Origin: an uncultured Gemmatimonadales bacterium | Lineage (GTDB): Bacteria; Gemmatimonadota; Gemmatimonadetes; Gemmatimonadales; GWC2-71-9 | Length of the DNA: 64,000 nucleotides | Direction: 5' to 3' | Assembly: GCA_963748815.1 (NCBI GenBank) | Contig: CAVVKJ010000019.1 | Coordinates: 1 to 64,000 of the forward strand | The notes under the pieces: model-generated | What the model was told of the DNA's origin: nothing | Database searches by the model: none | The model's input: only the letters and a program-made list of their open reading frames with translations | Program-made: the position numbers and the translations under genes | Shown: positions 1 through 64,000 of the stretch, one piece after another | Layout: each line of letters begins with the position of its first letter | How positions within the stretch are numbered: the first letter of the stretch is position 1

Positions 1-227
1 CGCCCGACGGCAAGACCTTCGTGATGGTGCGCCTGAACCCGGCGTCCCGGATCATGGTCCTCCAGAACCTGCCCGGGTTGGTGGCAACACTGCGGGGAAA
101 CACTCCGCCCTCCCCCATATCTCGCGGTATCATAAAGGGTTATCCCTTATCGACTCTCGCGTCTCCCGGCCCCGGCTTTCGCCGGGGCAGGGTCGCCGTT
201 CATTGGCGGATTCCGGCACGCGAATGA
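1..227 (+). CDS. C-terminal fragment of a kinase/PD40 beta-propeller family protein (5' truncated by window)
   Basis: Frame from nt 3 reads PDGKTFVMVR...IMVLQNLPGLVATLRG, matching paralog C-termini (PDGQSFVFVR...VVYLQNLKGL at 5574). True stop probably earlier than 227. Confidence 0.6.
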   Translation, partial: PDGKTFVMVRLNPASRIMVLQNLPGLVATLRGNTPPSPISRGIIKGYPLSTLASPGPGFRRGRVAVHWRIPARE

Positions 228-230
228 CGA
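161..230. repeat. Degenerate GTCA-type REP-like nested palindrome
   Basis: CCCCGGCTTTCGCCGGGGCAGGGTCGCCG...GGATTCCGGC...GAATGAC is a degraded copy of 5631-5710. Confidence 0.7.
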
Positions 231-251
231 TTTTCGCGACTGGACGGTAAT

Positions 252-2974
252 TTGACTCCACGCTTCCCCGCCTGACCGAGGCCCTGTCCGACCGCTACCG
301 CCTCGAGCGCGAGCTCGGCCAGGGCGGCATGGCCACCGTGTACCTGGCCCAGGACATCAAGCACGACCGCAAGGTCGCCATCAAGGTGCTGCGGCCCGAG
401 CTGGCGGCGGTCATCGGCGCCGAGCGCTTCCTGAGTGAAATCAAGACAACGGCGAATCTTCAACATCCTCACATTCTCCCGTTACACGACAGCGGGGAAG
501 CGGGGACGCGGGGAAGCGGGAGGAACATTCCTCTACTACGTCATGCCGTACGTCGAGGGCGAGACGGTCCGCGACCGGATCAGCCGCGAGAAGCAGCTCC
601 CGGTGGACGACGCGGTCCGCATCACCACCGAGGTAGCCGCCGCGCTGGACTATGCGCACCGCCACGGCGTCATCCACCGCGATATCAAGCCCGAGAACAT
701 CCTGCTGCACGATGGCAGCGCCCTCGTCGCGGACTTCGGCATCGCGCTGGCGGTGAGCACCGCCGGCACCCGGATGACCGAGACCGGCATGTCCCTCGGC
801 ACGCCGCACTACATGAGCCCCGAGCAGGCCATGGGAGAGCGCGAGATCACCGCCCGCAGCGACGTGTACGCTCTGGGCTGCGTGCTCTACGAGATGCTCA
901 CCGGCGACCCGCCGTTCACCGGCAGCACCGCACAGGCCATCGTCGCGCGGGTCGTCACCGAGAATCCCGCGGCCGATGGTCCCCCAGCGCGGGACCATCC
1001 CGCTCCATGTCGAAGCCGCGGTCCTGACCTCGCTGCAGAAGCTGCCCGGCCGACCGCTTCAAGACCGCGGCGGAGTTTGCCGAGGCGCTGACCGACAAGA
1101 GCTACACCTCCGCAACCACGGTGCTGATGCCCGCAATGCGGGGCCAGGGACGGCTCTCCCGCTTTGCCGCCCCGCTGGCCGTCCTCGCGGCGATCGCCAC
1201 GATCGCGGCGCTCTGGGGATGGTTCCGCCCCGAGCAACCTCGGGCCGTCGCCCGGTTTGGACTGGGATTCCCCGAAGGCCAGGCGCCGACTCTCCAGATG
1301 GCACTCTCACCCGACGGGGCGCGCCTGGTGTACGAGGGCCCCGCGGCGGACGGGCAGGACCAACTCTGGGTCAAGGAACGGTCCCAGTACGCCGCCACGC
1401 CCCTCGCGGGAACGAGCACCGCTGCCTCGCCGACGTTCTCCCCCGATGGGCAGTGGATCGCGTTCGACCAGGCCGGGCAGCTGCGAAAGATTCCTGTCGG
1501 CGGAGGGGCGGTCATCACGGTGGCGGATTCGACGCTCTTTCCGCTCGCGGCCTGGCTCGACGACCGCACCCTGGTCTACTCGCGCCCGGACTTCACCCTG
1601 GTCAGGGTCTCGGAGGCGGGCGGGGCGACGACCGTCGTGTGGCGAACGCCGGACTCCCTGCTGACAGCAGCGCGCACCCGTGTTCCCCACGCGCCCTTCC
1701 GGGAGCGCGGGGCGTGCTGTTCTCGATGTGCACCGCCAACTGTGCACAATCCGAACTCTGGGTGCTCGACCTGAACTCGGGCGACGCCCACATGCTCGTG
1801 CCCAATGCACTGCAGGGGTGGTATCTCCCCACTGGGCACGTCGCGTATGCGCGCACAGACGGGAGCGTCCTGGCCGCCCCCTTCGACCTGAAGCGACTCG
1901 AGCTGCGTGGCCCGGCCGTCCCGGTCCTGGACAATGTGGCCCTGCTCTTCGGCGTCTTCCCGAACCTGACGTTCAGCACCACCGGCATCATGGTCATGCA
2001 GGTGGGGAGCGGGCGGCGGGGAGATCCCGCTGTATGAGATGGCCTGGATCGACCGGACCGGTCGAGTGACCGCGCTCGACTCCAGCTGGAGCTTCCGCCA
2101 CTCCCTGTCCAACGGACAACGTCGGCTGGTCGCTCTCCCCTGACGGAAGGCGGCTCGCCATCGGGCTCAACACCAACTCCGGCGACGACATCTGGATCAA
2201 GGAACTGCCGACCGGGCCGCTCTCCCGGCTCGACCTTCGACAGCACCTCCGAGGCCAGCGTCCGCGCTGGACGCCGGACGGGAAGTCGGTCACCTATATC
2301 GTGGACGGGCGCAGCCTCCCTCCGCCAGCGTCCCGCCGACGGCACCGGCCAGGCGCAAGTCCTCGATCGAGACCCCGAACCTAGAGCTCCTCGAAGGCGC
2401 CTGGTCGCGCGGACGGTAAATGGCTGCTGCTGCGCGTCGGCGGCAATGGTGCCACCAAGCTGCGCAACATCCTCGCCTTCCGCCCCGGCGTGGACAGCGC
2501 ACCGCAGGAACTGCTCGCCAGCTCCCAGGCCGACGAGTCGGCACCGGCACTCTCCCCGGACGGGAAGTGGCTGGCCTACGCCTCCGACGAGACCGGACAG
2601 AACGGAGGTGTACATCCGCCCCTTCCCCAACGTGGACGACGGGAAGTGGCAGGTCTCGACCAGCGGCGCCCAGGCTCCGCTCTGGGCCCACAGCGGCCGG
2701 GAGCTCTTCTACGTCGACGCCGACCGCAACATGATGGTGGTGCCGGTGCCGGCGGCGGGGCCGTCGCAGATGGGTGCACGCACCAAGCTCTTCACCCTCG
2801 GGAACGATATTCTATTGCATCCGAACGAGTGGTATACCCCCTTCGACATCTCGCCGGACGACAAGCGCTTCCTGATGTCCCGCCTGGTGTCCGCCGGCGC
2901 ACGCCGAGGCCCCGACCTTCCTGCTGGTCGAGAACTGGTTCGAGGAGGTCAAGGCGAAGGTGGGTGAAAAGTGA
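252..2974 (+). CDS. Ser/Thr protein kinase-TM-TolB/PD40 beta-propeller K1 (several frameshifts)
   Basis: GQGGMATVY, VAIK, HRDIKPEN, DFG, GTPHYMSPE; TM LAVLAAIATIAALWGW; SPDG repeats. Pieced from ORFs 329, 435, 976, 1121, 2446, 2490; TGA at 2972-2974 overlaps the next GTG. Confidence 0.85.
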
Positions 2975-5574
2975 GTACCTCCCCTCTTCCCCGCCTTTCC
3001 GCCGCGTTGTCCGACCGCTACCGCCTCGAGCGCGAACTCGGGCAGGGCGGCATGGCCACCGTGTACCTGGCGCAGGACATCCGGCACAACCGCCGGGTGG
3101 CGGTCAAGGTGCTGCAGGCCCGAACTCGCCGCCGTGATCGGCGCCGAGCGGTTCCTCTCCGAGATCACCACGACCGCCAATCTGCAGCATCCGCACATTC
3201 TGCCCGCTCTTCGACAGCGGCGAGGCCGACGGCTTCCTCTTCTACGTCATGCCGTATGTCGAGGGCGAGACGGTCCGCGACCGGATCAGCCGCGAGAAGC
3301 AGCTCCCGGTGGACGACGCGGTGCGAATCACCACCGAAGTGGCCGCCGCGCTCGACTACGCCCACCGCCACGGGGTCATCCACCGCGACATCAAGCCGGA
3401 GAACATCCTGCTGCACGACGGCAGCGCGCTGGTGGCCGACTTCGGGATTGCGCTGGCCGTGAGCACCGCCGGCTCTCGCATGACCGAGACCGGCATGAGT
3501 CTCGGCACGCCGCACTACATGAGCCCCGAACAGGCCATGGGCGAGCGGGAAATCACCGCGCGTTCCGACGTGTACGCCCTCGGCTGCGTGCTCTACGAGA
3601 TGCTGACGGGGGACCCGCCGTTCACCGGCTCGACCGCGCAGGCCATCGTCGCCCGCGTCGTCACCGAGAACCCACGATCGATGATCCCGCAGCGCGGGAC
3701 AATTCCACCGCATGTCGAAGCGGCGGTGCTGACCTCGCTGCAGAAGCTGCCGGCCGACCGGTTCAAGACCGCCGCGGAATTCTCCAGCGCGCTGGCCGAC
3801 CGGCAGTACACCTCCTCGGCGACCATCGCGATGCCTCGGCGCCGGGCCGCCGCGCAGCCGGGCCGCCTCGATCGGACCGTGGGCACTCGCCGGCGTCACG
3901 CTGATCGCCGGGCTCGGCATCGGCGCCAAGGCCTTCGCGCCACCGGTCGAGGTGCGACCGCTCCGGCTCTCGGTGCCCGTTCCGGCGGAATCGCCACCGG
4001 TCGCCCTCCGACTCTCGCCCGACGGCGGAACGCTGGCCTATGTCATCGGACTGGGAGATCGGCTCGCCATCTACACCCGCCCCCTCGACGGACTGCAGGC
4101 CAGGCGGCTCGAGGGGACCGATGACGCCTTCACGGTCAGCTTCTCTCCCGACGGTCAGACCATCGCGTTCATCGGTACCAGTGGCGGGGCGCGGAAGATT
4201 CCCGTTGCGGGCGGTGCCTCCATCGCCATTCCGCTCGAAAACGGAGCCAGTGTCACGGCGCTCGAGTTCGCCGGCCCCGATCATTTCATCGTCTCCTCCC
4301 AGGGAAACCTCGCCACCCTCGCCCCGAACGGCGTGCTGACGCGGTTCGCCGTGCCTGACTCGTTCACGCGCAATACCGCCTGGACCCTCGACCAGGTCCT
4401 CCCCAATGGGTGGGCGCTCGCCCGGTACTGGCAATCGCCGCCCACGGGACCGGTGGTGGCGGTCGACCCCGCCACCGGGCAACGCGTGCGGTTGATCGAC
4501 GGCAACATTTCCTGGGCGGGGTACGCCGACGGCACGCTGGTGTGGGCGCTCCCCGACGGGACCCTCTTCGCCGCGCCGTGGGACCCCAATGACAGGAAGC
4601 CGCCGGGCCCGGGAACGCCACTCGGCGCCACCGTGCTCTCCATCCTCGGTTTCCTTCCCCCGGTGACCGCGTCATCCGGAGGGCTGGCATACGTCCCGAC
4701 CGAGCCGCGCGCACTGGTGCGCGTGGACCGCTCCGGGCAAGTCCACCGTGCTGCTCGGCACCGACCGGACCTATCACAATCCGCGGGTGTCACCCGATGG
4801 CCGGCGCCTCTCGCTGGACTTTACCGACCAGGAGCGGGACGTCTGGCTCTTCGACCTCGCCGACTCCACCCTCACTCGCTTCGGGTTCGACTCCACCGCG
4901 CACGACGCCGAGTGGTGCCGGACGGGAGCGGGCTGCTGTTCGCCGTGGTCCGGAACGGGATCATCGGCGAATACGGCCGCAGGTTCGACAAGGGGGGCCG
5001 GGCGGATTCGGTGTTCATGGGGCCGGAACAGCTCTCGATTCACTCGATCACCCGCGACCAGCGCACCGGCATCGGTGTCGTCATCGAAGGCTCCACCTTC
5101 GACATCGTCTCCGTTCCGCTTGACGGCCAGGGCCAGCTCGACACGCTCCTGGGGACGCGCTACTCGGAGGGGTGGCCGGCACTCTCCCCCGATGAACACT
5201 GGTTCGCCTACCAGTCGGATGAGTCGGGTCGAATGGAGGTGTACCTCCGCGCCTGGCCCAGCCTCGGCTCGAAGGTGCAGGTGTCGCAGAACGGCGGCAC
5301 GGAGCCGGTCTGGTCCCGCGACGGCAAGGAGCTCTTCTATCGCTCCGGCGGCGGCGCCGAGCCGAAGCTGGTGTCGGCGGTGATCGTCGGAGGACGGGTG
5401 CAGTCCCGCACCGAGCTCTTCAGCGTCGGCCGGTACGAGTTCTCCACGCCGCACCGGAACTACGACGTCTTTCCCGATGGCCAGTCGTTCGTCTTCGTCC
5501 GACAGGGCACGCCGGGGCAGAAGGCCGAGGTGGTATACCTGCAGAATTTGAAGGGGTTGATGGCCGCCAAGTGA
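2971..5574 (+). CDS. Ser/Thr protein kinase-TM-PD40 beta-propeller K2 (frameshifted)
   Basis: Kinase motifs in ORFs 2971/3134/3249; propeller in 3952/4748 (ALSPDEHWFAYQSDESGRMEVY, PVWSRDGKELFY). Confidence 0.85.
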
Positions 5575-5630
5575 CGCTGGCCCTCGCCTCGCTTTGACCG
5601 TATTCTGATGTGAGCGAAAGCTTCCCGGCC

Positions 5631-5710
5631 GTCACCCCGGCCCCCGGCTTTCGCCGGGGCAGGGTCGCCGGGGTCCATTGAATCTGGATTCCGGCGTTCG
5701 CCGGAATGAC
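5631..5710. repeat. GTCA-type REP-like doublet with nested palindrome
   Basis: GTCACCCCGG[CCCCCGGCTTTCGCCGGGG CAGGGTCG]CCGGGGTCCA then TGGATTCCGGCGTTCGCCGGAATGAC; 5631-5677 is the exact reverse complement of 39805-39851. Confidence 0.9.
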
Positions 5711-5736
5711 GATCATATCCTAGACCGGACGCAAAT

Positions 5737-8397
5737 GTGACTTCCGCGCTTCCCCGCCTCGCCGCCGCCCTCGCCGACCGCTACCGCATCGAGCGGGAGC
5801 TCGGGCAGGGCGGCATGGCCACGGTGTACCTGGCCGAGGACCTGAAGCACGACCGCAAGGTTGCGCTCAAGGTGCTCAAGCCGGAGCTCGCTGCCGTCAT
5901 CGGCGCCGATCGGTTCGTGGTCGAAATCAAGACGACCGCCAGCCTGCAGCATCCACACATCCTGCCCCTCTTCGATTCCGGCACCGCCGACGGCTTCCTC
6001 TTCTACGTCATGCCGTTCATCGATGGCGAGACTCTGCGGAGCAAGCTGGACCGTGAAACGCAGCTCGGCATCGACGAAGCGGTCAAGATCACCATCGCTG
6101 TTGCGGACGCCCTCGACTACGCCCACCGCCACGGGGTGGTCCATCGGGACATCAAGCCGGAAAACATCCTGCTCCACGACGGTCGTCCAATGGTGGCCGA
6201 TTTCGGGATCGCGCTCGCCCTGAGCGCCGCGGCCGGTGGGCGGATGACCGAAACCGGCATGTCGCTCGGCACACCGCACTACATGAGCCCCGAGCAGGCC
6301 ACCGCCGAGAAGGAAATCACCGCGCGGTCCGATGTGTACTCCCTTGGCAGCGTGCTCTACGAGATGCTGACGGGGAATCCTCCACACACCGGCGCCTCGG
6401 CACAACAGATCATCATGAAAATCGTGACGGAGGAGGCCGCGCCCGTCACGAAGTTGCGCAAGGCCGTGCCGGCGAATGTGGCGGCGGCGGTGGCCAAGTC
6501 GCTCGAGAAGCTCCCCGCCGACCGGTTCGCGTCGGCTGCGGAGTTTGGTGCCGCACTCGCAGACTCAAACTACGTCGACAGGACGACGGTGATGATGGCA
6601 GCGGCAACGGGGCGCGGACGTTTTTCCGGCCTCGCTGCCCCGCTGGCCGTCCTCGCCACGATCGCCACGATCGCCGCGCTGTGGGGCTGGCTCCGGCCGG
6701 CCCCGCCGCGCCCCACGCTGCGCTACACGATGGTGCTTCCCGAGGGGAAGGAGCTCTCGACCGACCGCGGCACCCGCTTCGCCATTTCGCCTGACGGCTC
6801 GAAGATCGTGTACGCCGGGCAGGGGCCCGAGGGCACCCAGCTCTACCTCCTCGACCGGAGCCGGGTCGAGCCCACGCCGCTCTCCGGCACCGATGGCGCC
6901 ATCGTGCCGTTCTTCTCCCCCGATGGACGGCAGGTCGGGTTCATGCTCCAGGGGAATGGCGCAATCAAGGTGATGCCGCTGAGCGGGGCGCCACCGATGA
7001 TGATCGCCGATTCGGGCCTCGGTGCCGACGGGGCCACCTGGAGCGCCGACGGCTACATCTACTTCGACGGACTCACCGGCGGCGGCACCACCGGGCTCGT
7101 CCGGGTGCCCGCATCGGGCGGGCGGCTGGAACAGGTGACCGCGGTGGACACCGCCAACGCCGAGCAGGATCATTTCTGGCCAGTGGCGATCCCCGGCGGA
7201 CGCGGGGTGCTCTTCACCGTGCAGTACCGGAGCGCCCGGCAGGCGAGCAACATCGCCGTCTTCGACCCCAAGTCGAAGACATATCACACGCTGGTGCAAG
7301 GGCTCACCGCCCGCTACGCCCCGACCGGCCACCTCATCTATGTCTCGGGGTCGGGTGACCTCTTCGCGGTCCCGTTCGATCTCAAGCGGCTGCAGGTCAC
7401 TGGCCAGCCGGTGGCCTTGACCAACAAGGTTGCCGGTCGGGCCTTCGGGGCGGTGGACCTCGCCCTCTCGACCTCCGGCACCCTGATGTACCAAGTCGGA
7501 GAGGTCAACACCGAACCGGCGACGGTCGCCTACGTGACCCGCGACGGGCGCTTCACCCCGGTGGATTCCGGCTGGACCGGCGGCTTCCAGACGCTCGCCC
7601 TCTCCCCCGACGGCAAACAGCTCGCCGTCAGCATCGTGGCCACCGGCGAGCAGCAGGTCTGGATCAAGCAGCTGCCCGACGGCCCGCTGAGCAAGCTCAC
7701 CTTCGACGGCCAGTTCAACACCCGGCCCACCTGGCACCCCGACGGCCAGACGGTCGGGTTCACGAGCTCGGCGCTGGCCTTCGCCGCCGTGCGGGCCGAC
7801 GGGAGCGCCCAGCCCACGGTCCTGGTGACGGACACCACCCGCAGCGGGGTCCAGGAAGCGGTCTGGTCGAAGGACGGCACGTGGATTGTCTACCGGACCA
7901 CCAGCCGGGACATCCTGGCCCGGCGGACCACGGGCGACACCACGGCGGTGTCCCTGCTCCAGACACCAACCTTTCAGGAGATCGAGCCGACCCTGAGCCC
8001 GGACGGCCAGTGGCTGGCCTACGCCTCCAACGAGAGCGGACGCTTCGAGATCTACGTCCGGCCGTTTCCAGGCACCGACCGCGCCAAGTGGCAGGTCTCC
8101 ACCGACGGCGCCACCGACCCGCTCTGGTCGCGCAGCGGACGCGAGCTCTTCTTCTTCGCCAACACCGGGATGGTGACCTCCGTTGAGATCCTCCCGGGCA
8201 CCACCTTCACCATGGGCAGGCGCACCCCGCTCTTCGTCGCCAGCCAGACCGCCGGCGGCCCCCACACCTGGGACATCACCCCCGACGACCAGCGCTTTGT
8301 CGTGATCCAGCTGGCCGGGGCCGGGGACACCCAGAACCGCGAACTGATGGTGGTGGAGAACTTCTTTCCAGAACTTCGGTCCAAGAAGCAACCATAG
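5737..8397 (+). CDS. Ser/Thr protein kinase-TM-PD40 beta-propeller K3 (intact, 886 aa)
   Basis: Complete Hanks motifs, TM helix, repeated SPDG/WSxDG blades, LSPDGQWLAYASNESGRFEIYVRPFP. Confidence 0.95.
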   Translation: MTSALPRLAAALADRYRIERELGQGGMATVYLAEDLKHDRKVALKVLKPELAAVIGADRFVVEIKTTASLQHPHILPLFDSGTADGFLFYVMPFIDGETLRSKLDRETQLGIDEAVKITIAVADALDYAHRHGVVHRDIKPENILLHDGRPMVADFGIALALSAAAGGRMTETGMSLGTPHYMSPEQATAEKEITARSDVYSLGSVLYEMLTGNPPHTGASAQQIIMKIVTEEAAPVTKLRKAVPANVAAAVAKSLEKLPADRFASAAEFGAALADSNYVDRTTVMMAAATGRGRFSGLAAPLAVLATIATIAALWGWLRPAPPRPTLRYTMVLPEGKELSTDRGTRFAISPDGSKIVYAGQGPEGTQLYLLDRSRVEPTPLSGTDGAIVPFFSPDGRQVGFMLQGNGAIKVMPLSGAPPMMIADSGLGADGATWSADGYIYFDGLTGGGTTGLVRVPASGGRLEQVTAVDTANAEQDHFWPVAIPGGRGVLFTVQYRSARQASNIAVFDPKSKTYHTLVQGLTARYAPTGHLIYVSGSGDLFAVPFDLKRLQVTGQPVALTNKVAGRAFGAVDLALSTSGTLMYQVGEVNTEPATVAYVTRDGRFTPVDSGWTGGFQTLALSPDGKQLAVSIVATGEQQVWIKQLPDGPLSKLTFDGQFNTRPTWHPDGQTVGFTSSALAFAAVRADGSAQPTVLVTDTTRSGVQEAVWSKDGTWIVYRTTSRDILARRTTGDTTAVSLLQTPTFQEIEPTLSPDGQWLAYASNESGRFEIYVRPFPGTDRAKWQVSTDGATDPLWSRSGRELFFFANTGMVTSVEILPGTTFTMGRRTPLFVASQTAGGPHTWDITPDDQRFVVIQLAGAGDTQNRELMVVENFFPELRSKKQP

Positions 8398-8444
8398 ATC
8401 GCGCACTACTCGAAGGATTGCGCCCTCACCAGAGGATTGACCGT

Positions 8445-10730
8445 ATGACAATGCAATTCGTCCGCCGGAGCGGCCTCGCCCTCCTCACCCTGGCTACCGC
8501 ATTCACTGCCCTGCCCCTCTCGGCGCAGGTGCCGGAAGCCACCCAGGCGGCACTCAAGCAAATCTTCGCCTCCCGCTACTACGCCCCTGACCGGTTCGGG
8601 CCGGCGCGGTGGATCGAGGACGGCAAGGCCTACACCACCCTGGAGAAGTCCGAGGTGACGAAAGGCGGCTTCGACATCGTCCGGTACGACTCGAAATCCG
8701 GCGCGCGCAGCATCCTGATTCCCGCCGCGTCGTTCATCGCCCCGGGCGACACCGTGCCGCTCTCGGTCGACAACTACATCTGGTCGCCCGACGCTTCCCG
8801 GCTCATGATCTTCACCAACACCGAAAAGGTCTGGCGGCAGAACACCCGCGGCGACTACTGGGTGCTCGACCGCGCCACCGGCTCGCTCCGCCAGCTCGGC
8901 GGCAAGGGCGCCCCGCCGTCGCTGATGATGTACGCCAAGTTCTCTCCGCAGGGCGACCGGGTCGCCTTCGTCCGCAAGGGCGACATCTACGTCGAGCAGC
9001 TGTCGGACGGGGCCATCACCCGGCTCACCACCGGCGCCGACTCGCTGCACGTCAACGGGATGAGCGACTGGGTGTACGAGGAGGAGTTCGGCGTGCGCGA
9101 CGGCTTCCGCTGGTCCCCCGACGGGACCAAGATCGCGTACTATCACTTCGACATGACCGGCGTCGGCACCTTCCTGATGATCAACGACACCGATTCGCTC
9201 TACCCCTTCGTCATCCCCATTCAGTATCCGAAGGTGGGCACCACCAACTCCGCCGTCACCGCGGGCGTGGTGAGCGCCGGCGGCGGGCCGACCACCTGGT
9301 TCCAGCTTCCTGGCGACCCGCGCGAGGACTACATCCCGTATCTGGAGTGGGCCGGCAAGGACTCGGTGCTGGTGCAGCGAATGAACCGGTGGCAGAACAA
9401 CGACGCCCTGATCCTGGTCAGCGCCGCCACCGGCGGTACCCGCACGATGATGACGGAGACCGACCAGGCCTGGCTCGACGTCATCGACGACATCTACTGG
9501 CTCAAGGGTGACAAGGAGTTCGTCTGGCTGAGCGAGCGGGACGGCTGGCGGCATGCCTATGCCATTTCCCGCGCCACCGGTTCAGCGCGCCTCATCACCC
9601 CCGGTGACTTCGACGTGATGAGCATTGCGCTGGTGGACAGCAAAGGCGGCTGGCTCTACTACAACGCGTCACCGACCAACGCCACGCAACTGTATCTCTG
9701 GCGCACCCGGATCGACGGCAAGGGGACGGCCGAGCGGCTCACCCCGATGAACCAGCCCGGCGGCCACCGGTACACCATCTCGCCGGATGCGAAGTATGCC
9801 TTCCACTCCTGGTCCAGCTTCGACACGCCGGGCCCGACCGAGCTGGTGAGTCTCCCGAAGCACGGCGTGGAGCGCACCCTCGCCGCCAACACCGAGCTCG
9901 TCGCCCGCGCCAAGGCGGCCATTACCCGGCCCGGTGAGTTCTTCCAGGTCAAGATCGCCGACGGCTCGACCCTCGACGGCTGGATGATCAAGCCGAAGGA
10001 CTTCGACCCGAGCAAGCGGTACCCGATGCTGATGTACGTGTACGGCGAGCCGGCGGGAGCGACGGTCCAGGATTCCTGGGGTGGCAGCAACCGGCTCTGG
10101 TACCAGACGCTCGCCGACCAGGGATACCTCGTGGCCAGCGTGGACAACATGGGCACGCCCGCGCCGAAGGGACGCGCCTGGCGCAAGGCGGTCTACGAGC
10201 AGATTGGCGTCCTCTCCAGCATGCAGCAGGCGCAGGCGGTGCAGGCCATCGCCCGCACCCGCCCGTACGTCGACTCCACGCGGGTCGGCATCTGGGGGTG
10301 GAGCGGCGGCGGGTCATCGACGCTGCAGGCGATGTTCCGGTATCCGGAGGTCTATTCGATGGGGATGGCCGTGGCGCCGGTGCCTGACCAGCGGCTCTAC
10401 GACACCATCTACCAGGAGCGCTACATGGGGCTCCTCGGCCCCAACGCCGAGAAGTACGACTCCGCCTCGCCGGTCCACCAGGCCAAGGGCCTGGAGGGAC
10501 ACCTGCTCATCGTCCACGGCTCGGGCGACGACAACGTGCACTACCAAGGCACCGAGCGGATGATCAACGAGCTGGTCAAGCTCAACAAGCCGGTGGACGT
10601 GATGGTGTATCCAAACCGCAGCCACTCCATCCGCGAGGGCCAGGGCACTACGCTGCACATCTACTCGCTGCTGACCCGGTACCTCATGCAGAACCTGCCG
10701 GCGGGATCGAACTACAGGCCGACGCCGTGA
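8445..10730 (+). CDS. Dipeptidyl peptidase IV, S9B family, secreted
   Basis: Signal peptide, DWVYEEE, YPKVG, GIWGWSGGG nucleophile motif, HGSGDDNVH, YPNRSH. Confidence 0.95.
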   Translation: MTMQFVRRSGLALLTLATAFTALPLSAQVPEATQAALKQIFASRYYAPDRFGPARWIEDGKAYTTLEKSEVTKGGFDIVRYDSKSGARSILIPAASFIAPGDTVPLSVDNYIWSPDASRLMIFTNTEKVWRQNTRGDYWVLDRATGSLRQLGGKGAPPSLMMYAKFSPQGDRVAFVRKGDIYVEQLSDGAITRLTTGADSLHVNGMSDWVYEEEFGVRDGFRWSPDGTKIAYYHFDMTGVGTFLMINDTDSLYPFVIPIQYPKVGTTNSAVTAGVVSAGGGPTTWFQLPGDPREDYIPYLEWAGKDSVLVQRMNRWQNNDALILVSAATGGTRTMMTETDQAWLDVIDDIYWLKGDKEFVWLSERDGWRHAYAISRATGSARLITPGDFDVMSIALVDSKGGWLYYNASPTNATQLYLWRTRIDGKGTAERLTPMNQPGGHRYTISPDAKYAFHSWSSFDTPGPTELVSLPKHGVERTLAANTELVARAKAAITRPGEFFQVKIADGSTLDGWMIKPKDFDPSKRYPMLMYVYGEPAGATVQDSWGGSNRLWYQTLADQGYLVASVDNMGTPAPKGRAWRKAVYEQIGVLSSMQQAQAVQAIARTRPYVDSTRVGIWGWSGGGSSTLQAMFRYPEVYSMGMAVAPVPDQRLYDTIYQERYMGLLGPNAEKYDSASPVHQAKGLEGHLLIVHGSGDDNVHYQGTERMINELVKLNKPVDVMVYPNRSHSIREGQGTTLHIYSLLTRYLMQNLPAGSNYRPTP

Positions 10731-10740
10731 CGCCGATAGC

Positions 10741-10784
10741 GCGTCCCCCCTCTCCATATCATGGAGGGGGGGACAGGGGGTGAG
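10741..10784 (+). repeat. CCCCCTCTCC-hairpin element (family PLS)
   Basis: GCGTCCCCCCTCTCCATATCATGGAGGGGGGGACAGGGGGTGAG; other copies at 37241, 39671, 45988, 58921. Confidence 0.9.
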
Positions 10785-11144
10785 ATGAAACAAGTCGGCG
10801 GCGTCGCAACACTGCTCCTCGTGACTCAGCTCCTGGGCGCCTGCTCCATGTGGGTGCCCACGACCACTCCGCTCCCGACGCTCGTGGCGGAGCAGCATCC
10901 GTCGAAGGTGCGACTGGGGCTGCAGGACGGCACGCACGCCGATATCAAGTGGCCGGTGATGGTTGGGGATTCGATGGTGGGGAGCGATTCCACTGCGGTA
11001 CAGCCGGTGCGCGTGCGGGAGGTGGCGACCGTCAAGCTGCAGGAGTTCAGCCTGATCAAGACGATCGTGCTGGCTATTACAGTCCCCGCGGCCGCGCTCG
11101 TAATCCTCTGCGAAATCAGCGGCGGGTGTTACGTGGGCGATTGA
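10785..11144 (+). CDS. Putative lipoprotein, hypothetical
   Basis: Hydrophobic leader with LGAC lipobox; C-terminal hydrophobic segment. Confidence 0.6.
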   Translation: MKQVGGVATLLLVTQLLGACSMWVPTTTPLPTLVAEQHPSKVRLGLQDGTHADIKWPVMVGDSMVGSDSTAVQPVRVREVATVKLQEFSLIKTIVLAITVPAAALVILCEISGGCYVGD

Positions 11145-11177
11145 CCGCGTAGGATACAACCAAACTTCCGTTGCGGC

Positions 11178-11242
11178 CTTTGCGTCTCTTTGCGCCTTCG
11201 CGGTGAAAAGCTCTAACCGCAAAGACGCTAAGAAGCGCAAAG
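11178..11242. repeat. Inverted pair of CGC(A/G)AAG-type short repeats
   Basis: CTTTGCGTCTCTTTGCGCCTTCGCGGT ... ACCGCAAAGACGCTAAGAAGCGCAAAG; a diverged relative of the (CGCGAAGN)n family. Confidence 0.7.
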
Positions 11243-11264
11243 AACACTCAGAAGTGAGTGTTCT
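11241..11264. terminator. Hairpin between convergent genes
   Basis: AGAACACTCA-GAAG-TGAGTGTTCT, perfect 10-bp stem abutting the MFS stop. Confidence 0.55.
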
Positions 11265-12563
11265 ACTTCGTCTCCGGCACCACCGCGGAAACTCCCCCGT
11301 AATCTCATCCAATGCCGACGCGAGCCCGTCTCCCGTGGTGCGGTTCTTGTCCAGGACGTACTTGGCGAGGGTCGTCGTCAGCGGCAGCGTCACCAGCACG
11401 AGAATCGCCGAGAGCCAGAAGGGCACGCCGATGCCGGCGTGATCCATCAGGAAGCCGGCCAGGATCGGGAAGGCGACCCGACTCACCCCGCCGAAGGTGT
11501 GCTGCACCCCCATGTACAAGCCGCGCTCGTTCGACGCGACCACGGTGCTCAGCAGCCCGGTCACGCAGGGGAAGATGAACGCCGTGCCGATGGGCATCAG
11601 CGTGAATCCGATGGCCAGCACGGGATACCCGGTGGCCAGTCCCGTGGCGGCGAGGCCCAACGCGAGGATGACCACGCCGAGCCGTGACAGCCGCACCTCG
11701 CCCAGCCGGTCGACCATTCGGCCGAGCAGGAGGGACCGGACCAGCACGCCCATCCCGCCGAGGTACATCACGAAGTAGCCGATGTTGGCTTCGGTGACCG
11801 CGAAGCGGCTGGACAGGAGCAGCGGGACGATCTGAATCGTTCCGTAGAACGCCCCGATGGCGATGGTGTAGATCCAGATGAGGCGCGGGGCCGGCTCGCG
11901 CCACCGGGTCAGCACCCGAATGATGGCCCCTCGGCTGGTCTGCGTGGAGGCGGGAGCGTGGCTCGCAGTCTGGCGCAATTCGTGGGATTCGCGCAGGAAG
12001 CGCCAGGCAAAGGCGCCCACCAGCAGGGATAGCGCCGCGGCGGCGAGGCCCGGCGCGCGCCGGCCGCCGAGACTGATCATGGCAGACCCGAAGGCGGGGC
12101 CGGCCACGGCCCCCATGCTGGTGACGACTGAAAGCCAGCCGAGGCTCTTGGTGCGCTCTTTGGGTTTGGATACGTCGGCCACGTAGGCCTGCACGACGCC
12201 GATGGTCCCGCCACCCGTCCCCTGGATCAGTCGCGACACCAGCAGCGCCACGATGGTCCCGGCGAAGGCGAAAAGGACGTAGGCCACGGCGGTGAGGAGG
12301 AGGCCGGTGAGGATGGCGGGGCGGCGGCCGTAGCGATCGGAAAACCTGCCCCAGGTCGGGGCGACGATCAGCTGGGCAATCGAGAACGCGGAGATCAGGA
12401 CGCCGACCATCGTGGCGCCGGCGCCGAAATCGGTGGCGTAGTAGGGCAGGAGCGGGATCACCATGGTGAGCCCGATCATGTCCACGAACGCCGTGACGAA
12501 GAGGACCAACAGCGGCATCTTCGACACCCAACCGCCGTCCCCGCGCTTCACAGCTTGGGTCAC
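11263..12563 (-). CDS. MFS transporter, TetA/DHA1-like
   Basis: LFVTAFVDMIG, WGRFSDRYGRRP motif A, GRMVDRLGE, about 12 TM. GTG overlaps the upstream stop; an apparent indel near 11290 hides the TAG at 11263, so the 780-aa ORF is over-extended. Confidence 0.9.
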
Positions 12564-13441
12564 TCGCGTGTTGCCGCCCCGTCCGGCTCGTCCCCGGCGC
12601 CCCACGCCTCGAACCCAGTCATTTTTCCGTCCTTCTTGGCGAACTCGAACACCCACTCGTCCATCAGGTCGGTCAGCTTGCCGTTCGCCATGGTGCCCAC
12701 CATGAACCAGTCCTCCTTGATCTCTACCAGTACGATGGTGGCGGCCTCAGGCCAGGGCGCCGGTGTCCAGCGCCCGATCAGCATCCCGTTCTCGTAGACC
12801 ATGTTGATGGTGGAGCCAGGGGACCCGGCTGGCTCTTCTGTCCAACGGAATTGGTAGCGGCCGAGGTACGGCTTGGCGTCGGCCTCGGCGATGGTCAGCT
12901 TGTGCTTTGGTTCCACTTCCAGATGGAAGTTCACCTGGGTGGTGCCCCATCGAAGGACCAGCGTGCCCTCGTCGCCTTGGACGTTCTCGAAGGTAAACGT
13001 CAGCATTTCGTTGAAGGGGCCCTTGCCCGGCTTCACCTGGTACCGGATCTGGTCCGGAGTCTGTTTGGGATAGGGGAAGTGATACAGGCGGTGCCGGGGG
13101 TCGATGACCATCGTCCACTCCTCCGGCTGGATGACCAGCCAGAGCGAGTACTTGCCGGGGGCAACCGGGTGGCCGTCGATCTTGATGGGGCGTGCAATCT
13201 CGAGCGTGGTAGCGAAATTGGCGCCCGGGGTCCAGACAGCGCCCCACTGTTCGACGCCGCCGAAGAGTGAATCCCGGCCCCGGACCTGAGGCCGGGAGTA
13301 GTCGATAGTGATAGTGGTGCCGTCGATCGTCTGGGAGACCGCACCCCGCTCACTGGCCCGCATCTGGGCGGTCAGGGCAGCGGGCGCGAGCAAGAGCACG
13401 GTCAGGCAGGCGCCCCGGAGGCGCGCTGTCGATGCGGTCAT
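12560..13441 (-). CDS. DUF2911 domain protein, secreted
   Basis: ASERGAVSQTIDGTTITIDYSRPQVRGR...VWTPGAN, PGKYSLW, LRWG. Confidence 0.85.
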   Translation of the reverse strand: MTASTARLRGACLTVLLLAPAALTAQMRASERGAVSQTIDGTTITIDYSRPQVRGRDSLFGGVEQWGAVWTPGANFATTLEIARPIKIDGHPVAPGKYSLWLVIQPEEWTMVIDPRHRLYHFPYPKQTPDQIRYQVKPGKGPFNEMLTFTFENVQGDEGTLVLRWGTTQVNFHLEVEPKHKLTIAEADAKPYLGRYQFRWTEEPAGSPGSTINMVYENGMLIGRWTPAPWPEAATIVLVEIKEDWFMVGTMANGKLTDLMDEWVFEFAKKDGKMTGFEAWGAGDEPDGAATRE

Positions 13442-13520
13442 GGGCACTCCAGGATCAGTTGGGAATGACAGAAGGCTTCCAAGCTACCGCATCCGGCGGG
13501 TCCGGGCCAGCGATGGCGCC

Positions 13521-15614
13521 CTACCCTTCCGTACGATACGAGACGTTCCAGCGGATGGTTCCGCCCGCGGCGCTTTCCAGTCGGATGACGCGCAGCGCCC
13601 CCTCCCTGCCCTGCCTGACCATCCGCGCGCCCGTCACCTCGACGCCGTCGAAGCGGTACCCGGCTGGCTCCGCCAGGTAGAGGAGATATGGGTCGCCTGC
13701 CACCAGCTCACTCTCGCCGCTGAGGGTGCTGTCCCGCCAGGAAACATCTTTCAGATCGGGGCCGCCACAGCTCACGTGACGGCTGGTGGCGAGCAGTTGC
13801 GGGTGCTCGACTCGTTGGCGCAGACAGATGACCTGGACTCCGAACCGTGCATCAATGGGTCCGGGGGAGAGCGTGTCGCGCACAACTCCGAGGAATCGTT
13901 TCGTCCAGAACTCGAATGCAAGGTAGTCGGTGCCTGGGGCGAGACCGAGTTCGCCGAAGGGAATCGGCGCGCCGTCGTCGCGGGTGCGGGCCAGTACCGT
14001 CCACCGCTCGAAGGGGAGGGCGATGTCGAGCTGGTAGAGGGAGACGATCTCCCGCTGGTCGGCGTCGAAGGGGCGGGGACCGGAACCGCTGAGCTCGGTG
14101 TTGGCCATGCCCAGCAGTGACGATCGCGACGGGTCCACATCGTACACCTGCCCGGGAAGGGTGAAGAGCACCGGCGCCGTCCGCTTCGCTGCTTCGACCC
14201 GTTCGGTCCGATAGACCTCCGGAAGATCGGTCAGCATCAGGACCGACCCGGTGAGCGAGGTGAGCGTCGCCGCCTTGTATCCGTCGGCCTGGTGGATCTC
14301 GATATGATCGGGGTCGTTGCGCCAGACGACGTTGTTGAAGGAGTTGTACTGCGCAAACGACCCGTAGCCGAAGCCGTCATCGCCGACCCGCATTCCGTCC
14401 ACGAGGCCGATCAGCTCGGGGCGGATTCCCCAGCAGGCCAGCAGGTACACATCCCGGCCGATGGAGGAGCGCACCTGCTCGACGAACCCCCGGAACACCG
14501 TCTCGCGGTCCAGGCCGCGCTCGCGGAAGTACTCGGCGTAGCTGTTGTATCCCTCGTAGCGGAGGTGCCGGAGGGCGTCGAGCTTGAAGTAGCTCCATCC
14601 CATGGCTCGAAGCGCCCGGTAGACCGGCGACACCAGGGTGTCCATCGTGCCGGCGGAACTGCCGTCCATCACGTAGCCGACCCAGTTCCCCCGCGCGGGC
14701 CCGCCGTCTGCCGTGCGCACGAACCAGTTCGGGTGCGCCTCGGCGGCCGCCTTGTCCGCAAAACTCACGTTGGTCCAGATGCCCGGCGCCAGTCCCCGGC
14801 CAGAGATGTACTTCTCCAGCGCCGGCAGCCCGCTCGGAAACTTCGCGTTGGCGGTGAGCCAGTGGCTGGGGAGGCCGATCGGCAGGGTCTGGTAGCCGTC
14901 GTCGATCTGCAGGTAGTCATAGCCGAAGGGATGCAGCACCTCGCCGAGCACGTCCGCCGTGTTCCGGATATCCTGTTCGGTCACCTTGTCGAAGTAGGCG
15001 TACCACGAGGTCCACCCCGCCACCGACCTGCTCCACGGCCGATACTCCCACGGTCGGTACTGCGCCAGGCCGCGGTGTTGCTGGTAGAACCGGGGACGGA
15101 ATCGGAGTGACACTTCCCCTCCGGTCGCGCTCAGCTGTTGGACGACAGTGCCATCCGGCGCCGGCATTGCGACGATCGCCACCCCCGCCGGCACATCCAC
15201 CGACAGTACCCAGTCGCCGCGCCGATCGTACACCGCGCGGTTGAGCCGATTGCTGACCGGCCCCACCGCATGCCGCACCACCCGCAGTCCATCCTCCCTC
15301 GGCTCCGACTCCGCCGCGAATGCCTCGGCGGACCCGCGCACCACCCCGGTGATCGTGATCCGGTCCCGGCCGGTCGCCGTCCACTTGAGCACTTGCGTCA
15401 CCCGACCGTCAGTCGAGTCGACGAACTGGATCAGGGAGGCCGGGGCGCCGGTGCTGGAAACGGCCCCGTCGAACAGCACGTCGCCGGCATAGGTCAGGAC
15501 CACCCGCCCATCCTCGGCCCTGACGGCGGCGGGGGTATTGGGCGGCTCGGCGGGGGCCTGGGCCGAGGCAATGGTGGGGACGAGGCAGGCGGCGATGACG
15601 GAGATGATCTTCAT
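13521..15614 (-). CDS. Glycoside hydrolase, GH36/GH27 clan D (alpha-galactosidase-like), secreted
   Basis: GWTSWYAY, LQIDDGYQ, KFPSGL, PGIW, YFKLDAL, MRVGDD, WRNDPD. Confidence 0.85.
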   Translation of the reverse strand: MKIISVIAACLVPTIASAQAPAEPPNTPAAVRAEDGRVVLTYAGDVLFDGAVSSTGAPASLIQFVDSTDGRVTQVLKWTATGRDRITITGVVRGSAEAFAAESEPREDGLRVVRHAVGPVSNRLNRAVYDRRGDWVLSVDVPAGVAIVAMPAPDGTVVQQLSATGGEVSLRFRPRFYQQHRGLAQYRPWEYRPWSRSVAGWTSWYAYFDKVTEQDIRNTADVLGEVLHPFGYDYLQIDDGYQTLPIGLPSHWLTANAKFPSGLPALEKYISGRGLAPGIWTNVSFADKAAAEAHPNWFVRTADGGPARGNWVGYVMDGSSAGTMDTLVSPVYRALRAMGWSYFKLDALRHLRYEGYNSYAEYFRERGLDRETVFRGFVEQVRSSIGRDVYLLACWGIRPELIGLVDGMRVGDDGFGYGSFAQYNSFNNVVWRNDPDHIEIHQADGYKAATLTSLTGSVLMLTDLPEVYRTERVEAAKRTAPVLFTLPGQVYDVDPSRSSLLGMANTELSGSGPRPFDADQREIVSLYQLDIALPFERWTVLARTRDDGAPIPFGELGLAPGTDYLAFEFWTKRFLGVVRDTLSPGPIDARFGVQVICLRQRVEHPQLLATSRHVSCGGPDLKDVSWRDSTLSGESELVAGDPYLLYLAEPAGYRFDGVEVTGARMVRQGREGALRVIRLESAAGGTIRWNVSYRTEG

Positions 15615-15683
15615 AGTGCGCGTAGCTTGCGCCCCGCTCCGGGAAATGGCAAGATGGTGCTTCCCTTCCACTCGCGGACGTCC

Positions 15684-17213
15684 ATGGGACTCTCAGCGCT
15701 CGACATCGCCGGCTTCGTGGGGTTCCTGGCCCTGGTCTTCGGGGTGTCGATCGCCGCCTCCCGCAAGCGGAGCACCACCACGGAGGACTACTTCCTGGCC
15801 GGCCGCGAGCTCAACTGGTGGCTGATCGGCATCTCCCTCGTCGCCTCCAACATCTCCACCGAGCATTTCGTCGGCCTCGCCGGCCGCGGCTACGAACTCG
15901 GCCTCGCGATTGCCAGCTACGAGTGGATGGCGGCGGTCACCATGGTGGTGGTGGCGCTCTACTTCCTCCCACGCTTCCTCCGCGCCGGCATTTTCACGAT
16001 GCCGGAATACCTCGAATACCGCTACGACGGGTTGGCCCGGAGCATCATGGCGTTCTTCATGATGCTGGCCTACGTGCTGGTGGCGCTGGCCACGGTGCTC
16101 TACAGCGGGTCGCTCGCCCTCAACGCCGTCATCGGGCTCGACGTGGTGCTGGGCATCTGGATCATCGGTGCGCTGGCTGGTCTGTACGTGACCTACGGCG
16201 GCCTCCGCGCCGTGGTCTGGACCGAACTCATCCAGGGCACCGCTCTCCTCCTCGGCGCCCTGCTGGTGTTCGTGCTCTCGCTCAGAGCCGTTGGCGGCTG
16301 GGGGGAATTCACGGCGCTCTCCGCCGGGAAGCTCCATACCGTCCTCCCCTGGAATCATCCGGAAATGCCGTGGCTGGCGGTGTTCATCGGCGGCCTCTGG
16401 ATTCCAAACCTCTTCTACTGGGGACTCAACCAGTTCATCACCCAGCGGGCGCTCGCGGCGCGGAGCCTCGCCGAGGGGCAGCGGGGGACGCTTTTTGCCG
16501 CGGCCATCAAGGTCAGCATCCCGTTCCTGATCATCATGCCAGGGATCATGGCGGCGCACATCTTTCCCGACTTGATCAAGACGCCGGACCAGGCCTATCC
16601 GGTGCTGATCCGGGAGCTGGTGCCCGCCGGACTCCTCGGCATCATGCTCGCCGCGCTCTTCGGCGCGGTGTTGAGCACCTTCGAGTCGCTCCTCAACTCG
16701 GCGGCCACCATTTTCAGCCTCGACATCTACCAGCGCCTCTGGCGGCCGAGCGCCGAGCCGACGGAACTGCTCCGTGTGGGTCGGTGGGCCACCTTGGCGC
16801 TCTTCCTGGTCGGTTGCCTCTGGGCGCCGATCGTCGGCCGGGCTGGCAGCGTCTTCCAGTACATCCAGATGTTCTGGGGGTTCATCTCGCCGGGGATCGT
16901 GGCGGTCTTCCTGGTGGGAATGATTTCGCCGCGGACGCCCCCGCGGGCGGCGCACGGCGCCATGCTCCTGGGCATTCCGGTGTACGGGCTGTTGCTTTGG
17001 TTCCTGCCGGAGGTGGCCTTCCTGCACCACATGGCCATCACCTTTGCGGTGGTTGTCCTATATATGGCGGTGGTCACGGTGCGTCAGCCGCTGGCCCAGC
17101 CGGTGGTGCTCCCGGTCAAAGCCGGACTGGTCCTGACACCGGCGCCCCACGTGAAGCTGTTTGGGGCGGCGGTGATCGGGGCGGTGGCGGCGCTGTATCT
17201 GTATTTCTGGTAG
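15684..17213 (+). CDS. Sodium:solute symporter (SSS, sugar-type)
   Basis: EDYFLAGR, SLVASNISTEHFVG, TMPEYLEYRY, GGLRAVVWT, NQFITQRALAA. Confidence 0.93.
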   Translation: MGLSALDIAGFVGFLALVFGVSIAASRKRSTTTEDYFLAGRELNWWLIGISLVASNISTEHFVGLAGRGYELGLAIASYEWMAAVTMVVVALYFLPRFLRAGIFTMPEYLEYRYDGLARSIMAFFMMLAYVLVALATVLYSGSLALNAVIGLDVVLGIWIIGALAGLYVTYGGLRAVVWTELIQGTALLLGALLVFVLSLRAVGGWGEFTALSAGKLHTVLPWNHPEMPWLAVFIGGLWIPNLFYWGLNQFITQRALAARSLAEGQRGTLFAAAIKVSIPFLIIMPGIMAAHIFPDLIKTPDQAYPVLIRELVPAGLLGIMLAALFGAVLSTFESLLNSAATIFSLDIYQRLWRPSAEPTELLRVGRWATLALFLVGCLWAPIVGRAGSVFQYIQMFWGFISPGIVAVFLVGMISPRTPPRAAHGAMLLGIPVYGLLLWFLPEVAFLHHMAITFAVVVLYMAVVTVRQPLAQPVVLPVKAGLVLTPAPHVKLFGAAVIGAVAALYLYFW

Positions 17214-17260
17214 CGGACGCGCTCGCGGGAACGGCCACGGAGGTGCATCTTTCTGGGTGC

Positions 17261-17450
17261 CCGAGCGCCGGCTGAAGCCGGCGCTCGGCTGGTGTCGCTG
17301 AAGCGACGCGTGGGCCACCCTCTCCGCTCGGGATGAATGTCGGGTCGGCGGACAGCCGTGTTTCAACGAACGTGGATGTACCTTTCCCTGAGTAATAGCA
17401 GAATCCACGTCGCTTTAGCGACATCAGCCGAGCAGTGGCTTTAGCCACTG
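17261..17450. repeat. REPIN-like inverted pair of double-hairpin repeats
   Basis: 17261-17313 is an inverted copy of 17405-17450 (GTCGCTTYAGCGACAYCAGCCGAGC plus a second GCTTYAGC hairpin); third copy at 39861-39900. Confidence 0.8.
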
Positions 17451-17477
17451 ATCGAGCAGCGATCCGGAGACCCCTCA

Positions 17478-20157
17478 TTGCCTGACCCGCTTCCCCGACT
17501 TGTCGCCGCCCTCGCCGACCGCTACCGCATCGAGCGGGAGCTCGGCGAGGGCGGCATGGCCACCGTCTACCTCGCGGCCGACCTGAAGCACGACCGCCAG
17601 GTGGCCATCAAGGTCCTGCGGCCGGAACTCGCGGCGGTCATCGGTGCCGACCGGTTTCTGAGCGAGATCAAGACCACCGCCAACCTGCAGCACCCGCACA
17701 TTCTGCCGCTTTTTGACAGCGGGGAAGCGGGGAAGCGGGAAAGCGGGGAAGGCACCTTTCTCTACTATGTGATGCCGTACGTCCAGGGCGAAACGGTCCG
17801 GGATCGGATCAGCCGCGAGAAGCAGCTGCCTGTCGCCGACGCCGTGCGGATCGCCACCGAAGTCGCGGGCGCGCTCGACTACGCCCACCGCAATGGCGTC
17901 ATCCACCGCGACATCAAACCCGAGAACATCCTGCTGCACGACGGCCGCGCGCTCGTGGCCGACTTCGGCATCGCGCTCGCCGCCAGCAAGGCCGGCGGCA
18001 CCCGGATGACCGAGACCGGCATGAGTCTCGGCACACCACACTACATGAGCCCCGAGCAGGCGATGGGGGAGCGGGAGATCACCGCCCGCTCGCGATGTGT
18101 ACGCCCTCGGCTGCGTGCTCTACGAGATGCTGCTCGGCGAGCCGCCATTTACCGGCCCCACAGCGCAGTCCATCGTGGCCAAGGTCATGACCGCCGAGCC
18201 GGCGGCCCTGTCGCCGCAGCGGAAGTCGATTCCACCCGCCGTCGAGGATGCGGTACTCACAGCGCTGGAGAAGCTCCCCGCCGATCGCTTCGCCAGCGCC
18301 GCTGAGTTTGCGTCGGCTCTCGGCGGGGGCCTGACGCCGAGCTTGAGCAGCCGATCCACTCGAGGCGCCCCAGGCCGCCACGCTGCCCCGGTCACCCCCG
18401 CGAAAGCGGGGGCCCGCCTGCTCCTGCTGGCGCTCGTCGCGATGACGGCCCTCGCCGGATGGGCCTTGTTGCGGCCACCAACAGCAACTGGCCCCTCCGT
18501 CTACGATGCCGCGCTTCCCGACAGCGCGCCGATGACGTTCGGTGCGACGACCATGACGACGTCCTACGGAGCCTCGTTTCGAAACCTGTCCATCGCGCCG
18601 ACCGGGGAGTTCGCAGTCTATGCTGCAAGGCAGGGAGACTCGACTTCCCTCTGGTACCGGAGCCTCCGCGATGCGACGGTCCGGCCGATTGCCGGCACGA
18701 CCGGTGGGATTGCGCCGCGCATTTCGCCCGAGGGGTCGCGCGTGGGATATCTCGTGGGCGATCGCGTGATGGTGGTCCCGATCTCGGGTGGCGATCCCCG
18801 CATGCTCCTGGCCGGCCAGATGGCGATGTCGGGCGAGTGGATCAGCCCGGACCAATATCTCGTGATCGATACCGACGGCAATCGCGTCAACTGGCTCGAC
18901 CCCGAAGGGGGTACCTCCCGCTCCAAGCCGACTCCCCGCTGTGTCTTCGGAAAGTGGTCCTCGGAGTCCCGGAAGTTGCTCTGCGCCTTCAACTGGACCG
19001 CGCAGGTGCTCGACCCGGAAACCGGCGAGCTCTGGAATGTGCGCACCGCCCGGCCCGACGGCACACCGGGCGGTCTCCTTGAGGGGTCGGCGTTCCGCGT
19101 CGTGGACAAGGCGTATCTCGTGTACCTCTCCCTTGATGGAAACCTGGTCGCGGCCCGCTATGATCCAGGTACCCACCTGGCCCAGCGGCCGGTGACGATG
19201 TTGGGCGGCATCCGGCGCGAGGCCATCGGGGAGACCCAGCTGGATATCGCGGCCGACGGCACCCTGATCTTCGCGCCTGGCGTGGACGCGACCCTTGGCC
19301 GCATCGTTGTGCTGCGCCCAGGCGTCGCACCGCAGCCCGTCCTCGCCGAGTTGGCGGACTACCAGCGGTATGACCTCAGCGGGAATCGGCGCTGGTTCAC
19401 CGCCGCCGTGCGGGCCGCCGAGGGCACCGAGCTCAGGATCTACGACCTGCAGAACGGGCAACAGTTCGTGTGGCTTCGGGCGGAACAGATCCGGCATCCG
19501 ATCTGGAATCCGGACGGAGAACGGCTGCTGGTCGCCGTCCGGGACTCCACGCAGTGGGCCATCGTCGCTGGTTCGCCAGGCTCCGGCACGCCGCCCGACA
19601 CGTTGGCGGTCTTCGCGGCCGGTCCCTCGTCTCCCGACCCAGTCGACTATCACGACGCTCACACCGCGCTCGCCCAGGATTGGAACGGCTCCATCGTGAT
19701 GCGCTTCGATCCGAGCATGTCGAAGCCGGTGTTCGATACGGTGCTCACCGACGCCAGATTCGCGTCCGTGTCGCCGAACGGGAGGCTCATCGCGTACCAG
19801 TCGCTCGAGGGAAGCCGCGTCATCGTGACCACCTTTCCCGTGGCGGGGCGCCGCTGGCAGGTCGGGTCGGAGGGGGTGGAGCCGCTCTGGCTCTCCGCCA
19901 CCGAGGTGGTGTACCGCTCCGGCGTCTCGTGGTATCTGGCCCGCATCAACCCAGACACCGGGGAACCGAACGGCGCCGCCACCCTCTGGGCAACGGACCC
20001 GCGCTTCTCTGATACTTCAGGGTGGTCAAACCGTCCATCGCATGACGGCGGTATCATCTACGTGGAGGGGCCGTCCCAGACGAGCACCTCGTATCTCCGG
20101 GTCATCCCGAATTGGGTTGCGCAGATGAAGGCCGCCGTGGATGGAGCCAAGCGATGA
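17478..20157 (+). CDS. Ser/Thr protein kinase-TM-beta-propeller K4 (one frameshift near 18092)
   Basis: Kinase in ORF 17478 continues in ORF 18097; TM LLLALVAMTALAGWALL; divergent propeller. Confidence 0.9.
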
Positions 20158-22829
20158 ACAGCCCTGCCCGCCTTACCACCGCCCTGGCCGACCGCTACCG
20201 CCTCGAGCGCGAGCTCGGCGAGGGCGGCATGGCCACGGTCTACCTGGCCGAGGACATCAAGCACGACCGCCAGGTCGCCATCAAGGTCCTGCGGCCGGAG
20301 CTCGCCGCCGTCATCGGCGCGGACCGGTTCCTCTCCGAGATCAAGACCACCGCCAACCTGCAGCATCCGCATATCCTGCCCCTCTTCGACAGCGGCGCGG
20401 CCGACGGTTTTCTCTATTACGTCATGCCCTACGTCGAGGGGGAAACGGTCCGTGATCGACTGAACCGGGAAAAGCAGCTCCCGGTGACGGACGCGGTGCA
20501 GATCGCCTGCGAAGTCGCCTCGGCGCTCGACTACGCCCACCGCCACAATGTCATCCACCGCGACATCAAGCCCGAAAATATCCTGCTGCATGATGGTCGC
20601 GCGCTGGTGGCCGACTTCGGCATCGCGCTCGCCGCCAGCAAGGCCGGCAGCACCCGGATGACCGAGACCGGCATGTCGCTCGGCACGCCGCACTACATGA
20701 GCCCCGAACAGGCCATGGGCGAGCGAGAGATTACCGCGCGAAGCGATGTGTACGCCCTCGGCTGCGTGCTCTACGAAATGCTGACCGGCGAGCCGCCGTT
20801 CACGGGGGCCACCGCCCAGGCCATCGTGGCGCGGGTGCTTACCGAGAGCCCCCGCCCGCTGCTCCCCCAGCGGCACACTATCCCGCCGCAGGTGGAGGCG
20901 GCGGTGCTGACGGCGCTGGAAAAACTGCCGGCCGACCGGTACACCTCGGCGGCCGAGTTTGCCGCTGCGCTGACCGACAGCGGGTATGTCGCAAGGACGA
21001 CGGCGTCGACCGCCACGAGCGAGCCAGCTGCGGGAACCTGGAAGCGGCGGTTCGCGGTCGCGGCTGGAATCGCCGCCATCGCGGTCGCCGCGGCTGCCTG
21101 GGGGTGGGTGCGCGCCCGCGTGAGTGTGGACGAGCTGACCACCTGGCAATACCTCACCCTCGGCGACAGTGTCCAGCTCACCACGCTCGCGCCGGGGCTG
21201 GCCCTCTCGCCGGATGGTAGTACACTGGTCGTGAAGGACGCCCGGCAGAACGGGCGGCTCTGGGTCAAGCGGCGCGGCGTCCTCGATCCGGTACCGATCC
21301 CGGGCACCGAGCGCGCCACCAACCCGGTGTTCTCTCCCGACGGCGAGTGGGTCCTCTACCTGGCCGACCGCGAGCTCCGCAAGGTGAACCTCGCCAACAG
21401 CGCATCCGTCACCCTGGCCGACTCGGTGTCCGTCTCGACTGGGTTTGGCGGGGCGACCTGGCTGGACGACGGGACCATCGTCTACGTGCCGCAGGATCTC
21501 AACCGGCTGATGCGGGTGAGCGCCAATGGTGGGACCCCCACCACGGTCATGGATAACTCCGGCCTGCAGGGGGTCGGGTTCGGCTACCCCACGGCCCTGC
21601 CGGGAAGTCGCGGCGTTTTGTTCGAGGGCTGCACCTCCGGATGCGTCACCATGAGCCTGCGGGTCCTCGATCTCCGCACCGGCCGGCAGAAGCTCCTGAT
21701 GAATGAAGCCACCCAAGGCTGGTACCTCCCGACGGGGCAGCTGCTCTATGCCCGCCGCGACGGCACGTTGCTGGCCGTCTCCTTCGACCTGGACCGGCTC
21801 GAAGTGACCGGCACCGGCGTGCCTGTCTTGCAGAATGTCTTCATCGTCTTCGGCGCACCGCAGCTGGCGTGGTCCGCCAGCGGCTCCCTGGTATATGCCT
21901 CGGGAGAGAGCCAGGGCGGAGAGAACACGTTCGTGCGCGTGGGGACGACCGGCGCCGCGACGACGATCGACTCCGGCTGGTCGGGGCAATTCACCTCGTT
22001 CGCCCTTTCCCCCAATGGACGCCAGCTCGCCGTCGGCTCCGGAACGGGGGTGGGCGCCCTCAATGTGTGGATCAAGCAGCTCGACCGCGGGCCCTTCACC
22101 CGAATCTCGTTCGGCGGTGCCGACCGGCGGCCGGTCTGGTCGCCCGATGGCCAGATGGTGGCCTTCGTGCGCGACACCCTGTCCACCAGCGTCGTGGTCG
22201 GGCGCTACGCCGACGGGCGTCGCCCCGATACCCTCCTGGTGCACATCGACCGGCAGGTGCAGGAGGTGGACTGGTCCCGGGACGGCAAGTGGCTCGTGGT
22301 CCGCACCGACAACGGGAGCACGGGCGCCGGCGACCTGGTGGGCGTCCGCACCAGCGGCGACACCACGCCGGTGCCAATGGTGGCGACCGGCTTCACGGAG
22401 CTCAACCCGGCCATCTCGCCGGACAGCCGGTGGCTGGCGTACGCCTCCAACGAGTCGGGCCAGAACGAGATCTTCGTGCGCCCGTTCCCCAACACCGGCG
22501 ACGGCCGGTGGCAGGTGTCCACCGGCGGCGGCTACCAACCGCGCTGGGCACCCGACGGAACGGCGCTCTACTTCATTGCGCCAGGGTCCGGACAGTTGAT
22601 GGCCGTGCCGGTGACGACCAGCCCGACCTTTGCCGCGGGCCAGACCCGAGCGCTCTTCAGTGTGTCGGGGTTCGCGATCGATGGATTTCATACCTCCTTC
22701 GAGCTCACGCCGGATGGTCGTCAGTTCCTCTTCACCGCCCCCCGGCAGCTCAACGCCACCGCCGCCCAGCCGGCGCTGGTTCGCTCGGACCACTGGTTCC
22801 GGGAGTTGGCCACCCGGGTAAGGCAGTAG
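20154..22829 (+). CDS. Ser/Thr protein kinase-TM-PD40 beta-propeller K5 (intact)
   Basis: ATGA overlap with K4; full kinase motifs; ISPDSRWLAYASNESGQNEIFVRPFP. Confidence 0.95.
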   Translation: MNSPARLTTALADRYRLERELGEGGMATVYLAEDIKHDRQVAIKVLRPELAAVIGADRFLSEIKTTANLQHPHILPLFDSGAADGFLYYVMPYVEGETVRDRLNREKQLPVTDAVQIACEVASALDYAHRHNVIHRDIKPENILLHDGRALVADFGIALAASKAGSTRMTETGMSLGTPHYMSPEQAMGEREITARSDVYALGCVLYEMLTGEPPFTGATAQAIVARVLTESPRPLLPQRHTIPPQVEAAVLTALEKLPADRYTSAAEFAAALTDSGYVARTTASTATSEPAAGTWKRRFAVAAGIAAIAVAAAAWGWVRARVSVDELTTWQYLTLGDSVQLTTLAPGLALSPDGSTLVVKDARQNGRLWVKRRGVLDPVPIPGTERATNPVFSPDGEWVLYLADRELRKVNLANSASVTLADSVSVSTGFGGATWLDDGTIVYVPQDLNRLMRVSANGGTPTTVMDNSGLQGVGFGYPTALPGSRGVLFEGCTSGCVTMSLRVLDLRTGRQKLLMNEATQGWYLPTGQLLYARRDGTLLAVSFDLDRLEVTGTGVPVLQNVFIVFGAPQLAWSASGSLVYASGESQGGENTFVRVGTTGAATTIDSGWSGQFTSFALSPNGRQLAVGSGTGVGALNVWIKQLDRGPFTRISFGGADRRPVWSPDGQMVAFVRDTLSTSVVVGRYADGRRPDTLLVHIDRQVQEVDWSRDGKWLVVRTDNGSTGAGDLVGVRTSGDTTPVPMVATGFTELNPAISPDSRWLAYASNESGQNEIFVRPFPNTGDGRWQVSTGGGYQPRWAPDGTALYFIAPGSGQLMAVPVTTSPTFAAGQTRALFSVSGFAIDGFHTSFELTPDGRQFLFTAPRQLNATAAQPALVRSDHWFRELATRVRQ

Positions 22830-22843
22830 GGCGAGCGACCCAC

Positions 22844-23917
22844 CTACTTCAATCCCGCCAGGATCCCGTTGATTCGCGCCTTCTGCACCGGATCGGTCGT
22901 CATCGCCAGCGCCTTTTCGTAGTTCGCCACCGCCTTCTTCTTGTCCCCCAGCGTGGCGTACATCTCCCCCAGGCTGTCCCAGGTGTTCCAGCTGTCGGGA
23001 TGCTCCTTGGTGTTGCGGAGGAAGATGGCGAGCGCCTCGCTGTTCTTCTTCTGGCTCACCAGCAGGTACCCGTAGGCATTCAGCTCCGCCTCGTTCGCCG
23101 AGGCAAGCGAGGCCTGACGCAGCGAGTCCGCCTGGGCGGTCTTGCCCTGCCGGTCGAGCACCCGTGCCTTCACGCTGTAGCTCGCGAAGGTGGGCGCCAG
23201 CAGGATGGCCGAGTCGGCCCAGACATTGGGGAGGTCGAGGTTCTGGGTGTTCGTCAGGGCCCAGTTGGCGGCCTGCTGCCAGGCCGGCGCCCAGAAGCGG
23301 GGGAGGTCGCGCAGCTGGCTCTTGAGGCTGTCCAGCACCACCACGCCGGTGTTGACTCCCACCGGGAAACTCACCGCGAGCTTTTCCCAGCGCATCGTGA
23401 GGGTGACGGCGGTGTTGGTCGGGTCGTCGAAGTTGTACTGCAGCCGCTCGGTGAACTCGGCGGCCTTCGGAGTCACCACCAACCGTACCGCGTCCTCCCG
23501 CTGGTCATAGCTGAACGCTCCCCACGCGTTGGACTGCCGGCTGAGGATGATCGTCCAGGTGGTCCGGGTCGGAATCATGAAGACGCCGTACCGGCCGGCG
23601 GGGAGCGCTGTACCCCCGATCGTGAAGGGCGACGTTGCCACCAGCAGCGTGTTCTCGTTGGCCCCCGCCCGCCAGACCGAATCCCACGGCACCAGCCCGC
23701 CCCACACCTCTCGTCCGTTCACCCCCGGTCGATGGTAGTCAATCGAGAAGGTGGTCATACCGACCACCTGGCTCACGTTCGCGTGCGGGCTGGGCCACGG
23801 CAGATCAAGCCGGTAGTTCTGGGCCGTGAGGAGGGAGGGGGTCGTGAGGGAGAGGGATACCAGGGCGAGCGACCACAGCAGGCGTGACCGCAGCGGCATG
23901 CCGACAGAACGGGACAT
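22844..23917 (-). CDS. DUF2911 plus TPR protein, secreted
   Basis: PSPHANVSQVVG...IDYHRPGVNGREVWGGLVP...VWRAGANE; C-terminal TPR NTWDSLGEMY...YEKAL. Confidence 0.88.
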   Translation of the reverse strand: MSRSVGMPLRSRLLWSLALVSLSLTTPSLLTAQNYRLDLPWPSPHANVSQVVGMTTFSIDYHRPGVNGREVWGGLVPWDSVWRAGANENTLLVATSPFTIGGTALPAGRYGVFMIPTRTTWTIILSRQSNAWGAFSYDQREDAVRLVVTPKAAEFTERLQYNFDDPTNTAVTLTMRWEKLAVSFPVGVNTGVVVLDSLKSQLRDLPRFWAPAWQQAANWALTNTQNLDLPNVWADSAILLAPTFASYSVKARVLDRQGKTAQADSLRQASLASANEAELNAYGYLLVSQKKNSEALAIFLRNTKEHPDSWNTWDSLGEMYATLGDKKKAVANYEKALAMTTDPVQKARINGILAGLK

Positions 23918-24080
23918 CGATAACTCCAGAGTCGAGGGGATCATCCCACTACGAAACCACCATAGAAAGAGTTCCTTCACTGTCACAACTCTCGACTGTT
24001 CAGATAGATGACGCTTTCATGGGTAAGGCCTCGTCCTTGCGGCGCTTTCCACAACTACCCCGTACGCCAAGGAGTGTCGT

Positions 24081-25991
24081 GTGGCCCGAATCCGCAACGT
24101 GGAGTGGGACACCAGGATCAAGCTCATCGCCACCATCCTTTCGGCTGGCGCCGCCCTCGTCTCCATCCTCTCGTTCGTGGCAGGACGCCGCAGCGCCAAC
24201 GACGGCGTCCCGGCCGCCGGGCTGGACGCCGTGGCGGTCACCCGGATCGCCCTTTCCCCCACCGCCGATACCGCCTGGTCGCTGGGCGACACCCTGCATT
24301 TCACCACCGTCGCGGCCGATGCCCACGGACAAGTCTTGCATGCAGCATCTGTCCACTGGACTGTGGACAATCCCACGATTGCCCACATCGACAGCGCCGG
24401 TCAGGTCGTGGCGCTTGCCCCGGGCGAGACCTTTGTGACGGTCGCGATCGGCGGCCGGGCCGGGCGGGCCAGGGTGGTCGTGCACCCGAAACTCACCGTG
24501 CTCGCCATCGTGAGCGACACCGTGCTATCGATCTCCGAGGGGACGACCCTCGAACTCCGCGTCATGGGCAGTGATGCCCGCGGCCACTGGCAGCGGCCGG
24601 TGGGCGTAGCCTGGAGCGGGGGAGACGCCGACGTGGCGACCATCGACACCCTTGGCATGCTGCGGGCGGTGGCGCCGGGCCGAACGACCATCGCGGCGGC
24701 GGCGGTGGGACTCGCCGCGGAACGCCAGGTGCTGGTGACGCCGGTGCCGACGTCGCTGACGCTCACGGCAGGGGCCGCGCAGCGGGCCGCCATCGGGCAG
24801 CGACTGCCGAGCGCCGTGGCCGTGCAGGTGGTGTCCCGGAGCGGGCGTCCGGTTCCGGGCGTCGACGTGCGATTCGACCCGTCCGAAGCGATGGGCGAGG
24901 CGGAGCCGACCCTCGCCACCACCGATAGCCTGGGCGTGGCCACCACCCGCTGGCGGCTCGGGCCGACACCGGGGCGTCAGCGTCTGGCGGTGGAGGTGTG
25001 GGGCATCGACAGCGCGCTGATGGTGACGGCCGAGGCGGATCCGATGCCGGGCAACACCAGGATCGCGATGCAGTCGGACAGCCTCGTGGCCGAGGCCGGG
25101 ATGGCGCTGGCCACTCCGGTGATGATCCAGGTCACCGACAGCACCGGGGTAGTGCTGGCCGATGTGCCGGTGGCGTGGATTGCCCTCGATGGAGGGACGT
25201 TCTCGCAGTCGAGCGCGCGCACCGACAGCATGGGCGTGGCGCAGGCCCACTGGCGCGTGGGGACGAGGGCGGGGGTCCAGCGGGCGCGGATACAGATCGG
25301 GAATCCGCGGAGCATGCCACCGTTCGACGTGACCGCGCGAGTCACCCCGGGCCCCGTGTCCTCTGTTCGGCTTGTCAGTGGCGACGAGCAGCGCGGCGTG
25401 GTCAGCCTCACGCTCGCCAAGCCGATCGTGGTGCGCGCGCTGGACAGCCTCGGCAACGGCGTCGGGGGGGTGCCGATCCGCCTCGCGTCACACAGCGGTG
25501 AGATCGATTCGACGGTGACGACCGACAGCAGCGGCCGCGCAAGCGCCCGCTGGACGCTCGGCACGATGGCGGGCGAAGTGCGGGTCGTGGCGCGTATCGA
25601 GGGAGCCGGCGACAGCGCGGTGGCCACCGCCACCGCCCGGCCCGGAAGGGCCCGGGTCATTGAATTCGTGACGGCGCCCGCCAGCGGTACGGCGGGCAAG
25701 GCGCTGCCGAAGTCGGTGCGGGTGGTGGTGCGGGACCAGTTCGGCAACCCGGTGCCGAAGGCGACGGTGCGGTTCACCGTGTCGGGGGGCAGCACGTCGC
25801 CACGGTCGGGCGTCAGCGACGCGTCGGGAGCGGTCTGGACGCAGTGGACGCTGGGCACGACGGCGGGAAACCAGGTAATGACGGCGTCGATCACGTCGCC
25901 AGCGGTGAAGGCGACCCACACCGTGAAGGCGGCGCCACCTCCGGCGCCCAAGGCCCCCACCTCAACGAAGCGCCGCACCACAAAGAAATAG
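24081..25991 (+). CDS. Membrane-anchored Ig-like (Big_1/Big_2) repeat protein
   Basis: N-terminal TM; WTVDNPTIAHIDSAG, WSGGDADVATID; repeated TTDSxGxAxxxWxLG; VRDQFGNPV. Confidence 0.8.
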   Translation: MARIRNVEWDTRIKLIATILSAGAALVSILSFVAGRRSANDGVPAAGLDAVAVTRIALSPTADTAWSLGDTLHFTTVAADAHGQVLHAASVHWTVDNPTIAHIDSAGQVVALAPGETFVTVAIGGRAGRARVVVHPKLTVLAIVSDTVLSISEGTTLELRVMGSDARGHWQRPVGVAWSGGDADVATIDTLGMLRAVAPGRTTIAAAAVGLAAERQVLVTPVPTSLTLTAGAAQRAAIGQRLPSAVAVQVVSRSGRPVPGVDVRFDPSEAMGEAEPTLATTDSLGVATTRWRLGPTPGRQRLAVEVWGIDSALMVTAEADPMPGNTRIAMQSDSLVAEAGMALATPVMIQVTDSTGVVLADVPVAWIALDGGTFSQSSARTDSMGVAQAHWRVGTRAGVQRARIQIGNPRSMPPFDVTARVTPGPVSSVRLVSGDEQRGVVSLTLAKPIVVRALDSLGNGVGGVPIRLASHSGEIDSTVTTDSSGRASARWTLGTMAGEVRVVARIEGAGDSAVATATARPGRARVIEFVTAPASGTAGKALPKSVRVVVRDQFGNPVPKATVRFTVSGGSTSPRSGVSDASGAVWTQWTLGTTAGNQVMTASITSPAVKATHTVKAAPPPAPKAPTSTKRRTTKK

Positions 25992-26029
25992 CGGGGCAGT
26001 TGACCTGCCCCGCTGCCCCCCTGCCCCGC

Positions 26030-29003
26030 CTAACTCCCCTTCACCATCTTCTCAAACCGCGGATTCCCCCGCAGCGGATTGAAGGTCGGATCGATGTTCA
26101 GCCAGGCCGGCGTGATGATAGTATGGCCTCTGGAGCAGCTGCCTCGATCACGTCGAGCGCCTTTTCCTGCTCTCCCGACGCGCCAGGTAGGTGCGGATCA
26201 GCAGGATCATGTTGTAGCTGGTGTTGCTTCTGCCCGCTCGCTTCACCTGCGACGGCGCGTTCGGCAGTAGCGAGCGCGTCGGCCTTCCGGCCGACGTAGG
26301 CGAGCATCAGGCCGTAGAGTCCCAGCGTCTGCCCGTCGTTCGGGCGACGCCTGCCAGCTGCGCCTCGGTGGCGGGCAGCGCCGAGTCGGCGTACACCCGG
26401 GCCATGTGCCAGGTCGCCCTGTTCCGCGTGCGCGATCGCGAGCGTCTGTCCCCACCACGCGCGGTCGTTGTCGAAGGCGGCCGGAGTCAGGCGGAAGAGC
26501 AGGTCGCGCTCGGCTGGTTCGAGCGCCCAGGACAGCTCGTAGTATCCACCGAAGATGGCGGCCACCTGCGGGGCCGGTTCCCGCGGTCAATCGCGACGCG
26601 AATCACCTCCCGCGCCCCCTTGAGGTCGCCCTGCGCCAGGTACACGATCGCCTGCCACTCGATCAGGTTGAGGTCGTCCGGCGCCAGCAGGACATGGCGG
26701 CCTGGCTCCGGCGTCGATCGCCTCGCGGAATCGCCGCTGGAAGAGGTACACCTGCTGCAGGGAGCCAAGGCGTGGAGCTCGATCGGGGGTCGAGTTCCCG
26801 TGCCCGCTCAAGCTTCGCCGTGGCCGCGTCATGCGTCCCGTGCTGAGGTCGGCCCGGCGGCCATGGCCAAGGACCTCGGCGTCGTTCGGCGCCAGCTGCG
26901 AGCGCCCGGTATGACCGTGGCGGCCGCCCGCCGGATCCGGCTCCACGATGCCCGTAGTACGTAGCCGCCGCCAGGTAGCCCGCGGGAGGTCGGGGTTGAT
27001 CGCGATCGCCCGCTCCATGGCGCCTGCGCACGGGCGCTCGCGGACGCGGATCCCGACTGCCGTTGAAGTACACCCGGCTGAGCGCGAGCGAGAGCGCGGC
27101 CCAGGCGTCCACGAAGGTGGAGTCGAGCGCCACCGCCTGCTCGAAGTAGCCGGCGGCTGTCCGCATCGTGCCCACGTCCGAGCTGGTGAGCGCCTTGCCC
27201 TTCAGGTAGAGGTCGTAGGCCGCCACGTTTGCGTGGGACGCTCCGCCAGTTCCCGCTGCTTCCTGCGCGCCAAGTTGGGCGCCCAGCGCGCCCGCCACAC
27301 GCGACGCGATCTGCGACTGGACTTCGAACACGTCGGTCACGTCGGTGTCGAAGCTCTGCTGCCAGGTCGTGGCGCCCGTCTGCGACCGTCCACCAGCTCC
27401 GGCACCACCTGCACCCGGCGCGCGCCACCCACCCCGACGGCCCAGCGCACCTTGCCGACCAGGAGATAGTCGGCCCCGAGTTCCCTCGCGATTTCCTGCG
27501 GCGATCTTGGCGCTGCCGCGGTACTGGCTGGCGCTGCTCGACGCGATGACGGTGATGCCGTTGACCCGGGCCAGCTTGCCGCGCACCTCGTCGGCGATGC
27601 CGTCGGCAAAATAGGCATCCTCGGCGGGGCCCTGATTCTCGAAGGGGAGGATGGCCAGGTGATTGCCACCGCGCGCGCCGCGGCACCGCTCCGCCGCCCG
27701 GTCCCGACAACGCCAGTGCGGTCGCGATGCCGGCCCACAGGAGGAGTGCGGCCACCCCGCCGATGGTGGCGAACCGCCAGGTAAACCATCGCCCGAGCGG
27801 ATGGCGTGACCGAGCCTCGACCGGCGCCGCGCCTCCACCTTGCCGGTGATCATCAGGACCATCGCGCCGATCCAGAGCAGCCCGAGCGCCAGCCCGAAGG
27901 TCCAGCTGCGGCAGGTTCCACTGCCGAATCAGCGCGCTCACCAATGCCAGCATCCCCATGCAGCCGAGCGCGAAGAGTCCCCAGACCTGCAGCGGTGCGG
28001 GGCCGGCGGACACCGGGACCTCGCTCGTGCCGCTCCGCGATCCTTCGATAGCGCGGTCCAGCGCGGCGACCATCTCCCCGGCGTTGGCGTACCGGTCGGA
28101 AGGGCTCTTGGCCAGCGCCTTCATCACGGAGCTGTTCACCCCGGCCGGCAGCCCCGCCCGCGACGTGGTAAGCGAGCGCGGCTCCTCGGTCAGGCTGCGG
28201 GTGATGATGGCCCGCGCCGTGGGGCCGGTGAAGGGCGGCTCGCCGGCCATCATCTCGTACATCACCGCGCCCAGCGCGTAGATGTCCGCCCGGCCGTCCA
28301 CCTCGCGCTCGCCGGTGGCCTGCTCCGGCGCCATGTACTGCGGCGTGCCGACCGCGAGCCCGGTCTTGGTGAGGACCTCCCCTTCGTCACCCAGCGCGCG
28401 TGCAATCCCGAAGTCCGCCACCAGCGCATGCCCCGACTGGAGCAGGATGTTCCCCGGCTTGATGTCGCGGTGGATGATGCCGCGGGTGTGTGCGTAGGCC
28501 AGCGCTTCGGCCACCTCGCGCCCCAACCGCATCGTCTCGCTGATCGAAAGCTGCCCCTGCTTGGCGACATACTCCTTCAGCGTCTCCCCTTCCACATACG
28601 GCATCACGTAGTACAGGATGCCATCAGCCTCCCCGGAGTCGTGCATGGGGAGGATGTGGGGGTGATTGAGCTGCGCCGCCACCTGCACCTCGCGCAGAAA
28701 GCGATCGGCGCCGAGGGTGGCGGCCAGTTCCGGTCGCATCACCTTGACCGCCACCTTGCGGTTGTGCTTCTGGTCGTGCGCCAGGTACACCGTGGCCATG
28801 CCCCCCTCTCCGAGGACACGCTCGATCTGGTAGCGGCCGGCGAGCGCCTTCTTCACCTGGGCCACTTCGACCATTCCGGTGGCGGCGGTGCGCGATGGCA
28901 CTCCCGGATCGGTAGGAGTGGCAACGCCGCAACGGAGGCAAAATTGTGCCTCTTCAGGCAGTGGTGTCTGGCAGGCGGGACAGGCGCGGGCAGCGGTGGT
29001 CAT
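26030..29003 (-). CDS. Zn-ribbon Ser/Thr kinase with TM segments, TolB_N-like domain and TPRs, K6 (frameshifted)
   Basis: CPAC...[34 protein letters not shown]...[22 protein letters not shown]; ends [11 protein letters not shown] at 26030. Confidence 0.85.
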
Positions 29004-29175
29004 CGGTGCTCGGGAACGGGAAGGCGACCGCACATATATAGATGGGGGAGCCGGTAGAACTTCGCGCCAAACTGGAGCGGGCGCAAGATGCAGGGAGAGA
29101 CCAGCTTGCCCTCGTTCCGGTGGCGCCCGGGCCGGGCGGACCGTACCTTCAACGCCTCCGTTACCACGAGCCGCC

Positions 29176-30474
29176 ATGTCCGGTCGAACCACATCCCTCC
29201 TGCTCACCCTGGCACTTGCCGGGGCCCCGATTCTGGTCGCGCAGGGGCTCCCCTCCGGTCAGGCGTCGCGGCTCGGGTTCGATCCGGCACGTCTCGCCCG
29301 GATCGACACCCTCTTCCAGTCTTATGTGGACGCCGGTCGAACACCGGGGGTCGTCGCCATCATCGCGCGGCGGGGACAGGTCGTGTGGAGCGGCGCCTTC
29401 GGGATGGCCAATCGCGAGGCCGGGCGGCCGATGACGCCGGACGCGCTCTTCCGGATCGCCTCCCAAACCAAGGCCGTGACGAGTGTCGCGGCGATGATTC
29501 TGATCGAGGAGGGACGGCTTCGGCTGAGCGAGCCGGTGTCCAAGTACATCCCGGGCTTTGTGGGTGCCCGCGTGGCCGTGGCCACCGATACCGGTCGCGC
29601 GTTGGTCGCCATCCACCGTGCGATCACCATCCGCCAGCTCCTGACCCAGACCGCCGGCCTCTCCTATGGCACCGACTCGCTCCTTCGCGACGACTATCGC
29701 GCCGCCGGACTCGGTCCCGCCGCTGGCTACGGCTGGTACCTGGCCGACAAGCCGGAGCCGATCTGCGCCACGATGGACCGACTGAGCACCCTGCCCCTGG
29801 CAGCCCAGCCGGGCGAGGTGTGGATCTATGGCTATGCCACCGACGTCCTGGGATGCGTCGTGGAGCGGGCCGCGGGAATGCCACTCGATCAGTTCTTCCG
29901 GAAACGGATCCTCGCGCCGCTCGAGATGCGCGATACCTGGTTCTTCCCGCCGGCCTCCGTCCGTGATCGGATGACCACCGTCTACTCCGTCACCCCCGAG
30001 GGCACACTGGTGCGCGCGCCGGACGGGGCGATGGGTCAGGGCGACTACATCGACGGGCCCCGGCAGGATTTTTCCGGTGGCGCCGGGCTGGTGTCCACGG
30101 CGGGGGACTACGCGCGGTTTCTGCAGATGCTGCTCAACGGCGGCCAACTCGACGGGGCGCGCATTCTCTCCCCTGCCACGGTGTCCCTGATGAGCGTCGA
30201 TCAAGTGGATTCGCTGTACCCGGTCCGCGGCAGTGGCTTCGGACTCGGCTTCCAGGTCCTCGAGGACCCCGGCCTGGCGGGCGAGTACGGCTCGGTAGGC
30301 CGTTTCGGATGGGGAGGAGCCTACGCGACCAACTATTGGGTGGACCCCGCCGAGGAACTGGTGGTGGTGTTGATGCAGCAACTTCTGCCGGCGCGCGGAT
30401 TGGACCTGACGGATAAGTTTCGGACGATGGTCTACGCCGCGCTCATTTCGTCCCCACGCAGCCAAGGACAGTGA
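29176..30474 (+). CDS. Serine hydrolase, beta-lactamase/AmpC-like family, secreted
   Basis: FRIASQTK (SxxK), [18 protein letters not shown]. Confidence 0.92.
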
Positions 30475-31061
30475 TCATGCGCCTCGTTCGATTCGCCCCT
30501 GCGTTCGTCCTCCTCACCCTCGTGGCCGTGCCGCTCACCGCCCAGGACCGGACCGTCGCCTGGCAGGTCGCCGCCGCAGTCCTCCCCCTCCCCGACAGCA
30601 TGCGGGCCGGCGCCGAGGTCCTCGGCTACAAGACCGCCGGCGGGCCGCTGGTGCAGATCCGGGCCGGCACCAACGAGATGATCTGCCTGACCGACGATCC
30701 GGCCAACGAGGGCTACGCCGCTCACTGCTACCACAAGTCGCTGGCGGCGTTCATGTCGCGGGGCCGCGAACTCCGCGCCGCCGGCGTCACGAAGCGCTCG
30801 GCGGTCGATTCCGCCCGGCTCGCCGAAATCAACGCCGGGACCCTCAAGATGCCGGCCGGCGGCGCCGCACTCTATTCACTCTATGCCGACAGCCTCAACT
30901 TCGACCCGATGGCTGGGCGGCCGAAGAACTCAAGCAAGCTGCTCTCGTTCTACCTCCCCTACGCCACGCAGGAATCGACCGGCATCTCGGCGGTGCCGCT
31001 CAATGACCAGCCGTGGCTGATGTACCCCGGCAAGCCGTGGGCGCACTTGATGATTCAGTAG
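30471..31061 (+). CDS. Secreted hypothetical protein
   Basis: Signal peptide; overlaps upstream stop; [16 protein letters not shown]-terminus. Confidence 0.75.
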
Positions 31062-31063
31062 GA

Positions 31064-31139
31064 GGGGAAGCGGGGAAGCGGGGAAGCGGGGAAGCGGGGA
31101 AGCGGGGAAGCGGGGAAGCGGGGAAGCGGGGAAGCGGGG
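31064..31139 (+). repeat. Perfect tandem octamer (GGGGAAGC)x9
   Basis: Nine exact units 31064-31135 plus GGGG, starting 3 bp after a stop codon. Confidence 0.97.
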
Positions 31140-31243
31140 CCGAAGTTGCGAAACGCGTGATGGGCTGTCAAGCGCCTCTCTCACGGAATCGATCAACCGG
31201 GACGATCCGATCATCCGGCACGAAGTGTTGGGTTCGCTTGAAT

Positions 31244-31393
31244 AGGGGTGGGCGTGAGCCCACCCCGGTCGATGGGCCCGCGCATGGGATCGCGATCGGG
31301 TCGGCGAGCCCACCCCGGTCGAAGCGCCCGCGCACGGGGTTGCAATCGGCATCGGAATTGATGCCCACCCCGGTCGTTGGGCCCGCGCATGGG
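31244..31393. repeat. Three about 50-bp tandem units built on a GGGGTGGGC..GCCCACCCC palindrome
   Basis: Core GCCCACCCCGGTCGnnGnGCCCGCGCAyGGG at 31258, 31308, 31363; the leading palindrome also occurs at 37320-37342. Confidence 0.85.
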
Positions 31394-31426
31394 GCCGCTA
31401 GTCGCGCGTTGGCGTCCGCCCATCCC

Positions 31427-32711
31427 TCATGGCAACAGGTCAAACTCCCAGACATAACCGCCGGCACCCATCACATAGGCGGTCGAGCTGGCATCGTCCG
31501 CGATGATGTCCGCGTCGAGCCAACCCCCGACGCTCCCTTCAGCCTCGGGAGGCGAGTCGAGTCGGCCGAGGAGTGCCAGGGTGGCGGCGTCGTACACCAG
31601 GATATCCGGGGCGGATCCCCGCTGAATCGCCACCAGGAGCCTGGTGTCGTTGCGCGCCAGGGCAAGCCCGAGCACTTCAAAGGCATACACCGGGAGCGGG
31701 GCCTGGCCCAGCACCGTGCCGTCGGATGCCTCCACGACAACGATCCCGCTCGCCCCCACATACAGGGTGCCGCCGTCCGCCGTGAACGCTGCGCCGGAAA
31801 CTCGCCCAGAGGTCGGCACCCGGTACAGCGTGTCCCCGGTCGACATCTGGAAGACCACCGCCCCGCCGGAATAGCCGCCGTTGGCGATGGCCCGGTCCGC
31901 GACTCTGGACAACGTGAAGTGATGCGGGTCTTCGATCTGCACTGCATACGTCGGCAGCCCGGGCCGGATGACGTCAGTCGTGTGATTGTGCGTGTTGAGC
32001 CACACGTTCTCGCTCAACCGGACGATGATCCTGGCATAGGGACTCTGCAAGAACGACGGTACCGAATCCACCAGCGTCGGTCCCGGAAGGAGTTGCCATT
32101 CGGCGATCATGCCGGCGCTGTCGCGGAGGATGTAGCGGCTCGAGTCGAAGGTGACTCCAACCGCACGTAGACTCCACACATCGACAGGCTTGACCCCCGG
32201 CATCGGGATGACACGCTGCTGCTCAAGGGCGACGAGCCCGGTCTCACCGGCGAGAGGTTGGGGGTAGACCCCGGCCACGCCGAATGGGCCACCCGTGGAC
32301 CTGGAATAGTACGGGATTTCCGAACACTGCTGGACTCGTTATCCAATACTCCCGAAACCCCACAATCCCCACCGAATCGACCAGGTAGCTCGTCGCCCCG
32401 TCGATCACCTCGATGGCCGCTGGTTGTGTGGAAATCGATGGGAGGGTCGCCGAGAGGGTGCTGTCGTCGACACGCGTGACGACCATTTCGATGCCGGCCG
32501 CCGTCACCGGCGGCAGCGAATCGAGCTCGTCGAAGAACTGCGAGCGAATCAGGATCGCTCCACCGGCCCACTGCGCCGTCGGTGACACGCCAAAGGTGGG
32601 CGGCACCGCAGTCGGCTCCGAGGAGTCGCTGCAGGCGGCCAGGAGCAGGAGAAGGAGAAGGACCAAGCGGGGTGGAGGCGCATCAACACCCCTCGAACGT
32701 GGGAGACTCAA
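31427..32711 (-). CDS. Lipoprotein with beta-propeller-like C-terminus (frameshift near 32280)
   Basis: LLLLLLAACS lipobox in ORF 32244; AFTADGGTLYV repeat in ORF 31427. Confidence 0.6.
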
Positions 32712-32845
32712 GCCACGTTACGGCAGGATCTTCAGGCCGTCAATGGCGTCTCGGGCGGCCCCGCTCACCCCATGGAGTGCGGCGGTGGGCACACGGAGCG
32801 GCGTGGCCGATGTGACCACCGCAACGCGAACGCCAAAACGGGGGG

Positions 32846-34843
32846 TTAGGTCGTGGATTCCCGGACCCGGATAGGAAGCGCCACGACCGTCTTGCCCGCC
32901 CATTGCAGCCGCCGCTGGATGGCCATCGCCGTCTCGTTGTGAAGGATCCGCTGCCACCAGCGGTCCTTCTGGAAGATCATTCTCCCGGTGAAGAACGTGG
33001 TGCGAGGGAACTCTCGGGCAACCTCGAGGCACAGTCGCTCCGCCTCGGCGACGATCTCCGTCCCGATCGCCATCCTCGACGTGGCCGGCACACCCAGATG
33101 GCGGGCGAGCGCAATGTATTTGTCGAGCATCTCCTCTGTCCGCGCCCGAAGGTCGTCGACCGCGTGTTCCCCCTTGAACTCTCCCGAATCCACGACACCC
33201 ACGCTCAGGAAGACGACATTGCCAAAGTGTCCTGGAAAGGACCGGAAGACGTTCAGGACCGTGTGAATCCCCACACCGTCGTAGGACGGCACCAGGACGG
33301 CCGCCGTGGGCCGGGCGGGGTCGACCGCTGTTGGTGAGCTCGCCTCCTCCGACCGCTGCCCTGGCAGGTCGCCCAGTTCGTCGTAGAGGGCGCGCACCCC
33401 CGCCGCCGCCCGGCGATAGTGGGCCCGGATCCGGAAGCAGCATCCAATGACGAGGGCGGTGATCCCCATCGTGACCCAGCCACCTTCGGCGAACTTCTCG
33501 TAGAGGGTGACGCCGAGGATGGTGGCGCAGAGGAGGAACGCCGATGCGAAGAGCGCCAGCCGGCGCTTCCAGAAGGGCCGTACCCGTCGATGCTGTATCC
33601 AGAACCGGAGCATCGCGAACATCGAGAGCGAAAACGTCACGAACACGTTGATGCTGTACATCACCACCAGGTGCCCGACATCCCCGCCCGTGTAGACCAG
33701 GGCCGCGCAGCCCGCCCCCGCCATGAGGAGGATGCCGTTCCGTGTGGTCAGCCGCTCGGAGAGCGCCGCAAACCGGTGGGGGACCCACGAATCCACCGCC
33801 ATGTTGGCCAGGACCCGGGGGCCGTCGATGAACCCGGCCTGCGCCGCAACGACCAGGAGCGTCGCCTCCGAGAGCAGGAAGAGCACCACGAAGGTGCCGC
33901 CGAGGGGCAATCCCCCTGCGAGACGCTCGACGAGGACGGCGTTCATGGTCTTCCCCTCGACCGGCGTGAGTTGCCAGAGCAGGTAGCAGAGGAGGAGCCC
34001 GGAGGCGGTGAGGGCGAGTGAGGTGCCCATGTACACCATGGTGCGCTTCCCGGTGGCGGCCTTCGGCTCCCGCATGATGGGAAGTCCATTGGACACCGCT
34101 TCGATGCCGGTGTAGGTCCCTCCGCCCAGCGAATAGGCCCGCAGGAAGAGCACGAGGAGACCCGAGAGTCCGAGGGTGGACAATCCCTGCTGATAGCCGG
34201 TACGGAGTGCCGCCGACGTCTGTTCCAGTCGTGGCGCGGACGCCGCCAGCCCCGCCCCGATGATGAGGGCATGGGTCACCAGGAACAGGAGGAAGACCGG
34301 GAGCAGGGTCAGCACCGACTCGCGGACGCCCCGAATATTGAGCACCGTCAAGAGGAGCAGCAGCCCGAACTCGACGGGGAGTTTTGCGGCGAGCCAGGCC
34401 GAAGGCAGGAAGCTGAAGAGGGCGTCCCCCGCCGCCGCGATGGAGATCGTGATGGTCAGGACGTAGTCGACGAGGAGCGCCGAACCCGAGATCACGCCCG
34501 CCTCGGCGCCGAGCAGCTTGGTCGCCACGACGTACCCGCCGCCGCCGGTCGGGAATTCCTCGATGATCCGTCGATACGCGGCTGCGATGAGCAGTACCGT
34601 CGCCGCCATCAGGACGGCGAGCGGCAGGGCGAGGTAGGGGTGCGCACCGAGCTGCCGAAACGCCTCCTCGGGCCCATAGGCCGACGACGACAGTCCATCG
34701 GCCCCGAGCCCGACCCAGGCCAGGAACGGGACCAACGAGAGTCGGTGGAAGAGGCGGTGATCGTGGAGATCGCGCGGCTTCCCGAACACCACCTGTTTCA
34801 GCCGGCGCACGCCGAAGCGGCGCGGCTCCTGCACAGTCGACAC
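32846..34843 (-). CDS. APC family permease, KimA/YdaO-like K+ transporter
   Basis: GADGLSSSAYGPEE, FPTGGGGYVVA, VDYVLTI, YTGIEAVSNG, YSINVF, ILHNETA. Confidence 0.88.
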   Translation of the reverse strand: MSTVQEPRRFGVRRLKQVVFGKPRDLHDHRLFHRLSLVPFLAWVGLGADGLSSSAYGPEEAFRQLGAHPYLALPLAVLMAATVLLIAAAYRRIIEEFPTGGGGYVVATKLLGAEAGVISGSALLVDYVLTITISIAAAGDALFSFLPSAWLAAKLPVEFGLLLLLTVLNIRGVRESVLTLLPVFLLFLVTHALIIGAGLAASAPRLEQTSAALRTGYQQGLSTLGLSGLLVLFLRAYSLGGGTYTGIEAVSNGLPIMREPKAATGKRTMVYMGTSLALTASGLLLCYLLWQLTPVEGKTMNAVLVERLAGGLPLGGTFVVLFLLSEATLLVVAAQAGFIDGPRVLANMAVDSWVPHRFAALSERLTTRNGILLMAGAGCAALVYTGGDVGHLVVMYSINVFVTFSLSMFAMLRFWIQHRRVRPFWKRRLALFASAFLLCATILGVTLYEKFAEGGWVTMGITALVIGCCFRIRAHYRRAAAGVRALYDELGDLPGQRSEEASSPTAVDPARPTAAVLVPSYDGVGIHTVLNVFRSFPGHFGNVVFLSVGVVDSGEFKGEHAVDDLRARTEEMLDKYIALARHLGVPATSRMAIGTEIVAEAERLCLEVAREFPRTTFFTGRMIFQKDRWWQRILHNETAMAIQRRLQWAGKTVVALPIRVRESTT

Positions 34844-34959
34844 CAGCAGACCCCTGGAGAGTTTGGTGGCCCGAATACTGGCTCGCGGACGACCCGCCGC
34901 CAGCCCCGTCCCAAAATCCTGATACAATCTTGAGGCGCCGATCACGTAGGTTTGACCCC

Positions 34960-36495
34960 ATGGCGAACACTCCACGCACCGAGTACGCGCTGGCTACCGG
35001 CATCGTCGCCCTGACGACGGCCGCGGGGTTCGTCCTTCGCGCGCAGCTCAACCCGACCGACGTCGCGATGGGGTTCCTGCTCGCGGTCGTACTGGTCGCG
35101 TCGCGGTGCGCCCGCGGACCGGCGGTGCTGGCCTCGGTGCTCAGCATCGCCATTTTCGATTTCGCGTTCGTCCCGCCCTACTACACCTTCAGCGTACACG
35201 ATACCTCCTACATCCTGACCTTCGGCGTGATGCTGGTGGTGGCGCTGGTGATGAGCGGGTTGGTGGCGCAAATTCGCGAACAGGCGGCGGAGGCCCGGGC
35301 CCGGGAGAACATGACAGCCGCCATGTACCTCCTGAGCAAAGACCTCGCAGATGCCACATCCCGAAGTGATGTAATCAACGTCACGGAGTCGCACCTCCGG
35401 CGCCTGGTGGCGGGCACCCCGATCATTGTGCTGCAACGAGAAGGCGCCGCTCCCTCCAGCGCGCTCCATCTCCCTTCCATCGAGCCGTTCGCCAGCCTGG
35501 AGGTGCGAGTGGCCGTGGAATGGGCGTTTGAACGAGGGGATTCCGCCGGACACGGGACGGCGCATTGCGCTGAGGCGGGCGCGCTGGCCGTTCCATTGCG
35601 GACAACGACCGGGACCATGGGTGTGGTGGCCGTGGTGGCGGGTGCGCACGACGAAGTCCCGACGCCGGCAGCGCGCGCCACGGTCGAGGCGCTGGCGGCC
35701 CTGGCGGCCACGGCGCTGGAGCGCACGGGGCTGGCCGAGCAGCACAAAGTCGCGCGCGCCGAGGTCGAGGCGGAACGGCTCCGCACCTCCCTGCTGAGCT
35801 CGTTGTCCCACGACCTGCGTACGCCGCTGAGCAGCATTGAGGGCGCCGCCAGCAGTCTCTTCGAGGATCGCGGCGCGTTGCCGGCCGAACTTCGGCGGGA
35901 TCTGGCGGAGTCGATCCTCGAGGAGTCGCAGCGGATGTCGCGCCTGGTGGTGAACCTCCTGGACATGATCCGGGTCGAGACGGGCGCGCTCGCGGTCAAG
36001 AAGGCGTGGCAGCCGCTCGAGGAAGTGCTGGGGGTCGTCCTCATCCGGATGGAGGATCGGCTGAAGAGCCACCCGGTCGAGGCTCGGCTCCCGGAGGACC
36101 TCCCGCTGGTCCCGGTCGATGAGCTGCTGCTGGAACAGGTCTTCGCCAACCTCCTGGAGAACGCCGCCCGGCATACACCGCCCGGGACACCGATCACGAT
36201 CCGGGCCTGGCCCGAGGCCGGTGCGGTGGTGGTGGAGGTGGCCGACCACGGCCCCGGCGTTCCGCCGGGGGAGGAGGAGAACATCTTCCAGAAGTTCTAT
36301 CGCGGCGCGTCGACGACAGCGCTGCCCGGCAGCAGCACCGGCCTCGGGCTCACGATCTGTCGGGGAATCGTCGCGGTACACGGCGGGCGCATCTGGGTCG
36401 AATCGCGGGCCGGAGGGGGGGCGGCGTTTCGCTTCACCCTCACCCTTGACGGCCCGCCGATGGAGGCGCTGCCGGTCGAGCAGGTCAGCGGCTGA
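34960..36495 (+). CDS. kdpD: KdpD-like sensor kinase, short form (DUF4118-GAF-HisKA-HATPase)
   Basis: FDFAFVPPYYTF, ERLRTSLLSSLSHDLRTPL, NLLENA, GLGLTICRG; lacks the N-terminal KdpD and Usp domains. Confidence 0.88.
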   Translation: MANTPRTEYALATGIVALTTAAGFVLRAQLNPTDVAMGFLLAVVLVASRCARGPAVLASVLSIAIFDFAFVPPYYTFSVHDTSYILTFGVMLVVALVMSGLVAQIREQAAEARARENMTAAMYLLSKDLADATSRSDVINVTESHLRRLVAGTPIIVLQREGAAPSSALHLPSIEPFASLEVRVAVEWAFERGDSAGHGTAHCAEAGALAVPLRTTTGTMGVVAVVAGAHDEVPTPAARATVEALAALAATALERTGLAEQHKVARAEVEAERLRTSLLSSLSHDLRTPLSSIEGAASSLFEDRGALPAELRRDLAESILEESQRMSRLVVNLLDMIRVETGALAVKKAWQPLEEVLGVVLIRMEDRLKSHPVEARLPEDLPLVPVDELLLEQVFANLLENAARHTPPGTPITIRAWPEAGAVVVEVADHGPGVPPGEEENIFQKFYRGASTTALPGSSTGLGLTICRGIVAVHGGRIWVESRAGGGAAFRFTLTLDGPPMEALPVEQVSG

Positions 36496-36503
36496 GGACG
36501 ATC

Positions 36504-37211
36504 ATGGCCAACCCTGCACCGCTGGTCCTGCTCATCGAGGATGAGCCGCACATGCGGCGGTTCCTGCGCGCGGCCCTGCGAGGCCGCGGCTACCAGGTCG
36601 TCGAGGCGGCGACGGCGCGCGAGGGGCTGATGCAGGCGGCCGGCCGGAATCCCGATGTCATCCTCCTCGACCTCGGCCTTCCGGATCAGGACGGCCTGGA
36701 GGTGACTCGCACAATCCGCCTCACAGCCGCGACCCCGATCATCGTCATCTCCGCGCGGGGACTGGAGCAGGATAAGGTGGCCGCGCTCGATCTCGGCGCG
36801 GACGACTACCTCACGAAACCTTTCAGTGAGCCCGAGCTGCTTGCCCGCATTCGCGCCGCGTTGCGGCGCCTCGCGCGACCGGCCAGCGGGGCGGCCAGCG
36901 AGACGTTCGAGTCAGGAGAATTGCGGGTCGACCTGCTCCGACGGGTGGTGCACCGGGGCGGCCGAGAGGTGCACCTCACGCCCACGGAGTTTCGGCTCCT
37001 CGCCACCCTGGTCCGGAATGCCGGCCAGGTCGTCACCCACCGCCGACTGCTGCAGGAAGTTTGGGGCGCCAACTACCAGGAGCACACACACTATCTCCGA
37101 GTCTACATGGCGCAGCTCCGCCACAAACTGGAGCGGGATCCGAATCGGCCACGGTTGCTTGCCACGGAACCGGGGGTGGGATATCGACTGCGTGAGGCGA
37201 CGGGGGACTAG
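36504..37211 (+). CDS. kdpE: KdpE-like response regulator
   Basis: LDLGLPD, GADDYLTKPF, VHLTPTEF, HYLRVYMAQLRHKLE, TEPGVGY. Confidence 0.92.
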   Translation: MANPAPLVLLIEDEPHMRRFLRAALRGRGYQVVEAATAREGLMQAAGRNPDVILLDLGLPDQDGLEVTRTIRLTAATPIIVISARGLEQDKVAALDLGADDYLTKPFSEPELLARIRAALRRLARPASGAASETFESGELRVDLLRRVVHRGGREVHLTPTEFRLLATLVRNAGQVVTHRRLLQEVWGANYQEHTHYLRVYMAQLRHKLERDPNRPRLLATEPGVGYRLREATGD

Positions 37212-37240
37212 CAACGGGGCAACGGGGCCGACGGTAGCGG

Positions 37241-37287
37241 GCGTCCCCCCTCTCCATATCATGGACCCCGGCTTTCGCCGGGGTGAC
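37241..37287. repeat. Chimeric PLS half-element fused to a GTCA-type REP
   Basis: GCGTCCCCCCTCTCCATATCA-TGGA-CCCCGGCTTTCGCCGGGGTGAC. Confidence 0.85.
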
Positions 37288-37315
37288 GGCCTCGTCCGCC
37301 CGCGCATGGAGACGC

Positions 37316-37343
37316 AAAAAGGGGTGGGCGTGAGCCCACCCCT
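37316..37343 (-). terminator. Intrinsic terminator after tRNA-Phe
   Basis: AGGGGTGGGC-GTGA-GCCCACCCCT stem followed on the minus strand by a T run. Confidence 0.7.
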
Positions 37344-37346
37344 TCA

Positions 37347-37419
<73 letters not shown>

Positions 37420-37506
37420 TCAAGCGGCGGGAATATAAGGACTTGGGGTACCAATGCCAAGCTGACCACCCCTCCCTGCCCGCCCCTTCCCTACCTATAA
37501 TCCCGA

Positions 37507-38899
37507 ATGCCCCTCTGGACCGATATCGCAGCCGAAATCGCCGACTTCCGCCGCCGGATCCGGGATCTCCCCGTCATCCCCGACGCGACCCCCGCGACGC
37601 TCCGCGCCGAGCTCGAGCCGCGGTACAGGTTCGACCGGCCGATCGACCTGGAGACCCTGACCGCCGACGTGATGCGACTCCTCCGGACCCAGCAGGTCCA
37701 CGTCACCCACCCGCGGTACTTCGGCCTCTTCAACCCGCAGGTGCGCGAGGCCGGCATCGTGGCCGACACCCTCGCCGCGCTCTACAACGCCCAGCTCGCC
37801 GTCTGGAGCCACAGCCCCGCCGCCAATGAGATGGAACGGCTGGCGCTCCGCGCCCTGGCCACCCGGATCGGCTACGATCCGAACGGCATGCTGGCCCAGT
37901 TCACCTCCGGCGGCGCCGAGGCCAACCTCTGCTCCGCGCTCTGCGCCCTGGCCTCCCGGTTCCCGACCTGGGCCGAGTCGGGCGTCGCCGCCCTCGGCAC
38001 CCGGCCCGGCCATCTACGTCTCGGGAGAGAGCCACCACTCCTTCGTCAAGATCGCCAAGATGACCGGACTCGGCACCGCGAGTGTGCGCGAGGCACCGGT
38101 GCGCGCCGACCTGAAGCTCGACGCCGTGGCCCTCGAGCGGTTGATCGAAGCCGACCGGGTGGCCGGGTGGAGCCCCCTCCTTATCGTGGGGACGGCCGGC
38201 ACCACCGCCGCCGGCATCGTTGATCCGTTGCCGGAACTTGCGGAGGTGGCCAGACGCACCGGTGCCTGGTTCCACGCCGATGCCGCCTGGGGCGGCGGGG
38301 CGCTGATGTCCGACAATCTGCGGCCGCATCTCGACGGCATCGCGCTGGCCGACTCCGTCACCTGGGACGCACACAAATGGCTGAGCGTGCCGATGGGCGG
38401 CGGCATGTTCTTCTGCCGCCACCCGGAAGCGGTGAAACAGGCCTTTGCCGCCGTCCACACCTACATGCCCGTCCCGACCGGCGACACGGTGGACAACTTC
38501 CAGACCACCCCGCAATGGAGCCGCCGCGCCACCGGCCTCAAGGTGTTCATGTCGCTGGCAGAACTGGGCATCGAGGGCTACGGCAAGCTGGTGGACCACC
38601 AGGCGGCAATGGGGAGGCTCCTCCGCGAGAAGCTCACCGCGGCAGGCTGGCTGCTCGTCACCGACTCCCCGCTCCCGACCGTCTGCTTCAGCCACCCCGA
38701 CATCGAGTCGGGCCGGATATCGATCGACGAGGTCATCGGTCGAGTGTATGCCAACCGGCAGACCTGGATCAGCCCGGTCATACTCGGCGGGGAGCGCCGG
38801 CGGGCGCTCAGGGCGTGCATTACCAGCTATGAGACGGACGAACGGGATCTTGACGCGTTAGTGAACGAATTGATTCGCGCCCTTCGCGCCTTCGCGTGA
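37507..38899 (+). CDS. Group II PLP-dependent amino acid decarboxylase (frameshift near 38005)
   Basis: HPRYFGLF, FTSGGAEAN, GTAGTT, WFHADAAWGG, DAHKW, QWSRR. Confidence 0.9.
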
Positions 38900-38997
38900 A
38901 CCAACTCTGGACCCCGGCTTTCGCCGGGGTGACGATCGGTGTCAGGATGTAGCTTCGGCCCTCAGCCCTCAGTCCCCAGCCCCCAGTCCTCAGTCCT
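38874..38997. repeat. Stacked repeats: CTTCGCG-type octamers, GTCA-type REP, YCCYCAG heptamers
   Basis: CTTCGCGCCTTCGCGTGA supplies the stop codon; REP at 38908-38933; five heptamers at 38959-38993. Confidence 0.85.
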
Positions 38998-39031
38998 TCT
39001 CTCCTCCGCTTTCTGACCCTACATTCCACTG

Positions 39032-39667
39032 ATGGGCTCCCCCTCCCTGACCGTCGCTTCCCACCCGCTGATCCAGCACAAGATGGCGCTGCTCCGCGGC
39101 GTCGAGACGCCCACCAGGGAGTTCCGCCAGCTGGTCGGGGAGATCGCCACCCTCCTGGCCTACGAGGCGACCCGGACCCTCGAGACCGAGCCGATCGCCG
39201 TGCGCACGCCGCTCGAGATGATGGAGGGCCACCGCCTCCCCGGCGACCGGATCGTGCTCGTCCCGATCCTCCGTGCCGGCCTCGGCATGGTGGATGCCGT
39301 CGCCGCCCTCTTCCCCAACGCCGGCGTCGGCCACATCGGTCTCTACCGCAACGAAGAGACGCTCGAGCCGGTCAGCTACTACTTCAAGATCCCGCCCCTC
39401 GGCGCGGACAAGGTCTACCTCGTGCTCGATCCGATGCTCGCGACCGGCGGCAGCGCCTCCGCGGCGATCGCCAAGCTGAAGGAATCGGGCGCGCGGCACC
39501 TCCGGCTCATTTCCCTGGTGGCCGCACCCGCAGGAGTTGACCGGATGAAGAAGGACCACCCCGACGTTCCGGTCTTCGTCGCCGCGCTCGACCGCGAACT
39601 CAACGACCACGGATACATCCTGCCCGGCCTCGGCGATGCTGGAGACAGGCTCTTCGGAACGACCTGA
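39032..39667 (+). CDS. upp: Uracil phosphoribosyltransferase
   Basis: HPLIQHK, VPILRAGLGM, DPMLATGGS, YILPGLGDAGDRLFGT. Confidence 0.98.
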   Translation: MGSPSLTVASHPLIQHKMALLRGVETPTREFRQLVGEIATLLAYEATRTLETEPIAVRTPLEMMEGHRLPGDRIVLVPILRAGLGMVDAVAALFPNAGVGHIGLYRNEETLEPVSYYFKIPPLGADKVYLVLDPMLATGGSASAAIAKLKESGARHLRLISLVAAPAGVDRMKKDHPDVPVFVAALDRELNDHGYILPGLGDAGDRLFGTT

Positions 39668-39670
39668 CCG

Positions 39671-40003
39671 GGCGTTCCCCCTCTCCATATCATGGAGAGG
39701 GGGACAGGGGGTGAGGTGGAGAGCTGGCGGGGCAGGTGGGCCGGGAGGCCGGACCTGAAGTCTGTGTCATTCCCGCGCAAGCGGGAATCCAGTTGCATCT
39801 TCACTGGACCCCGGCGACCCTGCCCCGGCGAAAGCCGGGGGCCGGGGTGACGGCGCGCGCGTCGCTTTAGCGACATCAGCCGAGCCGCGGCTTCCGCCGC
39901 GAGTTCGCGCGGGAACAACCTGGACCCCCGCTTTCGCGGGGGTGACGACCTTCCATTGGAGTTCATGGTGCCTTTCACTTCCCCGCTTCCCCGCTTCCCC
40001 GCC
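39671..40003. repeat. Composite intergenic repeat cluster
   Basis: PLS 39671-39718; REP doublet 39766-39851; GTCGCTTTAGCGAC element 39861-39900; REP 39921-39946; (GCTTCCCC)n at about 39978-40003. Confidence 0.9.
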
Positions 40004-40011
40004 TCGCACTC

Positions 40012-41397
40012 GTGCGAATAACCTTCCACGGCGCCGCCGGCGGCCAGGTCACCGGCTCGATGCACCTCCTCGAGGCGGCGGGCGCGCGTGTGCTCCTCGA
40101 TGCGGGCCTCTTCCAGGGGCGCCGGTCCGAGACGCGCGAGCTGAACGCCAAGCTCCCCTTCGATGCGCGCCTCATCGATGCGGTGGTGGTGAGCCACGCG
40201 CACATCGACCACACCGGCCGCCTCCCCCTGCTGGTCAAGGAGGGGTACCACAACCCGATCATCGCCACGCCGGCCACCCGCGACCTCTCCGCCGTCATGC
40301 TCCCCGACTCGGCGCACATCCAGGAAAGCGATTTCGACTTCCTCAAGCGGCACGACCGCGTCGGCCCCGAGGCGGAGCCGCTCTATAACATGGCCGACGC
40401 CGTCGCCGTGCAGGATCTCATCGAGGCCGTCCCCTACAATCGGCCGCACCACATCCGCAAGCATCTTGTGACCACCTTCATGGACGCCGGCCACATCCTC
40501 GGCTCGGCGTCGGTGGACATCCGGATTACCGAGGGGACGGGCCACCGGCTCGTTTTCTCGGGCGACATCGGCCGGAACGACCTCCCCATCATCCGTGATC
40601 CGGTGCCGCCCTCGGGCGCGATCGACACGCTGATCATCGAGAGCACCTACGGCAACCGCGACCACGAGTCGGTGGCCGGGGCGGAGGAACGCCTCGGCGA
40701 GATCGTGCGGCGGGTCGCCGGCCGCGGGGGCAAGGTCCTGATTCCTTCCTTCGCGGTGGGTCGCACGCAGGAACTGGTCTATGCCCTCCACGCGCTCTGG
40801 CTGACCGGCAAGATCCCCGGGATTCCCATCTACATCGACAGCCCGCTGGCGGTGAACGCCACCGAGGTGTTCCGACTGCACCCGGAAATCTTCGATCAGC
40901 GCGAGCAACTCATCGAGCGCGCCAAGGCCCTCTTCGATTTCCAGCTCGTCACGTATGTCCGCGACGTCGGGGAGTCGAAGGCGCTCAACACCCTGAACGG
41001 CCCCGCCGTCATCATCGCCGCCAGCGGCATGGCCGAGGCCGGCCGGATCCTCCACCACCTGAAGAACGGGATCGGCAGCCACAAGAATGTCGTCCTTTTT
41101 GTTGGCTTCCAGGGGGAGCACACCCTCGGCCGCCGAATCCAGGAGGGCGCACGCGAGGTGAGGATCTTCGGTGACATGTATCCGGTGGCCGCCGAGGTCG
41201 AGACCATCGGCGGCTACTCGGCCCACGCCGACCGGGGTGAACTCCGCCAGTGGGTGCGGAAGATCGGCGGCCCCGTCAAGCGGGCCTTCGTGGTCCACGG
41301 CGAGACGCCCGCGCGCGAGGCGATGGGGAAGATTCTCAAGGAGGAAGGGGTCCAGGAGGTCGTGCTGCCGGCGCTCGGAGAGGGGTTCGACCTCTAG
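40012..41397 (+). CDS. MBL-fold beta-CASP nuclease (YSH1-like)
   Basis: VTGS, SHAHIDHTG, AGHILGS, FSGDIG, ESTYG, FAVGRTQE, YSAHAD, VHGE. Confidence 0.95.
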   Translation: MRITFHGAAGGQVTGSMHLLEAAGARVLLDAGLFQGRRSETRELNAKLPFDARLIDAVVVSHAHIDHTGRLPLLVKEGYHNPIIATPATRDLSAVMLPDSAHIQESDFDFLKRHDRVGPEAEPLYNMADAVAVQDLIEAVPYNRPHHIRKHLVTTFMDAGHILGSASVDIRITEGTGHRLVFSGDIGRNDLPIIRDPVPPSGAIDTLIIESTYGNRDHESVAGAEERLGEIVRRVAGRGGKVLIPSFAVGRTQELVYALHALWLTGKIPGIPIYIDSPLAVNATEVFRLHPEIFDQREQLIERAKALFDFQLVTYVRDVGESKALNTLNGPAVIIAASGMAEAGRILHHLKNGIGSHKNVVLFVGFQGEHTLGRRIQEGAREVRIFGDMYPVAAEVETIGGYSAHADRGELRQWVRKIGGPVKRAFVVHGETPAREAMGKILKEEGVQEVVLPALGEGFDL

Positions 41398-41982
41398 GTG
41401 AAATGGCTCAAGACGGTCCTCGGGTTCGGCCTCCTCTTCGTCGTCGTGGGCTACCTGGTGGCGTTCTTCTCCGTCCTGGCGGTGAGCCGGCAGGACCAGG
41501 CGCGCCCCGTTCCCGCCATCGTCGTGCTCGGCGCCGCCCAGTACAACGGCAAACCGAGCCCGGTCCTCAAGGCTCGGCTCGACCACGCGGCCCAACTCTA
41601 CGCCGACAGCATCGCCCCCATCATCGTGCTGACCGGCGGGGTGGCCACCGGCGACAAGATCAGCGAAGCCGAGGCCGCGGCGGTCTACCTGGCCGGCTCG
41701 GTGCCACCCCCCGTCCTGGTCGTGCTCCCCACCGGGCGCACCACCGACGCGTCGATCGTGGCCGCCGCCGAGTGGTGCCGGGGCTATGGCATTACGGAGG
41801 TCGTGGTGGTGAGCGATCCCTTCCACATGCTGCGCGTTCGGCTCGAAGCGCGGCGGCAGGGGCTCACCGCCTGGACCAGCCCCACGCGCACCAGTCCCAT
41901 CTCCGCCCGGGTGGGGCGCGAGTTCCCCTACCTGGTGGCCGAAGCGGCCAAGGTGCTCGTCGCCGGGAGTCGCGGCTGGTAG
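41398..41982 (+). CDS. YdcF/DUF218 family protein
   Basis: AIVVLGAA, LKARLD, VLTGG, VVSDPFHMLR, RE. Confidence 0.9.
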   Translation: MKWLKTVLGFGLLFVVVGYLVAFFSVLAVSRQDQARPVPAIVVLGAAQYNGKPSPVLKARLDHAAQLYADSIAPIIVLTGGVATGDKISEAEAAAVYLAGSVPPPVLVVLPTGRTTDASIVAAAEWCRGYGITEVVVVSDPFHMLRVRLEARRQGLTAWTSPTRTSPISARVGREFPYLVAEAAKVLVAGSRGW

Positions 41983-41997
41983 CGGTGCCGGGGCGGC

Positions 41998-43329
41998 CTA
42001 TCGGAGGTACCTCAACCACAAGTAGACATGCGCAATTCCCACGCTCAGGAGCATGAGCGGCAGGGCGCGCAGCGTGAACTTGCCGAACCGGAACGGTACG
42101 CCGGCCCGCTCGGCGAGGCCGGCCACGGTCAGGTTGGCGCTCGCCCCGATGAGCGTCCCGTTGCCGCCGAGGCAGGCGCCCAGCGCCAGCGCCCACCAGA
42201 CCGGGTGCAACCCGGCCGCCCCGCCAAACGCCGATTCGAGCCCCTTCACCAGCGGAATCATCGTGGCCACGAAGGGGATGTTGTCGAGCACCGCGGAGAG
42301 CAGCGCCGACATCCAGAGCACCGCGAGGACCGTCACCGTCGGGTCGCCCCCGGTGGCGGCGAGCAGTTTGTGGCCCAGAAGCTCGAGCAGCCCCGTTTTC
42401 GCCACCCCCTCGACCATCACGAACAGGCCGATGAAGAAGAAGAGCGTGATCCACTCCACCTCGCCGAAGCTGGTGTGCACGTGGTGGGTCTGCTCCTCGG
42501 CGGTGCGGTCGTGGACGTCGAGCAGCAGCAGCACCGCCGCGCCGAACATCGCGATGGTGCCGACCTCCAGGTGCGTATACCGGGCGGTCACGAACGCGGC
42601 GACGACCCCGGTCAGGACCAGGAGGACATGCCGGAGGAGCCGCGGGTTGGTGATCGATTCCCGTTCGTCCATGGCCAACACCCGGGCCCGGGCCTCGTCC
42701 GAGGCGCGCAGGCGGCGTCCCCATACCAGGTGGCCGATCGCGCCGTGCACCAGGACGATGATCACGACCACCGGGCCGAGGTTGAAGAGGAAGTCGTTGA
42801 AGGTGAAGCCGACGGCGGACCCGATCATGATGTTCGGCGGGTCGCCCACGAGGGTGGCGGTGCCGCCTACGTTGGAGGCCATGATCTCCGCGAAGAGGTA
42901 GGGCCAGGGGTCCACTTCCAGCTGCCGGGTGATGGCCAGTGTCACCGGGGCGACGAGCAGGACGGTCGTCACGTTGTCGAGCAGCGAAGAGAAGATGGCG
43001 GTGATGACCGCCAGGAGCGCCAGGATGGCGGCGGGCCGGGCACGGGCCAGCTTGACCGCGTGGATGGCCACGTACTCGAAGAGACCGGTGCGGCCGGCGA
43101 TGCCCACGATCAGCATCATGCCGGCGAGCAACATGATGGTGTTCCAGTCCACGCCGCGGATCGCCTCGTCCTGGCTGAGCACGCCGGTCACGATCACCAG
43201 GCAGGCGCCGATGCCCACCACGACGGCGCGATTCACCCGGTCGGCGATGATGGCGACGTAGGCAATGACGAGAAGGGCGGTGGCGACCCAGATGGGATTG
43301 AGGCCGAAGAGGAGGTGCGGAGACTCCAT
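41998..43329 (-). CDS. ArsB/NhaD (P-protein-like) ion transporter
   Basis: LDNVTTVLL, SNVGGTATLVGDPPNIMI, LDNIPFVATMIP, GGNGTLIGASAN. Confidence 0.92.
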   Translation of the reverse strand: MESPHLLFGLNPIWVATALLVIAYVAIIADRVNRAVVVGIGACLVIVTGVLSQDEAIRGVDWNTIMLLAGMMLIVGIAGRTGLFEYVAIHAVKLARARPAAILALLAVITAIFSSLLDNVTTVLLVAPVTLAITRQLEVDPWPYLFAEIMASNVGGTATLVGDPPNIMIGSAVGFTFNDFLFNLGPVVVIIVLVHGAIGHLVWGRRLRASDEARARVLAMDERESITNPRLLRHVLLVLTGVVAAFVTARYTHLEVGTIAMFGAAVLLLLDVHDRTAEEQTHHVHTSFGEVEWITLFFFIGLFVMVEGVAKTGLLELLGHKLLAATGGDPTVTVLAVLWMSALLSAVLDNIPFVATMIPLVKGLESAFGGAAGLHPVWWALALGACLGGNGTLIGASANLTVAGLAERAGVPFRFGKFTLRALPLMLLSVGIAHVYLWLRYLR

Positions 43330-43439
43330 GGAGCTCGCCGGGAGGAGGAGGAGGGAAGATTACGGCAGGCTGAACGGTATGGCCAGCCGTGGCGAGAATC
43401 CCTATCTTGACCAAGTTGCTCCCCTAACCCCGAGCTCCT

Positions 43440-44315
43440 ATGCGCCGAGTCCTCCGGTGGCTCCGGTACACCGTCGCCATGCTGGTCGTCTTGCTGCTGC
43501 TCGCGGCGGCGACGCTGTACACCCTCTCCGAACGCATCCTGCGTCGCACCTACGACGAACCGCTGGTGGCCATCCCGATCCCCGCGGACTCGGGCTCCAT
43601 TGCCGAAGGGGGCCGTCTGGCGCTGATTCACGGCTGCCGCGGCTGCCACACTCCAGACCTCTCCGGCCAGTGGTTCGAGGACGATTTCCTGATCGCCCGG
43701 TTTGCCGCGCCGAGCCTCACCCTGGCGGCCCAGAAATACTCCGACGAGGAACTGGTCCGGATCATCCGGCGCGGCGTGCGCCCCGACGGTCGAAGCGTCT
43801 GGGCCATGTCGTCGGAGATGTTCGCTCCCCTCACGGACGCCGATCTCGGGAAGATCATCGCCTATGTGCGCAGCGTCTCACCGCCGGGTGGGCTGCCGCA
43901 GATGCTCAAGCCGGGCCCCCTGGGTCGCCTCGGGATCACCACCGGCGAGTTCATGCCCGCAGCCAGCCTGGTTCGCGTCACCGACTCGATCACCGCCTCG
44001 GGCTATTTCCCCAGCGGGGACGCGCCGAACGCCTTCGGCGCCTACCTGGCGAGGACCTCCTGTCCCGAATGCCATAACCTCGCGCTCCAGGGATATCCGG
44101 GTGACACCCCCGATCTCAGCATCGTGGCGGGCTACACGCCGGAACAGTTCGCCCACTTCTTCGCGACCGGCGAGGCGCTGGGCGGTCGGGAGCTCAAACT
44201 CATGAGCGAGATGGCCCGGAACCGCTTCAGCAACTTCACCGACGAGGAAGAGGCCGCGCTCTACTCCTACCTGGTGGCCCGGGCGGCCGCCATCCAGGGC
44301 GCTCCCGTTCCATGA
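43440..44315 (+). CDS. Membrane-anchored di-heme cytochrome c
   Basis: CRGCH and CPECH heme motifs, N-terminal TM, IRRGVRPDG. Confidence 0.88.
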   Translation: MRRVLRWLRYTVAMLVVLLLLAAATLYTLSERILRRTYDEPLVAIPIPADSGSIAEGGRLALIHGCRGCHTPDLSGQWFEDDFLIARFAAPSLTLAAQKYSDEELVRIIRRGVRPDGRSVWAMSSEMFAPLTDADLGKIIAYVRSVSPPGGLPQMLKPGPLGRLGITTGEFMPAASLVRVTDSITASGYFPSGDAPNAFGAYLARTSCPECHNLALQGYPGDTPDLSIVAGYTPEQFAHFFATGEALGGRELKLMSEMARNRFSNFTDEEEAALYSYLVARAAAIQGAPVP

Positions 44316-44737
44316 GGCTCGGTGCCGCCGCCTTCCTGGCCGGTGCCCTCTGGGGGCTGCTCGCCTGGGGACTCGGTGCCCGGGCGTACGGCCCGGGACT
44401 CTGGGGCGGTGTCGTGGCGGCCCCCTTCATCGGCGTCGCCGTTGCCGCCGGACTGCAGGCGCGCTTCGAGTACGCCTCCGGATGGCAGCGCTGGCTCACC
44501 GCCCTCGGCAGCCTCTACCTCGGGGCGACCCTCTTTGCCCTCGCGGTGGGAATCACCGGCGCCCTGACCGGCAGCCCGACCCGCAACCCGCTCGAAGTCG
44601 TCTGGGAAGCCGTGCTCGGCACCTGGTGGGGAGTCACGCTGACCGGATTCCTGATTGCCCTCTGGCCCCTGGCCTACCTGACCCATATCGTGTTGGGGTA
44701 CGCAGACGGCATCTCTCCCGACCGGAGGTCTTCGTGA
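44312..44737 (+). CDS. Hypothetical membrane protein (4 TM)
   Basis: ATGA-coupled to the upstream gene; hydrophobic throughout. Confidence 0.65.
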   Translation: MRLGAAAFLAGALWGLLAWGLGARAYGPGLWGGVVAAPFIGVAVAAGLQARFEYASGWQRWLTALGSLYLGATLFALAVGITGALTGSPTRNPLEVVWEAVLGTWWGVTLTGFLIALWPLAYLTHIVLGYADGISPDRRSS

Positions 44738-44889
44738 GTCATTCCAACACCGCCGCCAAGGCCGGCATCGGGTTCGGCAGCGCGCTGGCCATCACCATCT
44801 CCTGGAGCGCCAACCACTCCATCCTCTGGGCCATCCTGCACGGACTCTTCAGCTGGTTCTACGTCGTCTACTACGCGATCCGCTACTGA
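44734..44889 (+). CDS. Small 51-aa membrane protein
   Basis: GGAGG RBS, GTGA overlap; GIGFGSALAITISWSANHSILWAILHGLFSWFYVVYY. Confidence 0.8.
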   Translation: MSHSNTAAKAGIGFGSALAITISWSANHSILWAILHGLFSWFYVVYYAIRY

Positions 44890-44904
44890 CCATCGGAGGG
44901 GCGC

Positions 44905-45465
44905 ATGGCGAGGATGAAGACCTATCGGCTGGACCGGGTGTTCGTCGAGCGGGGCGAGGCGCATCCCGCGCAGTGGACCTTTGCCGGCACGTCGGTGAGC
45001 GGTACCGAGCAGTGGTACGGCGTCACCGACGGCAACTTCCCGGCGCGGAACAGCTGGGAGTTCGTGCTCCGGATTCCCAAGGCGGCGGGTGAGCGCATCG
45101 AGGTTCGGCCGAGAAGCACACCGAAGCTGAAGGTCTGGGAGGAGCTGACCGACCGGTCGCTCACCTTCATGCGGGCGACGATGCCCGCCGCGCGGGGCAA
45201 GCGGTACTGCCAGGTGGCGCTGGCCGACACCAAGGGCCAGAAGACCAAGGACGTGGTCCGCACCGACGAGCGGCACCTCCTGCCGAAGTGGTTCGACCTC
45301 ATCGGGCACCGGCTCCGCGCCAAGGAGAGTGTCCGGCGCACGCGAGGCACCGACGGGAAGGCGCTGGTGGCGCTGGTGCAGGATACCGACCACGAAATGA
45401 TGATCCGGTTATTCTTCGCGATGAAGGTGTGGGTGCTGAAGGAGAAATTCTCCCTCCCGGAGTGA
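44905..45465 (+). CDS. Hypothetical protein (basic, soluble)
   Basis: GGAGG RBS, GC-rich third codon positions, operon position. Confidence 0.7.
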   Translation: MARMKTYRLDRVFVERGEAHPAQWTFAGTSVSGTEQWYGVTDGNFPARNSWEFVLRIPKAAGERIEVRPRSTPKLKVWEELTDRSLTFMRATMPAARGKRYCQVALADTKGQKTKDVVRTDERHLLPKWFDLIGHRLRAKESVRRTRGTDGKALVALVQDTDHEMMIRLFFAMKVWVLKEKFSLPE

Positions 45466-45469
45466 CACC

Positions 45470-45985
45470 ATGGATCCGCTCTTCCTGCTGATGCGCCTGC
45501 TGCACGTGGTCCTGGGTGTCTTCTGGGTCGGCACGATCGTCTTCGCCGCGACCCTCATGCTGCCGAGCATCCGCGACGCCGGCCCCGACGGGGGCAAGGT
45601 CATGTTCGCCCTGCTGCGGCGGGGATATCTGACGATTCTCCCCATCGTGGCGTTGATAACCATTGTGTCCGGTCTCTGGCTGTACATGGCACTGATGAAG
45701 AATGCCGGGCCCGCCTGGGCCGGCTCGATGGCGGCGCGGGTCTACGGCGTAGGCGCGGTGGCCGCGCTGGTGGCCTTCGGGCTCGGTATCTTCATCATGC
45801 GCCCCAATGGGCTGAAAGTGCGCGCCATCATGGAGGCGCTGCCCACCACGCCCGAGGGACCTGCCCGAGCCGCGCTCATGGACAAGCTGGTCCTGCCGCG
45901 GCAAAAGACAGCCGCAATCGCGCCCTGGATCGCCGGGCTGCTCACGATCGCCGCGATCACGATGGCGGTCGCGCGCTACCTGTAA
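45470..45985 (+). CDS. Membrane protein (DUF2269/CopD-like 4 TM)
   Basis: RLLHVVLGVFWVG, TIVSGLWLY. Confidence 0.7.
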   Translation: MDPLFLLMRLLHVVLGVFWVGTIVFAATLMLPSIRDAGPDGGKVMFALLRRGYLTILPIVALITIVSGLWLYMALMKNAGPAWAGSMAARVYGVGAVAALVAFGLGIFIMRPNGLKVRAIMEALPTTPEGPARAALMDKLVLPRQKTAAIAPWIAGLLTIAAITMAVARYL

Positions 45986-45987
45986 GG

Positions 45988-46061
45988 GCGTCCCCCCTCT
46001 CCACATGGTGGAGAGGGGGACAGGGGGTGAGGGACTCACGCGAAGTCGCGAAGCCGCGAAG
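45988..46061 (+). repeat. PLS hairpin followed by (CGCGAAGN)3
   Basis: PLS 45988-46032; CTCACGCGAAGTCGCGAAGCCGCGAAG 46035-46061. Confidence 0.88.
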
Positions 46062-46077
46062 TCATGGGAGGGAAAGT

Positions 46078-46506
46078 TTGACGAAGCGACTTCTGGGGAC
46101 GGTGCTCGGCCTGTTCATCCTCGCCACCGCCGGGTGCTCCAAGAGCACGCCCGAGGGGACCAGCCCGATGCTGTCTCCCGTGGGGACGGAATGGCGCTTG
46201 GTCGCCGTGGTGGGCGTGCCTGCCGGGACCGGCGCCAACGGCAAGCCCGCCACCCTCCTTCTTGAGGAGTTGAGTGGCCGCGCCAGCGGGTTTGCCGGCT
46301 GCAACACCTTTTCCGGCAGCTACACCCTGTCCGGATCCTCGATCGCCTTCGGACCGCTCGCCATGACCCGGATGGCCTGCGCGACGGGTGGCGAGCTCGA
46401 GTCCCGCTACGCCGGGGCGCTCGAGCAGGCCACCGAATGGAAGATGACGTCCCAGGGGTTGGAGCTGCGCAAGGGTTCCACCCTGCTGGCACGGTTCACG
46501 AAGTAA
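46078..46506 (+). CDS. META-domain (HslJ-like) lipoprotein
   Basis: TAGC lipobox, GTEWRL, SGFAGCN, MTRMAC. Confidence 0.88.
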
Positions 46507-46538
46507 CTCACCGCACCGATCACGGTCTGGAGGTTGTT

Positions 46539-46994
46539 GTGGCCAAGTTCACCGTCAACGGCAAGGCGATCGATTCCGCTGCCGCACCCGACACCCCCCT
46601 GCTCTGGGTTCTCCGCGAGGACCTCGCACTCACCGGCACCAAGTTCGGCTGCGGCATCGGCCAGTGCGGCGCCTGCACCGTGCACGTGGACGGCGAGGCG
46701 GCCAGGTCGTGCCAGCTCCCCGTCTCCGCGGTGGAGGGGAAGTCCATCATGACCATCGAGGGCCTCTCCGACGACGGGACGCATCCGCTGCAGGTCGCGT
46801 GGATCGAGGAGCAGGTGCCGCAGTGCGGGTACTGCCAGTCGGGACAGATCATGGCAGCCGCCGCGCTCCTGGCCGACACGCCGAAACCCACCGACGCCGA
46901 CATCGACGCCGCCATGTCCGGCAACATCTGCCGCTGCGGCACCTACCAGCGCATCCGGAAAGCCGTCCACCGGGCGGCGGGAGGTGCCTCATGA
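46539..46994 (+). CDS. iorA: [2Fe-2S] small subunit, isoquinoline 1-oxidoreductase alpha-like
   Basis: [38 protein letters not shown]. Confidence 0.92.
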
Positions 46995-49123
46995 GCGCCA
47001 ACGACGTCTCACGCCGCGATTTCATGCGTGCCGGCATCGCGGCCGGCGCCGGCCTGACCCTGGCCATCTACCTCCCCGGCTGCTCGCCGCGTGCGCCGGT
47101 TGTCACCGGCCCGCCGTTCGTGCCCAACGCCTGGCTCAAGATCGGCACCGACGGCGTCGTCACGGTCGTGGTGGACAAGTCTGAAATGGGCCAGGGGGTG
47201 CTGACCTCCCTTCCGCAGATGATCATGGAGGAGCTCGACGGCGACTGGACCACCGTGAAAGTCGAGGAGGCGCCCGTCGGTCCGCAGTACGTCAACGCGG
47301 CCTTTGGAATGCAGGGCACCGGCGGCAGCACCAGCGTGCGGATCTCGATGCAGCCGCTCCGCGAGGCGGGCGCCAGGGCGCGCGCCATGCTCGTCGCCGC
47401 GGCGGCACAGCAGTGGGGCATTGACCCCTCCGCCTGCTCCACCGAGAACGGGTATGTGAAGGAGACGGGCAAGCGCCGGAAGCTGAGCTACGGCGAGCTC
47501 ACCGTGGCCGCCGCCGCCATGCCGGTGCCCGAGACCGTCACCCTCAAGGACCCGAAGGATTTCACGCTGATCGGGAAGTCGATCAGGCGGCTCGACCTGC
47601 AGAGCAAGGTGACCGGCACCGCCGGCTTCGGGATCGACGCCCACACGCCGGGGATGTTCGTGGCGGTGGTGGCCCGGACGCCGGTCCTCGGCGCCACAGC
47701 GACGGGGTTCAGCGCCGAGGCGGCGCTCGCCGTGCCGGGCGTCAAGCAGGTGGTACAGATCGCCTCCGGCGTGGCGGTCGTTGCCACCGGATACTGGGCC
47801 GCGATCAAGGGGCGCGAGGCGCTCCAGGTGACATGGAGCAAGAGCCCGATGGCGGGCGTCAGCAGCGCCACCCTCGCGGCGAAGTACAAGGCGCTCGCCT
47901 CCAAGCCCGGCGTCACCGCTCGGCACGACGGCGACCCCGCCGGCGCGCTCCGGCGCGCTGCAAAGGTGGTCGAGGCCACGTACACGGCACCGTACCTGGC
48001 CCATGCCTGCATGGAACCGATGAACTGCGCCGCTTCGGTGGAGGCCGACAAGGTCACCGTCTGGGCGCCGACCCAGTTCCAGTCGGGCGTCGAGATGATC
48101 GCCACCCAGTTCACCGGACTCCCGGCGAGCGCCGTCACGGTCCACACCACCTACCTCGGCGGTGGCTTCGGGCGGCGGTTCGAGCTCGACTTCGTGATCG
48201 ACGCGGTGCAGACCTCCCAGGCCGTCGGCGCGCCGGTCAAGGTCATCTGGCCGCGTGAGGACGACATCCGCCACGACTACTTCCGGCCCGCCACCTACAG
48301 CACGCTCACCGCGGGACTCGACGCGGGCAACCAGATGACCGCCTGGTCGCAGACGGTGGTCACCCCCTCGATCATGACCCGCTTCACGGCCGCCTTCGGC
48401 CCGCTCCCCAACGGGGTGGACGGGACGTCGGTGGAGGGCACGGCGGACGTCGCCTACGGCATCCCGAACTTCCACTGTGGTTGGGTGGACGCCGAGGTCG
48501 GCGTGCCGATCGGGTTCTGGCGCTCGGTCGGCCACTCACAGAACGGCTTCATCGCCGAGTGCTTCATGGATGAGGTAGCCCAGGCCGCGGGCGCGGATCC
48601 CTACGAGTTCCGCCGGAAGCACCTCGCCAACTCGCCCCGTAACCTTGGCGTGCTGGAACTGGCCGCCACCAAGGCGGGCTGGGGCACGCCGCTCCCGGCG
48701 GGCCGCGCGCGCGGCATCGCCATGGTCCACTCCTTCGGCAGTCACGCCGCCCAGGTGGCCGAGGTCTCGATCGAGGACGGCAAGGTGCGGGTGCACCGCG
48801 TCGTCTGCGCCATCGACTGCGGCGTGGTAGTCAATCCTGACATCATCGCGGCCCAGATGGAAAGCTCGGTCGTGTACGGGCTCACCGCCGCCCTCTACGG
48901 CAACATCACCCTCGAGAACGGCGCGGTGGTGCAGGGAAATTTCGACACCTATCCGGTGCTCCGCATCGACGAGATGCCGGTGGTCGAGGTGCATATCGTG
49001 CCGAGCACGGAGGCGCCGGGCGGCGTCGGGGAGCCGGGCACGCCGCCGATCGCGCCGGCGGTGGCCAACGCGCTCTTCGCGCTGACCGGGAAGCGGATCC
49101 GAACGCTGCCCATCGAGGTCTGA
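46991..49123 (+). CDS. iorB: Molybdopterin oxidoreductase large subunit, IorB-like, Tat-exported
   Basis: SRRDF Tat motif, [31 protein letters not shown]. Confidence 0.92.
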
Positions 49124-49220
49124 CACGCAGCCCTTCGCCGAGGACGACTCACGCAACCAGCCGGCCCGGTCCTTCCTGGACCGGCTGGTCCGCCGGTACG
49201 CACGGCCTGCGTACATCGTC

Positions 49221-49941
49221 GTGGTCCTCGGCGTCTACGCGATCGTGGCGAGTGCACTCGGGCTGGCGCTGACGCCGGCGGTGCTGGTGTGGCAGGGGGT
49301 GGCGGAATGGAGCGCCAGGCTGTCCATGATGGGGCAGGCGTTCGCCGTCGCCCTTGGGACGGCGGTGGCGTTCTTCGTCTTCGGCTTCGCCCTCCTCATC
49401 GTCATCCCCGTGTACAACCTGGTGCTCCCCACCCGGGTCCGGCCGTTCAAGGGCGGGCTACTACACCCTACAGGCGGCGCCCTGGCTGCTGCACAACGCG
49501 CTCTTCTACCTGGTGCGGTACACCTTCCTGCCGTTCGTCACCCTCACACCCTTCGGCATCTGGTTTCTCAAGGCCATGGGGATGAAGATCGGGCGACACG
49601 CCTTCATCAACACCGAGTACATTTCCGATCCACGCCTGCTCGAGATTGGAGAGGACGCCGCCCTGGGCGGCAGCGTGCGGATCTGCGCCCATTTCGGTGG
49701 TGGCGGGCACCTGACGGTGGCTCCGGTCATCATCGGCGCGCGCGCCACGCTGGGGCTCGCGGTGACCGTCATGGGCGACGTACAGGTGGGTGACGGCGCC
49801 ACGGTGCTGCCAAACTCTGTGCTCCTCCCCGGCTCGCGCGTCGGCGCGGGGGAAACGTGGGGTGGCGTACCGGCGCGCCGCATTACGCGCGAGGAGATGG
49901 AAGCCTTCAAGGAAGGAATTCACGGAGTGCAACACCGGTGA
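49221..49941 (+). CDS. Membrane protein with left-handed beta-helix acyltransferase-like repeat (frameshift near 49455; start uncertain)
   Basis: GMKIG...[11 protein letters not shown]...[10 protein letters not shown]...VQVGDGATV...WGGVPA. Confidence 0.75.
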
Positions 49942-50534
49942 CGACCATCGCACTCGCGCCTGAACTCGAAGTCCGCCTCGCCGCGCTCCGCGAGGCGGGC
50001 TGGGCGCTCTTCGACCAGTTCGACCACGACGTGCGCGATCACCGGTGGCATCCCTTCGTGGCCGCCAATTACGAATCGGTGCTCGAGGCGCTCATCGCGC
50101 AGCGAGCGCCGGGGCTGAAATTCCTGGAATGGGGGTCGGCTACCGGCGTCATCACCATCATGGCCGACCTGCTCGGGTACGAGGCGTACGGCATCGAACT
50201 CGACGGATCACTGGTGGACACGGCGCGCGCGCTCGCCGCGCGATTCGAATCGAAGGCAACGTTTGTCGCCGGCAGCTTCCTCCCCGAGGGATACGCCTGG
50301 AAACCGAAGGACGGCGACGGCCGGCTCGGCACTATCGGTCAGGGACGTTCCGGGTACCTGGAGCTGGGCAAGCCGCTGGACGAGTTCGACCTCGTCTTCG
50401 GATACCCCTGGGCCGGGGAGGAGGCGATGATGCACGACCTCATGCGGTGCTACGGCGGTCGCGACGCGCGGCTGATGATCCACGGAACCGACCGCGGCGT
50501 GGAGATCTATCGGGACGGCAAGAAACAGGGCTGA
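49938..50534 (+). CDS. Class I SAM-dependent methyltransferase-like
   Basis: FLEWGSATG, YGIELD, FGYPW; GTGA overlap. Confidence 0.75.
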   Translation: MTTIALAPELEVRLAALREAGWALFDQFDHDVRDHRWHPFVAANYESVLEALIAQRAPGLKFLEWGSATGVITIMADLLGYEAYGIELDGSLVDTARALAARFESKATFVAGSFLPEGYAWKPKDGDGRLGTIGQGRSGYLELGKPLDEFDLVFGYPWAGEEAMMHDLMRCYGGRDARLMIHGTDRGVEIYRDGKKQG

Positions 50535-50563
50535 GAGGTGAGGACTGAGGACTGAGGGCTGAG
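50531..50563 (+). repeat. Heptamer tandem (CTGAGGR)n
   Basis: About five units; reverse complement of the 38959 heptamers; first unit contains the upstream TGA. Confidence 0.75.
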
Positions 50564-50617
50564 ATCACGATCGCGATCCAGCCTGGACTTCGCACCCCTG
50601 GACAGGAGGAGGCCGAA

Positions 50618-51106
50618 ATGTCGCGTCGCTCCGTCCCTCGATTCGCGGTGGTGGGGCTGTTTGCCGTGTTCGTTGCTGCCAGACAGTCTGCTGCGCAGGA
50701 AGGAGCGAGGTCCGCCCAGGCGGATTCGACCCATCGCGCCGCCGTGCTCGAGATGCTCCAGGTCATGAAAATTGGGGACGGGATCATGGAGATGATCGAG
50801 CTGTCCATGGCGGATACAACGGCCGGCGGGGGCATGGTCGAACCCCTTCGTTCGGCGTTTCTTGCGAAAGCCAGAGCGCGTCTGCCTGAACTGTTGCAAT
50901 CCCTCGTGCCGGGATTCGCCTCCAGGTTGACGCCGGACGACGTGCGGGAGATCACCGCGTTCTTCCGGTCGCCGAGTGGGGAACACTTGACCGCTGCTCG
51001 ATCGACGGCCGACCCCCAGATGGAGCAGGCGGTGGAACGCTGGGCGCTGAAGGTGGTCGGTGAGGTGATGATGGAGATGGGTGACGCACCCATCCCGGAG
51101 AAGTAA
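50618..51106 (+). CDS. DUF2059-like secreted protein
   Basis: GGAGG RBS, signal peptide, LTPDDVREITAFFRSPSG. Confidence 0.7.
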   Translation: MSRRSVPRFAVVGLFAVFVAARQSAAQEGARSAQADSTHRAAVLEMLQVMKIGDGIMEMIELSMADTTAGGGMVEPLRSAFLAKARARLPELLQSLVPGFASRLTPDDVREITAFFRSPSGEHLTAARSTADPQMEQAVERWALKVVGEVMMEMGDAPIPEK

Positions 51107-51172
51107 CGTCGCCGCACGAGGGTCCCACCGAAGTGGCCCGGAGTTGCTCCGGGCCGCTCACGGCGGGCGCCG

Positions 51173-52272
51173 CTACTGCCGGACCGCCTTCCCCCGCACA
51201 TCCCGCCGGTGCCGACGTTCGGTCCCTCCTGGAAGACGTAGTTCGACACCTGGGAAATCAGGTTCCCGTTGGCCGAGAGCTCCCAGGTGAAGTCTTCGCG
51301 GTAGGTGCTGCCCGGGGGGCCGGCAATGAAGTAGCCGCGCGCCTTGTGGGGGCTCCCCGCGATCACCGTCGCCGTGTAGTTGGCGATGTCGCCGGATCCC
51401 GGCGGATCCTCGTCTGCGATCGAGATGGTGCTGCCGCTCACTGTCAGCGTGTGCTTCGCCTGGCCGTACTCCACCGGGAGGCAGGCCCAGTTCTGCACGA
51501 AGACGCCGACCCAGTCGCCCGCCTTGCCGGTCCCTGCGCAGGGAAAGGTGATCTCGCTGTTCGGCAGGTCGGTCGCGGTCCCGCCGTTGTCGGTATAGGT
51601 GGCGCCGGTGACGGTGACCGTCGCGCTGTTGGACCGGAATTGCCAGACGGATTCGAGCGTGCCCTGGGTGCCCTGGATCTCGAAGAGCGCGTCGCCGTGG
51701 AGGCTGTACCCGCAGATGTTGGCCACGGCGTTCGCCGTGCCGTCGGCGGGCTTGAGGAGCAGCGGGCTCCCGAGCGGGACGGTCAGCGTCGTCATGTTGC
51801 CCGTCACCCCTTCGACGAAGGTGCCGGACCCGGTGGCCTCCCGTCCCACCGCGGTTCGGACAAAGTCCATTTCTCCCGCGAAGTTGCCGAGCCCGCCGGC
51901 GGTGGTGAGCGTCATGTCGACGTGCCCCGCAAAGCCGGGCGCCGCATCGGCGGGGTCACCATTGAAGGCGGCGGTGCCCGCCACGGTGGTTTCGGTGGAG
52001 CCGTTGCCGTCGCCGTCGAGCGGGGCCGAGAAGGTGTAGGTGTTCGGCGCCCCGGTGGGGGTAAACACGAAGCCACCGGACCCGGCTGATCCGGGATTGA
52101 GCATGAAGGGGATCACGGCCTCGAAATTCGCCATCCGGGTGACGAGCAGCGTCGCCCCGGTCTTCGCGTACGCGGCCAGTGCCGCGGACGGCGTGGTGAC
52201 CGGGTTCGGTTCGGAGTCGGAGCTGCACGACACGAAGGACAGGACCAGCAGGCTGGCGAGCAGACGGCGCAC
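51173..52272 (-). CDS. Hypothetical lipoprotein
   Basis: VLSFVSC lipobox-like leader, Gly/Thr-rich beta content; probable indel near 51190 hides the TAG at 51173. Confidence 0.65.
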
Positions 52273-52501
52273 GAGGCCTCCTCAGGGGGGGACACCGGCA
52301 GACGGCGGGCGACGAAGGGCGATACCTTACAGGCCGGGACAGGGGGAGTCAATAGGAGATCCCGGACCCGAGCGCCTGTACCCACGACCGGATGTGCGGG
52401 CGGCTCGATGCCTATCCAATCCTGCGCCATGGTGCAGATTACGGGAACGTAGAATGAGGGAGTCACCCTGATTCAGCTCTAACCAACCCGAGGTCGTCGC
52501 C

Positions 52502-53607
52502 ATGGGTCCGCTGCTGAAGGAAATCCGCCACAACAAGCTGCTCTGGCTGCTGGTGTTCGTGCCGGTGCTGTTCGGCGCCACGCGAGTGCAGGCCCGAGGC
52601 GCACACCATGTTGTTCGTGCTCTCGGTGCTGGCCATCGTGCCGCTGGCGGCGCTCCTGAGCCACGCCACCGAGTCGGTCGCCGCCAAGACCGGCGACGCA
52701 GTCGGCGGCTTGCTGAATGCCACGCTCGGCAACCTCACCGAACTGGTCATCGCGCTGGCCGCGCTCCGCGCCGGCCAGTACGCCCTCGTCAAGGCGTCGA
52801 TCGCCGGGGCCATCGTCACCAACACCCTCTTCATGCTGGGCGGCTCGTTCCTGCTCGGCGGGCTCAAGCACCACGTGCAGGAGTACAACCGCGCCGGCGC
52901 GCGCCTGCAGGCCGGCCTCCTCTTCCTGGCCACGGTCGCGCTGTTCGTCCCCTCGGCGGTCGCCGATGTCGACTCCCCGGCGGGGCGGCCTTCAGCCGGC
53001 AACTCAGCCTCGGGCTGGCGGTGCTGCTCATCGTGACCTACGGCCTCGGGCTGGTCTTCTCGCTCAAGACCCACCGCAAGTTCTTCGGCGAGCGCAAAGA
53101 AGGAGGGGGAGGAGGAGGCGCACGAGGAGACGCTGGCCGATCGGGGTGGCGCTGGCCACGCTGGCCGGCGTCACGGTGCTGGTGGCGCTGGTGAGCGAGG
53201 TCTTCGTCGAGTCGGTCCAGGAGGCGGCGGTGACGTTCGGCATGACCCCGGCCTTCGTCGGGTTCATCATCGTGGCGCTGGTCGGCGGCGCCGCGGAGAT
53301 GGCGTCGGCCTTTTCCGCGGCGCGCAAGGACCGCCTGGACCTGAGCGTCGGCATTGCGATGGGGAGCGCGGCGCAGATCGCGCTGTTCGTGGCCCCGGTG
53401 CTCGTCCTGCTCAGCTACGTGATCGGCCCGACGCCGATGGACCTGCAGTTCTGGCCGGGAGCGGTGGTGATGGTCTTCTTCGCCATGCTGGCCACGACGC
53501 TGGTGACGAACAGCGGCCGGTCGGCGTGGTTCGTCGGCGCCCTGCTGCTGATGGTGTACGCCATCCTGGGGATGACCCTCTACCTCCTGCCACCCCAAGT
53601 GATGTGA
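52502..53607 (+). CDS. chaA: Ca2+/H+ antiporter (CaCA/ChaA) (frameshifted)
   Basis: GGLLNATLGNLTE, SLKTH, VGGAAE, GSAAQIALFVAP across ORFs 52502/52608/52717. Confidence 0.88.
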
Positions 53608-53624
53608 TCGATGAGACTCCCGCC

Positions 53625-54309
53625 ATGACCGACGACACCGCCGCGGCCGCGCCGCGGCGGGCTCAGCGGTCCCGACGTGTCCTCGAACCGATCGAGCGGC
53701 TCTCCGAAATCCTCTTCGGACTCATCATGGTGCTCACCTTCACCGGCGCGCTCAGTGTGGCGGAGGCGGGGCGCGCGGATGTGCGCGAGATGCTCATCGG
53801 GGCGCTGGGGTGCAACCTGGCCTGGGGCATCATCGACGGGGTGTTCTACCTGATGGGAGCCATGGCCGAGCGGGGCCGCAACCTGCGTGCCCTGCGAGGC
53901 GGTGCGAGCGACCGAAGACCCGGAGGAGGCCGAGCGCCTCATCGTGGACGCGCTGCCGCCGACCATCGCGGCGGTGCTGGAGCCTTCCGAGTTCGTCGAC
54001 CTGCATCAGCGGCTCGGCGAACTCCCCGAGCCGCCCACCGCCCGCGTCTGGGCGGGACGACTGGCGTCGGCGCGCTCGGCGTCTGCCTTCTCGTCTTCGT
54101 CTCGACGCTGCCGGTGGTCCTCCCGTTCACTCTTCATGCACGACATCGCGCCGGCCATGCGCGTCTCCGACGGGATCGCGATCATCTTGCTCGCGCTCAC
54201 CGGGGCCGCGTTCTCCCGGATGACCGGCCGGAATCCCTGGTTCGACGGCGTCATCGCGGTGCTGCTCGGCTCGGCGCTGGTGGCGCTCACCATGGCGCTC
54301 GGCGGATGA
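53625..54309 (+). CDS. VIT1/CCC1-like membrane protein (frameshifted)
   Basis: LEPIERLSEILFGLIMVLTFT, ALGCNLAWGIIDG, ALGG* end. Confidence 0.7.
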
Positions 54310-54963
54310 CGGGCCTGAGGAGTCTCGCCCTGATCGGGCTCATCTCTTGTCCTGGTGACAAGGGTCGCCAGGGCGCAGTCGCCTGACACCGCCACCGCCT
54401 CGGCGTCGGACGCCGACGAGCGCACCTGGGCATTCGGCGCGGCGGCATACACCTACTTTCTCCAGGATGACGCCGACTACGTCCAACTGGCCGCGACCGC
54501 GGACCGCGCGGCGCTGCACCTCGAGGCGCGCTACAACTACGAGGAGATCGACGCCGCCTCGATGTGGGTCGGCTACAACCTGAGCGCGGAAGGGACGCTG
54601 ACGCTGGAGTTCACGCCGATTCTCGGCGGTGTCTTTGGCAGCATGACCGGGGTCGGACTCGGATACGAAGGGTCGCTGAGCTGGAAGAGCCTGGAGCTGT
54701 ACAGCGAAGGGGAGTGGATCTTCGATACCGAGGACTCTTCGAACAATTTCTTCTACAACTGGTCGCAGCTGATCTATTCGCCGGCCGACTGGGTCAACTT
54801 CGGGCTGGTCACCCAGCGGACCAGGCTGGTGGACACCGACCGCGAGATCAACCGCGGTCCCTTCCTGGGTTTCAGCTACCGGTCCCTCAGCCTGACTGCC
54901 TTCGCGGTCAACGTGGGGGCAGACGACGCGTACCTCATTCTCGGGCTGGAGGTTGGGTTCTAG
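54306..54963 (+). CDS. Putative outer-membrane beta-barrel (frameshift in signal region)
   Basis: HLEARYNYE, aromatic amphipathic strands, terminal Phe. Confidence 0.65.
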
Positions 54964-54980
54964 GCCGGAAGAGAGGACGA

Positions 54981-55192
54981 GGGAAGCGCGGAAGGGTGTC
55001 GGAAGCTCGGAAACAACGAAAAATGCTCAAAAGCGTCAATTTCTTGAAGGATATTCTGTGTTTTCTTCGATCTTCAATCAAATATCTGGGTTTTGCCGCA
55101 TTTTCTGCGGCTTTCCGGGCTATCGGCGTGAAGGGATCACCGCCTTGGACCGGGGACGCGGGAGGCGCGGAAGGCTGTCGGAAGCTCGGAAA
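54981..55192 (+). repeat. 33-bp direct repeat pair around an AT-rich spacer
   Basis: GGGARGCGCGGAAGGSTGTCGGAAGCTCGGAAA at 54981-55013 and 55160-55192, two mismatches. Confidence 0.8.
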
Positions 55193-55272
55193 GGTGGAAT
55201 ATAGACGAATTATCGCAATATTGGGTCAATAATCGATTGAAACAGGTCCATTTGTACCATTCTACTGTTGTT

Positions 55273-55300
55273 TTCGCGCCTTCGCGTCTTCGCGTGAGCC
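55273..55300 (-). repeat. (CGCGAAGN)3 element
   Basis: TTCGCGCCTTCGCGTCTTCGCGTGAGCC; 55273-55298 is the exact inverse of 58371-58396. Confidence 0.9.
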
Positions 55301-55327
55301 CCGTCCGAACCCCGCCCGGGAGGCCCC

Positions 55328-55680
55328 ATGTGGCTGATCACCACCACCGGTTTCTACAGCGTCGTCCAGAAACCGTGGGATCAGGCCGCCGACACCCTCA
55401 CGGTTCGCGCCCGCGCCAAGGCTGACCTCGACGCACTCCGCGAGGCCGGGCTCCCGGAGCTGGGGGAGATCATGGAGGATCCCGGGCGCCGACTACCGGT
55501 TCCGGGCCCAGGCGCCGAGGGCGGCAGTGACCCGTGCGGTGCGAGGCGCAGGTCGAGGCGATCGACTACGACAACTTCAAGTCGGCGGTGGCCAGGCGGC
55601 AGGGATCGGCGCGCGCCCACCTGTATCATGGCGTGTGGGATGCGCTGTATCGGATTCAGTCCGGGACTGAAGGGGCCTAG
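55328..55680 (+). CDS. Conserved hypothetical protein (frameshifted; end uncertain)
   Basis: MWLITTTGFYSVVQK...VRAR...DYRFRA...IDYDNFK...YHGVW pieced over frames; GGAGG RBS. Confidence 0.65.
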
Positions 55681-55798
55681 GCTTCCCGCGCCCATTGGGC
55701 TCCTCGCCAGACAAAAACACTCAAGAACGAGCAGTTTTTCTCCAGAACTCCTCAGTTTCTTCCTGTTTTCTGCGAATTCCAGCACAATACGGTGTCTT

Positions 55799-55827
55799 TT
55801 CGCGCCTTCGCGCCTTCGCGTGAGCCC
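55799..55827 (-). repeat. (CGCGAAGN)3 element
   Basis: TTCGCGCCTTCGCGCCTTCGCGTGAGCCC. Confidence 0.9.
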
Positions 55828-55883
55828 TTGGGGAGTATCGAAGTGGCTTGCGCCGTTGCTGGTATTATCAGATATTATTCCGT

Positions 55884-56288
55884 ATGCCAAAGCGACCTCC
55901 CATTGCCCGGATCTCCATCACCATCCCCGCTGACACCCTGCGGCTGGCGGATGAGCTTGCCGCTCGGCTCGATCGGCCGCGCAGCTGGGTGATGGGGGAG
56001 GCGGTGCGGCGGTGGGACACGAGTTCCCCCGCGACCGGTGCCACAAGCACCGTGCGCGAGGCCGCGGCCCTTCACTACACTGCGCATCGGCCCGGGCTGG
56101 GGGAGAGTCGTCTGGCTCAACTCCAATCCGACATGGAGTTGAGCGTGGATGAGCGGGTCCTGGCGGCAGAGGAAGGCGCAAAGCTCGATCGCGTGATCCA
56201 TCCGTCGAGTCCCGGCTCACAACTCAGATTCTTCGATCGATACGAGGACTATCTCGCGTGGAAGAAGTATCAAGGGATCGCCCGATGA
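55884..56288 (+). CDS. CopG/RHH DNA-binding protein, putative antitoxin
   Basis: RISITIP...ADELAARLDRPRSWVMGEAVR; C-terminal LSVDERV...FDRYEDY. Confidence 0.75.
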   Translation: MPKRPPIARISITIPADTLRLADELAARLDRPRSWVMGEAVRRWDTSSPATGATSTVREAAALHYTAHRPGLGESRLAQLQSDMELSVDERVLAAEEGAKLDRVIHPSSPGSQLRFFDRYEDYLAWKKYQGIAR

Positions 56289-56752
56289 CCACGTACCAGA
56301 CCCAGCTCGCGCAGGTCTGCGCGCTCCTGAATGAGTCCGGAGCGCAGTATGTCCTGGTAGGCGCCCGCGCCCTTCAGCTCTATGGCAGCAGCCGCGCCAC
56401 GCGTGATATCGACATCCTCATTGAGCCCACCATCGACAACGCCAGACGGGTGCTCTCGGCGCTCTCACAGATCGGATTCGGCGTGGCCAGCGATTGGCTT
56501 GCAGAGGAGGTCGTCGCCAAGCAGGTCACCATCATTGGTGACACGCCAAGGGTGGATATCCTGACGGTGGCGTGGAGCGTTCGCTATCGCGATGCCCGAC
56601 CCGCGGCGACGATCTTCACCCTGGAATCGGTGGAGATCCCGACGATCTCGATCGAGCACCTCATTGCCTCCAAACGCACCGGCCGCCTGCAGGACGCGGC
56701 CGACATCGAAGTCCTCGAGGAGATTCAGCGACTTCGCGGCGAGGGCATATGA
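56285..56752 (+). CDS. Nucleotidyltransferase (DUF6036/AbiEii-like, Pol-beta fold)
   Basis: YVLVGARAL...RATRDIDILI...VDI...LIASKRTGRLQDAADIE; ATGA-coupled. Confidence 0.85.
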   Translation: MTTYQTQLAQVCALLNESGAQYVLVGARALQLYGSSRATRDIDILIEPTIDNARRVLSALSQIGFGVASDWLAEEVVAKQVTIIGDTPRVDILTVAWSVRYRDARPAATIFTLESVEIPTISIEHLIASKRTGRLQDAADIEVLEEIQRLRGEGI

Positions 56753-57255
56753 CCGTCATCATCCGCGCCCTCCTCGCCGACATCACTACCCTCGACGTGG
56801 ACGCCATCGTCAACGCCGCCAACGACCAGTTGGCCCCCGGCGGCGGCGTCTGCGGTGCGATCCATCGCGCCGCCGGCCCCGAGCTCGCCGAGGCATGCGC
56901 CCCTCTCCGCCCCTGCCCTGCCGGCGAAGCGCGCGTCACCCCCGGCTTCAACCTCCCCGCCCGTCTCGTGATCCACGCCGTCGGTCCCCGCTGGCTCGGC
57001 GGCGACCAGGGAGAGCCGGAGCAGCTGGCCGGCGCCTATCGCTCGGCGTTCCGCCTGGCGCAGGAGAGCATGGTCAAGACCCTCGCGTTCCCCGCCATCA
57101 GCACCGGCATCTTCGGGTATCCGCTGCACCCGGCCACGGCCATTGCCGTGCGGGTGACGCGGGAGGTGGCGCCGGCGTCGGGGGTGGAGGAAGTCATCTT
57201 CGTCTGCTTCAGCGAGGAAGTGCTGGGGGCGTATCGGAAGGAAGGAGTGGAATGA
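56749..57255 (+). CDS. Macrodomain protein (YmdB-like ADP-ribose deacetylase/hydrolase)
   Basis: DIT, DAIVNAAN, GGGVCGAIHRAAG, VIHAVGP, FPAISTGIFGYP; ATGA-coupled. Confidence 0.95.
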   Translation: MTVIIRALLADITTLDVDAIVNAANDQLAPGGGVCGAIHRAAGPELAEACAPLRPCPAGEARVTPGFNLPARLVIHAVGPRWLGGDQGEPEQLAGAYRSAFRLAQESMVKTLAFPAISTGIFGYPLHPATAIAVRVTREVAPASGVEEVIFVCFSEEVLGAYRKEGVE

Positions 57256-57314
57256 TCCCTCGCGCGTGATTCCGGTTGTGACCTTTCGCTGATGGGTACC
57301 AAGACTATAGGGGC

Positions 57315-57757
57315 TCACGCGAAGGCGCGAAGACGCGAAGGAGACAGCGGTATGAACGCAGAGGAGGTCTCCTCGGCTATTGTGGATACTGCATTTCACC
57401 TGCACAGAGGGATAGGACCGGGGCTCCTGGAGTCGGTCTACGAATCACTCCTGTCGAGTCTGCTGGAACGTCGGGACCTGAAGGTAGAACGACAAGTACT
57501 CGTCGAGTTCGATTTCGACGGGGTTCACTTCTCGGAGGGATTACGGCTGGACTTGTTGGTGGAAGGCTTGGTGGTGGTTGAACTCAAGTCGGTGGAGCGA
57601 TTGGCGCCGGTCCACCCGAAACAACTTCTGACATACCTCCGACTATTGCATCTCCCGCTCGGCCTCCTCATCAACTTCGGCGCACCCACCTTCAAGGAAG
57701 GCGTCAAGCGAGTCGTCAACCATCACACCAACTTCGCGTCTTCGCGCCTTCGCGTGA
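57315..57757. mobile_element. Putative inverted-repeat-bounded GxxExxY element
   Basis: Perfect 26-bp IR TCACGCGAAGGCGCGAAGACGCGAAG (57315-57340) and its inverse (57732-57757); mobility is inferred only. Confidence 0.5.
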
Positions 57758-57774
57758 ACCAACGGTCCGACTAA
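57352..57774 (+). CDS. GxxExxY protein (PD-(D/E)XK-like nuclease family)
   Basis: GPGLLESVY, RLDLLVE, VVELKSVE, QLLTYL, GLLINFG. Confidence 0.93.
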   Translation: MNAEEVSSAIVDTAFHLHRGIGPGLLESVYESLLSSLLERRDLKVERQVLVEFDFDGVHFSEGLRLDLLVEGLVVVELKSVERLAPVHPKQLLTYLRLLHLPLGLLINFGAPTFKEGVKRVVNHHTNFASSRLRVNQRSD

Positions 57775-58364
57775 AGAACCCCGGCAATCGCGTAGGCGAT
57801 CTTCTCCGCCCCCTGCGAGGACGGTTCGATCTCCAGCACGAAGTCCTCCTCCTCCGTGCACACTCGCCGCAATTCCAGCACCTCCAGCCCCAATTCCTCG
57901 CCGACCCACCGGATCCGATCGTTGATCAGCCCGAGGGGGACGCGGGCAAGCCGGCCCGCCATCGGCGGCTGCAGCGGCACCTCGTAGATGGTGCAGAGCA
58001 CCGTCCTTTCCGTGCGCTCCATGACCGACCGCGCCGCCACCTCGTACTGCAGGTGGAACCCGTCGGCGATGGCCAGCAGTTCCGCCAGGACCTCGGCCGC
58101 CGAGGTGGCGGGCCGCTCGATGATCTCGATGTAGGGCACCAGGTCGTTCCCGCCGATGCTCAGCACCGCGACATCCGGCCGATAGTCCAGCGCCTCGAGC
58201 TGACGCGGCAGGCCGCGCATGGTGGCGCCGTCCTGCGCCAGCCGCTTCACCGACCAGGTCGGGGCCAGCAGCGGCTCCAGGTGCGCGGTCGTGTCCGGCT
58301 CCGGGTGGGTGTAAGGGGCGTTGTCGAGGATCGAATCGCCGAGGAGGAGGAGGGTCTGGGTCAT
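57771..58364 (-). CDS. SGNH/GDSL hydrolase
   Basis: LLGDSILDN, LAQDGA, SIGGND, IEPS. Confidence 0.85.
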   Translation of the reverse strand: MTQTLLLLGDSILDNAPYTHPEPDTTAHLEPLLAPTWSVKRLAQDGATMRGLPRQLEALDYRPDVAVLSIGGNDLVPYIEIIERPATSAAEVLAELLAIADGFHLQYEVAARSVMERTERTVLCTIYEVPLQPPMAGRLARVPLGLINDRIRWVGEELGLEVLELRRVCTEEEDFVLEIEPSSQGAEKIAYAIAGVL

Positions 58365-58370
58365 TGATAT

Positions 58371-58405
58371 CTCACGCGAAGACGCGAAGGCGCGAAGGCG
58401 CGAAG
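58371..58405 (+). repeat. (CGCGAAGN)4 element
   Basis: CTCACGCGAAGACGCGAAGGCGCGAAGGCGCGAAG. Confidence 0.9.
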
Positions 58406-58499
58406 CTGGGTCGGACAAGTATGTCACACCCCTCTGACATCTTGGCCTTTCACGTTAGTTGGTCTGACCGGAGCATTGACCAGGAGGAGAGGGAACCCG

Positions 58500-58865
58500 A
58501 TGCCTGACTGGAAACCGAGCCCGATTGCCGGGAAGTTCTACACCGTAGAGGACCTCATGAACCTGCCGCCGGCAGGATGCGTCAATCCCGCGAAGTCCCG
58601 GGAGGTGAGCCGGAACCTGCCGGTGCGGTTCTGGATGGAGACGGCCGAGCTGGTGGCCATTCTCGAGGCCAACATCGAGCTGATCAGGCTCAACCAGGAG
58701 CGGGCCAGCGCAGATGACGCCCGCCAGGCCGAGGTGCTGATTGCGCAGCGACGGCTCTGGGTCCGCCACCTGCTGGAGGCAGACGAGGAAGAGACCTTCA
58801 TCGGCATCTTTCCCGCGTCGTTCGCCGGCGACGAATACGATCAGGAGGAGGCCATCACCGGCTAG
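58500..58865 (+). CDS. Hypothetical protein
   Basis: AGGAGGAG RBS, coiled central segment, acidic tail. Confidence 0.6.
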   Translation: MPDWKPSPIAGKFYTVEDLMNLPPAGCVNPAKSREVSRNLPVRFWMETAELVAILEANIELIRLNQERASADDARQAEVLIAQRRLWVRHLLEADEEETFIGIFPASFAGDEYDQEEAITG

Positions 58866-58870
58866 TTCCT

Positions 58871-58968
58871 CTTCGCGACTTCGCGTGAGCCGAATCAGTT
58901 CACACGAAGTCGCGATCTTTCACCTCACCCCCTGTCCCCCTCTCCATGATATGGAGAGGGGGAACGCC
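58871..58968 (-). repeat. (CGCGAAGN) elements plus PLS hairpin
   Basis: 58871-58889 is the exact inverse of 46035-46053; 58921-58968 is the exact inverse of 39671-39718. Confidence 0.9.
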
Positions 58969-58976
58969 GAGCGAAG

Positions 58977-60233
58977 CTACGGCATCCGCATCTTCCTGCC
59001 GAGGAGGTCTTTCGCTTCCCGGATGTTGTAGGACTCGAAACGCTCGCGCTTGAGCGAGTACTGGTCGAACCGCTCCCGGTGCCTGTGGGCCAGCTGTTCC
59101 AACTCGCGCACCAGGCGCCGCATTTCGGGGTCATGTCCGGCGTACTCCTTGATCCGACGGGCGGTGGCCAGCAGTACGCTGCGCGCCTTCTCCAGTTCGC
59201 CGATCCGGTTCAGCTCGGCCGCTTCCTCGCGGGCCTGGGCGGCGTAGCGCTGGGCCACGGCGAGGTCCACCGACTGGTCGCGCACCTGGGCGTCGTTGGC
59301 GGGGTGGTCGGCGTACTCCCACTCGATCCGCTCGGGGCGGACCTGCAGTACACCGTCACGATCGGCCAGGGAGACACTGATACCGGAGCTGGCGCCCATG
59401 GCACCGCGGGGGAACGTCACGCGGAGTACCGCGTCCACCTGCTGGCGGCTGACGAGGTCGTCGAGCGCGACTTCCACGGTGCGGCCGTTTCGGGTGACGC
59501 GGCGACCGTCGAGCGAGTGAATGATCAGGCCGGGGTCGGCTTCGACGACGACGCTGGCGTCCCGTGACACGACCTCGAGCGCCTCGCCCAGTTCGCTCAT
59601 CAGGAAATCGGCAATCTGTTCCGGACGCTCGAGGTAGTAGAAGTTCCCGCCGCCGGCCCGGGCCATGCCCTCCATGAGCCGCTCGTCGAAATCGCGCCCG
59701 ATGCCGAAGGTGCTGGTGGCGACGCCGCGGGCGCGGAGTTCGCCGGCATGCGTTTGGAGCGCACCCACGTCGGTGATGCCGGCGTTCGCCAGGCCGTCAC
59801 TCAGCAGCAGCGTGCGGGCGACGGTGTTCGCGCGCTCGGCGCGAGCCACCTCTTCGCAGCCCGTCAGCCAGCCGCCGGAGAGGTTGGTGGAGCTGCCGGA
59901 ATCGAGATGGTCGATTGCCGAGAGGAGGCGGCGCTTGTGGTCGTGATCGAGGAGCGCGCCGCCGGCCAGGAGCTCCACCTCGGTGTCGTAGGCCACCAGG
60001 GCCACGTGGTCGCGGGGGCCGAGAAGTTCGACCGCGCGGCGGGCAGCCAACTTCGCCAGTTCCAGCTTGTCGCCGTCCATCGAGCCCGACTTGTCGATGA
60101 CGAGTGCGACGTCGAGCGGCAAACGTTCGCGCTGACGCGGGGCCTCGGGGGCGGTGAAGCGGATGCGGACATAGCGGGTGCTGTGGACGCCGGCGCGGAC
60201 CAGCCTCCGGTCGGTATGGATGTGCAGTGTCAT
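58977..60233 (-). CDS. vWA domain protein (YfbK/CLCA-like)
   Basis: LVIDKSGSM MIDAS, STNLSGG, LLSDGLAN, FGIG, GGGNFYY. Confidence 0.92.
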   Translation of the reverse strand: MTLHIHTDRRLVRAGVHSTRYVRIRFTAPEAPRQRERLPLDVALVIDKSGSMDGDKLELAKLAARRAVELLGPRDHVALVAYDTEVELLAGGALLDHDHKRRLLSAIDHLDSGSSTNLSGGWLTGCEEVARAERANTVARTLLLSDGLANAGITDVGALQTHAGELRARGVATSTFGIGRDFDERLMEGMARAGGGNFYYLERPEQIADFLMSELGEALEVVSRDASVVVEADPGLIIHSLDGRRVTRNGRTVEVALDDLVSRQQVDAVLRVTFPRGAMGASSGISVSLADRDGVLQVRPERIEWEYADHPANDAQVRDQSVDLAVAQRYAAQAREEAAELNRIGELEKARSVLLATARRIKEYAGHDPEMRRLVRELEQLAHRHRERFDQYSLKRERFESYNIREAKDLLGRKMRMP

Positions 60234-60760
60234 AGACCCTCCCCAGTATTGATGAGCCGATCGGCGAGTTCGACCAGCCGACTCACCAACTTCGTCTCGT
60301 GGTGTGACAACGGGCTTCGAACGTGCATCTCGATGTTGGGGGTGAGGGATATCCGCTCCCAGGAGTCGCGGGAGCGTTGGGAAGGGGTGGCGACCGTCCG
60401 CTGCGGGGTCCGTTCCGCGCGGAAGAAGGGGGTTTCGCGTTCGGCGCCCATCCGGATGGAGCGGGCGTAGTCGGCGGCGGATTTGCGGCGCTGCTGAACC
60501 TCGGCGAGGGTCCTGGCCACCTCGGCGTCGTCCATCGGGGCCAGCCGGTCCTGGATCTCGGCCAAGGTCAGGCGCTCCTTTTGGAGGGCCCGGATGAGCT
60601 CGAGGCGCTGGACATCGGAGTCGCCGTAGAGGACCTTGACCCCGCGGAGGCCGGGGGAGTCCATCAGCCCTTCGTTCTGGTAAAACCTTATGGTACGGAC
60701 ACTTAGACCGGTGGCGGCGGCGAGATCCTGGATGGAGAGGTCGTCGGAGTTGAGGAGCAT
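60230..60760 (-). CDS. MerR-type HTH regulator with C-terminal WxRxxL domain
   Basis: SIQDLAAATGLSVRTIRFYQNEGL...LTLAEI; WERISLTPNIEMHVR; ATGA-coupled to vWA. Confidence 0.88.
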   Translation of the reverse strand: MLLNSDDLSIQDLAAATGLSVRTIRFYQNEGLMDSPGLRGVKVLYGDSDVQRLELIRALQKERLTLAEIQDRLAPMDDAEVARTLAEVQQRRKSAADYARSIRMGAERETPFFRAERTPQRTVATPSQRSRDSWERISLTPNIEMHVRSPLSHHETKLVSRLVELADRLINTGEGL

Positions 60761-60767
60761 GGCAGTA

Positions 60768-60796
60768 AATGTACAGTTTGACTGTTATACTGTCAA
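60768..60796 (-). promoter_or_regulatory. Sigma70-type promoter with overlapping palindromic operator
   Basis: TTGACA-17 bp-TACATT-7 bp-ATG; TTGACAGT-ATA-ACAGTCAA palindrome at 60778-60796. Confidence 0.8.
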
Positions 60797-60915
60797 TACC
60801 CATGGTCCCTGGAGTTGATGTCTCCGGCCGCTCGTCCAAGCCACTTGTGTTCCGTCCTTTCCGTGACAGACTTTGAAACGCTGATCATCCCACCACCAAG
60901 AGCGAGAGGGAAGCG

Positions 60916-61511
60916 ATGGAACAGAACCCAATCCATTTCGAGCCCTGGAAGGCGAGTTGTTCAAGAGTGGCGAAGGCCAGCTCGGCTCCAAACGGCTCCT
61001 AGTCCTCGGCGAGGCGCATTACTCCGACCATCCTGAGGATGAGACCCCGGAGCTCACGTGCAACCTGCTTCAGACCATCACTGATGGGACCAGGTCGATC
61101 GCGTATTTCACAAAGCTCGAGCACCTGCTCGCCGGTTGCCAGAACGGTGACGGAAGACGCCGTGTCGGGCTTCAATGGGGTTCTACACTTTGACAGGGAC
61201 TCGTCGCGAAGGCGCGAAGACGCGAAGACGCGAAGAGGGGGCTCACACGAAGGCGCATTTGCGGTGTGCTGGCAGAATTGAAACCTCAACGAGTCCTCGT
61301 CACCGGCGTCGAACTCTGGAACGCACTGAGCCATGGACTCTTTCCGGGCTGGACGTCCAGATCAATGACGCCGGGATTCGACGGCCCGATTTACGAATGG
61401 AGTTCGGTGGACCACCAGCCACAGGTCTGCGCCACCTGGATCAGCCACCCATCCTCCGGCTCATCCGCCTACGAGAAGTGGACCGAGCGGATTGACACGC
61501 TCATGGAGTAG
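60916..61511 (+). pseudogene. UDG-superfamily-like protein, frameshifted, with an internal repeat
   Basis: FEPWK..., RLLVLGEAHY, VLAELKPQRVLVTG, HPSS; (CGCGAAGN)4 at about 61205-61236. May be intact and mis-sequenced. Confidence 0.55.
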
Positions 61512-62214
61512 GCAATCAGCGAACCCTGCTGTCACACCCCCATGCGATTGTTCGGGTCAACCGTACCACCAACCCGAGCGTGCAATGGACTACCCGTCGA
61601 ACCCACTAACTCTCTTTCCTCCTGCAATCCATGAGCTGCTCGACCGGCAATGCAAGTCCTGGAAGCCACACCACGCCGCACTTGTTGTTGTCTTTCGTGT
61701 ATGGCAACTCGGTGCAGCGCTTCGGTGGAACGTGGCGCCTCCTCCCTGTTCTACGGATTGGTGCGACTCGAATTGGCGTGTGAGCTCCGACCGACTTGGC
61801 TGGCTGGCCGAAGGCAGGGAGTACGTCCGTCGGAGTTCGGGCCTCACTTCATCAGCCTCGTGGCGGGGTGGAGTTGGGCCGGCCGGAACACGTTCCTCAT
61901 CGGGGGTTTCCGCCTGCCGCATCGTACACGCCTCAAGCGGCGGTACCGCGGAGTCTCCGCATGCTGAGCGGGCAATCCAGCGCCGCGCAGCGTGAATTTC
62001 CGACAGTGTTCGCGGCTTCGCGCGAAGAGGGAACGGTCACCTTCTGGAAGGCGCGCGCGGCCAAGTGCGCGTGCCCCCGGTGTCGGAGCATGAAGTCATC
62101 CTGGAACCGGGTCTCAAGAAGTCGCTGCTCGACTGGCTGGACCATTTCTGGAATCAGCAGTCAGCGGCTCGGAACTGGGCCTGACGCCGAGGGGACCCCG
62201 CTCGGCCACACCCA

Positions 62215-62693
62215 TCATCTCCGTGTAGCCAGCCGGAATAGGTCCAGTCCCGGCCTTCCCGGACGGGATGGCCATCTGTATGTCGCCACCACCTCAGGGC
62301 GGCAAGCCGATTGCTTCAGCCGATGCTCGGCCTCTCGCGCCAGCTCGGCGAACCGCTGCACGAGGACTTGTCGGCGAGCACCCGGGCGGTGTGTGGCGCG
62401 CATCCGTCCAATGTGAAGTAATTGTTCTCGGCGTCCCCCGTTGTGTATCGGGCGGCTCGCGCCAAGGGATCGTGATCCAGTCGCACCGTTGTCGTGGAGG
62501 ATGTACAGGGCAAGCCAGCGGGTAGGACGCCGCGTCTGTTCGCCGGAAGAACAGGCCGCTCGGTGCGTTCGCGGAGACGATCCGAAGGCCGCTGGTAGCC
62601 GCGCTTGTGCAGTTCGTGCACCATCTGGAGGACGCGCACTGCCCGGCGGACAATGGGCTCAGGCGAGCGGACGCTCGGCTTGGGAGTAGCCAT
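62215..62693 (-). CDS. Conserved hypothetical protein (frameshifted, 3' end uncertain)
   Basis: RVLQMVHELHKRGYQR/LRIVS..PSG, ARYTTG..NNYF/WTDA, TARVLADK pieced across frames. Confidence 0.45.
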
Positions 62694-63470
62694 CTAGAAT
62701 GCCCTTTCTGCGGCTTGGAGGCAGCAGGAGATGGAGCACGCGCATTGAATGGCCAAGGCGAGCATCCTACGCCAGGCCACCATCTCCATGCGAAGTCGGT
62801 ACTCGTCGCGAGGAGGATTCTCGGGGAAGCAGACCGCGTCGCCTCGGCGGATTCGCCTGGCAGTCCAGAGGCCAGCGAACGCATTGAGGATGTCATCCGC
62901 CTCACAGCCGAGGTCTTGGCGTGCGGTGAGGGCGGCATCGATAGCTCCCCCAAACTCCGTCCGAAGGAGTCCCGCCCGTCTTGCCTGACCTTCTGGTGAA
63001 CGCTTCTTCGCGACAATCGGCTCGCCCCCCGCCAGGTGAAAGAAGCAGAGCTCGGGATGGACTTCGCGCACATGACCCCGGAGGGAGGGGTCACCCCGCA
63101 TCAGATCGTCGACCTCACGAATCTTCGGGAGGATTGCCCAGGCCTGTTTCGACAGGGCCCGACCCTCGATGCGGCGCCCGATGGCACAGGCGTCCGAATA
63201 GGTGGATGCCGTGAGCATCGGCCGGATCGGGGCCGTGAACACTGAACGACCTCTCGGCTGTCCGAGCAGTTGGCGCGCCGCGATGTCGCACTCGCGGCTG
63301 CCAGACGACATCAGCCCTATCGGGATATCAAGCGCCAGAAGTTCCGGCGGGTTCGGTGAATCAAGAAGAGCCCGGACCGACGGCACGACCTCCCAGGAGA
63401 TTCGCCCGTCCGCACTCTCGCGGATCACGGCCCAGCCGCCCTTGCACCCGTCCGCTCCGGCAATGATCAC
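62694..63470 (-). CDS. DUF429 predicted RNase H-like nuclease
   Basis: GADGCKGGW, LDIPIGL, RECDIAAR, SVF, KIREVD, EVHPE, DDIL; the C-terminus may be over-extended. Confidence 0.88.
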   Translation of the reverse strand: MIIAGADGCKGGWAVIRESADGRISWEVVPSVRALLDSPNPPELLALDIPIGLMSSGSRECDIAARQLLGQPRGRSVFTAPIRPMLTASTYSDACAIGRRIEGRALSKQAWAILPKIREVDDLMRGDPSLRGHVREVHPELCFFHLAGGEPIVAKKRSPEGQARRAGLLRTEFGGAIDAALTARQDLGCEADDILNAFAGLWTARRIRRGDAVCFPENPPRDEYRLRMEMVAWRRMLALAIQCACSISCCLQAAERAF

Positions 63471-63498
63471 GAGGCGGCACCACCTTCTCAACGGAGAA

Positions 63499-64000
63499 TC
63501 AGCCACGCTTCACCTGACACTTCGCCAACTCTACCAGCACCCCGTGACACCCGATCCCCACAATCTGCACACGCCAACGCTGGGCCACCGTCCGCGGGAC
63601 CCGGGCGGCGTGCGAGCCGGGGTTCCGGTCCTTCGCCAAGGCGTCGAGAATGGGGGGCAGCTGCGTCGCGTACCACCCGCCGTTCTCCAGCCGCTTCCCC
63701 AGGAATTGCGCCCGCTCACGGTCCCCGCCGATCACGCGCGCAAGCTGCCCAAGCGACAGCGAGCCGCTCCGGGCCAAGTCCTCCGTCGAGCCATCGATGT
63801 TCGCCAGCCGGATCGCCTCCGGCGCGTCTTGCAACGCACAGAGAAGGATCCGGTTCACCTGTACTTCGACGGCCTTGGCCAACGGCCCCATCGACGCCTG
63901 AAAGTCGAAGGCGTCATCCTCCCGATGATCGCGGAACACCTTCTCCCCGGTCGCGACAAACGTCCGGGCAACCGGATTCGAGGGCCTGCCACGCGGCGTC
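63499..64000 (-). CDS. C-terminal part of a protein with a putative HEPN domain (5' truncated)
   Basis: Helical DF...KAVE...SLGQL...RNPGSH (R-x4-H). Confidence 0.6.
   Translation of the reverse strand, partial: TPRGRPSNPVARTFVATGEKVFRDHREDDAFDFQASMGPLAKAVEVQVNRILLCALQDAPEAIRLANIDGSTEDLARSGSLSLGQLARVIGGDRERAQFLGKRLENGGWYATQLPPILDALAKDRNPGSHAARVPRTVAQRWRVQIVGIGCHGVLVELAKCQVKRG

Follow-up and report, generated by a model that had tools for sequence, protein, structure and literature searches.

The window, a 64-kb stretch of DNA, carries at 54975..61511 a series of small genes set among short repeats, referred to here as arms, and the comparison of this locus covers 16 syntenic stretches from 14 genomes. 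On the left are two F-type arms, members of a second arm family (54975..55013 and 55154..55192, both plus strand); the first has GGAAG..CGGAAG..CGGAAA units ~10 bp apart and resembles the arms of the genome's other GxxExxY gene on contig C14. Between them runs a phased A-tract segment (55024..55113, minus, amplitude 9.8). Arm 1 (55272..55301, minus), made of GGGCTCA plus three CGCGAAGN units and kept in 7 of the 10 hyp1-bearing stretches, trails an AT-rich tail (55193..55271, minus) whose A/T tracts lie one helical turn apart and would bend by ~92 degrees in a simple wedge model. The hyp1 gene (55328..55680, plus; 116 aa, no named family, only unnamed clusters in the ESM Atlas) has two one-base insertions in the assembly (55480, 55543) and is intact in relatives. 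Arm 2 (55798..55827, minus), ~55 bp upstream of the RHH start and kept in 8 of 11 RHH-bearing stretches, has a phased A-tract tail of its own (55712..55797, minus), predicted to bend by ~111 degrees in the wedge model and identical in genome G001. The RHH protein (55884..56288, plus) is conserved over its first ~44 residues, and its C-terminal part is exchanged between haplotypes jointly with the adjoining nucleotidyltransferase (NTase; 56285..56752, plus; weak DUF2204/AbiEii matches), the two forming a probable toxin-antitoxin pair. The macro-domain gene (56749..57255, plus; O-acetyl-ADP-ribose deacetylase-like) is present in 15 of the 16 stretches and is the conserved anchor of the locus.

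The GxxExxY gene (57352..57774, plus), found at the locus in 3 of the 16 stretches, is bracketed by an inward-facing arm pair, 57310..57341 (5' arm, plus) and 57732..57760 (3' arm, minus), which pair with each other when the unit is folded as a single strand. The 3' arm had originally been placed before the SGNH gene; it actually lies within the last GxxExxY codons. After the SGNH/GDSL hydrolase (57771..58364, minus) comes a second pair, with a four-unit left arm (58371..58405, plus) and a right arm (58871..58892, minus), around a PafBC-type promoter motif (TGTCAC-N10-nA-N3-T; 58422..58443, plus) and hyp2 (58500..58865, plus), a 121-aa orphan for which the ESM Atlas gave nothing usable. A partial arm and, after it, an H-type hairpin repeat that is unrelated and genus-wide (58900..58966, plus), a vWA-domain protein (58977..60233, minus) and a MerR-family regulator (60230..60760, minus) lead to a 'UDG-like' gene (60916..61511, plus; 201 aa), which is broken in the assembly. 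Apart from this last label, the gene names of the original prediction (RHH, NTase, macro, GxxExxY with TIGR04256 over cut-off, SGNH/GDSL, vWA, MerR) hold in profile searches, and the gene order given there stands; a PDB sequence search gave nothing meaningful.

What is the repeat copy inside the UDG-like gene? A double arm (61203..61256, plus) stands in place of ~20 codons, within a 105-bp patch that also contains six one-base gaps; outside this patch only three residues and one one-base gap differ from the intact protein P0001. The copy is probably a consensus error and possibly a real overwrite. DNA for an intact gene was not found in 300 class genomes or in plasmids. Pfam does not support the name, with no family matching three intact homologs at E<=1; the LVLGE and HPS motifs may resemble the uracil-DNA glycosylase superfamily.

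The repeat arms and the GxxExxY gene

With <=1 mismatch allowed, CGCGAAGNCGCGAAG occurs 20 times in the window where 0.09 occurrences are expected, and the matches merge into seven arrays within 55272-61235, at 55272-, 55798-, 57318+, 57732-, 58375+, 58871- and 61205+ and built as TCA-(CGCGAAGN)2-4. Outside the arrays are a weak match at 62008 and three copies in the window's first 55 kb (11188, 38882, 46039). The contrast drawn originally, seven copies in ~6 kb against three in the preceding 55 kb, is thereby recovered, and both exact inverse pairs are confirmed: 55273-55298/58371-58396 (26 nt, 100% complementary) and 55806-55827/57311-57332 (exact, read from the sequence). The period is strictly 8, with 41 genome-wide pairs at this spacing, none at 7 or 9 and two at 10. 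Density at the island is real; confinement to it is not, as 34-39 copies by two patterns are dispersed over the whole genome, and 20 of 34 lie on C19 or at C5:36-54 kb. All 34 arms fall outside called genes or overlap a gene end by <=25 bp, in a count that used our own gene caller and a pattern not matching the 61205 copy. Inverted pairs recur at C5:36.8/37.1, C10:50.7/50.8, C19:89.2/89.4 and C19:92.8/93.0 kb, and many other arms are single. Gene-less arms and arm pairs in spacers genome-wide are mostly inherited in place and sometimes gained or lost; among seven colinear comparisons away from the locus, five share the arm with G000 and two have an arm in the relative only. A clean empty/filled site pair with target duplication was looked for and not found.

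Arms may sit inside piles of other hairpin repeats (a 200-bp pile in L170). Given these piles, another enzyme could move the arms; the genome has one Y1 transposase, a single Y1_Tnp match at C5:410 kb, and the arm lists show no A arm in its vicinity.

Which gene do the arms belong to? The repeat is the cognate arm of the GxxExxY gene, a relation that the original prediction missed. By profile (PF13366, 6e-35; TIGR04256, 5e-36) and by conserved E...D...ExK residues the protein is a member of the PD-(D/E)XK (PDDEXK_3) family and a predicted nuclease. E27, D67, E77 and K79, which we take to be an active site of PD-(D/E)XK type, are invariant in 37 homologs, and the best fold matches, weak ones (E 0.013), are Cas4 and other PD-(D/E)XK nucleases. 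Across many phyla, a strict arm lies upstream in 47 of 78 GxxExxY loci, inverted at the 3' end in 58 and at both places in 46 (two of these loci coincide with two of the syntenic stretches, and detection of the 3' arm is favoured by its partial overlap with the query protein). A generic arm pattern matched 9 and 10 of 661 control windows, and an arm in the wrong orientation is found downstream in 24 of the 78 loci. Each GxxExxY clade has its own arm sequence: on a quick tree of 99 proteins, which mixes phyla, arm type changes 26 times against 47.4 when shuffled (0 of 200 shuffles as low). Three genus members with GxxExxY at the locus have 33, 24 and 14 exact arms against 0-10 in the other 14, genomes that are kin rather than independent; outside the locus, arm number follows the gene only weakly, at 18, 11 and 3 copies versus 8, 8 and 8 in three genomes lacking the gene here. 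A search of a mostly open-access literature returned nothing on a GxxExxY-repeat link or on the arm family, and the GxxExxY papers found, judged by title or the start of the abstract, were not about repeats. PMC5317091 describes an 18-nt palindrome that differs from the arm repeat.

Could the arms instead be halves of RNA-level hairpins, or neutral slippage products, with GxxExxY a passive passenger? Facing arm pairs do fold into stable stems and many arms are near gene ends. However, many arms stand singly and a lone arm folds poorly (-5 to -11 kcal/mol), arm orientation relative to flanking genes is mixed, a terminator scan found none at arms, and clade-specific arms across phyla are hard to explain without recognition, all of which makes this reading very improbable. 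An Rfam covariance-model search of 50000-64000 gave no match at E<=1.

Gene turnover at the locus

The original prediction regarded the repeats as recombination or insertion joints that assemble the cargo, integron-like, and proposed that an alignment across relatives would place breakpoints on them. The locus is a gene-turnover site, with gene content varying among the 16 stretches. Three events fit such joints. The hyp1 gene is absent with a single arm remaining in L039, L040 and L041, and for L041 the DNA on the upstream side corresponds to the arm-1 context (71% match) and that on the downstream side to the arm-2 context; GxxExxY is absent from L036 while its arms remain; and the inward-facing pair beside SGNH is empty in L035 and L036, holds hyp2 in the window and holds HD plus hyp2 in L034. 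Most ends lie elsewhere: of 20 breakpoint ends counted by hand, 12 are away from arms and 8 are at one. RHH-NTase loss (C3, L043, L045) ends at gene borders and leaves an empty site without a repeat. Breaks away from arms are also found in the UDG slot, at the M16 peptidase pair and in the RHH/NTase allele swaps, with the RHH-NTase, M16-pair and UDG-slot changes ending at gene borders or promoters. Arms are also equally frequent at invariant core junctions (7 of 9 at holA/SPOR, with the arm family switched at one site). As for inversions, none was seen among the island genes in the 16 stretches, where order and strand are constant wherever a gene is present. Contig joints at repeats in four runs were considered as evidence of excision or inversion and set aside, as their short side of 25-32 letters fits other repeat copies. 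Among the sequencing runs listed, none contains half of the window (best share 0.23) and none with RNA contains it.

Might arms and bent tails still be joints for cargo, with the GxxExxY enzyme in the integrase's place? Besides the hyp1 and SGNH-side events, this idea draws on the right end of a 32-kb island at an arm plus tail (C19:89.3 kb), on a c37-M16a-M16b block flanked by near-identical tail segments in G000, on a Pua-like gene found in three different slots, once inverted, and on arm clusters among small accessory genes in L166 and L168 too. Set against the 12 ends away from arms, the fixed order and strand, the arms at never-changing junctions and the absence of a regular one-arm-per-gene arrangement in the cargo, it appears unlikely.

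The integron-like cassette reading does not hold up. Integron cassette arrays are defined by IntI, attI and attC. The island shares with them small accessory genes, repeat separation and a variable region, and differs in having no attC core sites, no adjacent integrase, mixed gene orientation and repeats on both strands; integron cassettes, moreover, carry one site each in a fixed place, unlike the cargo genes here. An attC scan, for RYYYAAC...GTTRRRY ends able to fold back, found none in C19:50-100 kb, while the same scan found 36 on C8 (20-80 kb searched). This C8 array, a true integron that looks nothing like the island, lies beside the only TIGR02249 match over cut-off; no integrase adjoins the island.

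Phased A-tract tails in an origin-proximal setting

What is new at the locus is that several arms, those on the minus strand, trail A-tracts over ~85 bases (80-90 bp), with a phase of 10.2-10.3 bp that is kept even as the letters change. AA autocorrelation reaches 0.30 at lag 10 (0 of 300 shuffles as high; flat in 63 control windows), and 22 of 22 tails exceed their own 95th shuffle percentile, although tails mostly differ at 30-60% of aligned bases. Such tails should bend DNA, and because phase is kept while letters are lost, selection for the bend is suggested. Most pairs differ more in the tails than at macro third positions, and three close pairs do not (0.00, 0.05, 0.07); local hypermutation beside arms may be at work, and tract-wise exchange would fit as well. 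Are the tails copies of one element? The signal is weak (non-A identity 0.38-0.41 against 0.34 shuffled), with some F-arm words recurring. Nor does DUF2779 (Cas4-like N-terminus) qualify as tail maker (0 of 29 other DUF2779 loci phased), and phasing is not a general trait of GxxExxY arms: with one pattern, tails were found in this genus only (0 of 59 other genera), none stands next to arms in the cross-phylum GxxExxY loci, and the one match to arm plus tail in a metagenome scan was an unrelated sequence of low complexity.

The setting is close to the origin. The dnaA gene lies at C19:111047, 14-56 kb from arm copies on C19, and the skew changes sign early on C5; in island-free relatives the phased-tail locus is ~18-27 kb from dnaA. 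A terminus location of the arms was rejected on these distances, with a dif-like site on C10. Genes on the plus strand of the locus probably meet the replication fork head-on. Could arms and bent tails now serve the host as cis-elements, as curved DNA that binds proteins or loads gyrase in the origin region? The genome's strongest phased windows are all at the locus and on one strand, except for the AT-rich start of C11, an arm pair that encloses both parS sites is kept in relatives, and the C19/C5 concentration of arms and the kept phase fit as well. Yet the tails are limited to one genus, their number and position vary between relatives, any protein bound to them is hypothetical, and a mutational process could also keep phase; we regard a host role as rather doubtful.

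A probable selfish-repeat family and its known counterparts

It seems reasonable to assume, with a probability of roughly 0.65, that the arms are a dispersed selfish-repeat family belonging to GxxExxY, as REP belongs to RAYT. The small PD-(D/E)XK protein would bind phased CRCRAAG units and cut, and cutting would lead to arms or arm pairs being copied at a low rate, mostly near the gene and the origin. Arms are dense at the locus, on this view, because the cognate gene has its home there and because the region is an accessory one rich in spacers. The bulk of cargo turnover would come from ordinary recombination at or within neighbouring genes, with arms occasionally acting as short homology (hyp1 loss) or brackets (hyp2 slot), and the tails may derive partly from the second, 10-bp arm family. 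A bolder proposal, to be held at distinctly low odds, makes GxxExxY proteins the enzymes of an as yet undescribed cross-phylum selfish-repeat system of restriction-fold rather than HUH chemistry, and the bent tails of this genus a row of origin-side landing pads. There GxxExxY would open slots by cutting, for genes of defence and stress, and could write a new arm over arm-like sequence; the UDG-like gene's patch, if real, would show such overwriting.

For the selfish-repeat family, the closest counterpart is REP/REPIN and RAYT, described in passages of Bertels and Rainey 2011 (PMC3116915) as short extragenic repeats, often in inverted doublets. The GxxExxY arms share these traits, along with dispersal, clustering next to a cognate gene in single copy, the presence of several repeat groups in a genome with a separate gene for each, and insertion beside existing repeats. 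In both, the cognate gene is flanked by the repeat and repeat type tracks gene clade. REP is a palindrome, whereas the GxxExxY arm is a tandem array of 8-bp units that folds weakly singly; RAYT is a Y1 tyrosine transposase, whereas GxxExxY is a 140-aa PD-(D/E)XK protein; arm copy number is in the tens, and arm doublets as the main unit are only putative. The passages of PMC3116915 give no counterpart to the bent tails. For the PDDEXK_3/GxxExxY family, of which the window protein is a member, a passage of PMC3424549 gives unknown function and multiple transfers, matching the mixed phyla on our tree, and, unlike here, does not connect the family with flanking repeats. The arms now tie this common family, whose function is unknown, to a defined, clade-specific DNA motif and, if the reading is right, a REP-like system run by a PD-(D/E)XK enzyme would add to the ways in which short repeats persist and spread in bacteria.

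The tails have counterparts in the 10-11-bp periodicity known in prokaryotic DNA (PMC3940949) and in the C. elegans PATCs, which 10.64898/2026.08.08.743475 derives from Helitron minisatellites. Helical-repeat A/T phasing implying curvature is shared with both, and PATCs likewise grow from selfish repeats. The tails here differ: they are ~85 bp long, keep register with a nuclease-linked arm and occur at a single origin-proximal locus of one bacterial genus. They would be a bacterial example of DNA whose shape is preserved as its sequence changes, with a selfish repeat as the anchor.

The arm repeat and its spread

The repeat behind the original prediction of a cassette-like island (55273..61256) is real: CGCGAAGNCGCGAAG matches the window 20 times against 0.09 expected, in seven arrays inside the interval and three ahead of it, and the inverse pairs claimed for it are exact. 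The full unit, or arm, joins a head, (GGGC)TCA, to a following run of two to four CGCGAAGN octamers at a period of 8 (spacing of 8 in 41 pairs, of 7 or 9 in none). The 3.16-Mb assembly (G000) holds 39 arms by one pattern and 34 by a stricter pattern; of the 34, not one lies well inside a gene called by our own gene caller. Half of these 34 are found on the window's contig (C19, the window being its positions 1-64000) as two clusters, which adjoin in relatives without the intervening 32-kb island. The genome has further short-period families, with tandem GCTTCCCC octamers being abundant (91 arrays) and GCTGCCCC octamers forming 31 arrays; it also has one four-helix-bundle gene (TIGR02436, at 557 kb of contig C5). 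A hairpin repeat, the H type (34 copies), is unrelated to the arms; together with two other hairpin families it often docks directly on them, giving composite piles (window 58920-58966 and 46000-46035; stretches L166-L169).

Gene turnover at the locus

Are the repeats recombination or insertion joints that put cargo together, as had been proposed? The locus is syntenic throughout the genus. Of sixteen stretches retrieved, 14 extend as far as the island. Adding the window itself and contig C3, which represents a second haplotype or a relative in this assembly, brings the comparison to 16 stretches from 14 genomes. Gene content is highly variable, and the strand and relative order of every island gene are constant wherever it is present; thus no inversion is seen among the island genes of these stretches. 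Counting by eye the ends of ten gain, loss or swap events, 8 of 20 touch an arm; most long spacers of this region contain one. Arms lie at both ends where hyp1 is missing with one arm left (L039-L041), where GxxExxY is missing and arm remnants surround another hairpin (L036), and at the pair of arms next to SGNH, which encloses no gene in L035 and L036 and hyp2 in the window and L034. An extra HD gene in L034 has an arm at one end; the 32-kb island begins at the macro stop, 55 bp before an arm, and its right end falls in an arm and its A-rich tail. Both ends are away from arms in the loss of RHH-NTase (C3, L043, L045), where the hyp1 stop is 2-3 bp from the macro start and the empty site has no repeat remnant, in the exchange of alleles spanning the RHH C-terminus and NTase (window versus G001, 19-38 mismatches per 70 bp inside the block and 0-7 in its flanks), in the loss of an M16 peptidase pair, and in L038, where macro is directly joined to vWA. 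The breaks at the UDG slot are likewise away from arms: four relatives break near 60800, and one read contig does so at 60768/61530. Moreover, junctions that never change carry arms too: holA/SPOR has one in seven of nine stretches, the arm family differing at the same site. Outside the locus, among seven colinear comparisons (five further sites lacking colinear flanks were excluded), the arm between conserved genes is common to the relative and G000 in five and present in the relative only in two. The proposed role as joints therefore survives in part, for the hyp1, GxxExxY and hyp2 slots, but 12 of the 20 ends lie elsewhere and invariant junctions bear arms, and it is unlikely that arms are active joints. 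Most likely, cargo in this defence and stress hotspot would change mainly by ordinary recombination, for which arms now and then provide homology.

The copy inside the 'UDG-like' gene (60916..61511, plus strand) is not a clean joint. The gene labels in the prediction hold generally, but this one has no Pfam support. The gene has three intact homologs of 201-222 aa. Compared with one of these (P0001), it differs by three residues and one one-base gap outside a 105-bp patch; within this patch, a double arm flanked by six one-base gaps and a missing codon takes the place of about 20 codons, with little change in length. Elsewhere the contig has other one-base errors, absent from read contigs. The copy in the gene probably stems from an error in the consensus or from a mixture of strains, but an arm-like site may really have been overwritten.

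Several neighbours deserve mention. The RHH C-terminus and NTase (window 55884-56752; L033-L047) form a hypervariable allele block, with median amino-acid identities of 56% and 63% compared with 89% for macro; the block is swapped among otherwise near-identical haplotypes while the DNA-binding part of RHH is kept, and it looks like a diversifying toxin-antitoxin pair. The 32-kb island (C19:57256-89300; L049, L050) stands in for a DUF2779 gene and carries AddAB-like helicase-nuclease genes, a PafB/PafC-like WYL pair, type III restriction-modification, GmrSD and NOV_C; related islands occur in G012, G013 and G014. Intergenic TGTCACACC(C/G) occurs four times in the genome, always in the island (window 58422 and 61530; C19:80551 and 88903), and the sites fit the mycobacterial PafBC motif tGTCgg-N10-tA-N3-T; with the WYL pair they could possibly make up an island-borne DNA-damage regulon. 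A Pua-like gene (window 63499-64000 and beyond; L035, L036, L038, L052) is found in three different slots of the locus depending on the genome; in one case it is inverted and lies between clusters of arms. Contig C3 (L051) has a 7-kb second version of the locus, 90-95% identical, without RHH-NTase and with DUF2779; the assembly is probably a mixture from two strains or species.

Arms and the GxxExxY gene

The GxxExxY gene (57352-57774, plus strand) sits between an inward-facing pair of arms, and its last codons are part of the 3' arm. Its product has its best named relative in an uncultured Gemmatimonadales genome. Of 80 homologous loci fetched, 78 had enough flank to be used (two being the same DNA as syntenic stretches in the locus comparison), and they span Acidobacteriota, Planctomycetota, Verrucomicrobiota, Chloroflexota, Pseudomonadota, Bacteroidota and others. 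Of these 78, 47 have a strict arm upstream, 58 have one inverted at the 3' end, and 46 have both. A generic arm pattern gives 47, 55 and 41, compared with 8 upstream and 24 downstream in the wrong orientation and 9 and 10 matches in 661 control windows. Different arms accompany other GxxExxY clades within the same genus, and on a quick tree of 99 proteins, labelled by a crude rule, arm type changes 26 times versus 47.4 when shuffled (0 of 200 shuffles as low). Exact arms number 33, 24 and 14 in the three genus members with the window's GxxExxY clade at the locus and 0-10 in the other 14, a contrast that shrinks outside the locus (18, 11 and 3 versus up to 8). Judging by these comparisons, the arm repeat belongs to the GxxExxY gene; that arms are passive hairpins is very improbable.

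The structure model of the protein is good (pLDDT 89.5), E27, D67, E77 and K79 are kept, and the fold resembles Cas4 and other PD-(D/E)XK enzymes, with all matches short of E 0.001. We favour, with a probability of about 0.65, a REP-like selfish repeat served by this PD-(D/E)XK protein. That arms flank the gene, follow its clades, are dispersed and are now and then gained or lost is shown; the protein would bind the arms, cut DNA at them and thereby have them copied.

Phased tails, the origin and known systems

Minus-strand arms at the locus are trailed by 80-90 bp of A-rich DNA whose A-tracts are in register with the arm, at positions about 25, 35, 45, 55, 66, 75, 86 and 96. For the 29 tails of low GC among the 77 arms inspected, AA autocorrelation reaches 0.30 at lag 10 and rises again at 20-21, 30-31 and 40-41; none of 300 shuffles reached this, 63 low-GC control spacers were flat, and the pooled period is 10.2 bp. 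A simple wedge model with an assumed angle gives a mean bend of 111 degrees versus 33 shuffled, and 22 of 22 tails exceed their own 95th percentile. Orthologous tails mostly differ at 30-60% of aligned bases with the phase kept. Thirteen of the 14 genomes whose stretches are informative have such tails, highly fragmented assemblies among them, and a read contig spans 55019-55353 with five differences, which shows that this assembly did not create them. Searches beside arms of other phyla, in 59 other genera (with one pattern) and at 29 further DUF2779 loci turned up no such tails. A second arm family, built of 10-bp units, shares some words with the tails, which may thus have arisen as arrays of these arms that expanded and drifted towards A. 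In L033 (7260-7380, reverse complement) and L051 (6974-7063), phased T-tracts also extend back past the stop codon of DUF2779 into the end of its coding sequence. The strongest phased windows of the genome are all at the locus and on one strand, the exception being the AT-rich start of contig C11; C11:500-4700, very AT-rich in a 68% G+C genome, is foreign DNA or contamination.

With the island taken out, about 18-27 kb separate the locus from dnaA. Both parS sites upstream of parA are enclosed by an inward-facing arm pair (C5:36823-37074). G002 and G015 retain this pair, and G001, G003 and G014 have an arm at most 200 bp from parS. Use of bent DNA near the origin by the host is improbable as the explanation of the arms, although compatible with a selfish repeat.

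How does the system compare with known ones? The island had been called integron-like. A true integron exists on contig C8 of the same assembly (C8:21307-51281), with intI and at least 36 near-identical canonical attC sites of 127-129 bp; the scan that finds 36 there detects none in C19:50-100 kb, and the window repeats fail integron tests, so this part of the proposal falls. A search on GxxExxY, PDDEXK_3 and related terms in a largely open-access collection of papers found none on the arm repeat. Compared with REP/RAYT (PMC3116915), the arm/GxxExxY system resembles it in its mode of working and differs in the enzyme and in lacking palindromic arms; the phased tails are the one new feature.
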